From a virus (lineage: Duplodnaviria > Heunggongvirae > Uroviricota > Caudoviricetes), in the IMG/VR virus record IMGVR_UViG_2695420521_000002, positions 35,400 to 99,399 of that record: 64,000 nucleotides of DNA. The stretch is one strand, 5' to 3'. Made by a program: the position numbers and the translations under genes. This document shows, piece after piece, positions 1 through 64,000 of the stretch. The notes under the pieces are model-generated. The model had not been told where the DNA came from. It searched no databases and saw nothing but the letters and a program-made list of their open reading frames with translations. Numbering within the stretch: position 1 is the first letter of the stretch; the number at the start of each line of letters is the position of its first letter.

Positions 1-1366
1 GGTGAGTGCAGGTTGAGTTTTTTCTTCATGTCTTCCTTTGACATCACCTTCCATTGACCTGCGGAATTTATCCCTACCGGTATCTTTGATGCTTCCTCTA
101 TAGTCGCAGCCCCCTTATCAAGCCGCATACGCCCTGATTTTACAGCTTCTGCCGCCTGAATATTCGCGAAAGCGCGCATATCGAAATAAAGGCTTTTATC
201 TTCGCGGCTGTGCATCTTTTTACCCCAGCGGATACGCTGGACGGTAATACCATAGCGTTCGTACATCAGATCAGCCGTCGATTTCCCCAAGCCATCGCCA
301 TCAATAGCTATGGTTATGTTCGGGAACCGTTCTGGGTTACATTCTGCGAAAATCTTGGCTGCTAACTGCGTTTCTGTAACGTCTGTGTATTCCAGCATAC
401 GATAGCTGATTACACGGCGTTTATTTCGCTGGCCGGACACCATCATGATATTGATAACTGACTTATCTCGTCCTGTGCCACCAGCAACGTCAACACATGC
501 AACCCAGCCCCATCCTTTGGCAATCTTGACCTTCCGCCGCGTCGCCCGCTCAACCTCATCACGACCAAGAAGAAAGCCATCTTGAGATTTGGGAAATTCA
601 CCACGTACTTTGATCATGTACATGGGGTTATCACGACCGCCATACTCCGCAAGTTTTGCTCGTATAAATTTTGCATCTACAAGCGGAGATTCTTCACTAT
701 TCAGTATTATCGCAGTAAACAATCCATCAGGATTTCCCGGGCGAATAGCTAGTCTGTGGTGTGAATCGTAGAAATAGCCTGAAGGTCGCGTAGGCTGGGA
801 AAGAAGCAGAATACGGTTATCCTTACCGGTCAGCGCACCTGTTATCACACTGAATGCTTTATCACTCACACCCGACGCTTCGTCGATGATATACAAGAGA
901 TGATCGGCGTGTTCACCAGCCAACGCCTCCTCATTTCCGGGGCGACAGGACTTTATCAATATTGTCCAAACACCCTTGCCAGTCACCTCAAAAAAAGACG
1001 TTTCTGTAAGAATGAAATACTTCGACAACCACGGGAATCTGCTAACAGCAGTAGCCCAATTGCTCTTTATGTATTTGAAAATACCATCAAGGACTTGCTG
1101 TCTTTTGTTAGCGACCAGAATGACGCGAGCGCCGGGGAAAAACATGATGAAGAGTATTGCAATGATACTCGTCATATCCGACTTACCAGTACCATGGCCG
1201 GAGGTCACACTTGTCCAACTGCCGTCCTGCTGCGTGGACTCAATGATCTCATCCTGCTGCCAGGTTGGTGTCTTCCCAAACAACACATCAGCGGCCGCAA
1301 TCCAGTCATAACGATATAGCGCCACCAGCTCGCGCCAACGTGGGTCCGTTACGCAACTTCTGGCCA
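1..1366 (-). CDS. pacB: terminase large subunit PacB; C-terminal end cut by window edge
   Basis: Minus-strand ORF starting at ATG 1364-1366 directly after pacA stop; my translation shows P-loop SGHGTGKS and LYIIDEASG; open to position 1. Confidence 0.8.
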
Positions 1367-2560
1367 TTAATCATCATCCCCGTACAGTTTGCGGGTAACT
1401 TCTTCGTCTTCCTCCTCGTCTTCGTCCAGATCCTGTTCAAGCCATGCTTCGTTTGATATGCCTTCCGCATCGACATCACCATAACCACCTGTATCGACGA
1501 TATCGGCAATTTCTTCTCTACGATGCTCAATCCACAATGCGGCATCAGCGCGGCGGCTGGCGGCCCGTTCTCGCGCGATTTTATCCAGATCTTCAAGTGA
1601 TGGAGCGCCAGATGCTGTTTGGTTTTCCTCATCATCGGTATTGGTCTTAGGAGCACGCAGATCGGCTTTGATTTGCTCCAGCATCAGGGGCGGCACTTTT
1701 CCGCCATGCGCCTCGATGAATTCAGCAGCTTCCAGCACTGACCAGTTATTTTCACGCTTTCGTTCGTATGCCAGCTTAACAATGCCAGCTTGCCCCATAG
1801 ATAAAGCGTGCTTTTCCGCCTCCCGGCTTTCTTTTCGATAGTTATTCCGGATGCTATAAATGGTGTTGATCAGGCTGCTTATCTGCGCGGAACAGCTGTT
1901 TAGCATGCTCGCGATACGGTATTCAGGCGGAGTACCTTCATCATCGTCTTTTTGCTGATCGCGCATTTCCTGCACCAGGCGAATACACGTATCCCGGGCG
2001 TTCTCCAGCATAAGGAGATGAGAAAGAGACTTTTCAAGAAGAGTGGTTTCCAGAACATCGGCCCCGGACCGACGCAACATAGCGCGCGCGGCCTTCCGCG
2101 CTTCAACGTTATCTATCAGGTAATCGCCAGCTTCGAATTCAAAGCGTTCACCATCATCATCCAGGGTGTCGCGTTCCAGGCGATCACGTAAGGTCCGGTG
2201 GGCGCGGGTGATCACGTCATGATCATCTGAACGATCATTTATGCGCTTATTTTGGCGCTTCGCATTCTCGACTGCGGCACTGATAACGGCATTAACTCTT
2301 TGTTTTTCCGCTATTTCAGCCGCAATGTGATCACCTGCATGTTGATCATTAGAGTGATCAATGATCATGCTTTTTAGTGGCTTCCTGACTGGCTTATTTG
2401 GCTTGCGGCTGTCCGCTGTCCTGGTGTCTTCTTTAAAGGCACGGAGATAACGACGTGCAGTATTAGGGTTAAGATTAAACTCGGCGGCATACTGTGCGAT
2501 GGTGTAACCACCATCTCGCGCCAGGCGAGCAAAATTCTTCTTGTGATCGTCCCAGGTCAC
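1367..2560 (-). CDS. pacA: terminase small subunit / pac-recognition protein PacA
   Basis: 397-aa ORF just upstream of pacB; contains clustered TGATCA hexamers typical of the P1 pac site; position after lpa as in P1. Confidence 0.8.
2181..2367. other. pac: pac packaging site: two clusters of four (T/C)GATCA hexamers about 90 bp apart
   Basis: Hexamers at 2181, 2209, 2220, 2232 and 2328, 2343, 2355, 2362, all containing GATC, inside the 5' part of pacA. Confidence 0.7.
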
Positions 2561-2641
2561 TTATGCTTCCTTTCGTAAAAACTCTTTTTGACGCGAGGGT
2601 AACGAAAGTCACATGTCAAAAGGCCCGGAACGGGCAAGCAA

Positions 2642-3094
2642 TCAGATACGTGCGGATGTGGCATTACCGTAATGACGGTGCTGACGGGCCACCTTATTGA
2701 AAAGTTGACGCGCCATTACCCAAGGCTGGTGCTCCCGGCGTTCCTTTTCGTCCTGCGTCATATAGAGTTCGTTCTGGAGTTTTTCATCAAACCGGCGCGG
2801 CGCGCGGCTGCGGCGAAAGAATTCAGGATTCAGAGAGTGGATCTGAAATCTGCGTGGGCGTGTACTGTCATCAATCAAAACAGACGAATACTTAGACACA
2901 GCGATAGCCTTTAAGCGCAGATAAACATCGCGCTTATCGACATCCAGATGCGGGTATTCCTTTTCAAGAATTGCTGCGAGTTCTTTCGCTGATAGAAGAG
3001 ATTTAGTGCGGATCATGTAATCCGCAATCTCGTACGATGTTATTCGTGAGTGATTTATTTCCATGAAGTGGCGTCCCTGCCAGTTAAGTAACAT
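2642..3094 (-). CDS. lpa: late promoter activator Lpa (gp10-like)
   Basis: 150-aa ORF between pdcB and pacA; C1 operator-like 17-mer just upstream; synteny with P1 phd-doc-pdcA-pdcB-lpa-pacA-pacB. Confidence 0.65.
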   Translation of the reverse strand: MLLNWQGRHFMEINHSRITSYEIADYMIRTKSLLSAKELAAILEKEYPHLDVDKRDVYLRLKAIAVSKYSSVLIDDSTRPRRFQIHSLNPEFFRRSRAPRRFDEKLQNELYMTQDEKERREHQPWVMARQLFNKVARQHRHYGNATSARI

Positions 3095-3164
3095 CCTGTC
3101 ACCTACTGATTAGCCCATGTCAACTAATCAACGTGGAATATAATACCCTCGATTAAAGAAATAG

Positions 3165-3181
3165 CAATACATTAGAGCAAT
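3165..3181 (-). promoter_or_regulatory. C1 repressor operator-like site upstream of lpa (Op86-like)
   Basis: Plus strand CAATACATTAGAGCAAT; about 14/17 match to reverse complement of P1 C1 operator consensus ATTGCTCTAATAAATTT. Confidence 0.55.
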
Positions 3182-3182
3182 T

Positions 3183-4226
3183 TTATCTAACGTTCGACGA
3201 GTGACTTGTGATAGCGCCGACTCCAAGCGCGTAATCAAAGAACAATCGTTGATGCATCGCCAGCCTACCGTGCGTCTTCTCCCAATTATCGCGGTCACGC
3301 TCAATATCACGCTGGCATGACTGGCACAGAGGAATAGCATAAATGTCATGCGCGCATAATCGACTATGACGAACGATATAAGGCGTAATGTGAGCGCCAG
3401 CTCCCGCAGCTCCACACCCACAGCATGGACGGGAAGCAACAAAGTCCATGTACTCAGGTAATTTTAGCGATTGCAGTTTTGGTATTTTGAAATGCGCCAT
3501 ACCTGGGTCGGAGTCAACATCCACTGGACATACTTTTGCGCGCATCGGCGCGGCACGTTCTTCCATCATCTGAACATATGCTGTAGCGCGATCGTCATAC
3601 GGGCGAATATCCGCCTCTTTCAGAGGTCCGCTATCCTGCGTTGCTGCCTTAATCTTATTTATTGATATACGGCAGACTTCTTCCGGCATCAAGTGCATCA
3701 TGTCGCGCATGAAAGCCCACCAGCACAGTTCCTGAATACTTAAATCATGGCCATCTGAAAGCCCCATTTCCTGACGGGCGACATCCAGTATCCAGTTAAC
3801 GCGATTATTATGCAGCGTTTCTTTCAGCTCATTAAAACCACGCATCCTGTAATGGTTATCGTGATGCCAGCACAACAACACCGCGCTATTGTCTCGTTCT
3901 GCGTGGACAATATGGTTGTCACACCAGCTACGATCTGCGGCCTGGCATTGCCCCTCTTTCCTGCGCAACCACGCCACCAGCGCGTCAATTCCACCAATAC
4001 GGCGAAACAGTTCATCGCTGTTAAAAAACGGCTGCAACGCCTCATTTGTTGCCATAGTTTGCTCGGAAACAACGAGGCCGTCGTCCATGTGCTCGATTAA
4101 CTCACGCGGCACCGGCTCCATAATAAATTTACGGCCAGCCTCCACCAGCTTTCTGACTTCCTGATCCACTTTGAATGTGGCGACGCCAAGCTCTTTTTGT
4201 ACAAAGGGAGTAATTACGGCTTTCAC
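3183..4226 (-). CDS. pdcB: PdcB-like protein (post-doc), unknown function, Cys-rich C-terminal region
   Basis: 347-aa ORF in operon position after doc-pdcA; symbol by synteny only. Confidence 0.5.
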
Positions 4227-4253
4227 ATCACACCTTTCATCACTGATTGGGCT

Positions 4254-4454
4254 TTATCTGCTGCCCGGCATTCTCTGTTTAAGCACAACCATTTCCTGAC
4301 GGCATAACACAGCAATAGCAGTCCTGGCTCCAATTTGCTTACCAACCAGGTATTGCTTTACCTCGCGGCGACTCACGCCATCAAGAAGCATCTTTAACGC
4401 TTCACGGGACAATTTGTTGTATTTACGTGCCATTAATCTACTCCGCGGAACCAT
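4254..4454 (-). CDS. pdcA: PdcA-like small protein
   Basis: 66-aa ORF overlapping the 3' end of doc by 17 nt; symbol by synteny. Confidence 0.45.
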
Positions 4455-4818
4455 ACAATCTACGTAACGTGTCGGCGACAGAAGATACAGATATCTCGCC
4501 AGTTGCAGCGCCTACGGTAAGGTCTGCCAGTTCAGGTGAATCAAATACCTGCACCCCGTTACGGCGTAGAAATAGCAGCGCACTGTTTAGCGCGGTACGC
4601 TTATTGGCATCATTGAATATATGCCCTCTCGCTGTAGCCACCAGGTAGGTGGCGGAGACTTCGAAAAGGTCGGTGATCTCTTCGTAGGCAACTCTGGCCT
4701 GAACTCTCCCGATAATGGCCTCTGCCCTACCCGGATCAGACATTCCCGGCAGGCCGCCGTAGCGGCTTATATTCGCATCATGAAGCGCAATAAGTTCTTC
4801 CGGTGATATATGTCTCAT
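4438..4818 (-). CDS. doc: Doc toxin (Fic/Doc family)
   Basis: 126-aa protein [22 protein letters not shown]...; start ATG shares one nucleotide with phd stop (TAATG). Confidence 0.95.
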
Positions 4819-5045
4819 TATCGGTTAACCAGTTCCTTGTTGGTGGAGTCCAGGGTGTCAAACAGGGATGCAAATTCAGCATCCAGCGCCGCTTTTTTGT
4901 AGGCTTCGAAAGTAGCCTTGCTGACAATTACTGCTGGCTCACGGCCTCTGCGGGTGATTTCAACCTCTTCCCCGGCTTCAACATTGTTGAGCACTTCAGA
5001 AAGGTTGCCACGCGCGGTACGGAAGTTAATGGATTGCATAAACAC
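4818..5045 (-). CDS. phd: Phd antitoxin (prevent-host-death); true start probably ATG at 5039
   Basis: Translation [49 protein letters not shown]... matches P1 Phd as I recall it. Confidence 0.95.
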
Positions 5046-5080
5046 CTCGTGTACTCGTTATGTGTACACAATTATAAACT
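5046..5080 (-). promoter_or_regulatory. phd-doc promoter/operator: -10 TATAAT overlapping GTGTAC-type palindromes
   Basis: Minus strand TATAAT (plus 5071-5076) followed by TGTGTACACA (5061-5070) and CGTGTAC (5048-5054). Confidence 0.55.
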
Positions 5081-5439
5081 TCACAGGCATAAAGCACCAG
5101 CACTTTGCAGCTTAAATAACCGGACAATAATCAAATTCCCCACTTCGGGCATCATTGATGACATGAGTGATCACACCAAAAACAGCATTACTGCCCGTAC
5201 ATCCTAGTGTTGACGTGGATACATCCACTATCTTTGGCTATCCGCTGCCCACATGAAGTAGCTCACTGATGGATATCGAAGTAACCTTGCTGAAAATTAC
5301 CGCTAGTTATTCATACTCCGCCATTCCTCCTATGCTTCCATACACCGAGTTCATGTGTTTTTAATCGACAGTAACCATCTGAAACATAGATAAGAGAATC
5401 TAAAACGAAGGTCTACTCTATGCTAAATAGAAAGGGAGG

Positions 5440-5484
5440 CTCAATAGAATAATGGCGTTGAGGAAGTCAACGCCATTATTATTT
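5440..5484. terminator. hairpin terminator downstream of invasin-like gene (bidirectional-looking)
   Basis: 11-bp perfect stem AATGGCGTTGA/TCAACGCCATT (5451-5477) with A/T-rich flanks on both sides. Confidence 0.55.
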
Positions 5485-5510
5485 AAGATTGAGTCATTCT
5501 AAGCAAAAAA

Positions 5511-8500
5511 TTATTCCGCTTCCTTATCATTCGCCTCTACAGCATTAATGGTTATTGTTACCGGTTCCATTTCGTATCCTCCATAGTTTAGAGAGTTGAA
5601 TGTTAATGTATATTTTCCTGGCTTAGTGGTGCTAAATTTGCGTGTAATTTTACCGTTTACAAAATGGTCGGATTTAGAAGGCAGGAATTCATAATCCTCT
5701 TCTTTCACATTGTCAGGTGCCTGAATCTCAACCCACATAGTGCCCCCGACAGGATTATTTTCCGCCATAAGAGTAATCTCCAACGTTGCGGTTGTTGTCC
5801 CATCCGCCACCAGAGATGTAACATCAGACGATGCGGCAAGCACTGCGTTTTTGTAATCCACAACGAATCTGGACTCAGCTGTTTTAGTCGATGTTTGACC
5901 ATTAGTCTGCTTAACTGTAGCCGTCACTGTATACGTCGCAGCCGTTGTTGTTGTAGCAGTGAAAACAGCCAGCCCTTGCTCATCTGTTGTAGCCCCCCCG
6001 TCAGGTGACAGAGTTAATTCTCCCGGACTGGTACTAGCACTGGCACTCAACGTAACCTCACTCCCTTTCAGGAGGTTGTTATTAGCATCAGTTACCGTAA
6101 TCTTGTATGTTTGTTTATCTTTACCATTTGCCAGAGCATTGTTATTAATCACCTCTATGCTAGAAATGGTTGCTGTAGCTTTGTCAGCCACAAACGTAAT
6201 CGTCTTGGTATCTGAAGGCTGCTCATTTTCTGTTGATGCCGTGACCTCATACGATCCAGCAATCACGGAAACTACTTGTAGTTCCGCTTTACCCTCATCG
6301 TTGGTCCTCACCCAAATGTGTTTCCCAGTAATAGGTCTGACCCCCTTTGGTAGATTAAACGTCACCAACTCTCCAGGAACTGCATTGCTATTTTTATCCT
6401 TAACAATAGCCGTCAGCGTAAAGGCATCACTGCCATTTGCTGCTCTTTGAGAGCTATCGTCAACCTGAAGGCTTACCTGCCCAGAACTGGCATCCGCACT
6501 GAACGTCACCGTAACCGTCTTCTGAGCACCATTCACCGAAGCAGTAATATTGTGTTCCCCAGCAACCGTTGACATCAACTCAATATCAGCTTTACCCGCC
6601 GCATTAGTTGTTACCGTATTCCCTGTCTTGCTGGTCACACCCTGCGGTAAAGTCAGCGTGACATTTTGCCCCTGTAACGGGTTGCCATAGGTATCCACGA
6701 CGGTCAGAGTTATCTGGTTAGCAGACTGTCCATTAGCCAGTTGGTTGTTAACCTTCACTGTCATATCACTGATTACTGCCTGAGATGTGTCACCTGCAAC
6801 ATTCAGCACCAGAGGCTGGGCAACGGCATTTTGGCCGTTCACTCGCGGCATCACGATTAATTCACCCGCCGTAGTACCCAGAGAAATCTGCGCAGTCCAT
6901 GTTCCATCGCCATTATCTGTCCAATCTGATACCGACGACCCCGTAGAGGCTGCGCCCGATAATGACGGCGCTTCCGGGGTGATACCTGTTACTGGGTTGT
7001 CATTGGCATCTTTTGCTGACCAGATTGCCGTAAGCGTACCGCCAACCACAGGTTTATCCGAGGTCAGAGTGATAGTTGAGTGTTTGGCATCAATCGGCCC
7101 GGCAACAAACTTCAGCGTTTGTTGCAACAAGCCCAACTGATACTGCTCACTAAAGACACGCACAACAACATCTCCGGCACTGGTCGAAGAAACCGTGGCG
7201 CTGTAAATCCCAGGTTTTATCTCCGAAATAGTGCCAACGGTAACTCCGTTGTTGTCCTGCGGAACAAAGCGCAGACGGCTGGCTTCTCCCGTCACAGCGT
7301 TGCCATCGGTATCTACCGCTGTAAGCGTCAGCGTGTAGGATTGCTGACCATCAGCAGTCACATCATCTGAAAGCTCACTCACACTCAGAGTGGACTTTGT
7401 CACATCCATCATTGTGGCACGCAAATCGGCAGTAACGGTTTTGCTCATACCATCAATGCTCACAGTAATGGTTGCTTCACCTGATTGCGTACCAGTAGTG
7501 AAGACTGACTGATACACCCCTGCTTCAGTTTCGGTGAACTCACCTAATGTTGGCTGTGTCTGTGATTTAGCAGACCTAAGAGCCCGCGTTACAATGTTTC
7601 CGGCAGGTTTAAACGTCAGCTCAGTCTTGATCTGATCTTTCATACCCGTGATTGGTTGTCCCTCGGCATCGCGGAGAGACAGCGCCAGCGTTTTTTGCGA
7701 GCTACCATTAGCAAGCATCTGGATACTGTCCTGTCCGTCAAGCGTTAGCGCAGAACGATCGGCACTCATACTCGCACCGGTAATGACCACCTGTGTCTTT
7801 ACACGCTTCGAGGCATTGCCTTTGTTATCATATGCTACCGCAGAGATCGCGTAATAATTGTCTTTGCCTGCCTGATAAGCCGGGAGCGTCACTTGCCACT
7901 GGTTGCCCTGCCCGGTAATTTTACCGCCCGCAGCCAGCAAAGACGGCGCCTCCCACTGCACATTTTTTAGACCGTGGGTTGCTTTACTGACCACAAGCCC
8001 CAGGGATACCGTCTGCCCGCTCTTACCTTCAATACGCTCAGGCAGAGCAATACGGATCACTTCAGATTTGCGGTATTCAAGAACGATGTTGTTATTACGC
8101 TCAACCAGGTCATAGCGGCTGCCTGTCAGCACACGGCGCTCGCGAATGCTATCCGTATCGAGTTGTTTTTCCAGAGGTTCGCCAATCCGGTAGTTAATTT
8201 CCAGGCCCAAACGGGTGTCATTCTGACCGCTCTTGCCCTGCTTATGCTCTGCGCTCAGGGTCAGAAGAGGTACAGGCGTGTAGTTCACCCCAGCTGAAAT
8301 AGCATGTGGGTTTTTCTGGCGTTTATCTTTACCAAACAGTCCTACCTCATCGCCGTAATACTGTTCATACATCAGGCTTGCGCCAAGCTGTGGCCAGGCC
8401 GGTAAATAGCCCTCAGCACGGATATCCCAGCCATTCGCCGGACGTTCCTGATAATCCTCAACATCCGGCGATTTTTTCCAGCCAGAAGCCCGGATATAAC

Positions 8501-9146
8501 CATTGGCGCTCAGTTTAAGATAATCACGCCAGTATTCCGTACCAATACCAATGCGGGTATGACTACGGGATAAATCATGGTCAATGAAGGTATTCACCCC
8601 CGCCATCCAGTCATTACCTGAGAAATGGCGCCAGCCGAAACCAATATTTGACTGAGTGCGATCGTCAGTGCGATGTATTGCCCCCTGAGTGAACAGCATA
8701 TTTGTCGGCGTGTCATATATCGGATAAAGCATTTCCAGCGAAGAATCCTTCAGCGAGAAATCTTTATCGGCATTCAGTTTGACGCGCGCGGTGCCATATT
8801 TCCCGAGCCACTCCTGGATTTCCTGGGTGGCCTTAGCAGTAGCCATTCCGGTAACAAAGTTGCGAGTCGCATCGCTATCCGGCTGACTGCTTAAAAATTT
8901 ACCGGCATTCGCGGCAACCGACGCGATATTTTTTTCTGCATTATTGTCAGTAGCAACCGCAGTATTTTCCGTAGTTAGACGTGGCAAAGTCGCATTATGC
9001 GCCCGCGCTGCCATTGTCGGTGTAAAAGTGACAGCCAATGGAAAAAGAACCTGAACAGAGATGTTTGCCCATGCCACACATCTAGCCAAGGCGGAATAGC
9101 GGAAACGTTGTTGTTTATAAGTTTTATTTAAACGTAACATTGACAT
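5511..9146 (-). CDS. inverse-autotransporter adhesin, invasin/intimin family, with many tandem bacterial Ig-like domains
   Basis: 1211-aa ORF; N-terminal hydrophobic leader, Trp/Tyr-rich beta-barrel-like region (GFGWRHF, GYIRASGW), then long Thr/Val/Ser-rich repeats typical of Big domains. Confidence 0.75.
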   Translation of the reverse strand: MSMLRLNKTYKQQRFRYSALARCVAWANISVQVLFPLAVTFTPTMAARAHNATLPRLTTENTAVATDNNAEKNIASVAANAGKFLSSQPDSDATRNFVTGMATAKATQEIQEWLGKYGTARVKLNADKDFSLKDSSLEMLYPIYDTPTNMLFTQGAIHRTDDRTQSNIGFGWRHFSGNDWMAGVNTFIDHDLSRSHTRIGIGTEYWRDYLKLSANGYIRASGWKKSPDVEDYQERPANGWDIRAEGYLPAWPQLGASLMYEQYYGDEVGLFGKDKRQKNPHAISAGVNYTPVPLLTLSAEHKQGKSGQNDTRLGLEINYRIGEPLEKQLDTDSIRERRVLTGSRYDLVERNNNIVLEYRKSEVIRIALPERIEGKSGQTVSLGLVVSKATHGLKNVQWEAPSLLAAGGKITGQGNQWQVTLPAYQAGKDNYYAISAVAYDNKGNASKRVKTQVVITGASMSADRSALTLDGQDSIQMLANGSSQKTLALSLRDAEGQPITGMKDQIKTELTFKPAGNIVTRALRSAKSQTQPTLGEFTETEAGVYQSVFTTGTQSGEATITVSIDGMSKTVTADLRATMMDVTKSTLSVSELSDDVTADGQQSYTLTLTAVDTDGNAVTGEASRLRFVPQDNNGVTVGTISEIKPGIYSATVSSTSAGDVVVRVFSEQYQLGLLQQTLKFVAGPIDAKHSTITLTSDKPVVGGTLTAIWSAKDANDNPVTGITPEAPSLSGAASTGSSVSDWTDNGDGTWTAQISLGTTAGELIVMPRVNGQNAVAQPLVLNVAGDTSQAVISDMTVKVNNQLANGQSANQITLTVVDTYGNPLQGQNVTLTLPQGVTSKTGNTVTTNAAGKADIELMSTVAGEHNITASVNGAQKTVTVTFSADASSGQVSLQVDDSSQRAANGSDAFTLTAIVKDKNSNAVPGELVTFNLPKGVRPITGKHIWVRTNDEGKAELQVVSVIAGSYEVTASTENEQPSDTKTITFVADKATATISSIEVINNNALANGKDKQTYKITVTDANNNLLKGSEVTLSASASTSPGELTLSPDGGATTDEQGLAVFTATTTTAATYTVTATVKQTNGQTSTKTAESRFVVDYKNAVLAASSDVTSLVADGTTTATLEITLMAENNPVGGTMWVEIQAPDNVKEEDYEFLPSKSDHFVNGKITRKFSTTKPGKYTLTFNSLNYGGYEMEPVTITINAVEANDKEAE

Positions 9147-9823
9147 AATTTCTTGATGAACGCGTTAACGAACATTTGCAACTGCGAGTAAAAACATTTG
9201 CTTTCAGAAATTTCCGAGAGAAAACTCCTAGGGGGCGCGGATGCTATCACAAACCAAAAAGTGTAACAATACATGAACCAGAGAATTAATGCTTGTTATT
9301 TATCTGTCACCAATATGTTGTGATTGGTTAGCGTCAATGTTATTGGTTATGTTTACCAAATAATAAGAGGGAGTATTTCAATACATGAGAGGATGATTTT
9401 TTTAACATGGGAAGTGAAATCTTTTCCATTATTACATGGTTTATAAATTATAAAAAATGCCCCAATCCATGAATAACGCCTTTAGAGAAATACCCCCCCA
9501 TTTCTATATAATAACTTTGATGTAATGGACGATATATTAGAGCATGTGGCACGCAATCAGATAATAACAATCTTTTCCTTGGATAAATTAGAGATTAATA
9601 GTGCGTCATATTCACGACATAATGGCACACAAGGATTTCTAGATTATTGTTTATTACAATCGATACTATTAAGGTTTTTTTGTTGATAGAGAACAGCCAG
9701 AAATAGATCGCGGCCATAATGATTTTGAATGCCGTGTTCATATTTTCAGCTCCTGTGATTGATTGGAAACATGCCGCGCCTTGCGGCATGTTTTTATTTT
9801 CACTTTCTCTGTTTTAAAAATCA
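9147..9823 (-). other. about 680-bp AT-rich ORF-poor leader upstream of invasin-like gene
   Basis: Visibly AT-rich; no credible ORF; contains a hairpin and borders a C1 operator-like site. Confidence 0.5.
9770..9798 (+). terminator. intrinsic terminator-like hairpin with T-run on plus strand
   Basis: CATGCCGC-gcctt-GCGGCATG followed by TTTTTATTTT. Confidence 0.5.
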
Positions 9824-9840
9824 AGATTTATTAGAGCAAT
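9824..9840 (-). promoter_or_regulatory. C1 operator-like site (16/17) overlapping stop codon of the 168-aa gene, facing the invasin leader
   Basis: Plus strand AGATTTATTAGAGCAAT. Confidence 0.6.
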
Positions 9841-10346
9841 TATTGTTGATAAAGAAGCGCATTTTCATACTCCCTGACCATTAACGTAAGCACGCCGTGC
9901 CTCCTGAAAACACGCGCCACTTCAATCTTATCTTCCAGCGCGAACGCGATTTTACTTAGACCAATTTTCTTAAGGAGATCAATCTTTGCTGGGCCGTCAT
10001 TTCTGTCATCGGTGGCAGGACGCATAGATAGCAAAGGCTCAGCCCCGTTTGTTACGTACTTCCGCAGCCAGGCTCGTGTTTTATCCCTTGCGATCTCACA
10101 GCGCCCGGTTACAAACCAGACCGTGTAAACGTTAAATAACTGGCGCACCATATCAATAACTGGAGTGATGGGAGCATCAGTGTCACAGGCAAGGTTAAAC
10201 TCGTTCCAGTGCTCTGTTAATGCACCTTTGCCAGGTGGTGGAAGCAAATGCAGCCTGTCTTCCGTTGCCTCTGATATCGTCCCATCAATATCGACTATGA
10301 CGATATACGGACGTTCCTGGTGTGCGTGTTTATTGAAAATACTCAA
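9840..10346 (-). CDS. HAD-superfamily phosphatase-like protein
   Basis: 168 aa; N-terminal IVIVDIDGTI (DxDxT) and downstream FVTGR motifs. Confidence 0.5.
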   Translation of the reverse strand: MSIFNKHAHQERPYIVIVDIDGTISEATEDRLHLLPPPGKGALTEHWNEFNLACDTDAPITPVIDMVRQLFNVYTVWFVTGRCEIARDKTRAWLRKYVTNGAEPLLSMRPATDDRNDGPAKIDLLKKIGLSKIAFALEDKIEVARVFRRHGVLTLMVREYENALLYQQ

Positions 10347-10419
10347 ATGCCCTCCTCATTGGACGAAAAAAATGCTGGTGGGACGCACTCCACCAGCATT
10401 AAAAGTGACACTGTAACTA

Positions 10420-33243: not shown

Positions 33244-33502
33244 TTATCCACATTATCCACTGGATAGATCCAATAATCAGGTCCATACAGATCCCAATTA
33301 GATCCATATAGATCCCTGATCGTTGCAGGCCGCGCCACGTCTGGCTTAGAAGTGTATCGCGATGTGTGCTGGAGGGAAAACGATGTGTGCTGGAGGGATA
33401 AAAATGTGTGCTGACGGGTTGCTAATGTGTGCTGGCGGGATATAGGATGTGTGCTGACGGGAAAGCCTGGGTAGTTATCATCACTTATAAAAACTATCCA
33501 CA
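33244..33502. other. oriR: plasmid replication origin oriR: DnaA boxes, five GATC sites, five incC iterons
   Basis: TTATCCACA/TTATCCACT (33244-33261); GATC at 33267, 33290, 33301, 33311, 33318; iterons 33361-33464; CTATCCACA (33494-33502). Confidence 0.85.
33361..33464 (+). repeat. incC: incC: five direct 19-bp RepA iterons (consensus GATGTGTGCTGGAGGGAAA)
   Basis: Five copies at about 21-bp spacing immediately upstream of repA. Confidence 0.85.
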
Positions 33503-33520
33503 TAATTCGGAAAAAGTAAT

Positions 33521-34381
33521 ATGAATCAATCTTTTATCTCCGATATTCTTTACGCAGACATTGAAAGTAAGGCAAAAGAACTAACAGTTAATTCAAACAA
33601 CACTGTGCAGCCTGTAGCGTTGATGCGCTTGGGGGTATTCGTGCCGAAGCCATCAAAGAGCAAAGGAGAAAGTAAAGAGATTGATGCCACCAAAGCGTTT
33701 TCCCAGCTGGAGATAGCTAAAGCAGAAGGTTACGATGACATTAAAATCACCGGTCCTCGACTCGATATGGATACTGATTTCAAAACGTGGATCGGTGTTA
33801 TCTACGCGTTCAGCAAATACGGCTTGTCCTCAAACACCATCCAGTTATCGTTTCAGGAATTCGCTAAAGCCTGTGGTTTCCCCTCAAAACGTCTGGATGC
33901 GAAACTGCGTTTAACCATTCATGAATCACTTGGCCGCTTGCGTAACAAGGGTATCGCTTTTAAGCGTGGTAAAGATGCTAAAGGTGGCTACCAGACTGGT
34001 CTGTTGAAGGTCGGACGTTTCGATGCTGACCTCGATCTGATCGAGCTGGAAGCCGACTCGAAGCTGTGGGAGCTGTTCCAGCTTGATTATCGCGTCCTGT
34101 TGCAGCACCACGCCTTGCGTGCCCTTCCGAAGAAAGAAGCAGCACAAGCCATTTACACTTTTATCGAAAGCCTTCCGCAGAACCCGTTGCCGCTATCGTT
34201 CGCGCGAATCCGTGAGCGCCTGGCTTTGCAGTCGGCTGTTGGCGAGCAAAACCGTATCATTAAGAAAGCGATAGAACAGCTTAAAACAATCGGCTATCTC
34301 GACTGTTCAATTGAGAAGAAAGGCCGGGAAAGTTTTGTAATCGTCCATTCTCGCAATCCAAAGCTGAAACTCCCCGAATAA
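33521..34381 (+). CDS. repA: plasmid replication initiator RepA
   Basis: 286-aa ORF flanked by incC and incA iteron arrays. Confidence 0.85.
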   Translation: MNQSFISDILYADIESKAKELTVNSNNTVQPVALMRLGVFVPKPSKSKGESKEIDATKAFSQLEIAKAEGYDDIKITGPRLDMDTDFKTWIGVIYAFSKYGLSSNTIQLSFQEFAKACGFPSKRLDAKLRLTIHESLGRLRNKGIAFKRGKDAKGGYQTGLLKVGRFDADLDLIELEADSKLWELFQLDYRVLLQHHALRALPKKEAAQAIYTFIESLPQNPLPLSFARIRERLALQSAVGEQNRIIKKAIEQLKTIGYLDCSIEKKGRESFVIVHSRNPKLKLPE

Positions 34382-34382
34382 G

Positions 34383-34680
34383 TGTGTGCTGGAGGGCAGC
34401 TGCATTAAAAAAATGTGTGCTGCCGGGAAGGCTTGTCTAATTTCCCGTTTTTGATGTGCGCTGGAGGGGGACGCCCCGCAGTTTGCCCAGACTTTCCCTC
34501 CAGCACACATCTGTCCATCCGTTTTTCCCTCCAGTGCACATGTAATTATCTGCCTTTCCCTCCAGCACACATATTTGATACCAGCGATCCCTCCACAGCA
34601 CATAATTCAATGCGACTTCCCTCTATCGCACATCTTAGACTTTTATTCTCCCTCCAGCACACATCGATGCTGCCGGGCAA
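34383..34680. repeat. incA: incA copy-control locus: nine RepA iterons in both orientations
   Basis: Three direct (34383, 34411, 34452) and six inverted (34492-34666) copies of the TGTGTGCTGGAGGG core. Confidence 0.85.
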
Positions 34681-34938
34681 GCCGTTCTCACTAGTTGATA
34701 GAGAGTGAAGCCTTGCTGCCCGTTGAAGCAGGAAATCACCAAAATGATTCAGGCTACAACCTGAACGTAGAAGAAATCCGCTTCGTTTATGCGTGGAGGA
34801 TGCCAAAGCATGTTGTGACACACTTGGCAAAGGAGTAAACATGCAGAGAATGCTATGTACAAGCATCTACGCATACATTATTATTTTATGCAGCATTTTT
34901 AATTAAATTCAAAAATACAGCATAAAGGATGACTTTCG

Positions 34939-36135
34939 ATGAGTGATTCCAGCCAGCTTCACAAGGTTGCTCAAAGAGCAAACAGAATGCTCAATGTTCT
35001 GACTGAACAAGTACAGTTGCAAAAGGATGAGCTACACGCGAACGAGTTTTACCAGGTCTATGCGAAAGCGGCACTGGCAAAATTGCCTCTACTGACTCGA
35101 GCGAACGTTGACTATGCCGTAAGTGAAATGGAAGAAAAGGGTTATGTTTTCGATAAACGCCCTGCTGGCTCTTCAATGAAATATGCGATGTCAATTCAGA
35201 ACATCATTGACATATATGAACATCGCGGAGTGCCAAAATACCGGGATCGCTACAGCGAAGCGTATGTGATTTTCATCTCCAATCTTAAAGGCGGTGTGTC
35301 AAAAACTGTATCGACGGTTTCTCTGGCGCATGCAATGCGTGCTCACCCTCATCTTCTGATGGAAGATTTAAGGATTCTGGTTATTGACCTTGATCCGCAA
35401 TCTTCAGCAACGATGTTTTTAAGCCATAAACACTCTATTGGTATCGTAAACGCAACATCTGCACAGGCTATGTTGCAGAATGTAAGCCGTGAAGAGCTGT
35501 TAGAGGAGTTTATTGTTCCTTCTGTTGTACCTGGGGTTGACGTTATGCCTGCGTCGATTGACGATGCCTTTATTGCATCCGATTGGAGAGAGCTGTGCAA
35601 TGAGCATCTACCGGGTCAGAACATCCATGCAGTCCTGAAAGAAAATGTGATTGATAAGCTGAAGAGCGATTATGACTTTATCCTCGTTGATAGTGGTCCT
35701 CACCTTGACGCCTTCCTGAAAAATGCTTTGGCCTCGGCCAATATACTGTTTACACCTCTGCCGCCTGCAACGGTTGATTTCCACTCATCGCTTAAATACG
35801 TTGCCCGCCTTCCTGAGTTGGTGAAACTCATTTCGGATGAAGGCTGCGAGTGCCAGCTTGCGACTAACATTGGTTTTATGTCCAAGTTGAGTAACAAGGC
35901 AGACCATAAATATTGCCATAGCCTGGCTAAAGAAGTGTTCGGTGGGGATATGCTTGATGTCGTCCTCCCTCGCCTTGACGGTTTTGAACGCTGCGGCGAG
36001 TCTTTTGACACTGTTATTTCAGCTAACCCGGCAACGTATGTTGGTAGTGCTGATGCATTGAAGAACGCGCGAATTGCCGCGGAAGATTTTGCAAAAGCAG
36101 TGTTTGACCGTATTGAATTTATCAGATCTAACTGA
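34939..36135 (+). CDS. parA: partition ATPase ParA
   Basis: 398 aa; deviant Walker A NLKGGVSKT. Confidence 0.9.
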   Translation: MSDSSQLHKVAQRANRMLNVLTEQVQLQKDELHANEFYQVYAKAALAKLPLLTRANVDYAVSEMEEKGYVFDKRPAGSSMKYAMSIQNIIDIYEHRGVPKYRDRYSEAYVIFISNLKGGVSKTVSTVSLAHAMRAHPHLLMEDLRILVIDLDPQSSATMFLSHKHSIGIVNATSAQAMLQNVSREELLEEFIVPSVVPGVDVMPASIDDAFIASDWRELCNEHLPGQNIHAVLKENVIDKLKSDYDFILVDSGPHLDAFLKNALASANILFTPLPPATVDFHSSLKYVARLPELVKLISDEGCECQLATNIGFMSKLSNKADHKYCHSLAKEVFGGDMLDVVLPRLDGFERCGESFDTVISANPATYVGSADALKNARIAAEDFAKAVFDRIEFIRSN

Positions 36136-36151
36136 GGAGTAAGAAACCCCC

Positions 36152-37153
36152 ATGTCAAAGAAAAACAGACCAACAATTGGGCGAACCCTTAATCCTTCAA
36201 TATTAAGCGGATTTGATAGTTCTTCAGCCTCTGGCGATCGAGTCGAGCAGGTATTCAAGTTATCAACTGGTCGTCAGGCCACATTTATTGAAGAGGTAAT
36301 ACCTCCGAACCAGGTAGAAAGCGATACCTTTGTTGATCAGCATAACAACGGGCGTGACCAGGCATCTCTTACGCCAAAATCATTAAAAAGTATCCGAAGC
36401 ACTATTAAGCATCAGCAATTTTACCCTGCAATAGGTGTTAGACGTGCTACAGGGAAAATTGAAATTTTGGATGGTTCCCGGCGTCGAGCTTCTGCCATCT
36501 TAGAGAACGTAGGGTTGCGGGTTTTAGTCACGGACCAGGAGATCAGCGTCCAGGAAGCGCAAAATTTAGCGAAAGACGTTCAGACAGCATTGCAGCACAG
36601 CATTCGAGAAATAGGTCTGCGTTTGATGCGAATGAAAAATGATGGGATGAGTCAGAAGGATATTGCAGCCAAAGAAGGGCTATCTCAGGCGAAGGTCACG
36701 CGTGCTCTCCAGGCAGCGAGTGCTCCGGAAGAATTAGTCGCCCTTTTCCCTGTGCAGTCGGAATTAACCTTTTCGGACTACAAAACGCTTTGTGCTGTTG
36801 GCGACGAAATGGGGAACAAGAATTTAGAGTTTGATCAGCTTATTCAAAACATATCCCCGGAAATAAACGACATCTTATCCATTGAAGAAATGGCCGAAGA
36901 TGAAGTTAAAAATAAAATCCTGCGCTTGATAACAAAGGAAGCCTCACTACTCACGGATAAAGGTTCTAAAGATAAGTCCGTAGTTACTGAATTATGGAAA
37001 TTTGAGGACAAGGATCGCTTTGCAAGGAAGCGCGTGAAAGGCCGTGCATTTTCTTATGAGTTTAATCGACTCTCAAAAGAGTTACAGGAAGAACTCGACA
37101 GGATGATTGGGCATATCCTTAGAAAGAGCCTCGATAAAAAGCCGAAGCCTTAA
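36152..37153 (+). CDS. parB: partition protein ParB
   Basis: 333-aa ORF directly downstream of parA, followed by parS-like site. Confidence 0.85.
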   Translation: MSKKNRPTIGRTLNPSILSGFDSSSASGDRVEQVFKLSTGRQATFIEEVIPPNQVESDTFVDQHNNGRDQASLTPKSLKSIRSTIKHQQFYPAIGVRRATGKIEILDGSRRRASAILENVGLRVLVTDQEISVQEAQNLAKDVQTALQHSIREIGLRLMRMKNDGMSQKDIAAKEGLSQAKVTRALQAASAPEELVALFPVQSELTFSDYKTLCAVGDEMGNKNLEFDQLIQNISPEINDILSIEEMAEDEVKNKILRLITKEASLLTDKGSKDKSVVTELWKFEDKDRFARKRVKGRAFSYEFNRLSKELQEELDRMIGHILRKSLDKKPKP

Positions 37154-37240
37154 ACTTTCGCCATTCAAATTTCACCATTAACTTACTGTTTTTAAAATAA
37201 AATCTTATAAAATTTCAAGGTGAAATCGCCACGATTTCAC
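37154..37240. other. parS: partition site parS (heptamer box A ATTTCAC and hexamer box B TCGCCA around an AT-rich centre)
   Basis: TCGCCATTCAAATTTCAC ... GGTGAAATCGCCACGATTTCAC. Confidence 0.75.
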
Positions 37241-37304
37241 CTTGGATTTTACCTTTCTCCCCTCTTCCCGAAAAAAATAAAAAAATTTCTTGTCACGAGA
37301 AAGT

Positions 37305-37327
37305 CAACAAGTGACTTTCAATAAAAT
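37305..37327 (+). promoter_or_regulatory. candidate Lpa-dependent late promoter
   Basis: CAACAAGTGACTTTCAATAAAAT; same architecture as motifs at 15627 and 49614. Confidence 0.45.
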
Positions 37328-37378
37328 CTCTTCCGAAAAGGGATTCACACAAGTGCCTTGTGTTTAAGGAAGAGTAAA

Positions 37379-39085
37379 TTGAGTAACTTACGCGAATACC
37401 AGAATCGTATTGCAGATATCGCAAAACGCTCTAAAGCTGTGCTTGGCTGGGCAAGCACTGCGCAGTTCGGTACTGATAACCAATTCATTAAAGATGATGC
37501 CGCGCGTGCCGCATCTATCCTTGAAGCTGCACGTAAAGACCCAATTTTTGCGGGTATCTCTGATAATGCCACCGCTCAAATCGCTACAGCGTGGGCAAGT
37601 GCACTGGCTGACTACGCCGCAGCACATAAATCTATGCCGCGTCCGGAAATTCTGGCCTCCTGCCACCAGACGCTGGAAAACTGCCTGATTGAGTCCACCC
37701 GAAATCGCATGGATGCCACTAATAAAGCGATGCTGGAATCCGTCGCAGCAGAGATGATGAGCGTTTCTGACGGTGTTATGCGTCTGCCTTTATTCCTCGC
37801 GATGATCCTGCCTGTTCAGTTGGGGGCAGCTACCGCTGATGCGTGTACATTCGTTCCGGTTGCGCGTGACAAGTCCGAAATCTATGAAATCTTTAACGTA
37901 GCGGGTTCTTCTTTTGGCTCTTATGCTATTGGTGATGTTCTGGACATGCAATCCGTTGGCGTGTACAGCCAGTTGCGCCGCCGCTATGTGCTGGTTGCAA
38001 GCTCCGACGGCACCAGCAAAACTGCAACCTTCAAGATGGAAGATTTCGAAGGTCAGAATGTCCCGATTCGCAAAGGTCGTACAAACATCTACGTTAACCG
38101 TATTAAGTCTGTTGTTGATAACGGCTCCGGTACTCTGCTTCACACATTCAATAACAAAGCAGGCGAACAAATCACTGTTACCTGCTCTTTGAATTACAAC
38201 ATTGGTCAGATTGTCCTGTCGTTCTCCAAAGCGCCAGATAAAGGTACAGAGATCGCCATTGAGGCGGAGATCAATATAGAAGCAGCTCCTGAGCTGATCC
38301 CACTTATCAACCACGAAATGAAGAGTTACACCCTGTTCCCAAACCAGTTCGTCATCGCGGCTGAGCACACGGTACAGGCGGCGTATGAAGCACAGCGTGA
38401 ATTTGGTCTGGATCTCGGCTCCCTACAGTTCCGCACCCTGAAGGAATACCTGTCCCATGAGCAAGATATGCTTCGTCTTCGTATCATGATTTGGCGAACT
38501 CTTGCGACCGACTCCTTTGATATTGCACTGCCAGCTAACCAGTCCTTTGATGTGTGGGCAACTATCGTTCGAGGCAAATTCCAGACGGTATATCGCGGTA
38601 TTATTGAGCGTGTTAGATCTTCTGGTGCGATGGGGATGTATGCCGGTGCTGATGCGGCATCTTTCTTCAAACAATTGCCGAAGGATTTCTTCCAGCCAGC
38701 AGAAGATTACATCCAGACCCCATACGTTCACTACATTGGCACTCTGTTCGGCAACGTCAAAGTGTTCGAAGTACCAGAAGGTATTTGTACGAACCTGACC
38801 GCCGACGGTATCCAGTTCAGCCCAATGGATGTGCTGTGCTACGTCCGTGATGAAAATCCGGGCAAAGCGGGCTTCGTAACTGGTGATGCAGTCCCGGCTG
38901 TCCCATTCCAGCATCCGACCACCCCTGCACTGGTCAACCGAACCACTCTGTGGGGTTCGGCTATCAACGATATGCACCCACGTAACGGCGCTGACTACTT
39001 CACCCGTGTAACTCTGACTATGGCCAAAAATGGCGGAATTAACTTCCTGACCGGTAACATGATTGATGCCGGTGACTCTGAGTAA
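37379..39085 (+). CDS. large phage structural protein (possibly major head protein precursor, gp23-like)
   Basis: About 569 aa from TTG 37379 (AAGGAAG SD); first gene after candidate late promoter; function by position only. Confidence 0.35.
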   Translation: MSNLREYQNRIADIAKRSKAVLGWASTAQFGTDNQFIKDDAARAASILEAARKDPIFAGISDNATAQIATAWASALADYAAAHKSMPRPEILASCHQTLENCLIESTRNRMDATNKAMLESVAAEMMSVSDGVMRLPLFLAMILPVQLGAATADACTFVPVARDKSEIYEIFNVAGSSFGSYAIGDVLDMQSVGVYSQLRRRYVLVASSDGTSKTATFKMEDFEGQNVPIRKGRTNIYVNRIKSVVDNGSGTLLHTFNNKAGEQITVTCSLNYNIGQIVLSFSKAPDKGTEIAIEAEINIEAAPELIPLINHEMKSYTLFPNQFVIAAEHTVQAAYEAQREFGLDLGSLQFRTLKEYLSHEQDMLRLRIMIWRTLATDSFDIALPANQSFDVWATIVRGKFQTVYRGIIERVRSSGAMGMYAGADAASFFKQLPKDFFQPAEDYIQTPYVHYIGTLFGNVKVFEVPEGICTNLTADGIQFSPMDVLCYVRDENPGKAGFVTGDAVPAVPFQHPTTPALVNRTTLWGSAINDMHPRNGADYFTRVTLTMAKNGGINFLTGNMIDAGDSE

Positions 39086-39146
39086 TCAGGGGAAGTTCTC
39101 CGTTTAACATAGCGCCCCCCGTGCGGGGCGCATAACAGGGAAAGTT

Positions 39147-40736
39147 ATGTCTCAATATTCAATTCAACAGTCATTAGGTAATGCATCCGGCGTCGCGGTT
39201 AGCCCGATCAATGCCGATGCGACGTTATCTACCGGTGTTGCATTAAATAGCAGCTTGTGGGCTGGTATTGGCGTATTTGCGCGTGGCAAGCCGTTTACTG
39301 TTCTTGCGGTTACTGAGTCCAATTACGAAGATGTTCTCGGCGAACCGCTGAAGCCGTCTTCCGGCTCACAGTTCGAACCAATTCGCCATGTGTACGAAGC
39401 TATTCAGCAAACGTCTGGTTATGTTGTCCGTGCTGTTCCGGATGATGCGAAGTTCCCGATTATTATGTTCGATGAATCAGGCGAACCGGCTTACAGTGCG
39501 TTGCCATATGGTTCTGAAATTGAACTTGATAGCGGCGAAGCCTTTGCTATCTACGTTGATGATGGTGATCCGTGTATTTCACCTACCCGTGAGTTAACCA
39601 TCGAAACGGCAACAGCGGACAGCGCGGGTAATGAACGCTTCCTCTTAAAACTGACCCAGACGACTTCGCTCGGTGTGGTAACGACCCTGGAGACACACAC
39701 TGTGTCTTTGGCGGAAGAAGCGAAAGATGACATGGGCCGCTTGTGTTATCTGCCTACGGCTCTGGAAGCCCGTTCTAAATATCTGCGCGCGGTTGTTAAT
39801 GAAGATCTGATTTCTACAGCGAAAGTAACAAACAAAAAATCGTTGGCGTTCACTGGTGGTACCAACGGTGATCAGTCGAAAATCTCAACCGCTGCGTACC
39901 TGCGTGCGGTGAAAGTGCTGAACAATGCTCCGTACATGTACACCGCTGTTCTTGGCCTGGGCTGCTATGACAATGCGGCTATCACCGCATTAGGTAAAAT
40001 CTGTGCAGATCGCCTGATTGATGGCTTCTTTGATGTCAAACCGACATTAACGTACGCAGAAGCCCTACCAGCTGTTGAGGATACCGGTTTACTTGGTACC
40101 GATTATGTAAGCTGTTCTGTATATCACTACCCGTTCTCCTGCAAAGACAAATGGACCCAATCCCGTGTGGTCTTTGGTCTGTCTGGCGTGGCGTATGCGG
40201 CGAAAGCTCGTGGCGTCAAGAAAAACTCTGATGTCGGCGGTTGGCATTACTCACCGGCTGGTGAAGAACGTGCCGTCATTGCTCGTGCGTCAATTCAACC
40301 GCTGTATCCGGAAGATACCCCAGACGAAGAAGCAATGGTCAAGGGCCGTCTCAATAAAGTATCTGTTGGCACCTCTGGCCAGATGATCATCGACGATGCT
40401 TTAACTTGCTGCACGCAGGATAACTATCTGCACTTCCAGCACGTCCCATCCCTGATGAATGCAATCAGCCGTTTCTTTGTCCAGTTAGCCCGACAGATGA
40501 AGCATAGCCCGGACGGTATTACTGCGGCTGGCCTGACTAAAGGGATGACCAAACTTTTAGATCGCTTTGTCGCCTCCGGCGCTCTGGTGGCTCCTCGTGA
40601 TCCTGATGCTGACGGTACAGAACCGTATGTGCTGAAAGTTACGCAGGCGGAATTCGATAAATGGGAAGTAGTCTGGGCCTGCTGCCCGACTGGCGTAGCC
40701 CGTCGTATCCAGGGCGTACCGCTGCTTATTAAGTAA
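39147..40736 (+). CDS. putative contractile tail sheath protein (gp22-like)
   Basis: 529-aa ORF in late structural operon; size and position consistent with a sheath subunit. Confidence 0.4.
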   Translation: MSQYSIQQSLGNASGVAVSPINADATLSTGVALNSSLWAGIGVFARGKPFTVLAVTESNYEDVLGEPLKPSSGSQFEPIRHVYEAIQQTSGYVVRAVPDDAKFPIIMFDESGEPAYSALPYGSEIELDSGEAFAIYVDDGDPCISPTRELTIETATADSAGNERFLLKLTQTTSLGVVTTLETHTVSLAEEAKDDMGRLCYLPTALEARSKYLRAVVNEDLISTAKVTNKKSLAFTGGTNGDQSKISTAAYLRAVKVLNNAPYMYTAVLGLGCYDNAAITALGKICADRLIDGFFDVKPTLTYAEALPAVEDTGLLGTDYVSCSVYHYPFSCKDKWTQSRVVFGLSGVAYAAKARGVKKNSDVGGWHYSPAGEERAVIARASIQPLYPEDTPDEEAMVKGRLNKVSVGTSGQMIIDDALTCCTQDNYLHFQHVPSLMNAISRFFVQLARQMKHSPDGITAAGLTKGMTKLLDRFVASGALVAPRDPDADGTEPYVLKVTQAEFDKWEVVWACCPTGVARRIQGVPLLIK

Positions 40737-40745
40737 GGGAATACA

Positions 40746-41561
40746 ATGAGCAAAAACTTTTTTCAATCCGGGGCATTTTTGGGGAATGGACTGTCTCGTT
40801 TCGCTTTGAACTCTGATCCTGTGCAGCTGATGGAGTCTGCCCGAGCAAGCGCCGAACCGCCAACAGATCCGGTTATTAATAATAATCCGGAACCGGCGGC
40901 ACAGACTAACGATAACGTTCCATCTGCCCCGGCTCCTGAGCAAATCCTGGAAGGGAAAGACGGTAAAGAATGGACCGTCGAACAGGCGCACCAGATGATT
41001 CTGGAAGCTGCAAATCGAAGTGCTATGCAGAATGCGTTGAGTGATGCGGCCGACGCCGTTTTCGCTTGGGCTGATAGCGGTGATCTGACTTTCGACTCCC
41101 TTGATGGTTTCGTTCAGGCTATCGCTGGTATCTCTGATGACGACGACTCCGAAGTGACAGAAGAACAGGACGATGCCTATAACGAAGCATGGGCAAATGT
41201 TGCTGACTTCCTCGCAGCATGCGGTGTAGATGATGACCTGATCGAAGCACTGGCTGACGATGAAGACGACGACGCAGCTGCTGATGTTGGTGCCTCTATC
41301 GCTGGTTTAGATAGCGACGACCGCGACGAACTGGAAGCTGCATTTGTTGTTGCTGGCACTTCTGATGAAATGCTGACTGAAGCATTTAAGAAGGTTGTTC
41401 GTAACGGTGAGATCAAACTCATCCGTAAACGCCTGCGTAAAAAACGTCTGACTGCGGCTCAAAAATCGGCGCTGAAAAAAGCGCGTCGAAAAGCCCAGAC
41501 TGGCGCGGCAAAACTTGCCCGCAAAAAGTCAATGAAACTGCGCCGTAAGCGCCTTGGCTAA
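40746..41561 (+). CDS. hypothetical protein, acidic body with Lys/Arg-rich C-terminal tail
   Basis: 271 aa; long DDDxE acidic stretches then KKRLTAAQKSALKKARRKAQ. Confidence 0.4.
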   Translation: MSKNFFQSGAFLGNGLSRFALNSDPVQLMESARASAEPPTDPVINNNPEPAAQTNDNVPSAPAPEQILEGKDGKEWTVEQAHQMILEAANRSAMQNALSDAADAVFAWADSGDLTFDSLDGFVQAIAGISDDDDSEVTEEQDDAYNEAWANVADFLAACGVDDDLIEALADDEDDDAAADVGASIAGLDSDDRDELEAAFVVAGTSDEMLTEAFKKVVRNGEIKLIRKRLRKKRLTAAQKSALKKARRKAQTGAAKLARKKSMKLRRKRLG

Positions 41562-41596
41562 AGGAGGAGGCCGGAGAACTCCGGCCTTTAACTTGA

Positions 41597-42178
41597 ATGG
41601 CTCCTATAGCTTATGGGGTTTACAGCCAGGCTGACGGTGTATCGCCATATCTGAAAGTTACTTTAACGAACTCTCAGTACCAGGTTACCGGATATATCAG
41701 CCAGGGGGCGGCAATGAACATGGCCCAGAATTGGGAAGCACCGTTTACTGGTATGTCCATGGGGTCTGTTTCTGGTGCTCTGGGTGGTTTTGTGCAAGTA
41801 GGTACTGAAACAACGTCGGTTGCCCGTTGGAATAGCTTAATGGTTTGGGAAGGGGGGACACCGCCGACGTTCACGCTGCCCGTAACTTTCATTGCTTTGA
41901 ACAATCCATTCATTGAAGTTTCAGGCGCTATCGCCGCGTTGACAGCCATGATTAGCCCGGAACTAAAAGCGGCCAATGTTGGTGGTCGAATCCCGGAGCG
42001 TGTGACACTAAACATTGGTCGCCGGATCAACATCACCGATGTCGCTATCCAGGACTTAAGTTTTGATCTCGATGCGCCAAGGGACAGTAATGGATATTTC
42101 CTGAAAAACACCGTCAACCTCCAGTTGACCGGTTCTTCGATATATAACAGCTCCGATATTGTTCGGGCGTTCCAGTAA
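41597..42178 (+). CDS. phage tail structural protein
   Basis: 193-aa ORF in structural operon. Confidence 0.35.
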   Translation: MAPIAYGVYSQADGVSPYLKVTLTNSQYQVTGYISQGAAMNMAQNWEAPFTGMSMGSVSGALGGFVQVGTETTSVARWNSLMVWEGGTPPTFTLPVTFIALNNPFIEVSGAIAALTAMISPELKAANVGGRIPERVTLNIGRRINITDVAIQDLSFDLDAPRDSNGYFLKNTVNLQLTGSSIYNSSDIVRAFQ

Positions 42179-42189
42179 AAGGATTTTAT

Positions 42190-42699
42190 ATGGGGCACAA
42201 TAACACTAAGGGAAACCGTAAATTTATTAAGGGCCGCTATACTGCCAACGCGGCCAAAGGCGAACGACTGGTATCTTCTGAATTCCAGCTCACTTTTGCA
42301 GGCTATGAAGATATCAGTGTACTGGTTCGTACGTCGCAAATCCCTGAAATGACTCGCGAGGATGTGGAGGACTATGGTCCGAATGGTGTGAAGTTCAACC
42401 AGCACGGACCAATTCGAAACTCTGGGGAAATCCAGGTCCAGTGCGTGGAGACTATCGAAGGCGATATTCTTCAGTTCATTAAGGATCGCATTGCGGCGAA
42501 GGACTATGTTGATATCACGATGGCTGCTACCCCTGAATCCAAATCTTCCGGGGTTAACGCTGTGACAAAAGCTGCTACAACAATTGAAATGTTGGACTGC
42601 AAAATCTACAGTGATGCAATCGACTTTAGTACCGAAGATGTGACTGCCGCTGTGCGCCCGTCACTTCGTATCGTCTACAACTGGATTGAGTGGGATTAA
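42190..42699 (+). CDS. putative tail tube protein
   Basis: 169-aa ORF; size and position typical of myovirus tube subunit. Confidence 0.35.
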   Translation: MGHNNTKGNRKFIKGRYTANAAKGERLVSSEFQLTFAGYEDISVLVRTSQIPEMTREDVEDYGPNGVKFNQHGPIRNSGEIQVQCVETIEGDILQFIKDRIAAKDYVDITMAATPESKSSGVNAVTKAATTIEMLDCKIYSDAIDFSTEDVTAAVRPSLRIVYNWIEWD

Positions 42700-42718
42700 G
42701 AGTCATCCCTTGTATTTT

Positions 42719-42743
42719 AAAGCTCCTTCGGGAGCTTTTTTTA
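42719..42743 (+). terminator. intrinsic terminator after structural operon
   Basis: AGCTCC-TTCG-GGAGCT followed by TTTTTTT. Confidence 0.75.
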
Positions 42744-42870
42744 TAACCTTTTTATATAAAAATGCATCGATAACATTGTCTGGAGTTTTATGTTAGATTA
42801 TTAATGTTCTAATAAACTACAATTATTGAGGTAGATGTTTGTGCCTGTACTGTTAAAGGGGGACTCTAAA

Positions 42871-43467
42871 ATGGCTGTGATTCCAATGTCGTACTCCCCG
42901 GGTACTGTCGCTCGTCGATTTTCGATCCTGGACGGAGTTACCATCCAGGGTGTGCTTTACCAGGTTATATGGGATTCCAAAACCCCATTTGCTGCCGTAA
43001 TAGAGGCTGCTCCTTCTGTTATCGATGGTGATATGCGCCATAAGGTTGTCGCTACTCTTGAACTTCAACGTCGCCCACAGCTTGAAGGCGTACTGGTGAG
43101 GAAGTTCTGGGAAGATAACGATGTTGCCCAGATTGAAGGTATCGTGGTTGATGGAATCGTCCGGGATGTCGGTTTAGCCACTTTTGTTTATGAAACCGTA
43201 GCTTCAAAAGCCGGAGTTGTTTTGCTAAGTGACAATGAGCAATACGAAGGCGGAAAGGCTCTTTGGCAGCACATCGCTCGTCGTTCTTCCGAACTAAAAG
43301 TTTTTATCCTGGACACCGATACTGCTCAGTATTACCCATTTGATGGCGAACGTGTTTGCTATGACGGGAAAAGTATTCCTGAATCCGAGATATGGAGTGA
43401 ACATCCGGATCGAAGTAAGCATGGGGTTGTTCTTGTCGCAGAATCCATAACTGGAAAGGCGGCATAG
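42871..43467 (+). CDS. hypothetical protein
   Basis: About 198 aa from ATG 42871 preceded by AAGGGGGA. Confidence 0.45.
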   Translation: MAVIPMSYSPGTVARRFSILDGVTIQGVLYQVIWDSKTPFAAVIEAAPSVIDGDMRHKVVATLELQRRPQLEGVLVRKFWEDNDVAQIEGIVVDGIVRDVGLATFVYETVASKAGVVLLSDNEQYEGGKALWQHIARRSSELKVFILDTDTAQYYPFDGERVCYDGKSIPESEIWSEHPDRSKHGVVLVAESITGKAA

Positions 43468-43646
43468 CAGTAAAAAATTCCTTGCTCCTTGACAGAGGAG
43501 AGGATTAATCTAAGTACGCTAAGCATAGGTATGGCCCCGGTTAATGTTAAGCGTTGTGCGGGACGCATAATGTTTACTGGGGCTTTCTTTTACCTATTTT
43601 GGGATAATCCTGAATTCCGTAGTATTTGGCATCGGCTGCGGCTACA

Positions 43647-43898
43647 TCAGCGTTTGACTCTATTTCTATAGAAATCACCTGGAAGGGTGAATATCCACAT
43701 CAGAAGAAACGTTGCAGCAAACATGATCCCTAATGGCCAGAATATGCCAAAAAAAATCATTATCCAAAAACGATCCCACCAGGCCATTTCTGCATTAGCT
43801 CGCAAAATATATCGACTTAATGCGTATATCAGCCCACCGATTAGTATATAGATGGGAATAGATACCAGGATAGTCATAGCGTTAGTCTCAATGAGCAT
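43647..43898 (-). CDS. small integral membrane protein
   Basis: 83 aa with two hydrophobic helices. Confidence 0.4.
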   Translation of the reverse strand: MLIETNAMTILVSIPIYILIGGLIYALSRYILRANAEMAWWDRFWIMIFFGIFWPLGIMFAATFLLMWIFTLPGDFYRNRVKR

Positions 43899-43957
43899 AA
43901 CGAATATCGCCAGAGCAATGTATAAATCCCTCTGCGCCGGGCAGAGGGACTAAATAG

Positions 43958-44473
43958 TTAAAATCGGTAACCGACACCAAGCATCCAAATGCTATTGCTT
44001 AGATCACCTGGTTTAGAACGTTCATACGAGAGATCAACTGCAAACTGCGGAGCTGGGTTAAATTGAAGCCCAAGTCCATAAGCAAAATCGGTTCCAAAGC
44101 CAGCATATGACTGTCCATTCAGTTTTGCTGTTGCATCCGCATGGCTTAAACCCACCAAACCGTATGCACTCAGCAATTCATTGAATCTGTATGATGGACC
44201 AAAAGTAAATGAGGCATACTCAACCTTGGCTTTGGCGGCATTCCATAGGTTTGTGTTTGACTTTTCGTAAGTGAGCGAAGCTAATCCACCCCACGTAGGA
44301 TCCATTTCGTAGCGATATTTAATATTCACGCCTTTTGGATCTTTTATATCTCCGCCTTTAATCGTTGCGCTTCCTTGGGCAAAGTCTAAAGAAAGAGTGT
44401 GCTGATATGCGGAGGCAGTCCCAGCAACCCCTAGGGCAACAGCCAGAAGGGTCGTTAAAACTACTTTTTTCAT
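43958..44473 (-). CDS. Ail/Lom/OmpX/PagC-family outer-membrane beta-barrel protein
   Basis: 171 aa; signal peptide; NIKYRYE, GPSYRFNE, YGLGLQFNP, DLSYERS, C-terminal GVGYRF closely parallel E. coli OmpX. Confidence 0.8.
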   Translation of the reverse strand: MKKVVLTTLLAVALGVAGTASAYQHTLSLDFAQGSATIKGGDIKDPKGVNIKYRYEMDPTWGGLASLTYEKSNTNLWNAAKAKVEYASFTFGPSYRFNELLSAYGLVGLSHADATAKLNGQSYAGFGTDFAYGLGLQFNPAPQFAVDLSYERSKPGDLSNSIWMLGVGYRF

Positions 44474-44555
44474 GGAAAACGGTACCTATCAAAACGTTAA
44501 TAATACTGGTGACAAAATAGTGTGCATTGTGCGTTAAATGCACGTAAAGAGTTTA

Positions 44556-45398
44556 TCATCCGCGAAAACCTGTAGGAATATAAAATTCCTTTTCTTTTCG
44601 TGTAGATAGGACCATATTCAGAGCTTCGTTTACCGTCATGCAGTGAGGCAGATTATCGAAGTTTGATACTCCACCAACTTCAGGTGAACGCTTGTTCTTC
44701 AGGTAAGCATATTTCCGCGCTGCCGCCTCTACTTTCTGCTTGAACTCATGTTTTTGAGAGCGTTTTTTGGATAACCGCAGATTGTCAGCCTTTGCTTTTG
44801 CCTTAGCGATCCATGAAGTCAATTTTTTGAGGCTGGTCGTTCCGGCACCGCCGGAAACTGATCTTTTTGTTTTTTTAACTTGTGACTTCTTATTCTTTAT
44901 TGCCACGTCATCCTGACAGGGGGAGGGGGTATCATTTTGACATGGGGGTGTGGATAAAAAATCAAATAAAGCCAATGCCTTAGCGAGAACAGCTTTAACC
45001 TTGGTTGCGGCTGAAGAGATCTTTAATTTGCTTTCAATTAGCGCATTTTTGGCTTGTTGTGCGAAGGCCAAAAAGGATGGGGTAAACCGGTACAGGTTAG
45101 CGCGACGTTCACGGTGATCGCCGATAACAATCTCTACTGACAGGATTCCTTTGTTTACAGCTTCACGGAATGCACGAACGACGGTTGATTGGCTATAACC
45201 AGTTTCTGCCGCGATCAGGCGGTGAGGCTTGTGAATGAAGTATTCACTGGTTGTTGCCGCGAGATTTGCACATTGCGACAGGATATGCCCGGCGCTACGG
45301 GATAGACCGGAGTGTGTTACAAAGCAGGCCAATTCATAGCCAGAAAAAGTAAAATCGCTCATCGTTATACAGCTCAGGAAAGTGACTTTAGCCAGCAT
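44556..45398 (-). CDS. repL: lytic replication initiator RepL-like protein
   Basis: 280-aa ORF immediately downstream of kilA under the same operator; size and position as in P1. Confidence 0.65.
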   Translation of the reverse strand: MLAKVTFLSCITMSDFTFSGYELACFVTHSGLSRSAGHILSQCANLAATTSEYFIHKPHRLIAAETGYSQSTVVRAFREAVNKGILSVEIVIGDHRERRANLYRFTPSFLAFAQQAKNALIESKLKISSAATKVKAVLAKALALFDFLSTPPCQNDTPSPCQDDVAIKNKKSQVKKTKRSVSGGAGTTSLKKLTSWIAKAKAKADNLRLSKKRSQKHEFKQKVEAAARKYAYLKNKRSPEVGGVSNFDNLPHCMTVNEALNMVLSTRKEKEFYIPTGFRG

Positions 45399-45427
45399 TA
45401 CAATGCTGGTGGTTCTTACTACGTCTG

Positions 45428-46228
45428 TTAGCGCGTTGCCGCGACAGGTACCAGCACACCAGCATCAAGCAATCGCTTCATCAGCCACTGCTGACCTTTG
45501 CCGGTTATACGAGTCGTGAAAGAAATCCTGCTTCCATTGCTTGTATCGATCACGGTTTCTTTAAGGGTGAAATACCCACGGGATATGTATTCTTGTTTGG
45601 GGACGTTCCTGCGTTCACCGGTTGCGATCAGAATTCCGTTATCACGCAACCAGGTGAAGAGATAGTTTTGGCCCAGGCCGAGCACTTTGGCATAGTTGCC
45701 GATTAGAACCCCGCTGGCGGTAGCAACGCGTTCGGCGAATTCGACTTTAGGTGCATCCATAAGCATTTTTTGCTCCAGCCGTTGCTTTTGCTCTGCCAGG
45801 TCGGCAGCCAAACGGAGAGCTTCAGGGAGACTCTGCGGAATAGCTGGTTGTAATCTTCCGGCTCGATAGTCGATAAATGTCTGGTTTACCTTCAGCCGAA
45901 ACGCGGGAGAAATCCAGCCTGCGTACTCCACAGCGAGCAATTCATGGGCAAAAGTGCCGCCGCCACGGCCTTCGAACGAAACTATGCAATTCTGCATAGT
46001 TTCTTTTTCAAGCTCTTCGATGAGCTGTTTGGCTGACAGCGTTCTTAGCCATTGAGCTGGCGCTTTATGGGTACCGAGTCCGCTTGCTCTGTGTAGAGCA
46101 TTAAGGTTGTAACGGCCAGCGCGGTCGGTCGTAATTTCAACACCACAAATAACAGGCAGAGTGGTTGAAGGATCGACATTTTGATGAAGGTTTGATATAT
46201 TCATATCTGCATTGAGTGTTTGTTGCAT
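45428..46228 (-). CDS. kilA: KilA protein (KilA-N domain plus antirepressor-type C-terminal domain)
   Basis: 266-aa ORF; C-terminal half homologous to C-terminal part of adjacent ant. Confidence 0.75.
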   Translation of the reverse strand: MQQTLNADMNISNLHQNVDPSTTLPVICGVEITTDRAGRYNLNALHRASGLGTHKAPAQWLRTLSAKQLIEELEKETMQNCIVSFEGRGGGTFAHELLAVEYAGWISPAFRLKVNQTFIDYRAGRLQPAIPQSLPEALRLAADLAEQKQRLEQKMLMDAPKVEFAERVATASGVLIGNYAKVLGLGQNYLFTWLRDNGILIATGERRNVPKQEYISRGYFTLKETVIDTSNGSRISFTTRITGKGQQWLMKRLLDAGVLVPVAATR

Positions 46229-46297
46229 TTTTTCTCCAAATTTGCATCAACCTTCAATCACCAGCTCGAAATGGTGATTCTTTGCACTTAGAAAACG

Positions 46298-46315
46298 AAA
46301 TTTATTAGAGCAAAT
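46298..46315 (-). promoter_or_regulatory. C1 operator-like site upstream of kilA-repL (Op53-like)
   Basis: Plus strand AAATTTATTAGAGCAAAT. Confidence 0.65.
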
Positions 46316-46392
46316 TTTTCTAGCTCGATCCAGATCGGGTTGGTCGATCTGCTCAGAAACCTGCCAGTTTGCTGGCAGGTTTTTTTCTTTTG

Positions 46393-47427
46393 TTAACCTA
46401 TTGCTACTGGTTTTAACAAACCAGCATCAAGTAGCTTGCGAGTTAACCACTGCTGGCCTTTACCCGTTAATTGGGGCGTCAGCCGTATCTGATAGCCATT
46501 TTCATCATCCAGCACCACTTCTTTCACCGTGAAATACCCGGCGTTAATGTACTGCTGGCGCGGTACGTTTTTGCGCGCACCAAAAGCCATGAGAATGCCG
46601 TTCTGGCGCAACCATGAGAAAAGGGCGTTTTGCTTAAGTCCAACGACCTTTGCAAAGTTCCCGATCAGGATTCCATTAGCCACTGATACCCGGTCGGCAA
46701 AATCGACTTTAGGGGCAGCGGCCACCAGCTGTTGTTCCAGCTGCATTTTCTGTTCTGCCAACTCGGCAGCCAGGCGTAGAGCTTCTGGTAATGTTTGGGG
46801 GATCTATGGGGTAGGGGAGTTTGCCTGCTGCAATTCTTCCAGTTTGTCGATCAGCGAACGGCGGACCGCTTTTGACTCGCGCGCGGCAACTCGCAGAGCT
46901 TGTTTGTAGGTCATGGTTATAATATCTATTTCTGCGCCGTTTTTTTGACCTACGAAAATTTCGTAGGTTTCTCCTTCAAGCTCATCCTTAACTCTGGCAA
47001 TGAAATCATTGTTGCGAACTGGTTTTTCGCTACATAATTTCCGTGCCTCATTGACCATCTTCAACAATGTTTGGCTGTCGATTGTGTCTCCGGTGTTGGG
47101 GATGACATTCAGGGCTGGTGCTGGCGTAGCTGAAGCAACAGGTGCTGGTTTTTCAACATTTAAATTATTACCGGTCATTCTATGTGCCTCCTTTCTCATT
47201 TCTGCTGCCACTGTTGCGTAACGTAGACGTCCTTGTTCAATCAAATAATCCCTGATCTCGGCTATCAGTAGCCTGTTGATCACAGCCTTATCTGTTCGGG
47301 TATAAAAACGTCTGGTTATCATGAAATAGTTGGCAATTGCGCCGGGGATCTCCCGTGTCGGCATACAGGTTGTATGCAAAGCGATCGCTTCGGCTATTTC
47401 ATTACGGGTGACGAGAGGTGTTTTCAT
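46393..47427 (-). pseudogene. ant: antirepressor gene ant interrupted by a single in-frame TAG (amber) codon at 46804-46806
   Basis: ORFs 46804-47427 (207 aa) and 46393-46761 share one frame; homology to KilA C-terminal domain continues across the stop (...ANSPTP*IPQTLPEALRLAAELAEQK...). Confidence 0.65.
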
Positions 47428-47645
47428 AAACCCCCCTGAACGTTGGCAGAGAAGGGGAGGCTCCAGTAACTAAGTGAATTGCGCGAGTTAGTTGAAAAAC
47501 GGGCAGTAAAAATGCAGGGGCCATCAGGCAATTGAGAGCGTGCTTCGTCTTCTGTTGCTGCGATAACGAAGTGATAGTGGTGTTTTTTACAGGAATAGAA
47601 ACGCCAGATGAATTCTTGGCGTGCGCAAGGATTGGCATTAACCAT
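47424..47645 (-). CDS. icd: Icd (interference with cell division), translationally coupled to ant
   Basis: 73-aa ORF; stop TGA overlaps ant start ATG (ATGA); SD GAGG overlaps predicted c4 target. Confidence 0.7.
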   Translation of the reverse strand: MVNANPCARQEFIWRFYSCKKHHYHFVIAATEDEARSQLPDGPCIFTARFSTNSRNSLSYWSLPFSANVQGGL

Positions 47646-47699
47646 AGTTACGGCCTCACAATCAGGTTTAACAACCTGCTACCCGCTGCTAAACAGGTG

Positions 47700-47780
47700 G
47701 CAGGACGTGACGGGGTTAGCAGACTGGCGATTGTGAAACCAGCAGGCCGAAGCCTCCCCATCACGCCCCACCATAATTTG
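47700..47780 (-). ncRNA. c4: c4 antisense repressor RNA (approximate bounds)
   Basis: Transcript segment carrying CACAATC and CTGCTAACC, complementary to upstream GGTTTAGCAG/GATTGTG and to downstream TGTTTAGCAG/GATTGTGAGG at the icd SD. Confidence 0.5.
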
Positions 47781-47958
47781 GGCGTAACGCGGTTTTATGG
47801 ACACAAAAATACCGCAATATCGGATATCTGCGGCTGTCCGCACAATCATTCAGGCTGCTAAACCCGGTCGCAGAATTTGCTACGACGGCGGAACTATAAG
47901 CCTGAACGATTAAAAGGTCAATATGATGCGAAAAGATAGCATTCGCGACTTAAAAATA

Positions 47959-47975
47959 CAAATTTATTAGAGCAT
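47959..47975 (-). promoter_or_regulatory. C1 operator-like site (16/17) at immI promoter (Op51-like)
   Basis: Plus strand AAATTTATTAGAGCATT. Confidence 0.65.
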
Positions 47976-48072
47976 TAATTGTATAATAAATACATAAATG
48001 GATCTAATAACCTCTTTTTTTTAAAGGCGAAAATATGTACCCTAAATGGGTTATAAGGCAGGTGAGGTTATA

Positions 48073-48711
48073 ATGAGAAAACTATTACTACCGTTATTAT
48101 TTATGGCTGGGACTGTTAATGCAGCATCAAGTGTAAAGGAGATTTGTACCGACTACACGAAATACCTTGGGCACGTTTACGGTTTCACTGTCAGTCAAGA
48201 CGGCAAGATGAAAAAAGCTCTCCAGAATGATATGACGCGCTTAAGTTTGTCTGAAGCAATGGTTCAGCAAGAAATATATAAGGTTGCGACAGATGATGCT
48301 GCAAAAATGTATTATTCGAAATTTCTTAATCCTAATCTTAATGAATATAACCGTTCGGCTTTTAATCAGATGGTAGCGTATTGTGAAACTGCACCAGATA
48401 TGATGATTCCTAGTTGGGCTGTATTAGTGGCTAATGGAAAAATTCGCAAAGAAGACCAAGGAAAATCTTTAAGTAGCTATATAAATAGCGAACAATTTCT
48501 GAATGCGCGTGGCATGCGCACTCAAAATACTCAAGGTGCGCTTGAGCGGAGGGCTTTAGGGAGTGCTGATGCAAATGATACTGATAATTTGACCCCAGGA
48601 ATAAAAAAATGTGTTGAAACTAAGTTAGCTCTAATGAAACGGGACAGCCCTAACATTCCTGTTTCACAACTTACCGCTACGGCAACTAGTCTCTGCAAAG
48701 ACGGGCTTTAA
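48073..48711 (+). CDS. secreted/periplasmic hypothetical protein (candidate superinfection-exclusion Sim-like factor)
   Basis: About 212 aa from ATG 48073; signal peptide MRKLLLPLLFMAGTVNA; AT-rich gene next to immI. Confidence 0.45.
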   Translation: MRKLLLPLLFMAGTVNAASSVKEICTDYTKYLGHVYGFTVSQDGKMKKALQNDMTRLSLSEAMVQQEIYKVATDDAAKMYYSKFLNPNLNEYNRSAFNQMVAYCETAPDMMIPSWAVLVANGKIRKEDQGKSLSSYINSEQFLNARGMRTQNTQGALERRALGSADANDTDNLTPGIKKCVETKLALMKRDSPNIPVSQLTATATSLCKDGL

Positions 48712-48740
48712 ATGTAAAGATATTCGAAGGATAGTGATAA

Positions 48741-49523
48741 GTGAAAAAATTAATGTTTAAACTATTGTTGCCGTTTGCTTTTGTTAGCAGCTATTCATTT
48801 GCAAATTCAATAGCTATTCCTAATGAGTATTCTGTTTCCGAGAAGGACTATAATTTAGTCAGAAACTATATGGTATCTGCTTCGCTTGCATATACTATGA
48901 ATACGAAAGCTACTGTTTTTAGCTTGCCATCAGATATTGTTGATTCATTCAAGAAAAATGAAATAGCAGCCTTAGATGAATGGAGTCAAACTTCTAGAAT
49001 TTGGGGTAAGATCGAAAGAATAACATTGTCTAATGGGTATCCTGTTATTGAGCTTGTAAGCCCAGGACAAGCAAAATCGTCTTTGAACTATATAAGATTA
49101 GAAGATACGACTGGCAACAGTCACATAGTAAAAGAACTAACAAAAGAACAAGAAATTTATTCATTATGTTCTGGTGTTAAATTTAGACAAATTCCCACAT
49201 TTCAGTATTGCTCATTCTATCTTAATCCTATTGAAGCAAATCTGGAATATGTTGGTAACTATTTCATTCCTCAATATAAAGATAATTTAATAAAGACAGT
49301 AGCCGAGAATAGAACGCTACCGATTGGCGCGTTGACAACAAGATTTATCGGGTACATTATGCTTGTTGGTATTTCTAAAAATAAAAACGATATGGAAAAA
49401 ATAAATTCGTGCACTCCATGGAAGAAAGAATGCAAATCGTATTATGAGTCAATAATAGTAAATGCAACAAAATACTATGCCGATAATGCGAAAGGCTTGG
49501 CTGATTATCTTGAAAAGCTTTAA
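48741..49523 (+). CDS. secreted/periplasmic hypothetical protein (candidate Sim-like factor)
   Basis: 260 aa; signal peptide MKKLMFKLLLPFAFVSSYSFA; AT-rich. Confidence 0.45.
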   Translation: MKKLMFKLLLPFAFVSSYSFANSIAIPNEYSVSEKDYNLVRNYMVSASLAYTMNTKATVFSLPSDIVDSFKKNEIAALDEWSQTSRIWGKIERITLSNGYPVIELVSPGQAKSSLNYIRLEDTTGNSHIVKELTKEQEIYSLCSGVKFRQIPTFQYCSFYLNPIEANLEYVGNYFIPQYKDNLIKTVAENRTLPIGALTTRFIGYIMLVGISKNKNDMEKINSCTPWKKECKSYYESIIVNATKYYADNAKGLADYLEKL

Positions 49524-49557
49524 TGCAACATAATATATCTCAAGTCATATACAGAAT

Positions 49558-49590
49558 GCGCCCGTTTGTGGGCGCTGTAGTTATTTTATC
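49558..49590 (+). terminator. terminator-like hairpin after secreted-protein gene pair
   Basis: GCGCCC-GTTTGT-GGGCGC followed by T-rich TGTAGTTATTTTATC. Confidence 0.45.
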
Positions 49591-49613
49591 TAATGGCAAT
49601 ATTGTTACACGAT

Positions 49614-50234
<621 letters not shown>

Positions 50235-50244
50235 GAGGGCTGAT

Positions 50245-50856
50245 ATGGGGTTTAATGTTGCTTCAGTAAAGTCTTATGTATCTTCGGCATTAACGACGAC
50301 ATTATTTGGCTCCGGCGTTGGTGAACGGGAAGTTGGTAAGCTGACGTCAGTCATCATGAACAAAATGCTGTTTGCGCAAGGATGGCAGTTCTCTGTCGAA
50401 GTTGATGGACTGGAGGGGGCAGACTTCTTTGCCAAAGATATTACCTACCACGATTACAGCATCGAATATGAAACGATTAAAATCGGCGGAGGGAATATCC
50501 TTCAACCAACGGAGCGTTCGCCTGGGCAGATAACAATGATGGTCAGGGATACCGTTGATGGCCTCGTTTTGGACTGGTTTAAGACGGCAAAAAGTCGGGT
50601 GATCAATCCGGACGGTACCGGGAATATACCGTCTAAATATTTGCTCAATGTGCGTATTTATCGGTTGCTGTCTTCCGGCTTAACCAAACTGGAAAATGAG
50701 ATGACGGTATTCCCGGTCACTACCGGCGATATCACCTATGCGCGAGATCAGGTTACTGAATTTAAGTCATTCCCAATGACCTTCGCATTGCACAGCACGT
50801 TTAACCAATCCTCAAGTTCTTTGGCTTCCCTTCTGGGCTTTAGTTTTTCTCTTTGA
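50245..50856 (+). CDS. tail-module structural protein (possible tube-type protein)
   Basis: 203-aa ORF, tight spacing in operon upstream of tape measure. Confidence 0.4.
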   Translation: MGFNVASVKSYVSSALTTTLFGSGVGEREVGKLTSVIMNKMLFAQGWQFSVEVDGLEGADFFAKDITYHDYSIEYETIKIGGGNILQPTERSPGQITMMVRDTVDGLVLDWFKTAKSRVINPDGTGNIPSKYLLNVRIYRLLSSGLTKLENEMTVFPVTTGDITYARDQVTEFKSFPMTFALHSTFNQSSSSLASLLGFSFSL

Positions 50857-50870
50857 ATTAAGGAGCAAGG

Positions 50871-51752
50871 ATGCTTTTACCCCTTTTCCCGTTACCATCG
50901 CGGCCAACTGAATTGATCCAGTTTCGTCAGCCAAATATTGCTGATGCGATGCGTTTCAACTCGATAACACCGGAGGAACAAGAACAACAGACAACGGCGT
51001 ATTTAAAAGCCTTGCTGGCTGAACCCGCGAAACATGATCCACTGACATGGACGGCGCAGGACCGGATTACCGCGTTATGGTGGATATTTACCGGCTCCCG
51101 TGAAACACCGGTCGAGACATTCACCTACACCTGTAAACATTGCGGTAAAGAGCATTATTACGATTGCGATATGAATGCCCTGGCTGAAGATATCCAGGTC
51201 CTGGAAGTGGAACCGTTCATTGACGATATTGAGGTGTCTGTAGAGGGAGTGCCTTATCAATGGCGTATCGTGCCGCTTGATGGTTGGGCAATGGAAATGC
51301 TGGAGATGCGCCGTGCAGCATTGCCACCTGAAGACGACGCGGAATTCAAAGAAGCGATCGTTGATTTGCGTTTTTGGGAATTCGCTTATCAGTGTGAGCT
51401 TTATAACGATGTTAGCGGTACTCGTGAAGATCAGGCTGAGCGTCGTTATGAAACGATTAAACGGATGGCCATTGATACTGAATTTATGAAGCTGGCGGCA
51501 CACATCCGACTGGCTCATGAAAAGCTCGTACATGGTTTGCCGTGCTACATCGATAAAGGTGAAATGCGTCTTCGTCTCCCGCCGCATAAATGCCCAAATC
51601 AGGATAAAAAGGAGTCCACAGAGGGTGCATATACCCGTCTGTGGGTGCCCTTTCGGGCTACCGACTTCATTCCACAGGTGGGGATTGAAAAGCTATCAGA
51701 CCTTAGTGTCCAACCTGGTTTTGTATGGGGGTATACCGATTCAGGACGCTGA
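50871..51752 (+). CDS. tail-module hypothetical protein
   Basis: 293-aa ORF immediately upstream of sit. Confidence 0.4.
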   Translation: MLLPLFPLPSRPTELIQFRQPNIADAMRFNSITPEEQEQQTTAYLKALLAEPAKHDPLTWTAQDRITALWWIFTGSRETPVETFTYTCKHCGKEHYYDCDMNALAEDIQVLEVEPFIDDIEVSVEGVPYQWRIVPLDGWAMEMLEMRRAALPPEDDAEFKEAIVDLRFWEFAYQCELYNDVSGTREDQAERRYETIKRMAIDTEFMKLAAHIRLAHEKLVHGLPCYIDKGEMRLRLPPHKCPNQDKKESTEGAYTRLWVPFRATDFIPQVGIEKLSDLSVQPGFVWGYTDSGR

Positions 51753-51833
51753 AAGGCTTACTGAATCCTATGCGTTTTTCCTGTTGGAGAAACTGGAAGA
51801 AAAACTTAAACCGAAACGGTAGGCGATAAGATC

Positions 51834-54800
51834 ATGGAAAGAAAAAACGCCAACATTGACGATGTTATAAGGACAGTTGAAACCGCCAGCGCAAAAGAGC
51901 TGGAAGAGCTTGCAGGTATCCGGGAAGCTGTTGAAGATTTGAAAGGGGGACGCGTTGCAACTGTTGATCCTGTCTCTCGCAGCGTGTCGGCATTAAATCG
52001 CACAATCGAAAATTCCCGGCCTGACTTTGTGGCCAAAGCGCCATCCGTAGACCCTATTGTTGACGCAATGAAACGGCTTAATTTAGGGGACGTTTCTCGT
52101 GTAGTTCAGGAAGATGTTGCTCAACAGGAACAGCGGGCCAAATCAACCACACCAAAGGGAAAAAAACGACGCAGGAAGGCTATACCAGAGGATGTAAAGG
52201 CACAACGGACCGAAGCAGCCGAACACGCTCGCGAAATGTTCGGTCAAAAAGGCGGTGCGCAAAAAAGCCAAAACCAACGCGATGCGCGTGGTCGTTTTAT
52301 TGGGAAGTCAGGGAGTAAGGCCGCAGCGGAAGATGCCCGTGCTGAACGTGCTGAAAAAGCCAGGCGCAAAGAGGATGATGAGCGTCTAAATGCTGAATCG
52401 GGTTTATTAAAAAAACTGTCAAAAGTAGCTGAAGGCATAGGTAACCCTTCAGAGACTCGTGCCGTCGATGCTTTAGGTTATGCCGTTGCTGGTCCATTGT
52501 GGGCAGCAGGAAAGGAGCTTGGCGGAATATCAAAAGAAGTTGGCGGTTCGCTTAATGGTGCCAGAAAGTCAATTGCCGATGTGATTCGTGGCAATGACGA
52601 TAACAGCCGTAGAAAAGGTTTTTTTAGGCGTAAATCGCAAAGTAGTGCCGATGTCGTTCAGGTTAACACCCAAAAACGGACGGTTCAGGAACTTCAGGAT
52701 CAGACCAGCGAAATTAAAGAAGGCAATGACAAGATTCTCAGCGCCCTTGATCAGATAGCCAAAAACACCGGGAAAAAGAAGGGCGGCTTGCTGTCCAAAT
52801 TATTTAGCCTGTTAGGGAAGGGGGCCGGTGGTATTGCTTCCCTTATTTTTGGCCGTGGGGCACTAAAGAAAGTTGGCTCGATGGCACTAGGCGCTTTAGG
52901 TATAAAAAAAGTTGCAAGCTTATTGGGCTTTGGTGGGAAAAAAGCTGCTGCCAAAGAAGCTGGCGAATTGGCTACTCGCGGTGCCGGAAAACTTGCAACT
53001 AAGGGATTGGGGAAACTAGGTGTTAAGGCTCTTGCAAAGGGGGCTTTACGCGCAATTCCGCTAGTCGGCACGGTGGCTGGAGGTATCTATGATGCGGTAA
53101 CCGGTTGGAATGATACAGAAGCACAACGTCGGACCTTTGGGCTTAAGGATGGGGAAGATCCATCTTTTCAGCAAAAAGCGGCTTATACACTGGCTAACGT
53201 TCTCGATATGGGAGGACTGGTATCTGGTATTAGCAGTGCCATTGGTGGCGTTCTCAAATCACTTGGATTTGAGGATATCGGCAATATGTTGCAATCATTT
53301 TCGACGGAAAGTATTGCACAGGCCATTGATAGTGGGATTACCAATTTAGAAACATACATTTCTAACCTTGGTGACACCATATCCACAACATTCAACGATT
53401 ACACAGCCAAGATTGGCGATGCTATTTCAGCTTGGTTCAGTGACACAACCAAGAGTCTGAACGAAAAATTAGACGCCATCAAAGACTTCTTTACTGTCGA
53501 TAACCTGAAAAAGGTTTTCAGTGATTCAATTGATAGTGCAATTGATTTCATTAAGAACCCTGGGAAATACATTAAAGAGGCTGGCAGTAATTTATGGCAT
53601 ACCGTAAAAGAACATGCGGGCGAGGCAATGGATAAGACAGCAGATGCTGTTATTCAGAGTACCCCTCTTGGCTTAGTTGCATCAACATTAGTCAATAAAG
53701 CGAATGCGAAAGAGGTCACGCCTGAATTAAAAACACCTGCTAAAGAAAGTCAGGAGAGGAATACTCCTAAGTCTGAAGATATCCCTAAAAAGGCTAATAT
53801 TGTCACTCGTGTTGTAAATGCATCCCTGGATACGGCTCAGAATGGCAATAAAATAGTTAAAGAGACAGCCAATCAGATTATCAATGCAAATGCCGTAGAA
53901 ACAGGAAATAAAGCGGCACAAACAATTGATGCTGCTTTGGGCCAGTCTGCTACAGGCAAGGAGGAAGCATTAAGTGCATATGAGATAGATAAACGTCGAT
54001 TTAACAACGGCAAGGATGTTTCTTTGCCAAAATTAAATGCTGCCGGATACCAATGGATTTCTGACAATGCCGATTATTTTGATGAGCTTGAACGTAAGTA
54101 TGGGCTTGAAAAAGGGATTCTGTCAGCAGTTGCATCCGCAGAGTCTAGTGCTGGCCAGAGAACTGGAAATCCAGTAGACAAAAACGGAAACAAACTTTCA
54201 TCTGCCCTTGGGGCTTTTCAGATCACTAAAGGTACAAGGGAGGATCTTGGACTCAGCGATGCTGATGCCATGGATACACGAAAAGCAGCTGATGGTGCCG
54301 CCAGATACCTAAGTATGCTGATGAACCGTTATAACGGTGATCAGGGGCGTGCAATAGCTGCCTATCATGCTGGTATGGGGCATGTTGATAAGGGGAGAGT
54401 AGTCGCCGGTACCGGCGAATATGTGACTCGTGTCAGAGGGTATCAGCAGATGCTCAATAATGGTGCCGTTTATGGCTCTAAGGTAGATCATAGCGCACCA
54501 GCAATTTACGAAAAGATACCTGATAACGCCGTTATCGATCAGTCTACTGGTCTGGCGTTTACCCCTGGTGATAGCCCGTTTGAGAAAGGCGGTCTGGTAG
54601 ACAAAATCGGCAATGCTGTTGGCGTTAACGATCTGGTCAACAAATTCATGAATGGCCGGGGGATGCGTCGGGAAGTCGTCCAGGGAACCCTCGAAGAACG
54701 TGCACGAGGAAGGGGAACCGCAACGGCAGCTGGCAATGTGTATGTTGACACACCTATGCCAGTTGAAGAGGCACGTCCGGTGGCCAACAACTCAAGTTAC

Positions 54801-55226
54801 TTTGACCAGCTCGGCGCACAAATGGGGATTGATGGACTGTATGACAAACTCATTAATGCCCGGGGAATGCGCTCAAATAATTCTCCTCAACCAGCTTCCA
54901 CGTCCCAGATGACGACTGTCGCCAACGATTTGCAGCAACCAACCGGTCGTATGCAGATAGACGGGCAGGTTATTAGTGACCTTGGCGGTTCCGGTGCCAA
55001 GCCGACAATGCAGTTGGCTGATAATACCGTTTCACTTGATGGTGAAACGAAGCGGCTGTTTGCGCAGATGACCTCATTGCTTGCCAGGATTGAAGAGCAC
55101 ACCAAAGACTCGGCGAAAGGCCAGGGAACTGTCGTAAAGGTCAGCACGCCTCAGCCGGGCGTTATGCGCACGGTACCACTGTCAATTGATGATCCGTTGA
55201 TGAATGACTACGCGAGAGTTGATTGA
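51834..55226 (+). CDS. sit: tape-measure-like injection protein with C-terminal lytic transglycosylase domain (Sit)
   Basis: 1130 aa; Gly/Ala/Lys-rich amphipathic repeats; SLT-like segment ...SAESSAGQRTGNPV...GAFQITKGT...AAYHAGMGHV. Confidence 0.8.
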   Translation: MERKNANIDDVIRTVETASAKELEELAGIREAVEDLKGGRVATVDPVSRSVSALNRTIENSRPDFVAKAPSVDPIVDAMKRLNLGDVSRVVQEDVAQQEQRAKSTTPKGKKRRRKAIPEDVKAQRTEAAEHAREMFGQKGGAQKSQNQRDARGRFIGKSGSKAAAEDARAERAEKARRKEDDERLNAESGLLKKLSKVAEGIGNPSETRAVDALGYAVAGPLWAAGKELGGISKEVGGSLNGARKSIADVIRGNDDNSRRKGFFRRKSQSSADVVQVNTQKRTVQELQDQTSEIKEGNDKILSALDQIAKNTGKKKGGLLSKLFSLLGKGAGGIASLIFGRGALKKVGSMALGALGIKKVASLLGFGGKKAAAKEAGELATRGAGKLATKGLGKLGVKALAKGALRAIPLVGTVAGGIYDAVTGWNDTEAQRRTFGLKDGEDPSFQQKAAYTLANVLDMGGLVSGISSAIGGVLKSLGFEDIGNMLQSFSTESIAQAIDSGITNLETYISNLGDTISTTFNDYTAKIGDAISAWFSDTTKSLNEKLDAIKDFFTVDNLKKVFSDSIDSAIDFIKNPGKYIKEAGSNLWHTVKEHAGEAMDKTADAVIQSTPLGLVASTLVNKANAKEVTPELKTPAKESQERNTPKSEDIPKKANIVTRVVNASLDTAQNGNKIVKETANQIINANAVETGNKAAQTIDAALGQSATGKEEALSAYEIDKRRFNNGKDVSLPKLNAAGYQWISDNADYFDELERKYGLEKGILSAVASAESSAGQRTGNPVDKNGNKLSSALGAFQITKGTREDLGLSDADAMDTRKAADGAARYLSMLMNRYNGDQGRAIAAYHAGMGHVDKGRVVAGTGEYVTRVRGYQQMLNNGAVYGSKVDHSAPAIYEKIPDNAVIDQSTGLAFTPGDSPFEKGGLVDKIGNAVGVNDLVNKFMNGRGMRREVVQGTLEERARGRGTATAAGNVYVDTPMPVEEARPVANNSSYFDQLGAQMGIDGLYDKLINARGMRSNNSPQPASTSQMTTVANDLQQPTGRMQIDGQVISDLGGSGAKPTMQLADNTVSLDGETKRLFAQMTSLLARIEEHTKDSAKGQGTVVKVSTPQPGVMRTVPLSIDDPLMNDYARVD

Positions 55227-55582
55227 TGGCCAACAATAACGAAATTGATCCTTTGCTGACGCTGGAGTTATCCGGCGTAAAAACGTATGAGTCCCAGGAG
55301 GAGGCCTGGGGCGCTCGTTTATATGAGTGGCTAAACACTTATCAGGGTGAGGTATACGGAGATCCGTCATGGGGCAATGTTTTACCGCAGTTTAAACACG
55401 AACCGACCAACTTGTCGCATGTTCAAATTGCGGTTGAGGCAATGCTTTTGCAAAAACTGACGGTAGATTTACCCGACATACCGATTTCTGGCTTGTCAGT
55501 AGCCGAGGGAGATGCTTTTGATAAGTTGAAAATATCCATTCGTATCAGGGATATAACTATCACACAGGACGTGGTGCTATGA
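55223..55582 (+). CDS. baseplate wedge protein (gp25/gpW-like)
   Basis: 119-aa ORF overlapping sit stop and next gene start. Confidence 0.4.
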   Translation: MMANNNEIDPLLTLELSGVKTYESQEEAWGARLYEWLNTYQGEVYGDPSWGNVLPQFKHEPTNLSHVQIAVEAMLLQKLTVDLPDIPISGLSVAEGDAFDKLKISIRIRDITITQDVVL

Positions 55583-57012
55583 GTAAAACAACACCGACTA
55601 AAGACAGTATTCGTGCAGAGTTTGAAGAGCTTGTCGAGAAAGATTCATTCTGGTCGAAGTTTGTCGGCTCTCAATTTGTCTCGATGCTGACATTGTTTAT
55701 TACCCAGATTGTCTACAGGTGCTTTCAGTATGCCGATGCGGCGCTGGCTGAAGGCTTTATATCGACCGCGACGCGGCGTTCCTCTATCCTGGCTGCGGCA
55801 GAAACGAACAGTTATGTTGGTACCAAGCCAACACCGTCATCGGGGATGATTGAGATCACCGCCACAAGTGAAGATGCCCCAGCAGTAATTCCCAAAAACA
55901 TGCCTTTAATATCTGACGACCAATACCCTTACATGACTATGGATGTATGCCGGTTGGTAGACGGCACCGGTACGGTAGAAGTGGCACAGTTGGAAATTCA
56001 GGAGGTGACATATACCGTTACGGCTGCCAAAGAATTTCTGGAAGTCGTGTTATCAAAGGCTCTCACTGCTGTCTGCTATAAGCTGGAAGTATTCGTGACG
56101 ACCGATGGTAAGACCACGCAGTGGTCTTCCAGCACTATGTTCCGGTTAGCCGGTAGTAAAAGCCAGGTCTACGTTGAGTTTTATAAACCATCCGAACAGT
56201 TGGGTGTCCGATTCGGCGATGGGCTAATTGGGCAAATACCGCCAGAAGGCTCGACAATTACGCTTAAGGTATGGTGCACCAACGGCGATATAACCCTGGT
56301 TGCTGGCCAAAACCTGACGCCTGTCGATTCTGCGGCTAATTTAGCTAATTTGATTTCAGTTAAGACAACGACACCTATAACCGCAGGTACCGATGCTGAA
56401 ACAACGGAGATCACACGTAACCGTGCACAATATTACCTTGCCTATGATGATCAGGTCGTATGGGGCGGGGACTATACGTATTTTCTGGTTCGTAACATCC
56501 CGGGGCTGTCCTGGGTAAAGGCATGGGGCGAAGGCCAGCAAGAGAAATTAGATGGTGCTTATAATGTTCAGAATATCAATAAGATATTTATTTCAGGATG
56601 GCATCCAAATAAAAGCCAGTCAGAGCTTGAAGAAATGATCCTGACTGCCTTTAAGAAGGTACCGAATGAACTGAACAAGAAATTCTCTTATAAAGAGGTC
56701 AGAAAACTACCATTTAAGATAACCATCACCGGACGGATATCGGCAAGCCTGACCATTGAGAATGTGACCGATGAGCTGAAGTCGGCACTGGAAACAAAAT
56801 TTGGGCGCGACTCAACTTTCTTTGATCCGAATCGCGTCGGAAAGTACATCCTGATTAAGAAAAAAGACGTTTGGGCTTTTATAGAAACGCTGGGTTATTT
56901 CCGCGACTTTTATCTGGAATTTGTCGAGTGGAATGAGTCCAACGGCTTTTACGATTTCGTTTATCTGGATACAGAAAACTCCACCTTTAATATTTCGTAT
57001 GAGGAGGAGTGA
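55579..57012 (+). CDS. baseplate protein (gpJ/gp6-like)
   Basis: 477-aa ORF between wedge-like and tail-fibre genes. Confidence 0.4.
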   Translation: MSKTTPTKDSIRAEFEELVEKDSFWSKFVGSQFVSMLTLFITQIVYRCFQYADAALAEGFISTATRRSSILAAAETNSYVGTKPTPSSGMIEITATSEDAPAVIPKNMPLISDDQYPYMTMDVCRLVDGTGTVEVAQLEIQEVTYTVTAAKEFLEVVLSKALTAVCYKLEVFVTTDGKTTQWSSSTMFRLAGSKSQVYVEFYKPSEQLGVRFGDGLIGQIPPEGSTITLKVWCTNGDITLVAGQNLTPVDSAANLANLISVKTTTPITAGTDAETTEITRNRAQYYLAYDDQVVWGGDYTYFLVRNIPGLSWVKAWGEGQQEKLDGAYNVQNINKIFISGWHPNKSQSELEEMILTAFKKVPNELNKKFSYKEVRKLPFKITITGRISASLTIENVTDELKSALETKFGRDSTFFDPNRVGKYILIKKKDVWAFIETLGYFRDFYLEFVEWNESNGFYDFVYLDTENSTFNISYEEE

Positions 57013-57848
57013 TGCAGCGTTCCTGGTTTAATAACCGGCTTACATCAGCTAAGCAAAAGTCATTGCTCTATAAATCATTGGCTGATTTGGTTCAGTCAAT
57101 GATGGATACCTTTGTTGACCCATGGTTGGAGCGAATTACCAACCGGAAGTCTATTTTTTCCATGAGCAAGGAGGATCTGGAGACCAAGACAAATGAACTT
57201 GGCCAGTTCTTTACTATCAGAACGTCGAACTCATCTTCCGTTCCGATGTTGTTACAACAGCGTCTTGATGAGATTCACTTTAAGGGGACTGAACGCCCTA
57301 TAAACCAGACAATTTACCGCGAATTTAACGGTATTTCTGTTTTATGGGATCCGATATATGCACCGGTGGACCTTGAGCGTCATCCCTATGGCACGGTTCT
57401 AATACCAGAAAGCACACTGGAAACTACCGGCGGCACATTCGGCGAGATGTTTCTGACTTCCAGAGGGATGATCAGTATTCCCATAAACGACCTGGCCCGG
57501 ACAATGGGGATTACTGGCACGATAGATCAGTCCGCAATTACAGAAGAAATTCTCAGAAAGTTTAATCAGTTCGTAAAGCCTCTACTGCCACTGCATATAG
57601 TGTTTGATGGGCTTACGCTCTATTTGTCGGTTGTTGTAAATGAAAAGGCCGACATGATCACTTTGAACGAGATTTCTGATACCGAAAAAGCGTACTGCTG
57701 GTTTGAAACTTCGGATACAACTTCGCTTACTGGAGTTACGTCGATTAGCGCTCCGATCACTGCAACGCCGGGCGGCACTATTGTGAAAGCAACGCCTACG
57801 TTTGATCGCACCCGCGCAGATGATTTGCTGCTGGATAGCGATGCCTGA
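57009..57848 (+). CDS. baseplate/tail-fibre-proximal protein
   Basis: 279-aa ORF, overlapping start. Confidence 0.4.
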   Translation: MMQRSWFNNRLTSAKQKSLLYKSLADLVQSMMDTFVDPWLERITNRKSIFSMSKEDLETKTNELGQFFTIRTSNSSSVPMLLQQRLDEIHFKGTERPINQTIYREFNGISVLWDPIYAPVDLERHPYGTVLIPESTLETTGGTFGEMFLTSRGMISIPINDLARTMGITGTIDQSAITEEILRKFNQFVKPLLPLHIVFDGLTLYLSVVVNEKADMITLNEISDTEKAYCWFETSDTTSLTGVTSISAPITATPGGTIVKATPTFDRTRADDLLLDSDA

Positions 57849-57926
57849 TAATCACCCCGTCCGCAGGGCGGGGTGACAAGTTACTTCTCTTACAATGAGG
57901 CTTCACAACATTGATTAGGGAAAATC

Positions 57927-58361
57927 ATGTCTGACGTCTCAACAAACCTCTATAAGAGTCAGTTGTTGGACTATTACTATCAGCGGCGCGCTGAATCGTC
58001 CATTAACAAAGGCTCTCGATTTTTAATCAGCAAGGCCGTTTTCGGTACCAGTTCACTGGTTACTAAGAAAGGAGATGGCACTTATGAGATTGGAGAACTG
58101 CCAAAGGATTTCGATCTGGCAGAACTGACCAGTCAATTTTGCACCATTAACCTCGTCCCAACCTACTCTGGCGGGATAATTACTGTCCGAATGGACCTTG
58201 ATCAAAGCCAGTTGCAGGAAGGGAAAAACTACCCATTCAACACTCTGGTTGTTCTGGATAACGAGAACAAGCCAATCGCCATTATTTGTGTCCAGGAAGA
58301 CTCGCTGTATGTGGGCAAAACATATACCGCAGTTATGGCCATAAACACGACTACAGCATAA
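57927..58361 (+). CDS. R: tail-fibre-associated protein R
   Basis: 144-aa ORF directly upstream of S; symbol by P1 R-S-U synteny. Confidence 0.45.
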   Translation: MSDVSTNLYKSQLLDYYYQRRAESSINKGSRFLISKAVFGTSSLVTKKGDGTYEIGELPKDFDLAELTSQFCTINLVPTYSGGIITVRMDLDQSQLQEGKNYPFNTLVVLDNENKPIAIICVQEDSLYVGKTYTAVMAINTTTA

Positions 58362-58372
58362 GGATATGCTTG

Positions 58373-61300
58373 ATGAATGACGTTACAGTTGTTACATCAG
58401 TTACTTACCCATCGCCCGAGTCACTGGCTCTGGTGGCTGATGTGCAATACCACGAACCATATCTGTCAGCCGCGCTAAACCGAAAATTCAGGGGAATTGT
58501 TGACCCTGGATTTTATGCAGGTTTCTTGCCGAAGCCTGGCGGTGGGATGAACCTGTTAATCACCTCAGTGGATGGTGATAAAACTGCTGGCGCTGCGTCA
58601 GTGGATATTGGTGAATTCTACCAGGTAACTATTCAGCACCGTAAGGATATTTCTCTTGCACTTAGTGCAGGCAAGAAATATGCAATTGTGCTGAAGGGAA
58701 GATACCTCCTTGGAGAGGATACCTATCAGGTTAATACCGCGTCACATATTCATGCGGCTGAATTTGTTGCCAGAACCTATACCGATTCATATCAGTTAGG
58801 AGATGGGGAGCTGCTTGTTTGTACGGTGAATATCCCTGCTGGCGTATCAGCCATTACCCAGGAGATGATTGATACATCCGAGCGTATTAACCGCACGATC
58901 GGCATTGATATTTCAGACTCTGTAACCAGTAGCAGAAGTGATGTTGCGGCAAGTTCGCTGGCAGTTAAAAAAGCCTACGATCTGGCGAAAAGTAAGTATA
59001 CGGCGCAGGATGCAAGCACAACGCAAAAGGGATTAGTTCAGCTCAGTAGCGAAACTAACAGCGACAGCGAAACAATGGCTGCTACCCCTAAAGCAGTTAA
59101 GTCTGTAAAAGATCTTGCTGATACCAAAGCGCCAATAGAAAGCCCGAGTCTGACAGGAACGCCAACCGCGCCGACGGCAGCGCAAGGTACAAATAGCACG
59201 CAGATCGCAAATACAGCCTTTGTTAAGGCAGCTATAACGGCACTTATCAACGGCGCACCTGGCACACTGGATACGCTTAAAGAAATAGCTGCTGCGATCA
59301 ATAACGACCCGAATTTCAGCACAACTATCAACAATGCTCTGGCTCTTAAAGCTCCTTTAGCAAGTCCTGCATTAACGGGAATACCTACTGCGCCTACCGC
59401 TGCACAGGGTACGAATAACACGCAGATTGCTACGACCGCTTATGTAAGAGCTGCCATATCCGCATTGGTTGGTTCATCACCAGAAGCTCTTGATACCCTG
59501 AATGAGCTTGCCGCAGCACTTGGTAATGACCCTAACTTTGCGACAACAATGACAAATGCGCTGGCAGGCAAACAGCCTCTGGATGCAACTTTAACCGCGC
59601 TTGCTGGTCTTGCGACAGGCGCAAATAAATTGCCGTACTTTACCGGTACAGACACTGTTTCTCAGACAGACTTAACGTCAGTCGGTCGCGATATTCTGGC
59701 CAAAACAAGCGTTCTTGCTGTTATCCAATACCTTGGTTTAAGAGAACTCGGTACCAGCGGTGAAAAGATCCCCCTGTTGAGCACGGCTAACACATGGAGT
59801 GCACGCCAGACTTTCAACGGCGGGATCACCGGCGCACTGACGGGGAACGCCGACACCGCAACGAAATTAAAAACAGCGCGGAAGATTAACAACGTTTCAT
59901 TTGACGGTTCTGCGGACATAACGCTGACTCCTGCGAACCTTGACGTATACAGCAAAAGCGAAATAGACAATAAAAAAGGGATGCGTAAATACACGCTTAC
60001 TGCACCATCTGGTGCAGTAAGTGGTAAGTGGTATCCCGTAGTTTTTCGTCGTTCATCTGGCGGTAATAGCGAGCTGGCATCGAGAGTGGTTATCACGACG
60101 GCATCAACCACTGGTAATTTCGCAATGAATAACTGCGAATTTAACGGGATGGTTATGTCCGGTGGCTGGTCAGACAGGGGGTCATATGCTGCTGGTTATT
60201 TCTGGACGTATCAGGCGGATGAGCGGGCTATTCACTCCATCATCTCAGGTGTTAAAGATGATGACAGGAGCTGCGTTTTTTACGTTGAAGCCAGAGCATT
60301 CCCGATACAGGTCTTTGCCGAAGAAGGTCTGAGCGTTGTACTTCCGACAGAAGATTACACGCTCGGACAGAGCACGTACAAATGGGGTGTAACAGACCCG
60401 GCGGCGGAAAGCACAAACGTACAGACGATTCTGGATTTTAAAGATGGGCGTGGTTATTACTGCTCGCATCCGTTTATTTCAAGCCTTTCAGGGAATGCAG
60501 CAACCGCAACGAAACTTGCAACGGCAAGAAAGATTTCAGGTGTGGCTTTTGATGGTTCTGCCGATATTACATTAACTGCTGAACATGTATCAGCATTTGC
60601 TCTACGTGCGACGGGGGCTTATGCGGATTCGGATGGGGCAGTTCCCTGGAATGCTGAATCCGGCGCATATAATGTCACGCGTTCTGGCGACTCCTATCTT
60701 GTTGCAAACTTTTATACCGGTGTCGGGAGTTGCCGTACTCTCCAGATTCGCGCGCATTACAAGAATGGCGGTCTGTTTTACCGTTCTTCACGTGATGGTT
60801 ATGGCTTTGAGGAAGACTGGACTCAGATTTATACCAAAAAAGACAGCATCCCGGGTGTTAATACGACCGGCGACCAGAATACAACGGGTAATGCGGCAAC
60901 AGCCACAAAACTGCAAACAGCGCGTACCATTAATGGAGTCTCATTTGACGGTTCTAAAAACATTACGCTAACTCCAAGGTCTATAGGCACGATCAACTCA
61001 ACAACCATGTCTTTTAGTGGTGGTGCCGGATGGTTCAAACTGGCAACTGTAACAATGCCACAAGCCAGTTCTGTGGTTTACATAAGCCTGATTGGTGGCG
61101 CAGGGTTTAACGTTGGCTCCCCGCATCAAGCAGGCATCTCTGAGCTGGTTCTGCGTGCCGGAAATGGAAATCCAAACGGTATTACTGGTGCATTATGGCG
61201 ACGGACCTCGGTTGGATTTACTAATTTTGCATGGGTGAATACATCCGGTGATACCTATGACATTTATGTAGAAATAGGTAATTACGCCACAGGTGTTAAT

Positions 61301-62170
61301 ATCCAGTGGGATTATACAAAGGATGCAACTGTACAAATTCATACATCACCAACTTATACAGCGAATAAACCAACAGGCCTGACAGATGGAACTGTATATG
61401 TAATTTACAGTTCGCACATTAAACCTACTGCTGCTGATGTAGGTGCATTACCAACAACCGGAGGCACACTTACTGGCGGTTTAACGGCTGCTGGCGAGAT
61501 TATTTCCAAATCGGCGAATGGTCTGCGCATTGCCTATGGCAACTATGGATTCTTTATCCGAAACGATGGTTCAAGCACATACTTCATGTTGACCAATTCG
61601 GGCGACAGCCTGGGAACATGGAATAGTTTAAGACCGCTTACCATTAACAACGCCAGTGGAGCTGTTTCTATCGGTAATGGACTCAATGTTACTGGCGATA
61701 CTGTATCCAGTTCGAGAGTTCGTGCCGGTAATGGCAAGAAATTTTCGATTAGCAGTAGCAACTCATCGACAAAAGAAGCGACATTTAATCTATGGGGTAA
61801 TTCCAGCCGCCCCGTTGTTGCTGAATTAGGTGATGATTCAGGATGGCATTTTTACAGTCAGAGGAATACTGATAACAGCATAACATTTGCTGTAAACGGT
61901 CAGATATCACCCTCTAACTATAGTAATTTTGACTCTAGATATGCGCTGAAAACATCTTACGTTTCCAGCGTAAGGATGGGGGCCGTTGCCAGTTATAGCC
62001 CACCAAACAATGAAACCTCTTGGACTCAGAACCTTGGTAGCGGACTGGTTATGACAGGAATTATTGTTCAGGAAACAGGAAAAGCTTCTGCCGATAATAT
62101 CGGTGGTATTTATTATCGACCAGTTCAATATTGTATCAACGGTACCTGGTACACAGCAGCATCAGTATAA
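58373..62170 (+). CDS. S: tail fibre protein S (constant region plus currently expressed variable C-terminal part)
   Basis: About 1265 aa from ATG 58373 (AAGGA SD); tandem fibre repeats; 3' part shared with inverted alternative segment through an inverted repeat. Confidence 0.85.
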   Translation: MNDVTVVTSVTYPSPESLALVADVQYHEPYLSAALNRKFRGIVDPGFYAGFLPKPGGGMNLLITSVDGDKTAGAASVDIGEFYQVTIQHRKDISLALSAGKKYAIVLKGRYLLGEDTYQVNTASHIHAAEFVARTYTDSYQLGDGELLVCTVNIPAGVSAITQEMIDTSERINRTIGIDISDSVTSSRSDVAASSLAVKKAYDLAKSKYTAQDASTTQKGLVQLSSETNSDSETMAATPKAVKSVKDLADTKAPIESPSLTGTPTAPTAAQGTNSTQIANTAFVKAAITALINGAPGTLDTLKEIAAAINNDPNFSTTINNALALKAPLASPALTGIPTAPTAAQGTNNTQIATTAYVRAAISALVGSSPEALDTLNELAAALGNDPNFATTMTNALAGKQPLDATLTALAGLATGANKLPYFTGTDTVSQTDLTSVGRDILAKTSVLAVIQYLGLRELGTSGEKIPLLSTANTWSARQTFNGGITGALTGNADTATKLKTARKINNVSFDGSADITLTPANLDVYSKSEIDNKKGMRKYTLTAPSGAVSGKWYPVVFRRSSGGNSELASRVVITTASTTGNFAMNNCEFNGMVMSGGWSDRGSYAAGYFWTYQADERAIHSIISGVKDDDRSCVFYVEARAFPIQVFAEEGLSVVLPTEDYTLGQSTYKWGVTDPAAESTNVQTILDFKDGRGYYCSHPFISSLSGNAATATKLATARKISGVAFDGSADITLTAEHVSAFALRATGAYADSDGAVPWNAESGAYNVTRSGDSYLVANFYTGVGSCRTLQIRAHYKNGGLFYRSSRDGYGFEEDWTQIYTKKDSIPGVNTTGDQNTTGNAATATKLQTARTINGVSFDGSKNITLTPRSIGTINSTTMSFSGGAGWFKLATVTMPQASSVVYISLIGGAGFNVGSPHQAGISELVLRAGNGNPNGITGALWRRTSVGFTNFAWVNTSGDTYDIYVEIGNYATGVNIQWDYTKDATVQIHTSPTYTANKPTGLTDGTVYVIYSSHIKPTAADVGALPTTGGTLTGGLTAAGEIISKSANGLRIAYGNYGFFIRNDGSSTYFMLTNSGDSLGTWNSLRPLTINNASGAVSIGNGLNVTGDTVSSSRVRAGNGKKFSISSSNSSTKEATFNLWGNSSRPVVAELGDDSGWHFYSQRNTDNSITFAVNGQISPSNYSNFDSRYALKTSYVSSVRMGAVASYSPPNNETSWTQNLGSGLVMTGIIVQETGKASADNIGGIYYRPVQYCINGTWYTAASV
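59126..59570 (+). repeat. tandem about 74-codon repeat units inside S
   Basis: Two consecutive units with the same SP(S/A)LTG(T/I)PTAPTAAQGTN(S/N)TQIA...LDTL(K/N)E(I/L)AAA... pattern. Confidence 0.6.
61522..61688. repeat. left inverted repeat of invertible tail-fibre C-segment (inside S)
   Basis: Near-identical to reverse complement of 63844-64000; identity ends at 61688; outer limit not determinable here. Confidence 0.8.
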
Positions 62171-62184
62171 TGAAAGGGTAACAT

Positions 62185-62700
62185 ATGAATAATTTTAGAA
62201 ACTTCACGCCATATACGCCAGATGAAGATAAAAGAGAGCTTGTTGATGCCGGAGTTTTATTCCTGCTGGATGAAAATGGTAATGACTGGTATGAATGTCA
62301 GAAGTTATTTTCGGAATGTACAAATGTAATTGCGTATGATAGCAACGACATCGTTGTCAGCATTACAGATGACGCCTCAACCCTTTGGCCCATAGGATTA
62401 TCTGTAGCTGAAGTGGAAAGCTTACCTGAAGATGTAGATATCAACGGCAGTTGGGTGTTTAGAGATAACTCCGTTGTAAAACGCATATACTCTGATACAG
62501 AGTTACAACAGCAAGCTGAATCAAAAAAGGCCGCCTTGCTTTCACACGCCGAATCAGTAATTGCAACTCTTGAGCGGGCAGTTAAATTGAATATGGCAAC
62601 TGATGAGGAACGAGCAAAACTGGAAGCGTGGGAGCGTTATAGCGTGTTGGTTTATCGTGTAGATACAGCTAAACCAGAATGGCCTGAAGAACCGGAGTGA
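62185..62700 (+). CDS. U: tail fibre assembly chaperone U
   Basis: 171 aa; MNNFRNFTPYTPDEDKRELVDAGVLFLLDENGNDWYEC... paralogous to inverted U' ORF. Confidence 0.8.
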   Translation: MNNFRNFTPYTPDEDKRELVDAGVLFLLDENGNDWYECQKLFSECTNVIAYDSNDIVVSITDDASTLWPIGLSVAEVESLPEDVDINGSWVFRDNSVVKRIYSDTELQQQAESKKAALLSHAESVIATLERAVKLNMATDEERAKLEAWERYSVLVYRVDTAKPEWPEEPE

Positions 62701-62705
62701 AGTAA

Positions 62706-62733
62706 AGGCCCGATTTATCGGGCCTCCCTTTTA
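62706..62733. terminator. bidirectional terminator between convergent U and U'
   Basis: AGGCCCGAT-TT-ATCGGGCCT stem with T-rich flank. Confidence 0.6.
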
Positions 62734-63276
62734 AACTGGCTCAGTAGGCCAGGCGATCGCATTGAAAGTGGCTTTATCTGTTATTGTGTTGAAATCTAAT
62801 GCATTAACTGCATCAATATAGTCCAGCCAGGCGTCAAGATCAGACTGTTCATCTTCAGATAATATTCTGCCGCGTAGTAATTTTGTCTGGCTGATCACGA
62901 GCTGTTGACGTGCGCTGTTAAGTCGCTCAGTGCGTCTTGATTCCGCCATGGTTTTTAACTCATCTGCGGTTCTTACTCTTTCAACCACATTTTCTCCGTC
63001 AAATATCCAGTTCCCATCAATATCTACTCCATCAGGCAGAGTTTCTATTTCTGCTACAGATGCCCCCACAGGCCAGAGTGTTGAAACATCGTTTGAAATA
63101 CTCACGACAATATTATCGCTGTCATAAACTATCTTTATCGTATTCTCATGAAAAAATTTCTGACATTCATACCAGTCATTACCGTTTTCATCACGTAAAA
63201 ATACAACTCCAGCTTCAACAAGCTCTGACTTATCTTCATCTGGGGTGTAGGATGTGAACTTTTTAAAATTAATCAT
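62731..63276 (-). CDS. alternative tail fibre assembly chaperone U' (silent orientation)
   Basis: About 181 aa from MINFKKFTSYTPDEDKSELVEAGVVFLRDENGNDWYEC...; paralog of U. Confidence 0.75.
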   Translation of the reverse strand: MINFKKFTSYTPDEDKSELVEAGVVFLRDENGNDWYECQKFFHENTIKIVYDSDNIVVSISNDVSTLWPVGASVAEIETLPDGVDIDGNWIFDGENVVERVRTADELKTMAESRRTERLNSARQQLVISQTKLLRGRILSEDEQSDLDAWLDYIDAVNALDFNTITDKATFNAIAWPTEPV

Positions 63277-63294
63277 TGTTTGCTCCATTAATAA

Positions 63295-64000
63295 TCATGC
63301 TGTGGCTGCTGTATACCAGGTGCCATTAATGCAATACTGTAAAGGCCTCAATCTTGCTGGGTCGTCACCATCAACTTCACCAATAATCCCAAGCCCTGTA
63401 ATGACATAACCAGCAGTTTCAAACATCGTGCCTTTCTGCATGGTATGAGTTTTATATGCGCCAAGTCTTACGCTGGTTACACAGGCCGTTTTTAATGCGT
63501 AACGAGAGTCAAAATTACTGTAATTGGCGGGAACTATTTGTCCACCACACTGGAAGTTACCACTGCTATTAAGGAATGCTTGGCCATCTGTTCCATTTGC
63601 TGTTCTTGAATTGTTAATCATGTAAAAGCCGAATTGGCTATTACCAAGCCCACCAATAAAGAACTTTCTGTCAGCATGGTCCTGACGAAGCAATGCCTGA
63701 GCACCATCGGTGGATACAGCATTACGTCCGAAAATAACATTCTGGTCACGCATATTTATCCACGCGCCGGTACCGCTATTAATTGCAAAACGATTTGCAT
63801 ATACCCAAGCATTGGTTCCTATATCACCATTAACAGTTAAACTATTACCGATAGAAACAGCTCCACTGGCGTTGTTAATGGTAAGCGGTCTTAAACTATT
63901 CCATGTTCCCAGGCTGTCGCCCGAATTGGTCAACATGAAGTATGTGCTTGAACCATCGTTTCGGATAAAGAATCCATAGTTGCCATAGGCAATACGAAGA
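63295..64000 (-). CDS. alternative tail-fibre variable segment Sv' (promoterless, inverted, continues past window end)
   Basis: Begins MLTNSGDSLGTWNSLRPLTINNASGAVSIGN, same as S residues encoded at about 61590; reading frame open into the right inverted repeat. Confidence 0.75.
   Translation of the reverse strand, partial: LRIAYGNYGFFIRNDGSSTYFMLTNSGDSLGTWNSLRPLTINNASGAVSIGNSLTVNGDIGTNAWVYANRFAINSGTGAWINMRDQNVIFGRNAVSTDGAQALLRQDHADRKFFIGGLGNSQFGFYMINNSRTANGTDGQAFLNSSGNFQCGGQIVPANYSNFDSRYALKTACVTSVRLGAYKTHTMQKGTMFETAGYVITGLGIIGEVDGDDPARLRPLQYCINGTWYTAATA
63844..64000. repeat. right inverted repeat of invertible C-segment (truncated by window end)
   Basis: Reverse complement matches 61522-61688 with 2 mismatches at the outer end. 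Confidence 0.8.

Follow-up and report, generated by a model that had tools for sequence, protein, structure and literature searches.

The adhesin gene and its product

The window analysed here, a 64,000-nucleotide stretch of viral DNA, matches an E. coli contig with 100% identity. Its backbone is that of a P1-type phage-plasmid (Punavirus): the DNA at 4001-5198 and 9684-11000 is 98% identical to P1, P1 covers 86-90% of the 10-60 kb portion at 96-98% identity, including the rep/par, ban, head, sheath and fibre genes, and the c1 gene lies on the same contig. Between phd-doc (4438..5045) and pap (9840..10346) lies a large minus-strand gene, which the first-pass annotation, made from the sequence alone, had described as encoding a 1211-aa inverse-autotransporter-type adhesin with many Ig-like repeats beside phd-doc. 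Both the description and the placement hold. The gene and the domains of its product are as follows.

5511..9146, minus strand: intact FdeC-family inverse autotransporter adhesin gene, 1211 aa (ORF call, Pfam, solved-structure matches)
Residues 1 to ~50, upstream of the barrel: putative signal peptide (basic residues, then a hydrophobic stretch)
8091..8915, minus strand: inverse autotransporter (IAT) beta-barrel domain, residues 78-352 (PF11924 and 4E1T/4E1S matches)
7758..8069, minus strand: first extracellular Ig-like domain (D00-type), residues 360-463 (match to intimin D00 structure 6TQD)
5520..7748, minus strand: seven tandem Ig-like (Big_1/Invasin_D3) repeats, residues 467-1209 (iterated repeat HMM)

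With an N-terminal barrel and a C-terminal Ig-like passenger, the protein is an inverse autotransporter, and Pfam found both domain types. The barrel matches PF11924 (IAT_beta) over profile positions 3-279 of 279 (E 6.1e-109) as well as the solved barrels of invasin (4E1T, E 8e-84) and intimin (4E1S, E 2e-73), and the passenger, in which Pfam places four Big_1 and seven Invasin_D3 matches, aligns with the FdeC crystal structure 4E9L (E 3e-138). The repeats span residues 467-577, 587-682, 690-781, 793-884, 891-987, 995-1096 and 1103-1209, the last of them matching the Ig-repeat HMM with E 1e-26. The N-terminus consists of basic residues followed by the hydrophobic CVAWANISVQVLFPLAVTFTPTMAARA, and aligns with FdeC from residue 3. 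A second ATG provides an alternative start that yields 1209 aa, as annotated for a 100% identical database protein (P0001). The current NCBI annotation names the protein only ‘inverse autotransporter beta domain-containing protein’, and an FdeC label is used for 97%-identical proteins by some database sources but is absent from others.

The adhesin belongs specifically to the clade of FdeC (EaeH), an intimin-like inverse autotransporter adhesin that E. coli encodes on its chromosome. The two proteins agree in architecture and in the order of their domains (putative signal peptide, IAT barrel, D00, tandem Big_1/Invasin_D3 repeats), and both lack LysM and lectin domains. Over the N-terminal 466 residues the identity to FdeC is 89%, and between matching repeats it is 69-92%, with 69% for the last repeat of each protein. 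Seven repeats follow D00 in the adhesin versus nine in FdeC (about 1416 aa), and the seven map one-to-one onto FdeC repeats 1-3 and 6-9. Because FdeC repeats 4 and 5 (790-883 and 887-987) have no counterpart, the adhesin is 1211 aa long versus 1415-1417 aa for FdeC. In BLASTP, the best local alignment to FdeC has ~66% identity, and the two proteins are colinear domain for domain, with the adhesin 205 aa shorter.

The initial designation of the protein as invasin/intimin-like can be narrowed. The secretion type, barrel fold and Ig-like stalk are indeed common to intimin (Eae), Yersinia invasin and the adhesin. However, the adhesin is neither an intimin nor an invasin: it scores 397 bits against NCBIfam intimin_all (cutoff 1400) and 311 against Inv (cutoff 710), and the Pfam search detected no LysM and no Intimin_C or other lectin-like C-terminal domain. 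Unlike intimin and invasin, it therefore lacks a C-type lectin-like receptor-binding tip, and there is no Tir/LEE context. The genomic setting also differs from that of fdeC, which in strain SMS-3-5 lies between genes for a helix-turn-helix protein and aldo/keto reductases, whereas the adhesin gene is phage-plasmid-borne, between phd and pap.

A cassette in place of nine P1 accessory genes

P1 homology stops at window position 5198 (position 3699 of the P1 record L001) and restarts at 9684 (L001 7137). The interruption supports the first-pass view of the gene as acquired cargo, but not as an insertion: 4485 bp stand in for 3437 bp of P1 DNA that hold most of humD together with lxr, hot, upfO/N/M and pmgV/U/T, so that the cassette has replaced nine P1 accessory genes. 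Base composition, which had been proposed as a further check, sets apart only the leader; the gene itself (GC 0.49, GC3 0.47) cannot be told apart from the phage genes on either side (0.45-0.51).

5199..9683, minus strand: acquired cassette, 4485 bp, in place of the P1 humD'-lxr-hot-upfO/N/M-pmgV/U/T block (breaks in P1 homology)
5112..5287, minus strand: decayed humD/umuD-like pseudogene (tblastn fragments, five-way nucleotide alignment)
5288..5412, no strand assigned: spacer that separates the umuD remnant from the fdeC-type 3′ flank (PLSDB match only to an E. albertii P1-type plasmid)
9626..9683, no strand assigned: 58 bp at the right junction (matches only P1-type carriers)

The interval between phd and pap is a variable bay among P1-type elements, holding the humD-pmgT block in P1, the ‘hea’ region in P7, and hsd loci in R124/3 and the EcoDXXI plasmid. 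All share the same bounds, with phd/humD on one side and pap plus the C1 operator on the other, and the contents of P1 and P7 differ; as the P1 version of the block is missing from P7 too, it is probably dispensable. According to the P1 annotation, the type I restriction loci are flanked by the same P1 sequences, and the cassette junction is 33 bp from that hsd junction. The other bays carry phage accessory genes or a restriction system, whereas the cargo here is an outer-membrane adhesin.

In both E. coli and E. albertii, a second setting for this gene family is an island in SSU5-type (pHCM2/Cyrano-like) phage-plasmids, for example p108_MLI108-3 and E. albertii B156. These elements constitute a different phage-plasmid family, with siphovirus-type tail genes, dnaE, metG and apbC, and the backbone of the adhesin carriers shares 97% identity with phage Cyrano and 78% with SSU5. 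Their island lies in a variable bay with the order PerC - MarR - leader - adhesin - umuD. It shares with the window the gene family, a homologous leader and a umuD homolog directly downstream of the adhesin, but its PerC-family and MprA-like MarR genes are absent from the window. The SSU5-type elements contain the whole spread of alleles, at 70-97% protein identity and in both 9-repeat and 7-repeat forms. In these elements umuD is native backbone, since Cyrano, CMS-2020a and PhiR41_1, phages that lack the adhesin, also carry it.

The structure of the junctions suggests how the two families may have met. In the humD/umuD remnant, the 3′ ~90 bp are P1-type and the sequence is SSU5-type from about 5195-5205, with two internal deletions and a frame change. 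Nucleotide identity between humD and umuD is 82-84%. The left junction is a crossover within these genes, and the right junction is non-homologous. The spacer at 5288-5412 has no match in the SSU5-type loci compared, and its only PLSDB match besides the window is the E. albertii plasmid; a search with 9626-9683 likewise gave no match outside P1-type carriers. With these two segments unmatched and the leader strongly diverged, the immediate donor lies outside the elements sampled. The adhesin gene was apparently acquired from an SSU5-type phage-plasmid; transfer in the reverse direction, or from a third element, is less probable but conceivable.

The gene is absent from P1, as the first-pass annotation had suggested, and also from P7 and all other records of a 50,697-record phage collection, in which no genuine phage genome encodes an inverse autotransporter. 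That annotation had further named an ortholog at this position, in P1 or a close relative, as grounds for refuting its reading. Such orthologs do exist: IncY P1-type plasmids of E. albertii have this gene joined to the backbone at an identical junction, and so does one 96.7-kb IMG/VR contig, which is colinear with the window over 16 kb. The P1-type carriers have only alleles that are 98-100% identical to one another, and the shared junction shows a small lineage derived from one acquisition; it does not make the gene ancestral to P1. The arrangement is rare (1 among ~1,280 plasmid records that matched, and 0 among 5,426 complete genomes of E. coli), and adhesin cargo on a P1-type element is not described in the literature searched. 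The protein family and the variable site were both already known.

In all carriers examined the ORF is intact (1211-1213 codons). Values of dN/dS are 0.15-0.29 against five other carriers, and 0.27-0.29 among the P1-type carriers themselves, which indicates that the gene is maintained. In the E. albertii plasmids an IS630-family element adjoins the gene without disrupting it, and phd-doc is missing or truncated.

Leader and 3′ flank

The gene had been presented as a promoter-gene-terminator unit with its own ~680-bp AT-rich leader and a perfect 11-bp hairpin terminator. The leader between the ATG and pap is indeed long (693 bp, 9147-9839) and AT-rich (34% GC). However, it is a composite of P1 DNA (9684-9840), the 58 bp at 9626-9683 and a donor-type spacer (9147-9625).

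9684..9840, minus strand: P1-derived region directly downstream of pap (157 bp, 100% identical to P1 L001 7137-7293)
9840..9824, minus strand: C1 operator Op88/OpmgT, ATTGCTCTAATAAATCT (P1 annotation)
~9796-9839, minus strand: predicted P1pmgT and P2pmgT promoters (P1 annotation)
9764-9796: hairpin in the P1-derived part of the leader
9595..9741, minus strand: 48-aa hybrid small ORF (first 19 codons from a P1 ORF, remainder from cassette DNA)
9147..9625, minus strand: probable donor-derived AT-rich leader (70-74% identity to the MarR-adhesin spacer of SSU5-type phage-plasmids)
9241..9269, minus strand: candidate sigma-70 promoter (TTGTTA, 17-bp spacer ending in TGA, TAGCAT; extended -10)
5448..5480, minus strand: hairpin 31 nt after the adhesin stop codon, perfect 14-bp stem, 5-nt loop (fold dG -18.6 kcal/mol)

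The P1 ORF that supplies the start of the hybrid ORF lies upstream of pmgT, is 28 aa long and carries no annotation. The divergence of the leader from the known SSU5-type leaders is far above that of the coding sequence. Although identity over the entire leader is just 70-74%, the candidate promoter within it is conserved in all six aligned leaders, and the ~95-nt 5′ UTR that comes after it is nearly invariant. A consensus promoter scan did not list this candidate, which we propose on the strength of its conservation. We saw no obvious Shine-Dalgarno sequence before either ATG. A long upstream region is common to the adhesin gene and fdeC; conservation between them covers the 29 nt next to the ATG, beyond which the leaders are unrelated.

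The 3′ hairpin is perfect, as had been noted, but its stem is 14 bp long (arms 5480..5467 and 5461..5448) and, because the bases that follow it are CTATTGAGCC, it has no U-tract. It thus does not qualify as an intrinsic (Rho-independent) terminator, and the terminator scan did not list it. The hairpin is native to fdeC: on the chromosome of strain SMS-3-5 it is 91% conserved downstream of that gene. With P1 C1-operator/PpmgT DNA in the upstream 157 bp, a hairpin that has no U-tract, and two regulator genes (MarR and PerC) left behind, the cassette is not a clean unit.

Expression and possible role in the lysogen

We propose, with a probability of roughly 70%, that the window carries an FdeC-type adhesin of SSU5-type origin that is expressed from its own promoter, making the carrier a conditional adhesin-converting phage-plasmid. 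The cassette would have passed from an SSU5-type phage-plasmid to a P1-type element by one crossover within 83%-identical humD/umuD, its other end being joined illegitimately inside the small ORF just upstream of pmgT, at the cost of the nine P1 accessory genes and the two donor regulators. The product is a short FdeC-type inverse autotransporter (type Ve secretion). By homology, a Sec signal peptide would direct it to the periplasm, the N-terminal 12-stranded barrel would enter the outer membrane, and the stalk, eight Ig-like domains in all (D00 and the seven repeats), would be threaded out to the cell surface, there to promote adhesion or biofilm formation as described for FdeC. E. coli inverse autotransporters, when expressed, promote biofilm formation (PMC6714894).

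In lysogens, expression would most likely start from the candidate promoter that is conserved within the leader. Chromosomal fdeC is reported to be regulated by H-NS and temperature (Easton et al. 2014, as cited in PMC11143625); by analogy, this promoter would be under H-NS silencing and would respond to temperature and pH, hence the conditional nature of the proposed conversion. Altered host adhesion in lysogens, as first suggested, is plausible. The sign of any such phenotype is uncertain, since deletion of fdeC raised adhesion in one avian E. coli strain (PMC11143625).

Absence of the MarR and PerC genes means that the adhesin gene may be poorly expressed or misregulated. At the extreme, it could be a silent passenger in a dispensable bay, with no phenotype in the P1-type backbone, which would agree with the rarity of the arrangement and with the largely silent state of chromosomal fdeC itself under laboratory conditions. 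We consider this unlikely, as a 3.6-kb ORF has stayed intact in every carrier examined, dN/dS among the P1-type carriers is low, and the IS630-family element spared the gene while the adjoining phd-doc is missing or truncated.

A slightly more doubtful alternative ties expression to prophage induction. Because the cassette sits directly behind Op88 and the PpmgT promoters, the adhesin may be under prophage immunity control, produced mainly by read-through once C1 repression lifts and hence part of the early lytic programme rather than of lysogenic conversion. The operator and predicted promoters are retained with 100% identity and lie on the gene's own strand, 680-690 bp upstream of its ATG; the scan finds no minus-strand intrinsic terminator between them and the gene; and P7 annotates the equivalent operator as controlling an operon in the same bay. 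However, the PpmgT promoters are themselves predictions, the ~450 nt of untranslated AT-rich RNA after the hybrid ORF favour Rho-dependent termination, and the leader has no P1 late-promoter box. Moreover, a conserved promoter-like block and 5′ UTR arrived together with the gene, and it is hard to see what an outer-membrane adhesin would do for a cell on the point of lysis. If this reading were nevertheless correct, a lysing subpopulation would become sticky and aggregate with its neighbours, favouring phage-plasmid transmission. A separate idea, equally doubtful, is that the umuD-adjacent bays of P1- and SSU5-type elements are a shared exchange point, through which adhesin islands would pass from one phage-plasmid family to another, unrelated one, and also between E. 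coli and E. albertii.

Ig-like domains are frequent on phage particles, and P1 annotates the bay as ‘putative morphogenetic’, so a virion component (for decoration or host range) might be imagined instead; this is very improbable for a protein with a complete outer-membrane beta-barrel, an FdeC-type N-terminus and colinearity with a chromosomal bacterial adhesin, given that such a barrel occurs in no genuine phage genome among the 50,697 records. Finally, although the source is a draft assembly (CYGK01000014.1), a chimeric contig of P1-type and plasmid reads is refuted by the same junctions in the closed circular E. albertii plasmid p2RM9976, several other E. albertii assemblies and the IMG/VR contig, which at 96-98% identity are independent and not copies.

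The adhesin protein and its family

One open reading frame on the minus strand (window 5511..9146; 1211 codons) encodes the adhesin, and residues 78-352 of the protein form a full-length inverse-autotransporter beta-barrel domain (Pfam, E = 6.1e-109). Among solved barrels, this region matches 4E1T of invasin (E = 8e-84) and 4E1S of intimin (E = 2e-73). Residues 360-463 correspond to the intimin D00 domain (6TQD), and the passenger matches the crystal structure of FdeC (4E9L, E = 3e-138). Pfam reports four matches to Big_1 and seven to Invasin_D3. Repeat boundaries were drawn with an HMM iterated on the adhesin's own repeats, which delimits the following domains.

Residues 467-577, 587-682, 690-781, 793-884, 891-987, 995-1096 and 1103-1209: seven tandem Ig-like domains

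The same HMM finds nine repeats in canonical FdeC (1415-1417 aa). In a domain-by-domain identity matrix, FdeC repeats 1-3 and 6-9 pair one-to-one with the repeats of the adhesin at 69-92% identity, whereas FdeC repeats 4 and 5 have no counterpart in it. The N-terminal 466 residues (signal region, barrel and D00) are 89% identical to FdeC, and the identity of the adhesin to FdeC is about 66%.

The first-pass annotation had called the protein invasin/intimin-like. The Pfam matches bear this out as far as an inverse autotransporter with Ig-like repeats is concerned. However, Pfam finds neither a LysM domain nor a lectin-like C-terminal domain in the adhesin, and in NCBIfam the protein falls far short of the intimin, invasin, IatC, SinH and YchO cutoffs. 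Intimin and invasin proper are ruled out on these grounds. Among inverse autotransporters the adhesin belongs to the FdeC clade, of which it is a short and diverged member with a putatively FdeC-like mode of action. The adhesin differs from canonical FdeC in two of the latter's defining features, repeat number and chromosomal locus, and we therefore file it as an FdeC-like paralog rather than as FdeC itself.

Replacement of P1 DNA in the phd-pap bay

The DNA on either side of the adhesin locus (window 4001-5198 and 9684-11000) is about 98% identical to P1 (NC_005856). Over window 10-60 kb, P1-type phages cover 86-90% at 96-98% identity, and the matching genes there include rep/par, ban, head, sheath and tail-fibre genes. 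Between the breakpoints, P1 has 3437 bp with humD, lxr, hot, upfO, upfN, upfM, pmgV, pmgU and pmgT, in place of which the window has 4485 bp (5199-9683). The adhesin open reading frame, AT-rich leader and perfect hairpin that had been picked out at first pass are all present, but the cassette is a replacement of P1 DNA and not the simple insertion then proposed. In P7, the interval from pap to humD holds about 7.7 kb of wholly different genes together with IS903, here too following a C1 operator, and according to the P1 annotation the type I restriction loci EcoDXXI and R124/3 have the same P1 flanks. Variable cargo is therefore already known for the phd-pap interval, where the adhesin represents a new type.

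Features at the junctions of the cassette
5112-5287: decayed humD/umuD pseudogene at the left junction
9595-9741, minus strand: 48-aa hybrid ORF, consisting of codons 1-19 of a 28-aa P1 ORF and cassette DNA
9840..9824: C1 operator Op88/OpmgT (P1 annotation), ATTGCTCTAATAAATCT, inside 157 bp of P1-derived DNA

At the left junction, the last ~90 bp of the pseudogene are P1-type, with a switch to the SSU5-type variant around 5195-5205; upstream of the switch it has two internal deletions and a frame change. At the right junction, the P1-derived 157 bp (9684-9840) are 100% identical to P1 and hold, besides the operator, two predicted PpmgT promoters and a hairpin. This junction cuts, after codon 19, an unannotated, hydrophobic P1 ORF of 28 aa (MNTAFKIIMAAIYFWLFSITFGGIVAHG, 7108-7194 of P1, minus strand), which is preceded by a strong AGGAG Shine-Dalgarno sequence and stops just short of the pmgT start codon; the join with cassette DNA produces the hybrid ORF.

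Transposon-mediated acquisition was rejected, as the window has no IS or transposase inside or adjoining the cassette. An IS630-family element found in E. albertii plasmids was likewise rejected as a vehicle, since its absence from the window and from an IMG/VR contig with a colinear adhesin locus (L018) marks it as a later insertion. Nor could foreign origin be argued from composition: the gene equals the flanking phage genes in GC and GC3, which makes the codon-usage comparison proposed at first pass uninformative, and the leader alone is compositionally distinct.

Distribution and probable donor

An E. coli draft contig of 99.4 kb (GCA_001286565.1) matches the window at 100% identity and contains c1 as well. 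The segment is missing from all 50,697 phage records, and the 5,426 complete E. coli genomes all lack the arrangement. About 1,280 plasmid records match the flanks or the gene, and of these only the closed E. albertii IncY plasmid p2RM9976 spans the entire query; it has the left junction of the window plus an IS630-family insertion. Window 1-16144 aligns colinearly, at 96% identity, with an IMG/VR contig of 96.7 kb, and about nine E. albertii contigs encode a 98%-identical protein. The first-pass annotation had named an ortholog at this position, in P1 or a close relative, as grounds for refuting its reading; p2RM9976 and the IMG/VR contig do carry one there, and what they reveal is a small lineage with a single acquisition event in common.

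In the E. albertii P1-type carriers, the IS630-family element (HTH_23 and DDE_3 domains) lies beside the adhesin gene (L002, 6060-7211; L011, 12040-13071). There phd and part of doc are missing, so that the addiction module is disrupted; the adhesin gene is intact.

Adhesins of 1210-1211 aa that are 92-97% identical, and a 70%-identical form of 1414 aa, are encoded on E. coli and E. albertii elements of 108-118 kb (147 kb in the E. albertii B156 contig). These elements have siphovirus-type tail genes, a tape-measure gene, dnaE, primase and ligase, and their backbone shares 97% identity with phage Cyrano (pLF82) and 78% with SSU5, which makes them SSU5-type phage-plasmids. Their gene order is DUF4942 - PerC - MarR - leader - adhesin - umuD-like - apbC - metG. 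In the adhesin-less Cyrano, CMS-2020a and PhiR41_1, metG-apbC-umuD is present as backbone, and Cyrano has Ea22/Ead-like genes at the site of the adhesin island.

We infer that transfer probably ran from SSU5-type to P1-type elements, because the former hold the whole allelic range and both repeat numbers whereas the P1-type copies form one tight clade, because umuD is native to the SSU5-type backbone, and because P1-type sequence gives way to SSU5-type sequence within the umuD remnant of the window. P1/P7 humD and SSU5-type umuD share 82-84% nucleotide identity, and the most economical route would combine a single crossover inside humD/umuD with a single illegitimate join upstream of pmgT. Window 5288-5412 and 9626-9683 have no match beyond P1-type carriers, and a sensitive BLAST search for a donor of 5199-5445 and 9560-9700 among 72,556 plasmids returned the E. 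albertii P1-type plasmid only. Overall, the locus shows an adhesin that apparently moves between P1-type and SSU5-type elements through a common umuD-flanked bay.

P7 and Cyrano themselves share mosaic patches at 82-87% identity (P7 4446-4564 and 7684-7918; Cyrano 13221-13339 and 10725-10975), which comprise an Ea22-like gene and the region adjoining umuD, in bays beside humD/umuD. These patches suggest that the two families may recurrently exchange DNA at such bays.

The inverse-autotransporter barrel occurs in only two of the 50,697 'phage' records, neither of which is a genuine phage genome, and this is therefore an unusual kind of phage-borne cargo. IMG/VR has inverse autotransporters on seven contigs, and its predicted viral contigs L022, L023 and L024 encode distant ones, at 36-42% identity to the window adhesin. 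The E. fergusonii plasmid pEF45-3 encodes a 1001-aa relative beside IS66 elements (L004, 5645-8650), with about 87% DNA identity over window 6491-9177. Such carriers, with many similar plasmids in E. fergusonii and Salmonella, are conjugative IncF plasmids with aerobactin (iuc) genes. Circulation of the FdeC-like clade therefore extends to classical virulence plasmids.

Current work on phage-plasmids deals mostly with the antibiotic-resistance and defence genes that they carry. Phage-plasmid surveys that score virulence factors demand >80% identity to VFDB entries (PMC10879196), and would therefore miss this adhesin. A survey of E. coli inverse autotransporters names chromosomal genes only (PMC6714894), and an adhesin survey of E. 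albertii, which includes strain RM9976, whose plasmid carries the gene, lists only a distant chromosomal FdeC homolog with 27.6% identity (PMC11420993). Inverse-autotransporter cargo is unmentioned in the phage-plasmid literature retrieved (open-access papers and preprints), and an adhesin on a P1-type element is rare and, in that literature, seemingly undescribed. As the locus makes plain, a large outer-membrane adhesin can be carried, intact, by P1-type and SSU5-type elements. Adhesin-type lysogenic conversion was already established as an idea, as were the protein family and its secretion mechanism, so what is new is the context and not the principle.

Maintenance, leader and expression

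All six carriers compared have an intact reading frame of 1211-1213 codons, and pairwise dN/dS is 0.15-0.29 (0.27-0.29 between P1-type carriers), which shows purifying selection on the gene. Upstream lies a non-coding leader of 693 bp (9147-9839) with 34% GC. Six leaders were aligned in the promoter search, and the assignment rests on conservation.

9269..9241: candidate extended -10 sigma-70 promoter (TTGTTA, 17-bp spacer ending TGA, TAGCAT), conserved in six of six leaders

The 5′ UTR of ~95 nt behind this candidate promoter is nearly invariant, although the overall identity of the leaders is low. Chromosomal fdeC is reportedly silenced by H-NS and induced at no less than 39 °C and alkaline pH (Easton et al. 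2014, as cited in PMC11143625); by analogy, the AT-rich leader would be compatible with H-NS/temperature-type control of the adhesin. We favour, with a probability of about 0.7, conditional expression from the gene's own candidate promoter, which would make this an adhesin-converting phage-plasmid. If the adhesin is expressed, infection by such an element could alter the colonisation or biofilm behaviour of E. coli and E. albertii.

It is unlikely that the gene, intact in every carrier compared, is a silent passenger. Slightly less likely still is induction-coupled expression by read-through from the C1-controlled predicted PpmgT promoters: a scan showed no intrinsic terminator on the minus strand toward the gene, but the untranslated RNA, about 450 nt long, would make Rho-dependent termination more likely, and the leader is without a late-promoter box. 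A P1 late (Lpa-dependent) promoter was itself rejected in a search of 5000-10000, in which the leader has no -22 box of LPpac or LPhot and one-mismatch boxes fall only inside coding sequence or downstream of the gene.

At the 3′ end of the adhesin gene, the 11-bp hairpin terminator of the first-pass annotation is indeed a perfect hairpin, with a 14-bp stem (arms 5480..5467 and 5461..5448), a 5-nt loop and a dG of -18.6 kcal/mol. The bases next to it are CTATTGAGCC and no run of U, so that the hairpin is not a canonical intrinsic terminator. On the plus strand, a hairpin at 9764-9796 followed by TTTTTATTTT looks like a good intrinsic terminator, convergent with pap. A GcvB-like match on that strand (9614-9797; 28.1 bits in Rfam against a gathering score of 42) was taken as chance: it is unlikely to be an sRNA because it spans the recombination junction, and P1 alone scores 19 bits, through the terminator half.

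Divergence from the SSU5-type copies is much greater in the leader (9147-9625; 70-74% identity) than in the coding region 5511-9146 (dS about 0.04-0.18), the gene region as a whole being about 94% identical. The leader also looks mosaic between different SSU5-type leaders, and both observations imply recombination or rapid turnover in the regulatory region. Within the 5′ UTR, an indel at about 9215-9235 gives three SSU5-type loci (L003, L006 and L007) a small GC hairpin (GCCCCTGTTGGGGC) and a different next segment; no such hairpin occurs in the window, in the E. albertii P1-type copy or in the SSU5-type locus L010. The indel could be a regulatory difference.

No MarR or PerC homologs were found elsewhere in the window. 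In SSU5-type loci, the adhesin lies behind an MprA-like MarR-family gene (L007, L008 and L009, 6503-7465; L003, 10511-11473; L006, 6967-7464). The best NCBIfam match of this MarR protein is MprA, under cutoff, and its SlyA match is weak, so that a role as a SlyA/RovA-type anti-silencer was dropped. A PerC-family gene lies upstream in L003 and L007-L009; for L006 and L010 none was called. Regulators of the PerC type are known to activate the intimin/LEE regulon, and the SSU5-type PerC and MarR genes may therefore form, with the adhesin, a self-contained adhesin-plus-regulator island.

Follow-up and report, generated by a model that had tools for sequence, protein, structure and literature searches.

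The window, meaning the whole 64,000-nt stretch of viral DNA that was analyzed (IMG/VR record IMGVR_UViG_2695420521_000002, positions 35,400 to 99,399), carries part of a P1-like phage-plasmid. At 9824–9840 it holds a 17-bp site at the end of pap, the final backbone gene ahead of the site. Further along the minus strand lie two overlapping predicted promoters, a GC-rich hairpin, a small open reading frame (ORF) and, beyond a junction between backbone and cargo, an AT-rich leader followed by a large adhesin gene (Table 1). A preliminary description of this DNA had named the gene next to the site HAD-like, which a Pfam match to HAD_PNKP bears out, and had placed the site over the stop codon of that gene. 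The TAA is at 9842–9840, so that the site and the stop codon share the last base. The invasin toward which the site was said to point is indeed encoded on the minus strand as a protein of 1211 aa, in which IAT_beta covers residues 78–352, Big_1 is found in four stretches and Invasin_D3 in seven. With its N-terminal IAT beta-barrel and tandem Ig-like passenger domains, the protein belongs to the inverse autotransporters, and its gene shares 82–85% nucleotide identity with genes annotated as fdeC or intimin-like adhesin FdeC.

Table 1. Features at and around the 9824–9840 site, in window coordinates
Feature	Position	Strand	Description and evidence
pap, HAD/PNKP-type phosphatase	9840–10346	-	Final backbone gene ahead of the operator; Pfam HAD_PNKP 8.3e-12; PHROG 'polynucleotide kinase'
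C1 operator orthologous to P1 OpmgT (former Op88) and P7 Op(hea)	9824–9840	-	Consensus match; identity to P1 in sequence and position
P2pmgT counterpart, predicted sigma-70 promoter	9811–9839	-	-35 TTGCTC at 9839–9834, within the operator; 17-nt spacer; -10 TAAAAC at 9816–9811
P1pmgT counterpart, predicted promoter	9796–9824	-	-35 TTGATT at 9824–9819, abutting the operator; 17-nt spacer; -10 GAAAAT at 9801–9796
GC-rich hairpin	9764–9796		Intrinsic terminator with U-run on the plus strand; without U-run on the minus strand
Small ORF, 48 aa	9595–9741	-	Good Shine-Dalgarno AGGAG at 9754–9750; codons 1–19 are P1 backbone (MNTAFKIIMAAIYFWLFSI)
Junction of backbone (≥9684) and cargo (≤9683)	9683–9684		Megablast matches end there; alignment
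Adhesin leader, 537 nt, AT-rich (~31% GC)	9147–9683	-	Homology to upstream regions of non-P1 adhesin genes
Promoter-like element of the cassette	9241–9269	-	-35 TTGTTA; 17-nt spacer; extended -10 TGaTAGCAT; ~90 nt 5' of the ATG
FdeC-like inverse autotransporter adhesin, 1211 aa	5511–9146	-	Pfam IAT_beta 6e-109, Big_1, Invasin_D3; similarity to fdeC-annotated genes
14-bp hairpin ~30 nt past the adhesin stop	5451–5480	-	-21.5 kcal/mol, z = -6.3

Read on the minus strand from 9840 to 9824, the site is ATTGCTCTAATAAATCT, and a recount gave the same 16 of 17 matches to the P1 C1-operator consensus ATTGCTCTAATAAATTT that had been reported for it. With up to three mismatches allowed, the consensus occurs 11 times in the window, compared with 0.34 times expected from 100 dinucleotide-preserving shuffles, none of which yielded 11. 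Because Op83, an annotated P1 operator, has 4 mismatches to this consensus, a site with one mismatch is among the better operators. We carried out the comparison with operator positions in P1 that the preliminary description had suggested. In P1, pap spans 83787–84293 and the operator 84293–84309, with the same stop-codon overlap as in the window, and the P1 record labels the latter 'monovalent C1-controlled operator OpmgT; corresponds to former Op88'. The orthologous site in P7 is labeled Op(hea). Window positions 9684–12000 align in reverse orientation to P1 82134–84449 with 98.7% identity, and P7, RCS47, SJ46 and others are similarly close. In the alignment, no base differs between window and P1 in the operator, either predicted promoter, the hairpin or codons 1–19 of the small ORF. 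Judged by its sequence and its position, 9824–9840 is thus the orthologue of P1 Op88/OpmgT, which belongs to the monovalent sites that the C1 immunity repressor binds at scattered positions. It already has a name and an annotation and stands in its usual place, so the operator is ordinary in itself. Op88 is attributed as a C1 operator to Citron, Velleman and Schuster (J Biol Chem 1989, pmid 2536753), as cited in PMC1934351; the original Op88 fragments are GenBank X98146 and M25414. Three other operator matches of the window were also mapped to P1, those at 11917 (Op86b), 11966 (Op86a) and 15590 (Op82). Collinearity with P1 fails beyond ~16 kb, where offsets drift by kilobases, and the operators expected in P1 regions picked by assumed collinearity past that point were absent from those regions.

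For a wider comparison, we retrieved 57 P1-like contigs from IMG/VR by an exact 39-mer of the hairpin region (9807–9769), which together with P1, P7, the Escherichia albertii plasmid p2RM9976 and the window gives a set of 61 sequences. The operator is kept in all 57 contigs. Across the full set it varies little: 35 of the 61 sequences have exactly ATTGCTCTAATAAATCT, and 20 carry the P7 variant ending in ...ATAT.

Both pmgT promoters were transferred to the window from the P1 annotation through the alignment, and the P1 record, too, lists them as 'predicted'. They are conserved base for base. Both are weak, and neither is called by a generic promoter scan. The -10 hexamer of P2pmgT is itself weak, and P1pmgT matches at 8 of its 12 hexamer positions. 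Shuffled sequence yields promoter-like matches just as often as this region does, so generic promoter and terminator scans do not choose between the explanations considered below. The hairpin downstream of the promoters is predicted to fold with -24.6 kcal/mol on the plus strand and -20.3 kcal/mol on the minus strand, and the terminator scan calls the plus-strand version only. It would act as a strong terminator for transcription running opposite to that from the Op88 promoters, and the predicted P1pmgT start site would fall in its 5' arm. Among the 57 retrieved sequences, only 2 of the 33 hairpin columns vary, a near-invariance that is no independent evidence because 31 of the 33 columns lie within the 39-mer used for retrieval.

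The small ORF behind the hairpin is cut by the cargo junction at codon 19/20, and past codon 19 it reads on into cargo-derived sequence. In P1 and its relatives, it encodes an intact 28-aa hydrophobic peptide (MNTAFKIIMAAIYFWLFSITFGGIVAHG) that is followed directly by pmgT. The small ORF lies at ~3968–4058 (minus strand) in the P1 locus L001 and at 1472–1606 (minus strand) in locus L064. Of 57 P1-like sequences, 50 encode exactly the same peptide, and at several of the codons that do vary the changes are silent. The 28-aa ORF has a strong Shine-Dalgarno sequence and is annotated in neither the P1 nor the P7 record; in a P1-like plasmid of E. coli, PGAP has predicted a version of 44 aa (WP_032185952.1). 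Searches of Pfam and PHROGs with PmgT, PmgU, PmgV and the small ORF returned no informative family. The Op88 operon may actually begin with this small ORF. On the opposite strand, positions 9614–9797 matched the Rfam family GcvB (RF00022) with 28.1 bits (E = 2e-4 to 5e-4) against a gathering threshold of 42. This candidate small RNA spans the junction of backbone and cargo and scores only 19.2 bits in P1, and we judged it a chance match. It rests on the terminator hairpin plus a CUCCUGU stretch antisense to the ribosome-binding site of the small ORF. An antisense RNA that ends at the 9764–9796 terminator and covers this ribosome-binding site may exist.

The extent of the cargo was defined from both of its ends. 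In Megablast searches, the matching sequence of P1 and of 884 E. coli genomes always ends at window position 9684, and homology to P1 resumes at 5204, inside humD. Between these points, 4.48 kb stand in place of ~3.4 kb of backbone that reached from pmgT into humD. The replaced sequence includes the end of the small ORF, pmgT, pmgU and pmgV, upfM, upfN and upfO, hot, lxr and most of humD; a humD remnant of ~90 bp of its 3' end remains at 5116–5204, upstream of phd-doc. Up to ~9681, the leader shares 69–74% identity with the sequence upstream of related adhesin genes in two non-P1 E. coli replicons, and in one of these a MarR-family gene stands immediately upstream, where the leader homology stops. 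This homology to non-phage contexts identifies the leader as the adhesin's native upstream region, which by the alignments arrived with the cassette. Within the leader, the promoter-like element at 9241–9269 shares the top score in a lenient minus-strand scan. Its -35, TG and -10 are invariant in all four aligned leaders, with two spacer positions differing in one or two of them, a conservation drawn from four sequences only. We take this element to be a candidate for the cassette's own promoter. At the other end, the hairpin past the adhesin stop codon is missed by a simple terminator scan because its U-run is weak; it probably forms the 3' end of the cassette transcript.

The adhesin arrangement is very rare. 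We found it again in p2RM9976 (IncY, 85.8 kb), which is about 97–98% identical to the window. The cassette is absent from close relatives: P1, P7 and the 57 IMG/VR loci carry other sequences at this slot, so that none of the 57 has the adhesin arrangement. A junction-spanning match was found in 0 of 5,426 complete E. coli genomes, 884 of which contain the backbone part. The exact 24-mer across the junction, GGCTGTTCTCTATCAACAAAAAAA, had no occurrence in GTDB representative genomes or JGI metagenomes, and no exact copy of the adhesin protein is on record. In published text, we found neither transcript mapping at Op88 nor any mention of a P1-like plasmid with this adhesin. The window begins in pacB and stops short of c1; p2RM9976 encodes a 'phage repressor protein C1' adjoining pacB, and by this sibling plasmid we assume that c1 is present in the element analyzed here.

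The slot itself is highly variable among P1-like elements. Downstream of the operator, the retrieved sequences form a single class over the first 150 nt, which is partly a selection effect because the retrieval 39-mer lies within that stretch; they form four classes at 160–460 nt and 12 by 1–1.5 kb. About a fifth of the loci (12 of 57) carry in the slot an EcoR124-type type I restriction-modification system, hsdM-hsdS-hsdR, convergent to the operator (at 227–6238 of locus L012, for example, and in 11 other IMG/VR loci). This class agrees with notes in the P1 record on sequences 'downstream of hsdR', and in these hsdMSR-bearing elements the 9764–9796 hairpin stands at the end of the convergent hsdR. 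As described by Venturini et al. 2019 (PMC6906374), the region between pap and lxr, RD-5, is one of five variation hot-spots in P1-like plasmids. The replacement in the window falls in this interval and ends on the right shortly beyond pap; the interval is likewise mosaic in the 57 contigs. The window differs in that its replacement runs beyond lxr into humD and in that adhesin cargo was otherwise found in the slot only in p2RM9976. A module of ~150 bp, consisting of Op88, its promoters, the hairpin and the small ORF, thus forms a fixed boundary beside very different exchanged cargo.

We consider it probable (roughly 70%) that the site is an intact backbone operator beside an autonomous adhesin cargo, with any C1 coupling of the adhesin limited to read-through. 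In a lysogen, C1 bound to the operator would occlude the -35 regions of the two overlapping minus-strand promoters. In P1, the Op88 promoters would drive the small hydrophobic ORF and pmgT-pmgU-pmgV. Recombination within the small ORF would then have exchanged the pmgT-to-humD stretch for a self-contained cassette, leaving the operator-promoter module in place as backbone, where it would now gate only what is left of the small ORF, a chimera of 48 aa, together with any read-through. C1 occupancy of the site, the activity of its promoters and the degree of read-through are inferred. On derepression, some transcription may pass into the leader; such read-through is physically possible, as the scan finds no canonical minus-strand terminator from 9824 to 9146. 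The adhesin would most likely be expressed from the promoter in its own leader, which is probably subject to silencing by nucleoid proteins as for fdeC. That H-NS and temperature regulate fdeC is credited to Easton et al. 2014, as cited in PMC6714894.

The preliminary description had raised a possible tie between the adhesin and the repressor circuit. In its full form, this would mean that on induction or fresh infection transcripts from the Op88 promoters raise adhesin levels meaningfully and so link adhesion to the choice between lysis and lysogeny. The operator-promoter module and the adhesin gene are co-oriented, the 9764–9796 hairpin has no U-run on the minus strand and no minus-strand terminator follows as far as 9146, and two independent sequences, those of the window and of p2RM9976, both retain the arrangement. 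All of this is consistent with coupling. However, the cassette still has all of its native upstream sequence, the conserved promoter-like element included, and the read-through RNA would be untranslated for ~450 nt, including a C-rich, G-poor segment at 9440–9281 (C 20–24%, G 8–11%). Untranslated RNA that is rich in C and poor in G is the type of substrate on which Rho terminates, which favors Rho-dependent termination of the read-through. Because the slot takes cargo in either orientation, the co-orientation of adhesin and operator is a 1-in-2 event and no evidence of design. The rarity of the adhesin in the slot also counts against coupling, and it is hard to see what would be gained from an adhesin made solely in cells bound for lysis. 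We regard meaningful coupling to C1 as unlikely on this evidence. The proposal that an FdeC-like adhesin was captured into a C1-repressed early-transcription slot, so that read-through would place it in the program of prophage derepression, seems to us less probable again. If read-through of this kind were true, virulence-factor expression would be coupled to induction of a phage-plasmid prophage, making induced or freshly infected cells adhesive, for example. A phage-plasmid would then provide a counterpart to the induction-coupled expression of virulence factors, a parallel being Shiga toxin, which is tied to lambdoid induction.

The other suggestion made for the site was that it is the relic of a displaced gene. 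Of the two suggestions it comes closest and is largely correct. It holds for the genes downstream, since the native operon (pmgT-pmgU-pmgV in P1, the 'hea' genes in P7) has been replaced by the adhesin cassette, and fails only for the regulatory sequence, since operator, promoters and hairpin are identical to P1 and show no decay. As an explanation, an inert relic would persist because the swap is recent and because the site overlaps the pap stop codon; it would affect no gene of consequence and would decay in time. Loss of the native operon and truncation of the first downstream ORF at codon 19 agree with such a history, and with about 97–98% identity between the window and its only sibling there has been little time for decay. 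In contrast, the operator and promoters are intact base for base, and the module is also kept where the downstream cargo is convergent, which suggests upkeep whatever follows it. By the general workings of repressor titration, a C1 site would also still add to repressor occupancy on the plasmid. A wholly inert relic is accordingly a poor account of the site, with a lower standing than coupling in either form. A chance match unrelated to C1 would be conceivable in locally AT-rich DNA, but it is refuted by the synteny with P1 Op88, with the same sequence and position and 98.7% identical flanks, and by the 11 matches against 0.34 expected, and can be dismissed.

In comparison with the known sites, the window has the same 17 bp as P1 OpmgT (Op88), placed alike at the pap stop codon, and the overlapping predicted promoters, the downstream hairpin and the beginning of the small ORF also agree. 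P7 Op(hea) differs from the window operator at position 16. The downstream genes set the three apart: pmgT-pmgU-pmgV in P1, upf86.8 onward in P7 and, in the window, a truncated small ORF and then the FdeC-like cassette. The operator adds nothing new, being a named site of a textbook phage. What is mildly new is a rare intimin-like adhesin as cargo in a known hot-spot, the pap-lxr interval of P1-like phage-plasmids. The cassette resembles phage morons as a single accessory gene between backbone genes, with its own upstream regulatory region and 3' hairpin, and absent from relatives. It is unlike them in that it is a replacement at the cost of ~3.4 kb of backbone rather than a pure insertion, and its promoter and terminator are putative.

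The adhesin is like FdeC/EaeH of E. coli in combining an IAT_beta barrel with tandem Big_1 and Invasin_D3 domains. It differs from them in being located on a P1-like phage-plasmid, without upstream neighbors of the MarR and PerC families. By gene coordinates, its closest plasmid homologues are ~1414 aa long, compared with 1211 aa in the window. The closest homologues outside P1-like elements are found on two ~110-kb 'plasmids' (NZ_CP117002 and CP056250; rep_cluster_488), where they adjoin housekeeping-type genes (metG, apbC and rnhA). In one of the two, the adhesin gene lies downstream of MarR- and PerC-family regulator genes, both of which are absent from the window cassette. On the other side of the operator, a strong terminator-like hairpin with a T-run is found on the coding strand between pmgS and pap (10371–10400, minus strand), and simple co-transcription of pap with pmgR-pmgS from the Op86-controlled promoter may therefore not apply.

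Follow-up and report, generated by a model that had tools for sequence, protein, structure and literature searches.

The gene 23/22 gap and its operon

The window, by which we mean the whole 64,000-nucleotide (64-kb) stretch of DNA that was analysed, is by the evidence of its sequence a P1-like phage-plasmid, and the region around the gap considered here has 95% nucleotide identity to P1 and 93-98% to other P1-like phages and phage-plasmids. In the P1 record, this gap is flanked by gene 23 (major capsid) and gene 22 (tail sheath), with parA-parB-parS and the predicted late promoter LP23 upstream, and gene 22 is followed on the same strand by gene 21, pmgG and bplB. The corresponding features of the window, all on the + strand, are as follows:

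37309-37327, + strand: predicted late promoter LP23 (-22 box AAGTGACTT at 37309-37317; -10 box TAAAAT at 37322-37327)
37379-39085, + strand: gene 23, major capsid protein, 568 aa (95% nucleotide identity to P1 gene 23; PHROG 1014, E 9e-244)
39089-39101, + strand: small weak hairpin in the 5' spacer, predicted fold GGGGA-agt-TCTCC
39112-39131, + strand: the hairpin under study (5' arm GCGCCCC, 39112-39118; loop CCGTGC, 39119-39124; 3' arm GGGGCGC, 39125-39131)
39137-39144, + strand: purine-rich Shine-Dalgarno region of gene 22, AGGGAAAG, as read from the sequence, beginning 5 nt past the stem
39147-40736, + strand: gene 22, tail sheath, 529 aa (PHROG 1036, tail sheath, E 2e-230)
40746-41561, + strand: gene 21, 271 aa (PHROG 1053, function unknown in PHROG)
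41566-41589, + strand: second intercistronic hairpin, gene 21/pmgG, GGAGGCCGGA-gaac-TCCGGCCTTT, 10 bp including 2 G.U pairs
41597-42178, + strand: pmgG, tube-linking protein (role from PMC12810830)
42190-42699, + strand: bplB, tail tube (role from PMC12810830)
42719-42745, + strand: canonical intrinsic terminator at the operon end, AAAGCTCC-ttcg-GGAGCTTT then TTTTTTT, from the terminator scan

The LP23 stretch is identical to the one annotated as LP23 in P1 (AF234172). It was the sole late-promoter-like site ahead of genes 23 to bplB in a motif search, with no further + strand match from 37327 to 45380, and no sigma-70-like site was found on the + strand between 37198 and 42584; from LP23 to the end of bplB, the promoters annotated for pmgF inside bplB are the sole exceptions on this strand. 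Given a single upstream late promoter and the lack of promoters otherwise, genes 23, 22, 21, pmgG and bplB are apparently transcribed late as a single unit. The junctions between genes 22 and 21 (9 nt) and between pmgG and bplB (11 nt) are unstructured, and terminators equivalent to that at 42719-42745 are present in Cronobacter phage JK004 and in a Vibrio plasmid. The P1 GenBank record carries no annotation in the gene 23/22 gap and no terminators across the 17 kb viewed. Since it omits even the canonical terminator after bplB, its silence on the hairpin says nothing about novelty.

The gap is 61 nt long and reads TCAGGGGAAGTTCTCCGTTTAACATA-GCGCCCC-CCGTGC-GGGGCGC-ATAACAGGGAAAGTT. Its stem of seven G-C pairs, closed by a 6-nt loop, starts 26 nt past the TAA stop codon of gene 23 (39083-39085) and ends 15 nt ahead of the ATG of gene 22 (39147). 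A preliminary description had noticed a 7-bp all-GC stem, GCGCCCC/GGGGCGC, within 39105-39135, between a 569-aa gene and a sheath-like gene. The stem was found as described, at 39112-39118/39125-39131, and the sheath-like gene is indeed the tail sheath gene of P1; the upstream product has to be corrected to 568 aa, 569 being the number of codons with the stop included. The purine-rich ACAGGGAAAGTTATG stretch past the stem is conserved in P1, JK004 and the relative L178, and differs by one substitution in L097 (ACAGGGAATGTTATG).

The isolated hairpin has a folding energy of -14.8 kcal/mol (-16.5 in a 26-nt window) and ranks among the dozen or so stablest compact hairpins of the 64 kb. It dominates the local ensemble, its stem pairs having probabilities of 0.86-0.99 in contexts of 160 and 320 nt and of 0.39 in a context of 520 nt, in which there are competing pairings with coding regions; in vivo, these would be broken up by ribosomes. 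No other perfect all-GC 7-bp stem with a 3-8 nt loop occurs in the window, while dinucleotide shuffles contained a mean of 0.09 such stems, with at least one in 7 of 100 shuffles. Because the whole 61-nt gap has a z-score of just -1.5 against shuffles, the single sequence is not convincing, and it is the comparative data that lift the hairpin above chance. The small hairpin of the 5' spacer (39089-39101) was rejected as a part of the element and is probably not functional, since it is absent from JK004 and more distant relatives, and the changes 39089 G>C, 39090 G>A and 39093 A>T within the P1 clade each break one of its pairs without compensation.

Conservation of the hairpin in close and distant relatives

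For the P1 clade, the gap was extracted from 162 loci, which fall into 29 haplotypes. There was no substitution at any of the 14 arm positions, whereas 4 of the 6 loop positions were variable, and a polymorphic C-run gives loops of 4, 5 or 6 nt. Variable sites amounted to 7 of 41 in the spacers and 38 of 235 in the flanking coding DNA. To guard against bias in the choice of loci, metagenome contigs were scanned with a pattern made of the flanks only, which left the hairpin free. Both arms were kept in all 49 contigs retrieved in this way, with five loop variants (CGTGC, GTGC, CGCGC, CGTAC and TGCTC). Over about 207 flank-anchored copies of the P1 clade the arms are thus invariant, with seven loop variants; the loop of the window, CCGTGC, was not seen among the other copies, and that of P1 is CGUGC. 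Within the P1 clade, these counts indicate purifying selection restricted to the arms of the hairpin.

The distant set was made up of elements with 33-81% identity to the window in the capsid protein, and included Cronobacter phage JK004, phage D6, and plasmids or contigs of Citrobacter, Serratia, Pantoea, Buttiauxella, Enterobacter, Rosenbergiella and Vibrio. A hairpin directly follows the capsid gene in all 22 distinct lineages, with stems of 7-11 bp and energies from -12.5 to -20 kcal/mol, except that in D6 a small ORF of 34 codons, overlapping the stop codon of the capsid gene, comes first. The gene that comes after the hairpin differs between elements, being orf49 in D6 and a gene with an alpha-CTD domain in the Vibrio plasmid. 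Examples of the hairpins are:

JK004: GCGCCCC-uucg-GGGGCGC
Citrobacter: AGCGGCAUCU-gaau-AGGUGCCGCU
Vibrio: GAGCGGGUAAC-uacg-GUUGCCCGUUC
Enterobacter kobei: CCCCGGC-aua-GCCGGGG
Pantoea: CCCCCUUAACG-cccc-CGUUAAGGGGG

The stem sequences of Citrobacter, Vibrio, Pantoea and E. kobei are unrelated to one another, and between nearer relatives the pairing is maintained through stepwise compensation, from GCGCCCC/GGGGCGC in JK004 to GCGCCCU/GGGGCGC in L178, with a U.G pair, and to GCGCCCU/AGGGCGC in L180, with a U-A pair. Changes from C-G to U.G were also found between L094 and L191 and between L099 and L090, and a change from A-U to G-C between two Citrobacter elements (L084 and L092). Some loops are of the extra-stable UNCG type, with C(UUCG)G in JK004 and C(UACG)G in Vibrio. 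As the loops vary freely and some of them are UNCG tetraloops, the comparison points to selection for the stability of the stem and not for a specific sequence to be recognised. The position of the stem is held more tightly on one side than on the other. The distance from the stem to the start codon has a median of 15 nt (sd 3.8) and lies at 10-20 nt in 21 of the 22 lineages, while that from the capsid stop codon to the stem has a median of 11 nt (sd 8.1) and ranges from 1 to 30 nt.

RNAalifold yielded no consensus structure from an automatic alignment of 23 divergent gaps, and gave just 4 mis-registered pairs with 15 gaps of the GCGCCCC type, as the indels that change loop length end up within the arms in MAFFT alignments. 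It was therefore replaced by the extraction of helices from each sequence and by comparison within clades. Conservation in relatives, proposed earlier as a check on the element, was strongly upheld, with invariant arms in about 207 copies and with a common structure and compensated changes across the P1/D6 supergroup. The comparisons argue that the hairpin is real and is kept by selection in all relatives examined.

The same 22 lineages bear on the strand on which the structure acts. Main stems contain 14 G.U pairs when read in the sense (+) direction versus 3 in the antisense (-) direction. The mean helix is 8.9 bp long on the + strand and 7.7 bp on the - strand, and the mean energy is -15.9 versus -13.9 kcal/mol (Wilcoxon p = 0.044, a modest test, as the lineages are not independent). 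The difference is large in the Vibrio hairpin (-16.5 kcal/mol on the + strand versus -4.3 on the - strand) and in L191 (-14.2 versus -4.0). The folding energy of the whole gap is ambiguous as a strand test, with the + strand more stable in 13 lineages and the - strand in 9; G.U counts in the main stem and helix length discriminate the strands better. These features indicate that the hairpin is a selected RNA structure of the sense transcript.

Candidate roles in the late mRNA

The preliminary description had remarked that no U-tract follows the stem and that an intrinsic terminator was hence unlikely, and both remarks agree with the sequences. The 8 nt 3' of the stem, ATAACAGG, contain one T. 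Among the 22 lineages, 18 have 0-2 T in the 8 nt past the stem, and canonical U-tracts are absent. The terminator scan (threshold of at least 5 T in 8) did not list the site on either strand. A U-tract is a defining requirement of intrinsic termination, as expressed in the model of the hairpin, the U-tract and the edge of the bubble (bioRxiv 10.64898/2026.05.29.728758). The hairpin has the G-C-rich stem and short loop of a canonical intrinsic terminator but not its U-tract, and this identity was rejected. Efficient termination would moreover cut off the essential, promoterless tail genes. An antisense terminator was also considered and rejected.

Other known classes of element fit no better. 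A REP element was rejected because, at the level of the window, the hairpin is single-copy (one copy in 64 kb, even when 2 mismatches are allowed) and has no shared consensus, its stem differing between relatives. RNase III sites of the intercistronic type known from T7 need roughly 20 bp or more of double-stranded RNA; a stem of 7 bp here, and of 7-11 bp in relatives, is too short, and this candidate was discarded. A search of 39086-39146 with the covariance models of Rfam 15 gave no match up to an E value of 1. A sequence-specific operator was rejected since nothing but the pairing is conserved.

The reading that we favour, and to which we would give a little less than an even chance, is that of a non-terminating barrier in the sense RNA against 3'-to-5' decay, of the kind described for malEFG. 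In operons of that type, 3'-to-5' exonucleases that set out from an endonucleolytic cut further downstream are blocked by a stem-loop behind a cistron, which is thereby stabilised, and such 3' protective structures past the stabler cistron show conservation across E. coli, Salmonella and Enterobacter (Dar and Sorek 2018, PMC5927463). The P1-type hairpin is likewise a stem-loop within a polycistronic transcript, downstream of the cistron that would be stabilised, and its structure is conserved beyond the level of sequence (22 of 22 lineages). In the proposed scheme, the absence of a U-tract would let the host RNA polymerase read through the hairpin, so that the promoterless tail genes behind it would still be transcribed. 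The polycistronic mRNA would then be cut somewhere downstream, for instance by RNase E acting on the 5' part of gene 22, which has little protection, and 3'-to-5' exonucleases (PNPase, RNase II) would chew back and stall at the G-C stem. The gene 23 mRNA left behind would still be translatable and would persist longer than the distal cistrons, which would raise capsid output above sheath output. The end of the stem lies 5 nt from the gene 22 Shine-Dalgarno region, and initiation on gene 22 may drop as a consequence.

The composition of the virion fits this direction. A P1 particle contains 775 copies of gp23, 318 of gp22 (53 hexameric rings), 6 of PmgG and 312 of BplB (PMC12810830). With 775 gp23 against 318 gp22, more product is required from the upstream cistron than from the downstream one, and the direction of the capsid:sheath ratio fits the earlier suggestion that the hairpin, as an mRNA processing or stability element, sets the stoichiometry of the two products. 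The RNase E motif RN|WUU, which is degenerate and frequent, occurs in the first ~20 nt of the downstream ORF in 8 of 11 lineages; in the 5' spacer it was found in none of the 11 (the window and 10 others), which for so degenerate a motif is weak evidence. The need for capsid in excess and the distribution of RN|WUU are what lead us to favour the malEFG-type barrier.

Several observations weigh against the decay barrier or limit its reach. The hairpin is positioned more tightly to the downstream start than to the upstream stop, an arrangement that would be no less suited to 5' protection or to the translation of gene 22. BplB, with 312 copies, is encoded by the last gene, behind PmgG (6 copies) and a second hairpin, so that abundance is not monotonic along the operon; the stability of mRNA segments therefore cannot be the whole story, and translation efficiency must carry much of the stoichiometry. 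A stem of 7 bp stands at the short end of known PNPase-stalling structures. A published transcriptome of P1, sampled at 0, 10 and 20 min, with late genes still hardly switched on, gives fold-changes and no coverage, so that a step at the hairpin would not show in it (bioRxiv 10.64898/2025.12.28.696737, Table S1). At 20 min, gene 23 has a log2FC of 3.1, which is not significant, gene 22 has a log2FC of 0 and late genes are near zero, whereas parB reaches 9.1 (bioRxiv 10.64898/2025.12.28.696737). Since gene 23 lies just downstream of the strongly expressed parA-parB, any read-through would inflate its signal, and the table is uninformative on this point.

The bias in position is the main argument for a different role, in which the hairpin would either shield the 5' end of a 22-21-pmgG-bplB mRNA, as in papBA, or insulate or tune the ribosome binding site of gene 22. 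The papBA-type variant would place the RNase E cut 5' of the stem, within the A/U-rich spacer CGUUUAACAUA. We consider a role of this kind plausible, though unlikely. Besides the near-constant 10-20 nt between stem and ATG in 21 of 22 lineages, compared with 1-30 nt between stop and stem, the hairpin precedes whichever gene follows, whether orf49 in D6 or the alpha-CTD-domain gene in Vibrio, and E. coli operons offer documented cases of the papBA-type model as well as of a dual translational role (PMC5927463). The papBA-type variant is opposed by the absence of RN|WUU from the 5' spacer in 11 of 11 lineages, and stabilisation of the downstream mRNA would push the ratio the wrong way, given that capsid is needed 2.4-fold over sheath. 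As for the ribosome binding site, the short 3' spacer may be a mere minimum for a Shine-Dalgarno sequence in a compact genome. A role at the ribosome binding site or the 5' end could possibly act in addition to that of the barrier. A little more doubtful is a leaky attenuator, at which a minority of RNA polymerases would pause or terminate and fewer transcripts would extend into gene 22. The G-C-rich stem with a loop of 3-8 nt, placed between cistrons and after the most abundant product, would suit such a device. Partial T-runs do follow the stem in Buttiauxella L096 (GCGGGCAT-TTTCAG), in L186 (CCCTTTTCGG) and in Pantoea (CATTTCAT), and at the gene 21/pmgG junction, where the second hairpin of Citrobacter has a full T-run, hairpin and terminator appear interchangeable. 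The difficulty is again the U-tract that intrinsic termination requires, with 1 T in 8 nt here and 0-2 in 18 of 22 lineages, at a site that fails the terminator scan on both strands. The persistence of this absence through a full turnover of sequence looks like selection against termination.

Two further explanations were considered. A perfect inverted repeat can in principle be read on DNA, as a protein-binding site or a cruciform, and whole-gap energies within the P1 clade are similar on both strands; alternatively, the RNA could be a sequence-specific operator for a phage or host protein. Both seem highly improbable, because stems unrelated between lineages and loops that vary within the P1 clade leave no conserved recognition sequence, G.U pairs and U.G intermediates keep the pairing in the sense RNA only, and the repeat occurs as a single copy in the window and has no match in Rfam. 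A chance palindrome without function would be compatible with the gap z-score of -1.5 and with an all-GC 7-bp stem in 7 of 100 shuffled windows, yet it is hardly credible and effectively refuted by the presence of the hairpin in 22 of 22 lineages, by the compensated changes and by arms that are fixed in about 207 copies while loop and flanks vary.

A second G-C-rich intercistronic hairpin of the operon lies at 41566-41589. This sits between a GGAGG and the start codon of pmgG and is followed by AACTTGA, without a full U-tract. An equivalent hairpin is present at the gene 21/pmgG junction of JK004, D6, Citrobacter (with a T-run) and E. kobei; none was found at this junction in the Vibrio plasmid. 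A staircase of abundance, with one hairpin after each abundant product, was rejected as a full account, because the product of gene 21 is not listed among the virion proteins (PMC9024508, PMC12810830) and BplB (312 copies) is encoded last. A more speculative proposal, which we regard as rather improbable as a whole, is that the hairpin and the gene 22 ribosome binding site form a conserved module of the P1/D6 type, at once an exonuclease barrier and an obstruction of the standby site, and, together with the second hairpin, a device that encodes stoichiometry in structure. In such a module, fewer ribosomes on the next gene would expose it to RNase E, and this would produce the cleavage that the barrier needs.

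Significance and relation to known systems

E. coli genetics relies heavily on P1, and resistance genes are commonly carried by P1-like phage-plasmids. The hairpin offers a clean, conserved and easily mutated handle on the way in which the late operon of these elements sets virion protein ratios. Its natural variants, which span -12.5 to -20 kcal/mol, constitute a ready allelic series, and synthetic operons may make use of it as a small part, free of a terminator, with which to adjust expression ratios. The hairpin would add a phage example to a mechanism that is well documented in host operons, and does not open a new field.

Phages have other means of control just past the gene of the most abundant virion protein, such as the T-phi terminator after gene 10 of T7 and the terminator after gene VIII of f1. 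These share with the P1-type hairpin the location and the presumed aim of capsid expression above that of downstream genes; they are, however, true terminators that have U-tracts or are specific to another polymerase, whereas the P1-type hairpin has no terminator features. Compared with a canonical intrinsic terminator, such as that at 42719-42745, the hairpin has a similar G-C-rich sense-strand stem and short loop, but it has no U-tract and is followed after 15 nt by an essential, promoterless gene. Intercistronic C(UUCG)G hairpins of phage T4, reportedly described by Tuerk et al. in 1988, are also phage-borne, lie between cistrons and are selected for extreme stability. JK004 has the identical loop and Vibrio has C(UACG)G, while the loops of the window (CCGUGC) and of P1 (CGUGC) are not UNCG tetraloops.

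In papBA, cleavage by RNase E just upstream of a hairpin leaves that hairpin to protect the cistron downstream (PMC5927463). The resemblance lies in an intercistronic hairpin just upstream of the ribosome binding site of a structural-protein gene, in an enterobacterial operon. The differences are that the downstream gene is the abundant one in pap, while in P1 the upstream product is more abundant, and that the P1-type 5' spacer is without an RN|WUU site. Like menBCE (PMC5927463), the P1 operon has more than one hairpin, here at 39112 and 41566. Many of the 3' protective structures of E. coli lie inside the downstream ORF, whereas the P1-type hairpin is intergenic. The element at malE-malF (PMC5927463) has a stable, non-terminating stem-loop between a 5' cistron needed at a higher level and the distal cistrons, is conserved among relatives, and operates in the same host with the same RNases. 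It belongs to the REP repeats, of which the genome has many copies, whereas the P1-type hairpin is single-copy in the window and phage-borne; and while its function has been shown, that of the P1-type hairpin is one that we infer from a structure maintained behind the capsid gene in every lineage compared.

Variation and gene content at the capsid-sheath junction

The post-capsid hairpin varies in its loop. The C-run at 39116-39121 exceeds that of P1 by one C, and the resulting 6-nt loop (CCGTGC) was not found in the approximately 207 other P1-clade copies. A 4-nt loop, with one C fewer, is common in metagenomes (13 of 49 copies). This variation looks like homopolymer slippage tolerated because the loop alone changes.

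In two relatives, extra genes lie between the capsid and sheath genes, and the hairpin still adjoins the capsid gene in both. Phage D6 carries two small ORFs there, orf50 and orf49 (locus L083, 2010-2503), each followed by a hairpin of its own, and has an additional hairpin between the sheath gene and the next gene. In the Vibrio plasmid pTHAF191c_d (locus L085, 2086-2514) the extra gene's annotation is RNA polymerase alpha C-terminal-domain protein. The capsid frame itself meets a stop at the same place, locus position ~3499, about 1 kb into the gene, in a Kluyvera cryocrescens contig (L089) and an IMG/VR contig (L168); this may reflect a shared frameshift or pseudogene, or else an assembly error.

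Hairpins across the window and terminator-like elements

Perfect 7-bp stems with loops of 3-8 nt number 76 in the window, against 25.7 ± 5.4 in dinucleotide shuffles, an approximately threefold excess. The very stable compact hairpins listed below mostly look like uni- or bidirectional terminators.

Very stable compact hairpins in the window
57852-57877, -20.9 kcal/mol
43925-43950
59996-60021
29578-29603
46357-46382
20431-20456

The parS palindrome was scored as terminator-like on both strands by the terminator scan:

37214-37246, parS palindrome, TTCAAGGTGAAATCG-cca-CGATTTCACCTTGGA, then TTTTACC

Since it is located between parB and the late promoter LP23, it could also restrict how much par-operon transcription runs on into gene 23.

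At 42719-42756 (-), Rfam returned a sub-threshold match to the sRNA STnc130 (33.9 bits, gathering score 55), spanning the 3' hairpin portion of the model alone. Because this match coincides with the bplB terminator, it is almost certainly mere terminator similarity.

The second hairpin and the pmgG start

The gap between gene 21 and pmgG also contains a hairpin:

41566-41575 paired with 41580-41589, second hairpin, within 41559-41599

The sole GGAGG in this gap (41563-41570) lies partly within the 5' arm, the hairpin being placed between it and the pmgG ATG (41597); the 7 nt 3' of the stem contain no purine run. Cronobacter phage JK004 shares this layout (locus L082, 4911-4951). The start codon could have been mis-set. 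Alternatively, the second hairpin could bring a Shine-Dalgarno sequence close to the pmgG start codon, as has been reported for T4 gene 38.

Follow-up and report, generated by a model that had tools for sequence, protein, structure and literature searches.

A predicted Ail/Lom/OmpX-family outer-membrane barrel gene in the variable slot downstream of repL of a P1-like phage-plasmid

Among outer-membrane proteins of the Ail/Lom/OmpX family, the functional precedents are complement resistance and adhesion or invasion for Ail, Rck and PagC, and adhesion for Lom. Ail binds heparin, laminin, fibronectin and complement regulators.

E. albertii, E. coli and Salmonella frequently harbour P1-like phage-plasmids, which are monitored because they can carry resistance and virulence genes. 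In P1, repL is followed by the C1 operator Orlf, by rlfA (234 aa, DUF3800) and rlfB (154 aa), and then by pmgF on the opposite strand. [quoted passage not shown] Here we describe the corresponding slot in a stretch of 64,000 nucleotides, referred to in its entirety as the window, in which two other genes follow repL, one for a predicted Ail/Lom/OmpX-family barrel protein and one for a small two-helix membrane protein.

The repL-downstream slot and its occupants

Nucleotide similarity and gene content identify the window as a P1-like phage-plasmid, with Salmonella phage SJ46 as its closest match. Positions 43400-45500 are 96.4% identical to SJ46 over the full length, and repL, which matches phrog_2418 at 1e-149, shares 96-97.5% nucleotide identity with the repL genes of SJ46, P1 and P7. 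The P1 and P7 match within 43400-45500 is limited to the repL-kilA part, from position 44616 onward, at 97.5%. Elsewhere in the window, P1-type features include C4 antisense RNA and three tRNAs, along with genes for sheath, tube, Ban helicase and RepA. Eleven C1-operator-like sites (consensus ATTGCTCTAATAAATTT, <=3 mismatches) are present in the window, which also encodes an FdeC-like inverse-autotransporter adhesin.

Along the minus strand, repL is followed by an 82-bp spacer, a 171-aa ORF, 59 bp and an 83-aa ORF (Table 1), confirming the position downstream of repL, the coordinates and the ORF lengths given in the initial annotation. The flanks conserved with P1 end at 42741, just past bplB, and restart at 44616, within the last ~20 codons of repL, so the sequence between them is a replaced segment. 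Within this block lie a PmgF-like gene, the small ORF, the gene for the Ail/Lom protein and the diverged ~20 codons at the end of repL. The PmgF-like gene encodes a 210-aa protein with 43% identity to P1 PmgF (5e-16, BLASTP) and further matches to phrog_7522 and phrog_7349. Its ORF is convergent with the small ORF. An Rfam search of the region at E <= 1 returned nothing except two sub-threshold chance matches near 42.7-42.9 kb.

Table 1. Coordinates of the features in and around the repL-downstream slot (window positions)
Feature	Position	Strand	Basis or location
Variable block vs P1	42742..44615		BLASTN of window vs P1, SJ46 and variant loci
210-aa protein, PmgF-homologous N-terminal part plus ~130 aa extension	42835..43467	+	BLASTP
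Two-TM-helix protein with basic C-terminal tail, 83 aa (76 aa from Met8)	43647..43898	-	phrog_3772, hydropathy
ATTGCTCTGGCGATATT, 11/17 match to P1 C1-operator consensus	43903..43919	-	Just upstream of small ORF
Strong hairpin with 11-bp stem, 5-nt loop and U-rich tail, 7 nt past the Ail/Lom stop	43925..43951	-	Folding
Predicted Ail/Lom/OmpX-family 8-stranded outer-membrane beta-barrel, 171-aa precursor, 149-aa mature	43958..44473	-	Pfam, PDB, AF2, Foldseek
Predicted Sec signal peptide, codons 1-22, MKKVVLTTLLAVALGVAGTASA, predicted cleavage between ASA and YQ	44408..44473	-	Direct reading and hydropathy
Spacer from repL stop to Ail/Lom start, 82 bp	44474..44555	-	Weak hairpin inside
Weak terminator-like hairpin, GTGCATT-N8-AATGCAC then ACTATTTTGT	44522..44543	-	Terminator scan
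repL, lytic replication initiator, 280 aa	44556..45398	-	Upstream gene, same strand

The occupants of the slot vary among related elements. Variant L006 carries repL, an 81-aa small ORF and hok, variant L003 carries the Ail/Lom gene, the small ORF and hokD, and in variant L004 an IS605-family TnpB truncates the small ORF. The Ail/Lom gene is missing between repL and the small ORF in L006 and L007, and it is missing from P1. The initial annotation placed rlfA and rlfB at the equivalent position in P1, which agrees with the order Orlf-rlfA-rlfB followed by pmgF, and it named the possibility that RlfA and RlfB were the two proteins encoded here. This identity is excluded, with no similarity found to either protein.

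Family, fold and sequence features of the two proteins

The 171-aa protein matches Pfam PF06316 (Ail_Lom) at 1e-22 (81.3 bits, cut-off 23), PF13505 (OMP_b-brl) at 9e-25 (88.3 bits, cut-off 28.7) and, over its full length, PHROG_108 "Lom outer membrane protein" at 8e-47. Searches of the PDB gave Y. pestis Ail (3QRA) at 4e-29, with the alignment covering residues 26-171, E. coli OmpX at 1e-20 and lambda Lom at 5.5e-14. On these profile scores, the similarity to Ail/Lom/OmpX is far beyond chance, and the family membership claimed by the initial annotation is upheld. An AF2 model built from 25 homologues reached a pLDDT of 86.6 and a pTM of 0.78, predicting eight long strands after an N-terminal helix. 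The best Foldseek matches of the model were Ail 3QRA (TM 0.80/0.89, 41% identity) and OmpX 1QJ9 (TM 0.77/0.88). The predicted fold is a small closed barrel of eight antiparallel transmembrane beta-strands. The same annotation called the gene 'porin-like', an imprecise description, as 8-stranded Ail/OmpX barrels have no channel and are not pores.

The signal peptide reported earlier for the 171-aa ORF was recovered, with an MKK n-region, a 14-residue hydrophobic core (VVLTTLLAVALGVA) and GTASA ahead of the predicted cleavage site before YQ. Residues 2-19 in this region are helical in the AF2 model, and in the alignment the mature protein starts opposite residue 5-6 of mature Ail as crystallised. 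A lipoprotein is excluded, because the signal peptide contains no cysteine. At the opposite end, GVGYRF has the textbook appearance of a C-terminal beta-signal with a final aromatic residue, as used for BAM-dependent insertion, and G166, G168, Y169 and F171 are invariant in the 25-sequence alignment. The quoted motifs NIKYRYE, YGLGLQFNP and GVGYRF are all present and fall in the most conserved columns of the Ail/Lom/OmpX alignment.

The best NCBIfam match, to the OmpX equivalog NF006917, reaches 114.1 bits where the cut-off is 176, and the Rck/PagC complement-resistance equivalog NF011777 gives 78.4 bits where the cut-off is 258. Function cannot be transferred by orthology because both equivalog cut-offs are missed, and orthology to OmpX or Rck is ruled out by these curated thresholds. 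A captured copy of host ompX, or of Salmonella rck or pagC, duplicating a chromosomal function would fit the shared precursor length of 171 aa and the OmpX model being the best NCBIfam match. The sub-threshold scores (114 bits vs 176 for OmpX, 78 vs 258 for Rck), identities of only 35-40% to OmpX, 34% to Rck and 41% to Ail, and a gap of ~45-90% identity in the databases make such a capture very improbable.

A replication-linked function, hinted at by the names rlfA and rlfB, has in its favour only the post-repL position and the original GenBank label of the SJ46 gene, 'replication protein'. That label is a mislabel, with RefSeq now naming the gene product 'Lom outer membrane protein'. A secreted outer-membrane barrel cannot act on DNA, and no similarity to RlfA or RlfB exists. 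A replication role is ruled out by the fold and signal peptide and retains practically no probability.

The 83-aa protein matches phrog_3772 at 2e-41 and contains hydrophobic segments at about residues 8-28 and 44-72, consistent with two transmembrane helices and with the membrane protein already proposed for this ORF. An 81-aa homologue with 44% identity, the same two-helix architecture and a cluster of 396 lies directly after repL in P1-like elements without the barrel gene. The C-terminal halves of the two types are near-identical, while the N-terminal halves have diverged with the helix pattern kept, and a recombination breakpoint is located at window position 43758, inside the 83-aa gene. 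The small ORF is intact in the 11 cassette or hok-variant loci in which its marker motif was found; the search gave no motif in 3 of the 14 loci covered. A profile search of 1.8 billion representative proteins recovered only 9 representatives of the family; the matches were P1-type variants and fragments, plus one marginal 85-aa match (8e-4).

This pattern of conservation indicates that the 83-aa protein is the product of a real gene, from a family restricted to P1-like elements. The small ORF is the older resident of the slot, and the barrel gene was apparently added between repL and the small ORF. The two do not form an obligate pair, because the small ORF is widespread without the barrel gene, and the 83-aa protein is an independent, more widespread slot resident. 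A holin identity for the 83-aa protein, suggested by its two helices, basic tail and paired starts at Met1 and Met8, was rejected: the 81-aa homologue does not keep the second Met, no match to a holin family was obtained, and the lysis genes lie far away.

Distribution, selection and expression signals

The 90% cluster of the 171-aa protein contains 83 members. In PLSDB, 36 plasmids encode the barrel protein at >=90% identity and none at 60-90%, with the next relatives, at 42-46% identity, being Ail/Lom proteins of Arsenophonus, Photorhabdus and Proteus. No protein between about 45% and 90% identity was found in the plasmids, the phages or a 5.8-billion-protein set. By these comparisons, the barrel protein is an isolated, distinct clade of a well-known family. 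SJ46 is the sole carrier of the barrel gene in the phage collection, where 397 lambdoid and Stx-phage Lom genes are 28-33% identical to it. Most carriers are E. albertii plasmids of bird and human origin, joined by the Salmonella SJ46 group and by some E. coli; one copy is integrated in a chromosome, and an IncF plasmid has captured one fragment. The gene lies directly after repL in every carrier examined and is present in ~5% of the plasmids that share any part of the region (36 vs 644). The Arsenophonus copies are inserted between tape-measure and minor-tail genes of prophages, and this location in prophage tail clusters implies that this branch of the family is habitually phage cargo.

The barrel gene is intact in all 12 related loci, with pN/pS values of 0.16-0.35, similar to those of repL, and is under purifying selection. 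All 14 variable residues map to the signal peptide, strands or periplasmic turns, and none of them falls in the predicted extracellular loops. Diversifying selection on the surface loops was rejected, with all four predicted extracellular loops invariant.

Under another explanation, the barrel gene is a decaying or neutral passenger without function, or the 83-aa ORF does not represent a gene. On most plasmids the 83-aa ORF has no PGAP call, both ORFs have weak translation signals, and the barrel gene occurs in only about 5% of region-sharing plasmids. The intact reading frame in 12 of 12 loci at pN/pS comparable to repL, the small ORF being intact wherever its motif was found, and a homologue that keeps its length and two-helix pattern across a 396-member cluster all argue against this explanation and render it improbable.

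The sigma-70 scan found no promoter in the 82-bp spacer and no enrichment (3 sites vs 3.3 expected). The sole sigma-70 candidate, TCTACA-18-TATATT, sits in the 3' end of repL, and manual reading identified a lone TATTAT without a -35 element. No C1 operator (<=3 mismatches) occurs in 43400-44700 among the eleven window sites, and exact matches to the P1 late-promoter motif (from LPsit) are found only at 15631 and 49618, none near the genes studied. The Shine-Dalgarno sequence of the barrel gene is weak. Just upstream of the small ORF, the operator core ATTGCTCT is present within a longer partial match (Table 1), possibly a degenerate Orlf operator or a chance occurrence; it is not significant alone, with about four non-operator copies of this core in the window vs 2.8 expected. 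In the Ail-less variant L006, an Orlf-type operator, ATTGCTCTAATCTGGAG, is found after repL, ahead of the 81-aa ORF.

The stretch containing the strong hairpin downstream of the barrel gene folds at -21.4 kcal/mol (z = -3.27), a value equalled by 0 of 200 shuffles, and allelic variation (GG to TA) is found in its loop alone. This hairpin is the probable intrinsic terminator of the Ail/Lom gene. In the weak hairpin after repL, the allele groups differ by one compensatory C-G to T-A change, with a G-T intermediate, and the folding energy of this hairpin is not better than that of shuffles (z = -0.9). The base composition of the barrel gene (GC 0.442, GC3 0.355) differs modestly from the window (GC 0.469) and the neighbouring genes (GC3 0.43-0.51).

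The barrel gene separates genes that are direct neighbours in related phages and has a probable terminator of its own, two features of a moron. Overall, it resembles a moron that has a terminator but no promoter that could be recognised. Its transcription may arise by read-through from the C1-repressed kilA-repL operon and/or from a weak or activator-dependent promoter.

Probable function and comparison with known systems

The combined evidence makes it likely that the barrel gene is a moron-type accessory gene of a P1-like phage-plasmid, encoding an Ail/Lom/OmpX outer-membrane protein. From what is known of the family, the precursor would be exported by Sec and cut after Ala22, and the barrel would be inserted by the BAM machinery through its C-terminal GVGYRF. 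The mature protein would then form a non-conducting 8-stranded barrel displaying four short loops on the cell surface, and it would alter the surface of the carrier cell to the benefit of the carrier.

By analogy with characterised family members, the most likely role is the binding of host-animal molecules, conferring adhesion and/or complement resistance, although we hold this assignment tentatively. A host-interaction conversion factor is ranked above an adsorption or exclusion role, with no strong phenotype, or some other function, making up the remainder. It is favoured because the carriers are animal-associated pathogens, the loops are conserved and an adhesin gene is found on the element. 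The FdeC-like adhesin in the same window implies that host-adhesion cargo occurs on this element. Co-occurrence of the adhesin with the barrel gene is unsupported, the only other plasmid with the adhesin not being among the barrel-gene carriers. The loops are OmpX-short, with loop 2 shorter than that of Ail by 4 residues, which counts against a host-binding role. E. coli OmpX has no clear virulence or defence phenotype (bioRxiv 10.1101/2025.02.28.640651). Expression in the lysogen, the property that defines a conversion gene, is therefore putative for the barrel gene, given its weak Shine-Dalgarno sequence and a spacer in which neither a sigma-70 promoter nor a C1 operator nor a late-promoter motif was found.

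A less likely alternative is that the barrel protein crowds or masks the outer-membrane surface, such that P1-like or other LPS-core-binding phages adsorb poorly. The P1 receptor is the LPS core, as for T7, which fits this explanation. The product would be made either in the lysogen or early after induction through kilA-repL read-through, and the two-helix inner-membrane protein might add a block to DNA entry. OmpX/OmpA-like 8-stranded proteins were shown in 2025 to block adsorption of T7 and lambda-vir (bioRxiv 10.1101/2025.02.28.640651), and in the same study lambda Lom strongly protected against lambda-vir, with kin protection late in infection being proposed. The genetic setting is also compatible, with the barrel gene lying behind a lytic operon and only a weak hairpin, without a recognisable promoter of its own, and with the same site placed under a C1 operator in P1 and in the Ail-less variant. 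Conversely, the barrel, 83-aa and 210-aa proteins gave no PADLOC match at E <= 0.1, and the small ORF is common without the barrel gene, so the pair is not obligate. E. coli OmpX, with loop lengths like those of the barrel protein, provides no defence (bioRxiv 10.1101/2025.02.28.640651).

A more specific version, which we regard as unlikely, treats the barrel protein, with or without the two-helix protein, as an exclusion device that is activated together with the lytic replicon under C1 control. The action of such a device in phage-committed cells, by LPS-core masking or DNA-entry block against P1-like or LPS-binding phages, is given a similarly low chance. If the exclusion reading is true, Lom-type adsorption block extends to a myovirus-plasmid and the repL-downstream hotspot gains a defined theme.

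The presence in one lineage of a conserved, predicted surface Ail/Lom protein, accompanied in this window by the FdeC-like adhesin, suggests that P1-like elements can alter the encounters of their hosts with animal tissues, serum or other phages. As an adhesin or complement-evasion factor, the favoured host-interaction role, the protein would represent a transferable virulence trait; as an adsorption blocker, it would be relevant to phage therapy and P1 transduction. The gene itself is less new than the initial annotation implied. RefSeq names the SJ46 product as a Lom protein, on dozens of plasmids PGAP annotates it as 'Ail/Lom family outer membrane beta-barrel protein', and the locus is published as variable; a literature search found no paper describing the barrel gene or its function. 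It is an ordinary, database-annotated phage accessory gene at a known hotspot.

Comparison with the P1 slot reveals the same place between bplB and repL, with RlfA and RlfB unrelated to both proteins encoded here. In P1 a consensus C1 operator, Orlf, follows repL, whereas the studied element has none, and only the N-terminal part of P1 PmgF is kept, inside the 210-aa protein.

Among family members, Ail of Y. pestis and Y. enterocolitica (3QRA) is the best solved-structure match, collinear over the whole mature protein and sharing the eight strands, the KYRYE, GLQFNP and GVGYRF blocks and a Sec signal peptide. Ail is chromosomal, and its loop 2 is longer by 4 residues and its loop 3 by 1. OmpX of E. 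coli and other Enterobacteriaceae (1QJ8/1QJ9) has the same precursor length of 171 aa and similarly short loops, but its identity is 35-40% and it is a core chromosomal gene, in contrast to the phage-plasmid cargo described here. Rck and PagC of Salmonella belong to the same family, with the plasmid-borne Rck 34% identical to the barrel protein. The nearest relatives overall are the Ail/Lom proteins of Arsenophonus, Photorhabdus and Proteus, which have full-length similarity but exceed the barrel protein by 7-15 residues, come from different genera and phage types, and are uncharacterised. Lom of lambda and Stx phages is likewise a phage-borne accessory member, with adhesion or exclusion as a possible common role; it is about 206 aa long, with longer loops and 29-33% identity, and its gene is flanked in siphoviruses by the tail genes J and stf, whereas the barrel gene follows repL of a P1-like myovirus-plasmid.

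Contents and mobility of the bplB-repL slot

The variable slot between bplB and repL differs in content among related loci. A hok/hokD type I toxin gene adjoins the small membrane-protein gene in several variants of this hotspot, so the slot gathers small membrane-active genes. Another variant, seen in L004 and also in phage RCS47, has an IS605-family TnpB (orfB of ISEc46 in RCS47) where the Ail/Lom gene would be; this TnpB truncates the small ORF at the recombination breakpoint at window 43758. The cassette with the Ail/Lom gene also occurs in the E. coli ST2747 chromosome record (NZ_CP007393.1, 2.22 Mb), within a P1-like element that adjoins a lambda-type gpJ pseudogene, and as an IS-flanked fragment within a 168-kb conjugative IncF plasmid (NZ_OZ039654.1). 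The Ail/Lom gene is thus able to exit the phage-plasmid context.

The SJ46 Ail/Lom gene (locus L001 4559-5074; KU760857.1 / NC_031129.1) was labelled 'replication protein' in the original GenBank annotation; RefSeq relabelled it 'Lom outer membrane protein', yet retained the note 'RepL'. The 83-aa ORF is left uncalled by PGAP on most plasmids.

Purifying selection on the lengthened PmgF homologue is strong (pN/pS 0.04-0.12). The N-terminal ~65 aa of this protein share 43% identity with P1 PmgF (98 aa), and its C-terminal ~130 aa gave no Pfam match (phrog_7522).

Features of the window and of related loci
Feature	Record	Position	Strand	Remark
Inverse autotransporter, intimin/invasin/FdeC type, 1211 aa	window	5511..9146	-	IAT_beta 6e-109
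YeeE/YedE-type sulphur-transport membrane protein	window	20572..21735	+	PF04143, 3e-40
Glycosyltransferase-like protein	window	21796..22782	-	
SPFH/Band-7 protein	window	24834..25661	-	
PmgF homologue, 210 aa	window	42835..43467	+	N-terminal similarity to P1 PmgF
ant1/ant2 antirepressor homologue	window	46393..47427	-	interrupted by in-frame stop codon
Two ORFs, 221 aa and 260 aa	window	48046..49523	+	P1 simABC position, downstream of c4
hok/hokD type I toxin gene	L003 (CP056621.1)	2617-2772		beside small membrane-protein gene
hok/hokD type I toxin gene	L006	4428-4583		beside small membrane-protein gene
IS605-family TnpB (RNA-guided endonuclease InsQ/TnpB)	L004 (NZ_CP026475.1)	4604-5773		in place of Ail/Lom gene

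Further variable regions and cargo

The simABC position is a further variable region: neither ORF there has a Pfam match, and SJ46 carries a different pair again, a methyltransferase and a membrane protein. The ant1/ant2 gene is whole in SJ46 and P1 (~347 aa), whereas its homologue in the window is split into two ORFs of 207 aa and 122 aa by the stop at 46804-46806 (...ANSPTP*IPQTLPEAL...). Apparently non-P1 cargo occupies window 20572..22782, neighbouring the Ban helicase and the SPFH/Band-7 protein.

An FdeC-like adhesin on the same element

The P1-like element bearing the Ail/Lom gene also carries an FdeC-like gene, flanked by the lpa/pdcB side and a 3'-phosphatase gene, whose product matches four Big_1 and six Invasin_D3 stretches. 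An adhesin of this type borne by a phage-plasmid may be of greater note than the Ail/Lom gene. The sole plasmid in PLSDB with 98% identity to the product is E. albertii p2RM9976 (IncY, P1-like), and chromosomal E. coli fdeC shows ~82% identity to the adhesin.

Follow-up and report, generated by a model that had tools for sequence, protein, structure and literature searches.

An in-frame amber codon in the immI antirepressor gene of a P1/P7-like phage-plasmid from Escherichia coli

In P1, the C1 repressor is inactivated by a complex of Ant1 and Ant2, and synthesis of Ant is blocked by the C4 RNA (PMC8546580). Both ant1 and ant2 of P1 scored as non-essential for growth in a genome-wide CRISPRi study (PMC10695390), and ImmI was listed by Venturini et al. 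among the hot spots of change of P1-like plasmids (PMC6906374). Ant1 has 347 aa in P1, 348 aa in P7, and 344 aa in RCS47, phi456, and p1303_95.

The window (the whole stretch of DNA analyzed, 64,000 nucleotides) was found to contain, in this order, a C1 operator, c4 RNA, icd, ant1/ant2, a terminator, kilA, and repL (Table 1). A region of 1.4 kb was 93–98% identical to immI of P1, P7, RCS47, and phi456, and up to 98.7% identical to plasmids such as p1303_95. Gene order and similarity identify the locus as the immI operon of a P1/P7-like phage-plasmid carried by E. coli. The ant gene occupies the position of an immI antirepressor, being downstream of the c4 RNA and icd, upstream of kilA-repL, and under a C1 operator, the consensus of which was matched seven times in the window against 0.05 matches expected. 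The gene aligned with ant1 of its relatives over the whole 1035 nt (92.9% identity to P1, 94.6% to P7, and 98.3–98.8% to RCS47/p1303_95), without gaps in the case of the closest ones. It also has the two starts of the family, one for Ant1 and one for Ant2 at codon 84, and ant1 is coupled to icd through an ATGA overlap at 47427–47424. The mature C4 RNA and its a1/b1 and a2/b2 targets were identical to those of P7 and RCS47; therefore, the immI specificity is P7-type. Two changes private to this operon were also noted. One is D68N in icd, a GAC-to-AAC change lying 15 nt ahead of the ant1 start codon, and the other is a G-to-A change about 24 nt upstream of the 5′ end of mature C4 (about 47800). 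Both lie outside the known C4 interaction sites.

Table 1. Features of the immI operon and of the neighboring kilA-repL genes, with positions in the window.
Feature	Position	Strand	Evidence
C1 operator upstream of the c4 promoter (Op51/Oc4 equivalent)	47960–47976	-	Consensus ATTGCTCTAATAAATTT, 1 mismatch; place corresponds to Oc4 in the P1 annotation
Sigma-70 promoter of immI (P1c4/P51b equivalent)	47893–47921	-	TTGACC-17-TATAGT, 10/12 matches; aligns with the annotated P1c4 of P1
a1/b1 target sites for C4 RNA	47847–47899	-	Rfam RF03163 c4-a1b1, 55.5 bits, above the gathering score of 46.7
C4 antisense RNA gene, P7-type specificity, intact	47693–47778	-	Rfam RF01695, 69.6 bits against a gathering score of 45
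icd (73 aa), overlaps the ant1 start in ATGA	47424–47645	-	ORF; 98.6% identical to Icd of p1303_95
ant1 N-terminal ORF, 207 sense codons and TAG	46804–47427	-	ORF listing; exact 207-aa product deposited as CUA15843.1 'putative antirepressor [Escherichia coli]'
ant2 in-frame start, codon 84 of ant1	47176–47178	-	AAGGAGG 8 nt before ATG; same place as the annotated ant2 of P1, P7, and RCS47 (nt 250 of ant1)
Amber TAG in place of TCG (Ser208); altered base 46805	46804–46806	-	DNA alignment; private to the window sequence
Untranslated ant remnant: C-terminal KilAC module, codons 209–344 and TAA	46393–46803	-	Pfam PF03374
Hairpin terminator after ant	46355–46384	.	13-bp stem with T-run; on the minus strand, TTTCT after the stem
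C1 operator of the kilA-repL promoter (Op53/OrepL equivalent)	46298–46314	-	1 mismatch to the consensus; place matches the P1 annotation
kilA (266 aa, KilA-N and KilAC), intact paralogue of the ant C-terminal module	45428–46228	-	Pfam; 98.9% identical to KilA of p1303_95
repL (280 aa), intact	44556–45398	-	ORF; Pfam Phage_P1_RepL

When the ORFs were listed and translated, the one starting at ATG 47427 was found to end on the minus strand after 207 codons, at a TAG (46806–46804). Past this codon, the same frame continues for 136 sense codons (46803–46396) up to a TAA at 46395–46393. Reading through the TAG would thus give a product of 344 aa, which equals the Ant1 length of RCS47, phi456, and p1303_95. 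In the DNA alignment, codon 208 is TCG (Ser) in the five relatives aligned (P1, P7, RCS47, phi456, and p1303_95) and TAG in the window, the two being related by a single C-to-A transversion. An earlier note on this DNA had reported two ORFs in one frame with a single in-frame amber between them, had read these as an antirepressor gene ant split by that codon, and had put full-length Ant at about 344 aa. Its coordinates were correct, and all of this was borne out, including by the alignment to P1/P7 ant that it had proposed; the gene can now be specified as ant1/ant2 of a P1/P7-type immI. The ORF listed at 46393–46761 (TTG start) is merely a mechanical ORF within the downstream remnant. Members of the ant1/ant2 family have an uninterrupted ORF of 344–348 codons, and the TAG at codon 208 breaks it here. 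On its sequence, the window copy is to be regarded as a nonsense allele (pseudogene) of the family and not as a functional member.

The stop falls at a domain boundary. The KilAC domain (Pfam ANT, PF03374) was detected at residues 231–333 of the read-through product (E = 1.3e-30), i.e., wholly downstream of the stop. The conserved C-terminal module as a whole begins at residue 209 (IPQTLPEAL...), directly after it. This boundary comes from the alignment with KilA and with the Ant of pIso00270_01 (363 aa, with a different N-terminus), in which codon 208 stands for the last residue of the variable N-terminal part. Megablast matches to ant alleles with alternative N-termini likewise start at nt 625, which is codon 209. 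These alignments mark codon 209 as a sharp module-exchange junction inside ant. In Ant alleles of the pIso00270_01 type (locus positions 820–1911), an entirely different middle domain, of the ORF6N type, is fused to the same KilAC at codon 209. No Pfam domain was found in the N-terminal 207 aa even at E = 10, and the whole read-through protein had no NCBIfam match.

Since KilAC is encoded past the TAG, it is absent from the predicted products, namely Ant1(1–207) and Ant2(84–207, 124 aa), both of which would be without the module 209–344. The earlier note had homology to the C-terminal domain of KilA running straight across the stop. This is true of the BLASTP alignment with KilA, which does cross it, but the PF03374 match and the strongly conserved block from residue 209 both lie after it. 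What clearly spans the stop is the orthology of ant1 to its P1/P7 counterparts (93–99% DNA identity over 1035 nt).

The distribution of the allele was examined with a 55-nt megablast query, prepared in wild-type and mutant versions and placed such that no 28-mer seed could match without covering the variable base. The wild-type (TCG) 55-mer matched 438 records, found in 435 of the 5426 complete E. coli genomes. The mutant (TAG) 55-mer had no match in the same 5426 genomes and none in PLSDB, and an exact pattern scan of the IMG/VR and JGI metagenome contigs did not find the mutant pattern. IMG/VR was also surveyed with a query pattern taken from the window just downstream of the stop. This retrieved 79 loci, and codon 208 was TCG in every one of them. 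Programmed read-through would need a stop that is conserved among relatives, and none of the 79 loci has TAG. The relatives encode a single ORF, annotated as one protein of 344–348 aa, and such ant copies as are split are broken at other positions, by frameshifts or IS elements. As TCG was universal in the loci checked and the mutant 55-mer was absent, the two-ORF state is not the natural architecture of the gene and the stop is not a conserved one. The possibility, raised in the earlier note, that wild-type ant might naturally be two genes with this same boundary is thereby excluded. A naturally split antirepressor, with an N-terminal gene and a KilAC gene, was accordingly rejected: the boundary does not occur between separate genes in independent relatives.

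Compared with nine relatives, ant1 of the window carries only two private substitutions in 1035 nt, the amber and a synonymous change (GCC to GCT) at codon 177. No private substitution lies downstream of the stop in this comparison, and a remnant free of further private change points to a recent event. Taking these results together, it is very probable that we are dealing with a genuine, recent, and spontaneous nonsense mutation in ant1/ant2 of a P1/P7-like phage-plasmid of an E. coli isolate. What is new is only the allele; the P1/P7 ant system itself was already known.

An exact look-up of the 207-aa product returned two contigs, the NCBI contig CYGK01000014.1 (99,399 bp; GCA_001286565.1, E. 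coli) and a 13-kb Logan contig of run ERR178190. Over 6.6 kb (NCBI) and 3.9 kb (Logan) they matched the window at 100% identity, and both stretches include the TAG. Because two assemblies carry the identical TAG, an assembly artifact is unlikely. The Logan contig may share the reads of the isolate, and in that case it rules out an artifact of the assembler but not a mutation that arose in laboratory culture. To judge the assembly as a whole, 77 annotated CDS of p1303_95 were mapped onto the window by tblastn. More than 50 were shared; ant1 contained the only in-frame stop among them, and no frameshift was present. General decay of the prophage, or an assembly of low quality, was rejected since no other shared CDS has a stop or a frameshift.

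It could still be argued that the TAG arose as an error of sequencing or of the consensus, the true plasmid having TCG and an unbroken ant. The allele is shared by none of several hundred relatives, it comes from a draft assembly of a high-throughput project, and the changed base adjoins a Dam site (TCGATC), a context that troubles some sequencing platforms. We consider such an error unlikely: two independently produced assemblies (the NCBI contig and Logan ERR178190) agree on the base, the change is a substitution and not a homopolymer indel, and the other CDS shared with p1303_95 are free of stops and frameshifts, as in an otherwise clean assembly. Moreover, the private synonymous change in ant1 points to real private variation in this lineage. 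Seen in a clean assembly and recovered by a second assembler, the TAG substitution is most likely genuine.

The earlier note had expected a truncated product unless the TAG is suppressed. The predicted products do end at residue 207, and no suppressor tRNA was found in the window. The four tRNAs of the window have the anticodons CAT, TGA, TGT, and GTT, and none has CTA. The 21-kb locus, which reaches about 8.6 kb past the left end of the window, contained no tRNA at all. Together, the window and this locus account for all but about 27 kb of the plasmid. Thus, a cognate suppressor tRNA (anticodon CUA) encoded by the element is absent from the window and the 21-kb locus. Amber suppressors are generally rare among natural E. 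coli isolates.

A tRNA-like gene with a long variable arm lies at 26141–26227 (minus strand). ARAGORN called it a tRNA-Ser with anticodon UGA; in Rfam it matched only the tRNA-Sec model, at 43.5 bits, which is below the gathering score of 47. It is situated within a 188-nt segment without a megablast match in p1303_95. As a candidate amber suppressor it was rejected, its anticodon being UGA and not CUA.

An in-frame ATG (46747–46745) follows 57 nt after the stop, and gene callers take it as a start. No recognizable Shine-Dalgarno sequence lies ahead of it, and re-initiation there is possible but unsupported. This ATG enters into a different reading of the amber, in which it makes a functional two-piece or modified antirepressor: the N-terminal fragments would be active or altered (for example, dominant-negative partners of the second Ant paralogue described below, with which the first 85 residues are about 60% identical), KilAC would be re-initiated at 46747–46745, or the TAG would be read through in a suppressor host, where supD would restore Ser. 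The position of the stop speaks for this reading. It coincides exactly with the boundary that separates the variable N-terminal part from the shared C-terminal part, where other alleles have swapped their N-termini. The chance of a stop falling on this very codon, the last one ahead of the conserved module, is roughly 1 in 100 when estimated post hoc, which leaves some room for a functional split. The C-terminal remnant is without further damage, but this is equally expected of a very recent null mutation. The ATG called as a start and the N-terminal segment shared by the second paralogue also agree with a two-piece gene, but the ATG has no recognizable ribosome-binding sequence, the amber-split architecture occurs in no relative, and no suppressor tRNA is present in the window or the 21-kb locus. 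On this balance we hold a functional split to be quite unlikely. It is very unlikely, too, that stable N-terminal fragments of Ant1/Ant2, possibly together with re-initiated KilAC, modulate the heteroimmune second Ant or C1. If they did, an element with two immI modules would have a tuned switch.

We return to a plain nonsense mutation as the preferred reading. The operon upstream of the amber is intact, including the C1 operator, the promoter, C4 with its P7-type targets, the ATGA overlap with icd, and the ant2 start with its Shine-Dalgarno sequence. Once repression by C4 is relieved, translation would be expected to begin normally and to halt at codon 208, giving a 207-aa fragment of Ant1 and a 124-aa fragment of Ant2 in which the KilAC module is missing. 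By analogy with P1, the C1-inactivating Ant1/Ant2 complex would be lost or crippled, and the window copy of ant is presumably ant-null or severely crippled; some residual activity of the truncated fragments is conceivable. This immI module would then no longer drive lytic growth or bypass C1, and its C4 RNA would still act in trans. Since the C4 RNA would still be active, the plasmid should stay immune to incoming phages of its own immI type. There is no obvious target for polarity, as a terminator follows ant and kilA-repL has its own C1-controlled promoter. The loss would be tolerated given that ant is dispensable for lytic growth and plasmid maintenance, and in a plasmid-borne prophage it may perhaps even be favored. 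That immunity control would be affected had been foreseen in the earlier note. The amber does remove KilAC, but the effect is probably modest, for ant is non-essential (PMC10695390), c4 and c1 are intact, and a second intact module is present.

The amber might instead be a compensatory suppressor of a defect in C4 control, because P1 c4/virs lysogens survive only with second-site mutations in icd or ant. According to Heinrich et al. 1994, as cited in PMC8546580 and PMC10695390, the second-site virs suppressors map in icd and ant. The two additional private changes of this operon, the G-to-A change and icd D68N, would suit such a history, but they fall outside the known interaction sites. Mature C4 and the a1/b1 and a2/b2 pairs are those of P7/RCS47, C4 scores well above the Rfam threshold, and neither the promoter nor the C1 operator is damaged. 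That the amber compensates for a c4 defect is extremely improbable, and we rejected this on the identity of C4 and its targets with those of P7/RCS47.

A second complete immI-like module is present on the same contig, 0.3–1.8 kb beyond the left end of the window, between pacB and c1 (12775–14373 of the 21-kb locus). It comprises an isrK-like element, a C4 RNA (76.7 bits), an icd-like gene that is 81% identical to icd, and an ant gene. The Ant of this module is intact (371 aa); its middle domain is of the ORF6N type, and its KilAC C-terminus shares about 90% identity with that of the broken ant. The loops of its C4 and their targets are unlike both the P1 and the P7 types; hence, the plasmid has two heteroimmune immI modules, one of them with a dead ant. 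The c1 gene is intact (283 aa). This second c4-icd-ant module may cover the lost function, and the redundancy may explain why loss of the canonical ant has been tolerated. An ant between pacB and c1 has been reported for RCS47 and pTZ20_1P (PMC6906374).

Collinearity with p1303_95 extends over the whole window, from pacB across the plasmid replicon to the tail-fiber genes. Several differences in gene content were observed along it. At 5511–9146 (minus strand), a gene for a 1211-aa intimin/invasin-like adhesin (Pfam IAT_beta, Invasin_D3, and Big_1) replaces humD, hot, and about 9 kb of other genes of p1303_95; a humD remnant of 30 aa is left at 5115–5204. Just downstream of repL, a gene for a 171-aa outer-membrane protein of the Ail/Lom family (43958–44473, minus strand) is missing at the matching place of p1303_95, which has hokD. 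At the position of sim/upf50 (48046–49523, plus strand) there are two ORFs (221 and 260 aa) whose N-termini resemble signal peptides. Their counterparts in p1303_95 are partial only (65% identity over 170 aa, or no match), and this is another variable cargo slot adjoining immI. Outside the window, near ref/cre, a gene for a 435-aa protein with a SIR2_2 domain (19499–20806 of the 21-kb locus) is a candidate defense gene.

Loss of ant has occurred elsewhere by other routes. The gene is split by IS1 in several plasmids of PLSDB/RefSeq, including pHYEC7-mcr1 and p15.03CC_1; in the latter, both halves are annotated as pseudogenes. In pMCR_SCKP-LL83, ISApl1-mcr-1 is inserted in ant1, and plaque formation was not inducible (PMC5786510). 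One-base deletions lead to a stop at codon 195 in three metagenomic contigs, and the ant frame is broken elsewhere in 4 of the 65 complete IMG/VR loci. These independent breaks suggest recurrent loss of the canonical antirepressor in phage-plasmids. In P1-like phage-plasmids the immI antirepressor is often lost, and a nonsense codon now joins IS1, ISApl1-mcr-1, and frameshifts among the causes. This pattern fits either drift or selection toward a more plasmid-like, less inducible state. As a loss-of-function mutation the amber is unremarkable: the gene it hits is well known, dispensable, and often inactivated, and no new question is opened. For annotation, CUA15843.1 and CUA15841.1 ('putative antirepressor') are to be taken as the halves of one ant1/ant2 pseudogene. 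The allele could also serve as a natural ant-null, revertible by one base, with which to test the part played by Ant in the induction of a wild phage-plasmid; it would be especially apt in a plasmid with a second immI module.

In comparison with known systems, the locus resembles ant1/ant2 of P1 and P7 in position and gene order, in DNA identity over the 1.4-kb region (93.4% to P1 and 95.3% to P7), in the icd/ant1 ATGA overlap, in the internal ant2 start, and in the encoded KilAC, with C4 and targets of the P7 type. It differs from them in that codon 208 is TAG and not TCG, so that no full-length Ant1 (344 aa) or Ant2 can be made without suppression. The closest alleles are those of p1303_95 (NZ_CP009168.1), pD5 (NZ_CP010146.1), and RCS47, which are 98.3–98.9% identical over the gene and also have 344 aa. 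All three are intact, and what sets the window copy apart from each of them is the amber together with a single synonymous substitution. KilA of P1 shares the C-terminal KilAC (52% overall identity by BLASTP, much higher from residue 209). Unlike ant, it has a KilA-N N-terminal domain and its own C1-controlled promoter, and it is intact in the window. The plasmids with ant1 disrupted by IS elements are alike in that the same gene is dead in a phage-like plasmid, leaving an N-terminal stub and an orphan KilAC part. In those plasmids, however, the break is the insertion of a mobile element, whereas in the window it is a scarless and easily reverted nonsense change of a single base.

What the first reader, a model, noticed from the sequence alone, without database searches (positions are those of the whole stretch)
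47976..49590. Two AT-rich secreted-protein genes beside immI, candidate Sim-type exclusion factors
Both proteins have classic signal peptides, no recognisable enzymatic motifs, AT-rich coding sequence, and lie divergent from the Op51 operator with a terminator-like hairpin after them. Location and periplasmic targeting fit my recollection of the P1 sim locus, but sequence identity cannot be confirmed here, so they may be different periplasmic factors.
Basis: inference. Interest (0 to 1): 0.45.

Follow-up and report, generated by a model that had tools for sequence, protein, structure and literature searches.

The report
Rare sim exclusion cassette of P1-like prophage
These two genes are a rare version of phage P1's sim locus, which stops a second phage from injecting its DNA, and one of the two exported proteins carries a copy of a conserved piece of the phage's own DNA-injection protein, a testable clue to how the block works.

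Summary
Two co-oriented, AT-rich genes (48073-48711 and 48741-49523) encode proteins with typical Sec signal peptides. They lie between the C1 operator Op51 (47960-47976) and the late promoter LPsit (49618-49636), which is exactly where P1 carries simA-simB-simC. A hairpin follows at 49558-49575.

ORF2 is a diverged SimC homologue: 33% identity over 248 aa, E 3e-46, with four conserved cysteines. ORF1 is the full-length form of a gene of which P1's 52-aa "SimA" is only the 5' remnant. There is no SimB.

This gene combination is rare. It occurs in 3 of 5,426 complete E. coli genomes, against 126 with P1-type simB-simC. The slot itself is already described as a low-GC variable region.

Two results go beyond the finding:
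- The SimC-like model has an OB-fold core. Its best match among solved structures is a secreted "nucleic-acid-binding lipoprotein".
- The SimA family carries, in a predicted disordered linker, a 35-50 aa copy of a conserved C-terminal segment of Sit, the phage's tape-measure/transglycosylase. The similarity is held at the protein level, not the DNA level.

My reading is a periplasmic block of DNA injection, with SimA possibly acting as a decoy for Sit. Exclusion is inferred by homology. The decoy mechanism is a hypothesis.

The parts
47960..47976 (-). C1 repressor operator Op51 (Oc4). It marks the left edge of the variable slot.
   Evidence: AATGCTCTAATAAATTT, one mismatch from consensus. It aligns with the annotated P1 Oc4. 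The P7 allele diverges immediately after it.
47979..48008 (+). Promoter region equivalent to P1's predicted PsimA. The window has TATAAT at 47982-47987 and TCTAAT at 48003-48008.
   Evidence: Position-by-position alignment with the P1 annotation. This is a prediction only; the consensus scan did not call it.
48073..48711 (+). simA-like gene, full length (212 aa; an alternative upstream ATG lies at 48046). It encodes a secreted protein with a helical N-domain, a disordered linker and a disulfide-linked helical hairpin.
   Evidence: and 80 (phrog_3933, E 5e-87). The first ~44 aa match P1 SimA.
48073..48123 (+). Sec signal peptide of the SimA-like protein (MRKLLLPLLFMAGTVNA|A).
   Evidence: Heuristic n/h/c-region and -3/-1 rule. 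It is conserved across the family.
48436..48591 (+). Sit-like segment of the SimA-like protein (GKIRKEDQGKSLSSYINSEQFLNARGMRTQNTQGALERRALGSADANDTDNL).
   Evidence: The AlphaFold2 pLDDT is below 50 over most of this stretch.
48741..49523 (+). simC-like gene (260 aa, GTG start), a diverged homologue of the P1 SimC exclusion protein.
   Evidence: BLASTP 33% identity over 248 aa, E 3e-46. phrog_14355 at E 1e-39. Four conserved cysteines.
48741..48803 (+). Sec signal peptide of the SimC-like protein (MKKLMFKLLLPFAFVSSYSFA|N).
48996..49220 (+). Predicted OB-fold beta-barrel core of the SimC-like protein (mature residues ~65-139).
49558..49589 (+). Terminator-like GC hairpin plus T-rich tail, closing the two-gene unit.
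   Evidence: The wider fold is not significant against shuffles.
49618..49636 (+). Late promoter LPsit (AAATGACTA...TAGAAT). It marks the right edge of the variable slot and the start of the pmgC-tub-pmgB-sit operon.
   Evidence: It aligns with the annotated P1 and P7 LPsit. All five alleles compared converge here.
54639..54746 (+). Conserved segment of Sit (aa 936-971, NKFMNGRGMRREVVQGTLEERARGRGTATAAGNVYV) that the SimA family copies.
54843..54884 (+). Second, short copy of the motif in Sit (aa 1004-1017, DKLINARGMRSNNS), inside a 43-aa insertion found only in P1-type Sit.

Best explanation
The region is the sim (superimmunity / superinfection-exclusion) cassette of a P1-like phage-plasmid, in a rare allelic form.

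Structure of the unit. It is a two-gene unit, probably transcribed away from the C1 operator Op51 and ending at a hairpin just before the late promoter LPsit. Both products are exported to the periplasm by Sec signal peptides and are probably disulfide-bonded there.

Gene 2. It encodes a 33%-identical homologue of P1 SimC. By my knowledge of Kliem & Dreiseikelmann 1989 and Maillou & Dreiseikelmann 1990, SimC is the processed periplasmic protein that lets P1 adsorb but prevents its DNA from reaching the cytoplasm. I infer the same role here, possibly with a different specificity. Its core is an OB-fold.

Gene 1. It encodes the full-length SimA-domain protein, the ancestral and widespread occupant of this slot. 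P1's simA is its 5' stump.

Proposed mechanism for gene 1. A flexible linker in the protein carries a copy of a conserved C-terminal segment of Sit, the tape-measure/injection transglycosylase that leaves the tail first. I propose it acts as a periplasmic decoy. It would either occupy whatever that Sit segment must bind during injection, or bind incoming Sit itself, and so stall genome delivery.

What is shown and what is inferred.
- Shown: locus identity, homology, export signals, fold class, and the shared Sit motif.
- Inferred by homology: exclusion.
- Hypothesis: the decoy mechanism.

My separate estimates are about 0.95 that this is a sim allele, about 0.6 that it excludes P1-like phages, and about 0.3 for the Sit-decoy mechanism.
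For: Locus identity.
- The flanks are 96% identical to P1 on both sides of simABC.
- The P1 annotation shows the same order: Oc4 - PsimA - simA/B/C - LPsit - pmgC - tub - pmgB - sit.

SimC homology.
- BLASTP E 3e-46 and phrog_14355 E 1e-39.
- The family is tiny: phmmer against 1.84 billion representatives finds only five real relatives, two of them full-length.
- Four cysteines and 52 columns are invariant.

SimA as a full-length gene.
- P1 SimA equals the N-terminus of ORF1. P1 diverges at codon ~45-52, where simB begins.
- Full-length homologues exist in E. coli, Salmonella, Klebsiella and Cronobacter elements.
- In every locus examined they sit directly upstream of pmgC-tub-pmgB-sit, even where immI is not adjacent.

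Export. Both proteins have typical signal peptides.

Folds.
- SimA-like: confident helical N-domain (pLDDT above 90), a linker with pLDDT below 50, and a C-terminal hairpin.

The Sit motif.
- A SimA-family HMM hits the window's Sit at E 6e-6 among 495 ORF segments; the next best hit has E 4.6.
- A profile built only from five SimA proteins found elsewhere, with no Sit rows and no window rows, hits Sit at E 7e-14.
- ORF1 independently matches the Sit family phrog_2533 at profile positions 936-978.
- The best pair is 28/36 identical.
- The motif is conserved in all 10 Sit orthologues examined, between variable flanks.
- N..GMR.Q is the only invariant element in the C-terminal half of SimA.
- Identical residues mostly use different codons (identical codons for 3/14, 7/17 and 5/17 shared residues). 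The similarity is therefore old and maintained at the protein level.

Precedent. The T4 exclusion protein Imm binds the tape-measure protein (bioRxiv 10.64898/2026.03.06.709160).
Against: - No phenotype was tested.
- In P1 the sim phenotype was attributed to SimC while SimA is truncated, so full-length SimA is not needed for P1-type exclusion.
- The window's own ORF1 has one of the more diverged copies of the motif: 15/33 identical to its resident Sit, against 28/36 for the best pair in the family.
- Some family members keep only the short F.N..GMR.Q core.
- Other alleles of the same slot hold unrelated envelope proteins: P7 lipoprotein/membrane protein, YfjT-family proteins, and an SH3 protein. 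Position alone therefore does not imply exclusion.
- Whether PsimA fires in a lysogen is unknown. It abuts a C1 operator.
- The SimC-like model rests on four sequences. Its mean pLDDT is 72, and only one of five models was above 60.
- No fold match was found for the SimA N-domain.
Confidence: 0.55

Rival explanations
1. The two proteins are ordinary prophage 'moron' envelope proteins for lysogenic conversion (surface modification, stress or serum resistance, defence against unrelated phages or colicins). They have no role in excluding P1-like phages. The SimC similarity reflects shared ancestry without shared function.
For: The slot is a known low-GC variable region (PMC9603915). In other elements it holds unrelated envelope cargo. 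SimC identity is only 33%. simABC are dispensable for P1 plaque formation (PMC10695390).
Against: The SimC homology is full-length with conserved cysteines. The SimC family is confined to P1-like elements. SimA is conserved across four host genera and is always next to the sit operon. SimA shares a selected motif with Sit, which is hard to explain for a phage-unrelated cargo gene.
Confidence: 0.17
2. The SimA-like protein is a direct inhibitor of the incoming Sit transglycosylase, working like T4 Spackle against the gp5 lysozyme. The helical domain would bind the SLT domain and the Sit-like linker would dock where the native segment packs. It would not be a decoy for a host partner.
For: The motif lies about 60-70 residues after the SLT region of Sit. 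SimA is periplasmic, small, helical and disulfide-bonded. A periplasmic inhibitor of a tail lysozyme is an established exclusion route (T4 Sp, from my own knowledge).
Confidence: 0.13
3. The SimC-like protein acts through its OB-fold by binding the incoming DNA, or another polyanion or oligosaccharide, in the periplasm. It would not target a phage protein.
For: The best structural match is a secreted 'putative nucleic acid-binding lipoprotein', followed by many ssDNA-binding OB domains. There is a weak PF12869 hit.
Against: OB folds bind many ligand types. The model has only moderate confidence. Phage DNA is generally thought to cross the periplasm inside a protein conduit (general knowledge). 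There is no sequence evidence for a nucleic-acid-binding surface.
Confidence: 0.08
4. The Sit-like segment in SimA is a functionless relic of an old duplication or recombination between neighbouring genes. SimA would serve the phage's own cycle, for example as a periplasmic helper at lysis.
For: The two genes are only about 3 kb apart in every element, which favours exchange. Some SimA variants have lost most of the segment.
Against: Synonymous sites are scrambled while the residues are kept. The core N..GMR.Q is invariant in 15 diverse SimA proteins and the segment is conserved in all 10 Sit proteins. Tail assembly is cytoplasmic, whereas SimA is exported.
Confidence: 0.07

Closest known systems
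Phage P1 SimC (sim superimmunity/exclusion protein; phrog_14355)
   Same: Same genomic slot and orientation. Similar length (260 vs 264 aa). N-terminal signal peptide. Four conserved cysteines. 33% identity across the whole protein.
   Different: Two-thirds of the residues differ, so specificity may differ. It is paired with a full-length SimA rather than with SimB. No phenotype is known for this allele.
Phage P1 SimA and SimB ('putative superimmunity accessory functions')
   Same: The first ~44 residues of ORF1, including the signal peptide, are nearly identical to P1 SimA, and the upstream promoter region is shared.
   Different: P1 SimA stops at 52 aa, whereas ORF1 continues to 212 aa with a folded domain, the Sit-like linker and a C-terminal hairpin. 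SimB has no counterpart here.
T4 Imm, which binds the tape-measure protein, and T4 Spackle, a periplasmic inhibitor of the gp5 tail lysozyme
   Same: These are envelope-located proteins made by a resident myovirus that stop a second phage at genome delivery. The tape measure is a proven target.
   Different: No sequence or fold relationship was detected. Imm is a membrane protein, whereas these are soluble exported proteins. Mimicry of a tape-measure segment has not, to my knowledge, been described.
Ltp of Streptococcus phage TP-J34 and gp15 of HK97 (exclusion proteins acting on tape-measure-dependent DNA entry)
   Same: The functional logic is the same: a prophage-encoded envelope protein blocks DNA entry after adsorption through the tape-measure step (PMC3952083 listed; otherwise from my own knowledge).
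   Different: They are a lipoprotein and an inner-membrane protein respectively. The sequences and the phage and host groups are unrelated.
PF12869 (tRNA_anti-like) secreted OB-fold lipoproteins, e.g. PDB 3f1z
   Different: Sequence support is below threshold (E 0.014 in 1 of 4 members). SimC has extra N- and C-terminal helical parts and an SPase I signal rather than a lipoprotein signal.

Membership tests
P1 SimC family (phrog_14355) | Full-length sequence homology to P1 SimC | tested here: met
   BLASTP 33% identity over 248 aa, E 3e-46. phrog_14355 E 1e-39. phmmer recovers the SimC-type proteins P0031 and P0032.
P1 SimC family (phrog_14355) | Cleavable N-terminal signal peptide (the P1 Sim precursor is processed) | tested here: met
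   Heuristic only: KK n-region, LLLPFAFV core, SFA|N site. SignalP was not available.
P1 SimC family (phrog_14355) | Conserved cysteine pairs (C..C in the barrel; CTPWxxxC) | tested here: met
   C122, C136, C203 and C210 are invariant in the four-member alignment.
P1 SimC family (phrog_14355) | Location between Op51/c4 and LPsit/pmgC, divergent from c4 | tested here: met
P1 SimC family (phrog_14355) | Blocks superinfecting P1 after adsorption and before DNA entry | not testable with these tools
   This needs plating, transduction and DNA-entry assays.
SimA-domain proteins (phrog_3933) | Homology to the family, including the P1 SimA N-terminus | tested here: met
   phrog_3933 E 5e-87. 28 relatives at 47-98% identity.
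SimA-domain proteins (phrog_3933) | Invariant N..GMR.Q core after the helical domain, similar to Sit | tested here: met
P1 SimB (phrog_14329) | A SimB homologue is present in the cassette | tested here: not met
   No similarity between ORF1 and SimB (E 5.4). There is no third ORF between 47976 and 49590 on the + strand.
PF12869 tRNA_anti-like OB-fold | Pfam match above the gathering threshold | tested here: inconclusive
Catalogued anti-phage defence systems (PADLOC-DB 2.0) | Match to any model | tested here: not met
   No hit for ORF1, ORF2, P1 SimC or P1 SimB.

The most novel reading that the evidence does not exclude
The full-length SimA-domain protein is a periplasmic molecular mimic of a conserved segment of the tape-measure/transglycosylase Sit. 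On this reading it is the ancestral, widespread superinfection-exclusion determinant of P1- and D6-like phage-plasmids, and it blocks genome delivery by competing for the partner of that segment. The textbook P1 'simA' would then be a dead stump. This would be the first exclusion protein shown to work by copying part of the injection machinery.
Probability: 0.25. Interest if true: 0.7.

Novelty: new variant of a known kind. Interest (0 to 1): 0.45.

Why it matters
To my knowledge, the molecular mechanism of P1 Sim exclusion has not been worked out since its description in 1989-90. None of the papers I read here explains it.

This allele offers three testable handles:
- It shows that the reference phage's simA is a remnant of a conserved secreted protein.
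- It assigns an OB-fold core to SimC.
- It links the SimA family to a specific, conserved 35-50 aa segment of Sit. That link gives concrete experiments: motif mutants, escape mutants in sit, and binding assays.

There is also a practical side. P1-like phage-plasmids are common in clinical and livestock E. coli and Salmonella, and some carry resistance genes (PMC9603915). They were found in about 470 of 5,426 complete E. coli genomes. Which sim allele a plasmid carries may decide which related elements or P1-based vectors can enter a strain.

If the genes turn out to be inert, the result is still a clean annotation of a variable cassette.

Tried and rejected
1. Recent gene conversion between sit and simA as the source of the shared motif. 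Rejected, because identical residues mostly use different codons.

2. A strict pairing of the SimC-like allele with the window's unusual Sit SLT-region allele.
   - Both other plasmids with this cassette share that Sit allele at 100%.
   - However, the allele is in 47 of 456 genomes and the cassette in only 3. One example, NZ_CP027223, has the allele with a different cassette.
   - The association may be simple linkage or common descent, so I left it open.

3. Fold searches.
   - The SimC-like model gave nothing significant against the viral BFVD library.
   - The afdb50 library was not available.

4. A profile search of solved-structure sequences with the SimC alignment gave only chance-level hits.

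5. A search of the 5.8-billion-protein set with the motif alignment returned four short fragments and said nothing about wider distribution.

6. P0035, a 3,107-aa repetitive protein at E 8e-4 in the SimC search, was dismissed as a repeat artefact.

7. The precomputed PF14566 label on some SimA relatives was not reproduced for ORF1 by my own Pfam scan.

8. A SimC-family HMM found no second relative among the window's ORFs.

9. The Lobocka 2004 P1 genome paper could not be retrieved, so statements about the original sim experiments rest on my own knowledge.
Full report
WHAT IS THERE

The window is a P1-like (Punavirus) phage-plasmid. On the minus strand lie repL (44556-45398), kilA (45428-46228), ant, icd (47424-47645), the C4 antisense RNA (47693-47778) and its a1b1 targets (47847-47899), found by Rfam. 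A C1 operator lies at 47960-47976.

On the plus strand two ORFs follow: 48046/48073-48711 and 48741-49523. After them come a GC hairpin (49558-49575) and the genes pmgC, tub, pmgB and sit (49668-55226).

GC falls to 0.32-0.41 between about 47750 and 49700, against 0.47 for the window. Both proteins have typical Sec signal peptides with SPase I sites, and each mature protein has four cysteines. There are no Pfam, NCBIfam or PADLOC hits. The likely start of ORF1 is ATG 48073, behind a GGTGAGG ribosome-binding site, as RefSeq annotates in near-identical plasmids.

IDENTITY OF THE LOCUS

Megablast against phage records matches only the two flanks of the query, about 20% of it, at 96% identity. In P1 these flanks bracket simA-simB-simC. 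The P1 annotation shows the same layout: Oc4 (Op51), predicted PsimA, simA/B/C, late promoter LPsit, pmgC, tub, pmgB, sit.

Five alleles were aligned: the window, P1, phage Ro157c2YLVW, plasmid LR890336 and P7. They diverge either directly after the operator (P7) or inside simA (P1). All converge again exactly at LPsit, which is 49618-49636 in the window. The region is thus a replaceable cassette between two regulatory landmarks. The literature already lists simABC as one of eight low-GC variable regions of P1-like phage-plasmids (PMC9603915).

ORF2 IS A SimC HOMOLOGUE

- BLASTP against P1 SimC gives 33% identity over 248 residues, E 3e-46. ORF2 also matches the SimC PHROG at E 1e-39.
- The family is remarkably small. 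An exhaustive phmmer scan of 1.84 billion representative proteins finds five real relatives. These fall into three full-length types (the window type, the P1 type and a third at 36% identity) plus fragments.
- Four cysteines are invariant.
- An AlphaFold2 model was built from only four sequences. Its mean pLDDT is 72, and the other four models were poor. It shows N-terminal helices, a six-stranded barrel and a helical C-terminal part.
- One of four family members gives a sub-threshold PF12869 (tRNA_anti-like OB-fold) hit.
- I therefore treat an OB-fold core as likely but not established.

ORF1 IS THE FULL-LENGTH SimA

P1 SimA (52 aa) is nearly identical to the first ~44 residues of ORF1 and then stops. 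P1 simB starts at a methionine that aligns in frame with a methionine of full-length homologues. P1 simA is therefore the 5' stump left when a simB-simC block replaced the rest of the gene.

Full-length homologues ('SimA domain protein', phrog_3933) occur in P1- and D6-like elements of E. coli, Salmonella, Klebsiella and Cronobacter. In every locus examined they sit directly upstream of pmgC-tub-pmgB-sit. This holds even where immI is not the neighbour. They are usually followed by a small YfjT-family secreted protein.

The AlphaFold2 model (15 sequences, mean pLDDT 80) has three parts:
- a confident helical domain (residues 1-105, pLDDT above 90);
- a low-confidence linker (about 110-155);
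- a disulfide-closed helical hairpin.

No solved structure resembles it.

THE SHARED MOTIF WITH Sit

The linker of ORF1 reads ...SEQFLNARGMRTQNTQGALERRALG.... Sit of the same window reads ...NKFMNGRGMRREVVQGTLEERARGRG... at residues 936-971, and has a second short copy (LINARGMRSNN) at 1004-1017. The statistical and comparative support is as follows:

- A SimA-family HMM run without filters over all 495 stop-to-stop segments of the window scores Sit at E 6e-6. The next best hit has E 4.6.
- A profile made only from five SimA proteins from other elements, with no Sit rows and no window rows, scores Sit at E 7e-14.
- The PHROG library independently aligns ORF1 140-182 to positions 936-978 of the Sit family profile (E 0.004).
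- Other family members are much closer to Sit than ORF1 is: 28/36 identical for P0012, and 27/48 for the Ro157c2 protein.
- The segment is conserved in all ten Sit orthologues examined and is flanked by variable stretches.
- N..GMR.Q is the only invariant element in the C-terminal half of the SimA family.
- Identical residues mostly use different codons (identical codons for 3/14, 7/17 and 5/17 shared residues). The likeness is therefore old and held by selection on the protein, not by recent DNA exchange.

HOW IT PROBABLY WORKS

By homology to P1 SimC, ORF2 most likely blocks a superinfecting P1-like phage after adsorption and before its DNA reaches the cytoplasm. The phenotype is known to me from Kliem & Dreiseikelmann 1989 and Maillou & Dreiseikelmann 1990, which are cited.

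For ORF1 I propose a decoy. An exported protein presents, on a flexible linker, a copy of a conserved segment of the tape-measure/transglycosylase that is the first protein to leave the tail. It would compete for whatever that segment binds, or bind Sit itself. The tape measure is a proven target of exclusion in another myovirus: T4 Imm binds the T4 tape-measure protein.

The steps differ in how well they are supported:
- Shown: homology, export signals, fold class and the shared motif.
- Inferred: the exclusion phenotype.
- Hypothetical: the decoy mechanism.

Several facts weigh against this reading:
- P1 excludes with a truncated SimA.
- The window's ORF1 carries one of the more diverged motif copies.
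- Some family members keep only the short core.
- Nothing is known about expression in the lysogen.

Rivals are listed separately: unrelated envelope cargo, a Spackle-like inhibitor of the Sit transglycosylase, DNA binding by the OB-fold, and a functionless relic.

HOW COMMON IT IS

Among 5,426 complete E. coli genomes, 468 match the flanks. The alleles are distributed as follows:

| Feature | Genomes |
|---|---|
| This full cassette | 3 (97.6-98.8% identity) |
| This simA allele | 8 |
| P1-type simB-simC | 126 |

One of 72,556 plasmid records holds the full cassette.

The window's Sit is itself mosaic. Residues ~700-950, which include the SLT region, are only 35-50% identical to P1 Sit and are closer to a Cronobacter phage Sit. 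The two other plasmids with this cassette share that Sit allele exactly. However, the allele occurs in 47 genomes, so I do not claim a functional pairing.

VERDICT

As an annotation it is a new allelic variant of a known, already-described variable locus, so its baseline interest is modest. The added value is twofold. P1 simA is recognised as a remnant of a conserved secreted protein. And the SimA family shares a protein-level motif with Sit, which gives a concrete route to the long-unresolved mechanism of Sim exclusion.

Noticed in passing
window 46804-46806 (minus strand), within ant1/ant2 (46393-47427): The antirepressor gene carries an in-frame amber stop: TAG where P1 and plasmid LR890336 have TCG (Ser). 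This splits Ant into 207-aa and 122-aa ORFs. The rest aligns to P1 Ant1 at 90% over all 347 residues in one frame. It could be a real ant-null prophage or a sequencing error.
   Followed up: partly
window 51834-55226 (sit), especially residues ~700-950: Sit is mosaic. The SLT-containing region is only 35-50% identical to P1 Sit but 60-83% identical to Cronobacter phage JK004 Sit, while the rest is 96-100% P1-like. This allele is present in 47 of 456 E. coli genomes with a P1-like sit, including the two other plasmids that carry the same sim cassette.
   Followed up: partly
L004 (NZ_CP007392.1, E. coli ST2747 chromosome, 2.21-2.24 Mb): The closest copy of the cassette (98.8%) lies in a record labelled chromosome. 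There a P1-like block (rdgC, repB, parAB, immI, sim, pmgC, truncated sit) runs straight into lambdoid tail genes. This is either an integrated or rearranged P1-like element or an assembly chimera.
   Followed up: no
L001 3147-3320 (P1 simA/simB junction) versus window 48046-48220: P1 simA ends with a TAA one codon before a methionine that starts simB. That methionine aligns in frame with the '..ESMRKK..' methionine of full-length SimA proteins, which marks the recombination joint that truncated simA in P1.
   Followed up: yes
window 47982-47987: The window, like plasmid LR890336, has a perfect TATAAT where P1's annotated PsimA -35 hexamer is TTTAAT, a few bases from the C1 operator. This could change promoter use or repressor control of the cassette.
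   Followed up: no
L003 (LR890336), L002 (Ro157c2YLVW), L006 (P7), L007 (SJ46): the slot between Op51 and LPsit: Other alleles of the same slot carry different exported proteins. LR890336 has simA plus 116-aa, 158-aa and a 344-aa SH3-domain protein. Ro157c2YLVW has simA plus a 158-aa YfjT/YkfB-family protein. P7 and SJ46 have an outer-membrane lipoprotein plus a membrane protein and no simA.
   Followed up: partly
window Sit residues ~975-1017 (54756-54884): P1-type Sit proteins have a 43-residue insertion, absent from D6-like, Klebsiella and Cronobacter Sit, that contains a second short GMR motif copy. It resembles the short-motif class of SimA proteins (…NAPGMRQQPS…).
   Followed up: partly
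whole window: The window holds eleven C1-operator-like sites (three or fewer mismatches) against 0.34 expected by chance, as expected for a P1-type immunity network. They include a perfect site at 27469-27485 that overlaps a 2-mismatch site on the other strand.
   Followed up: no
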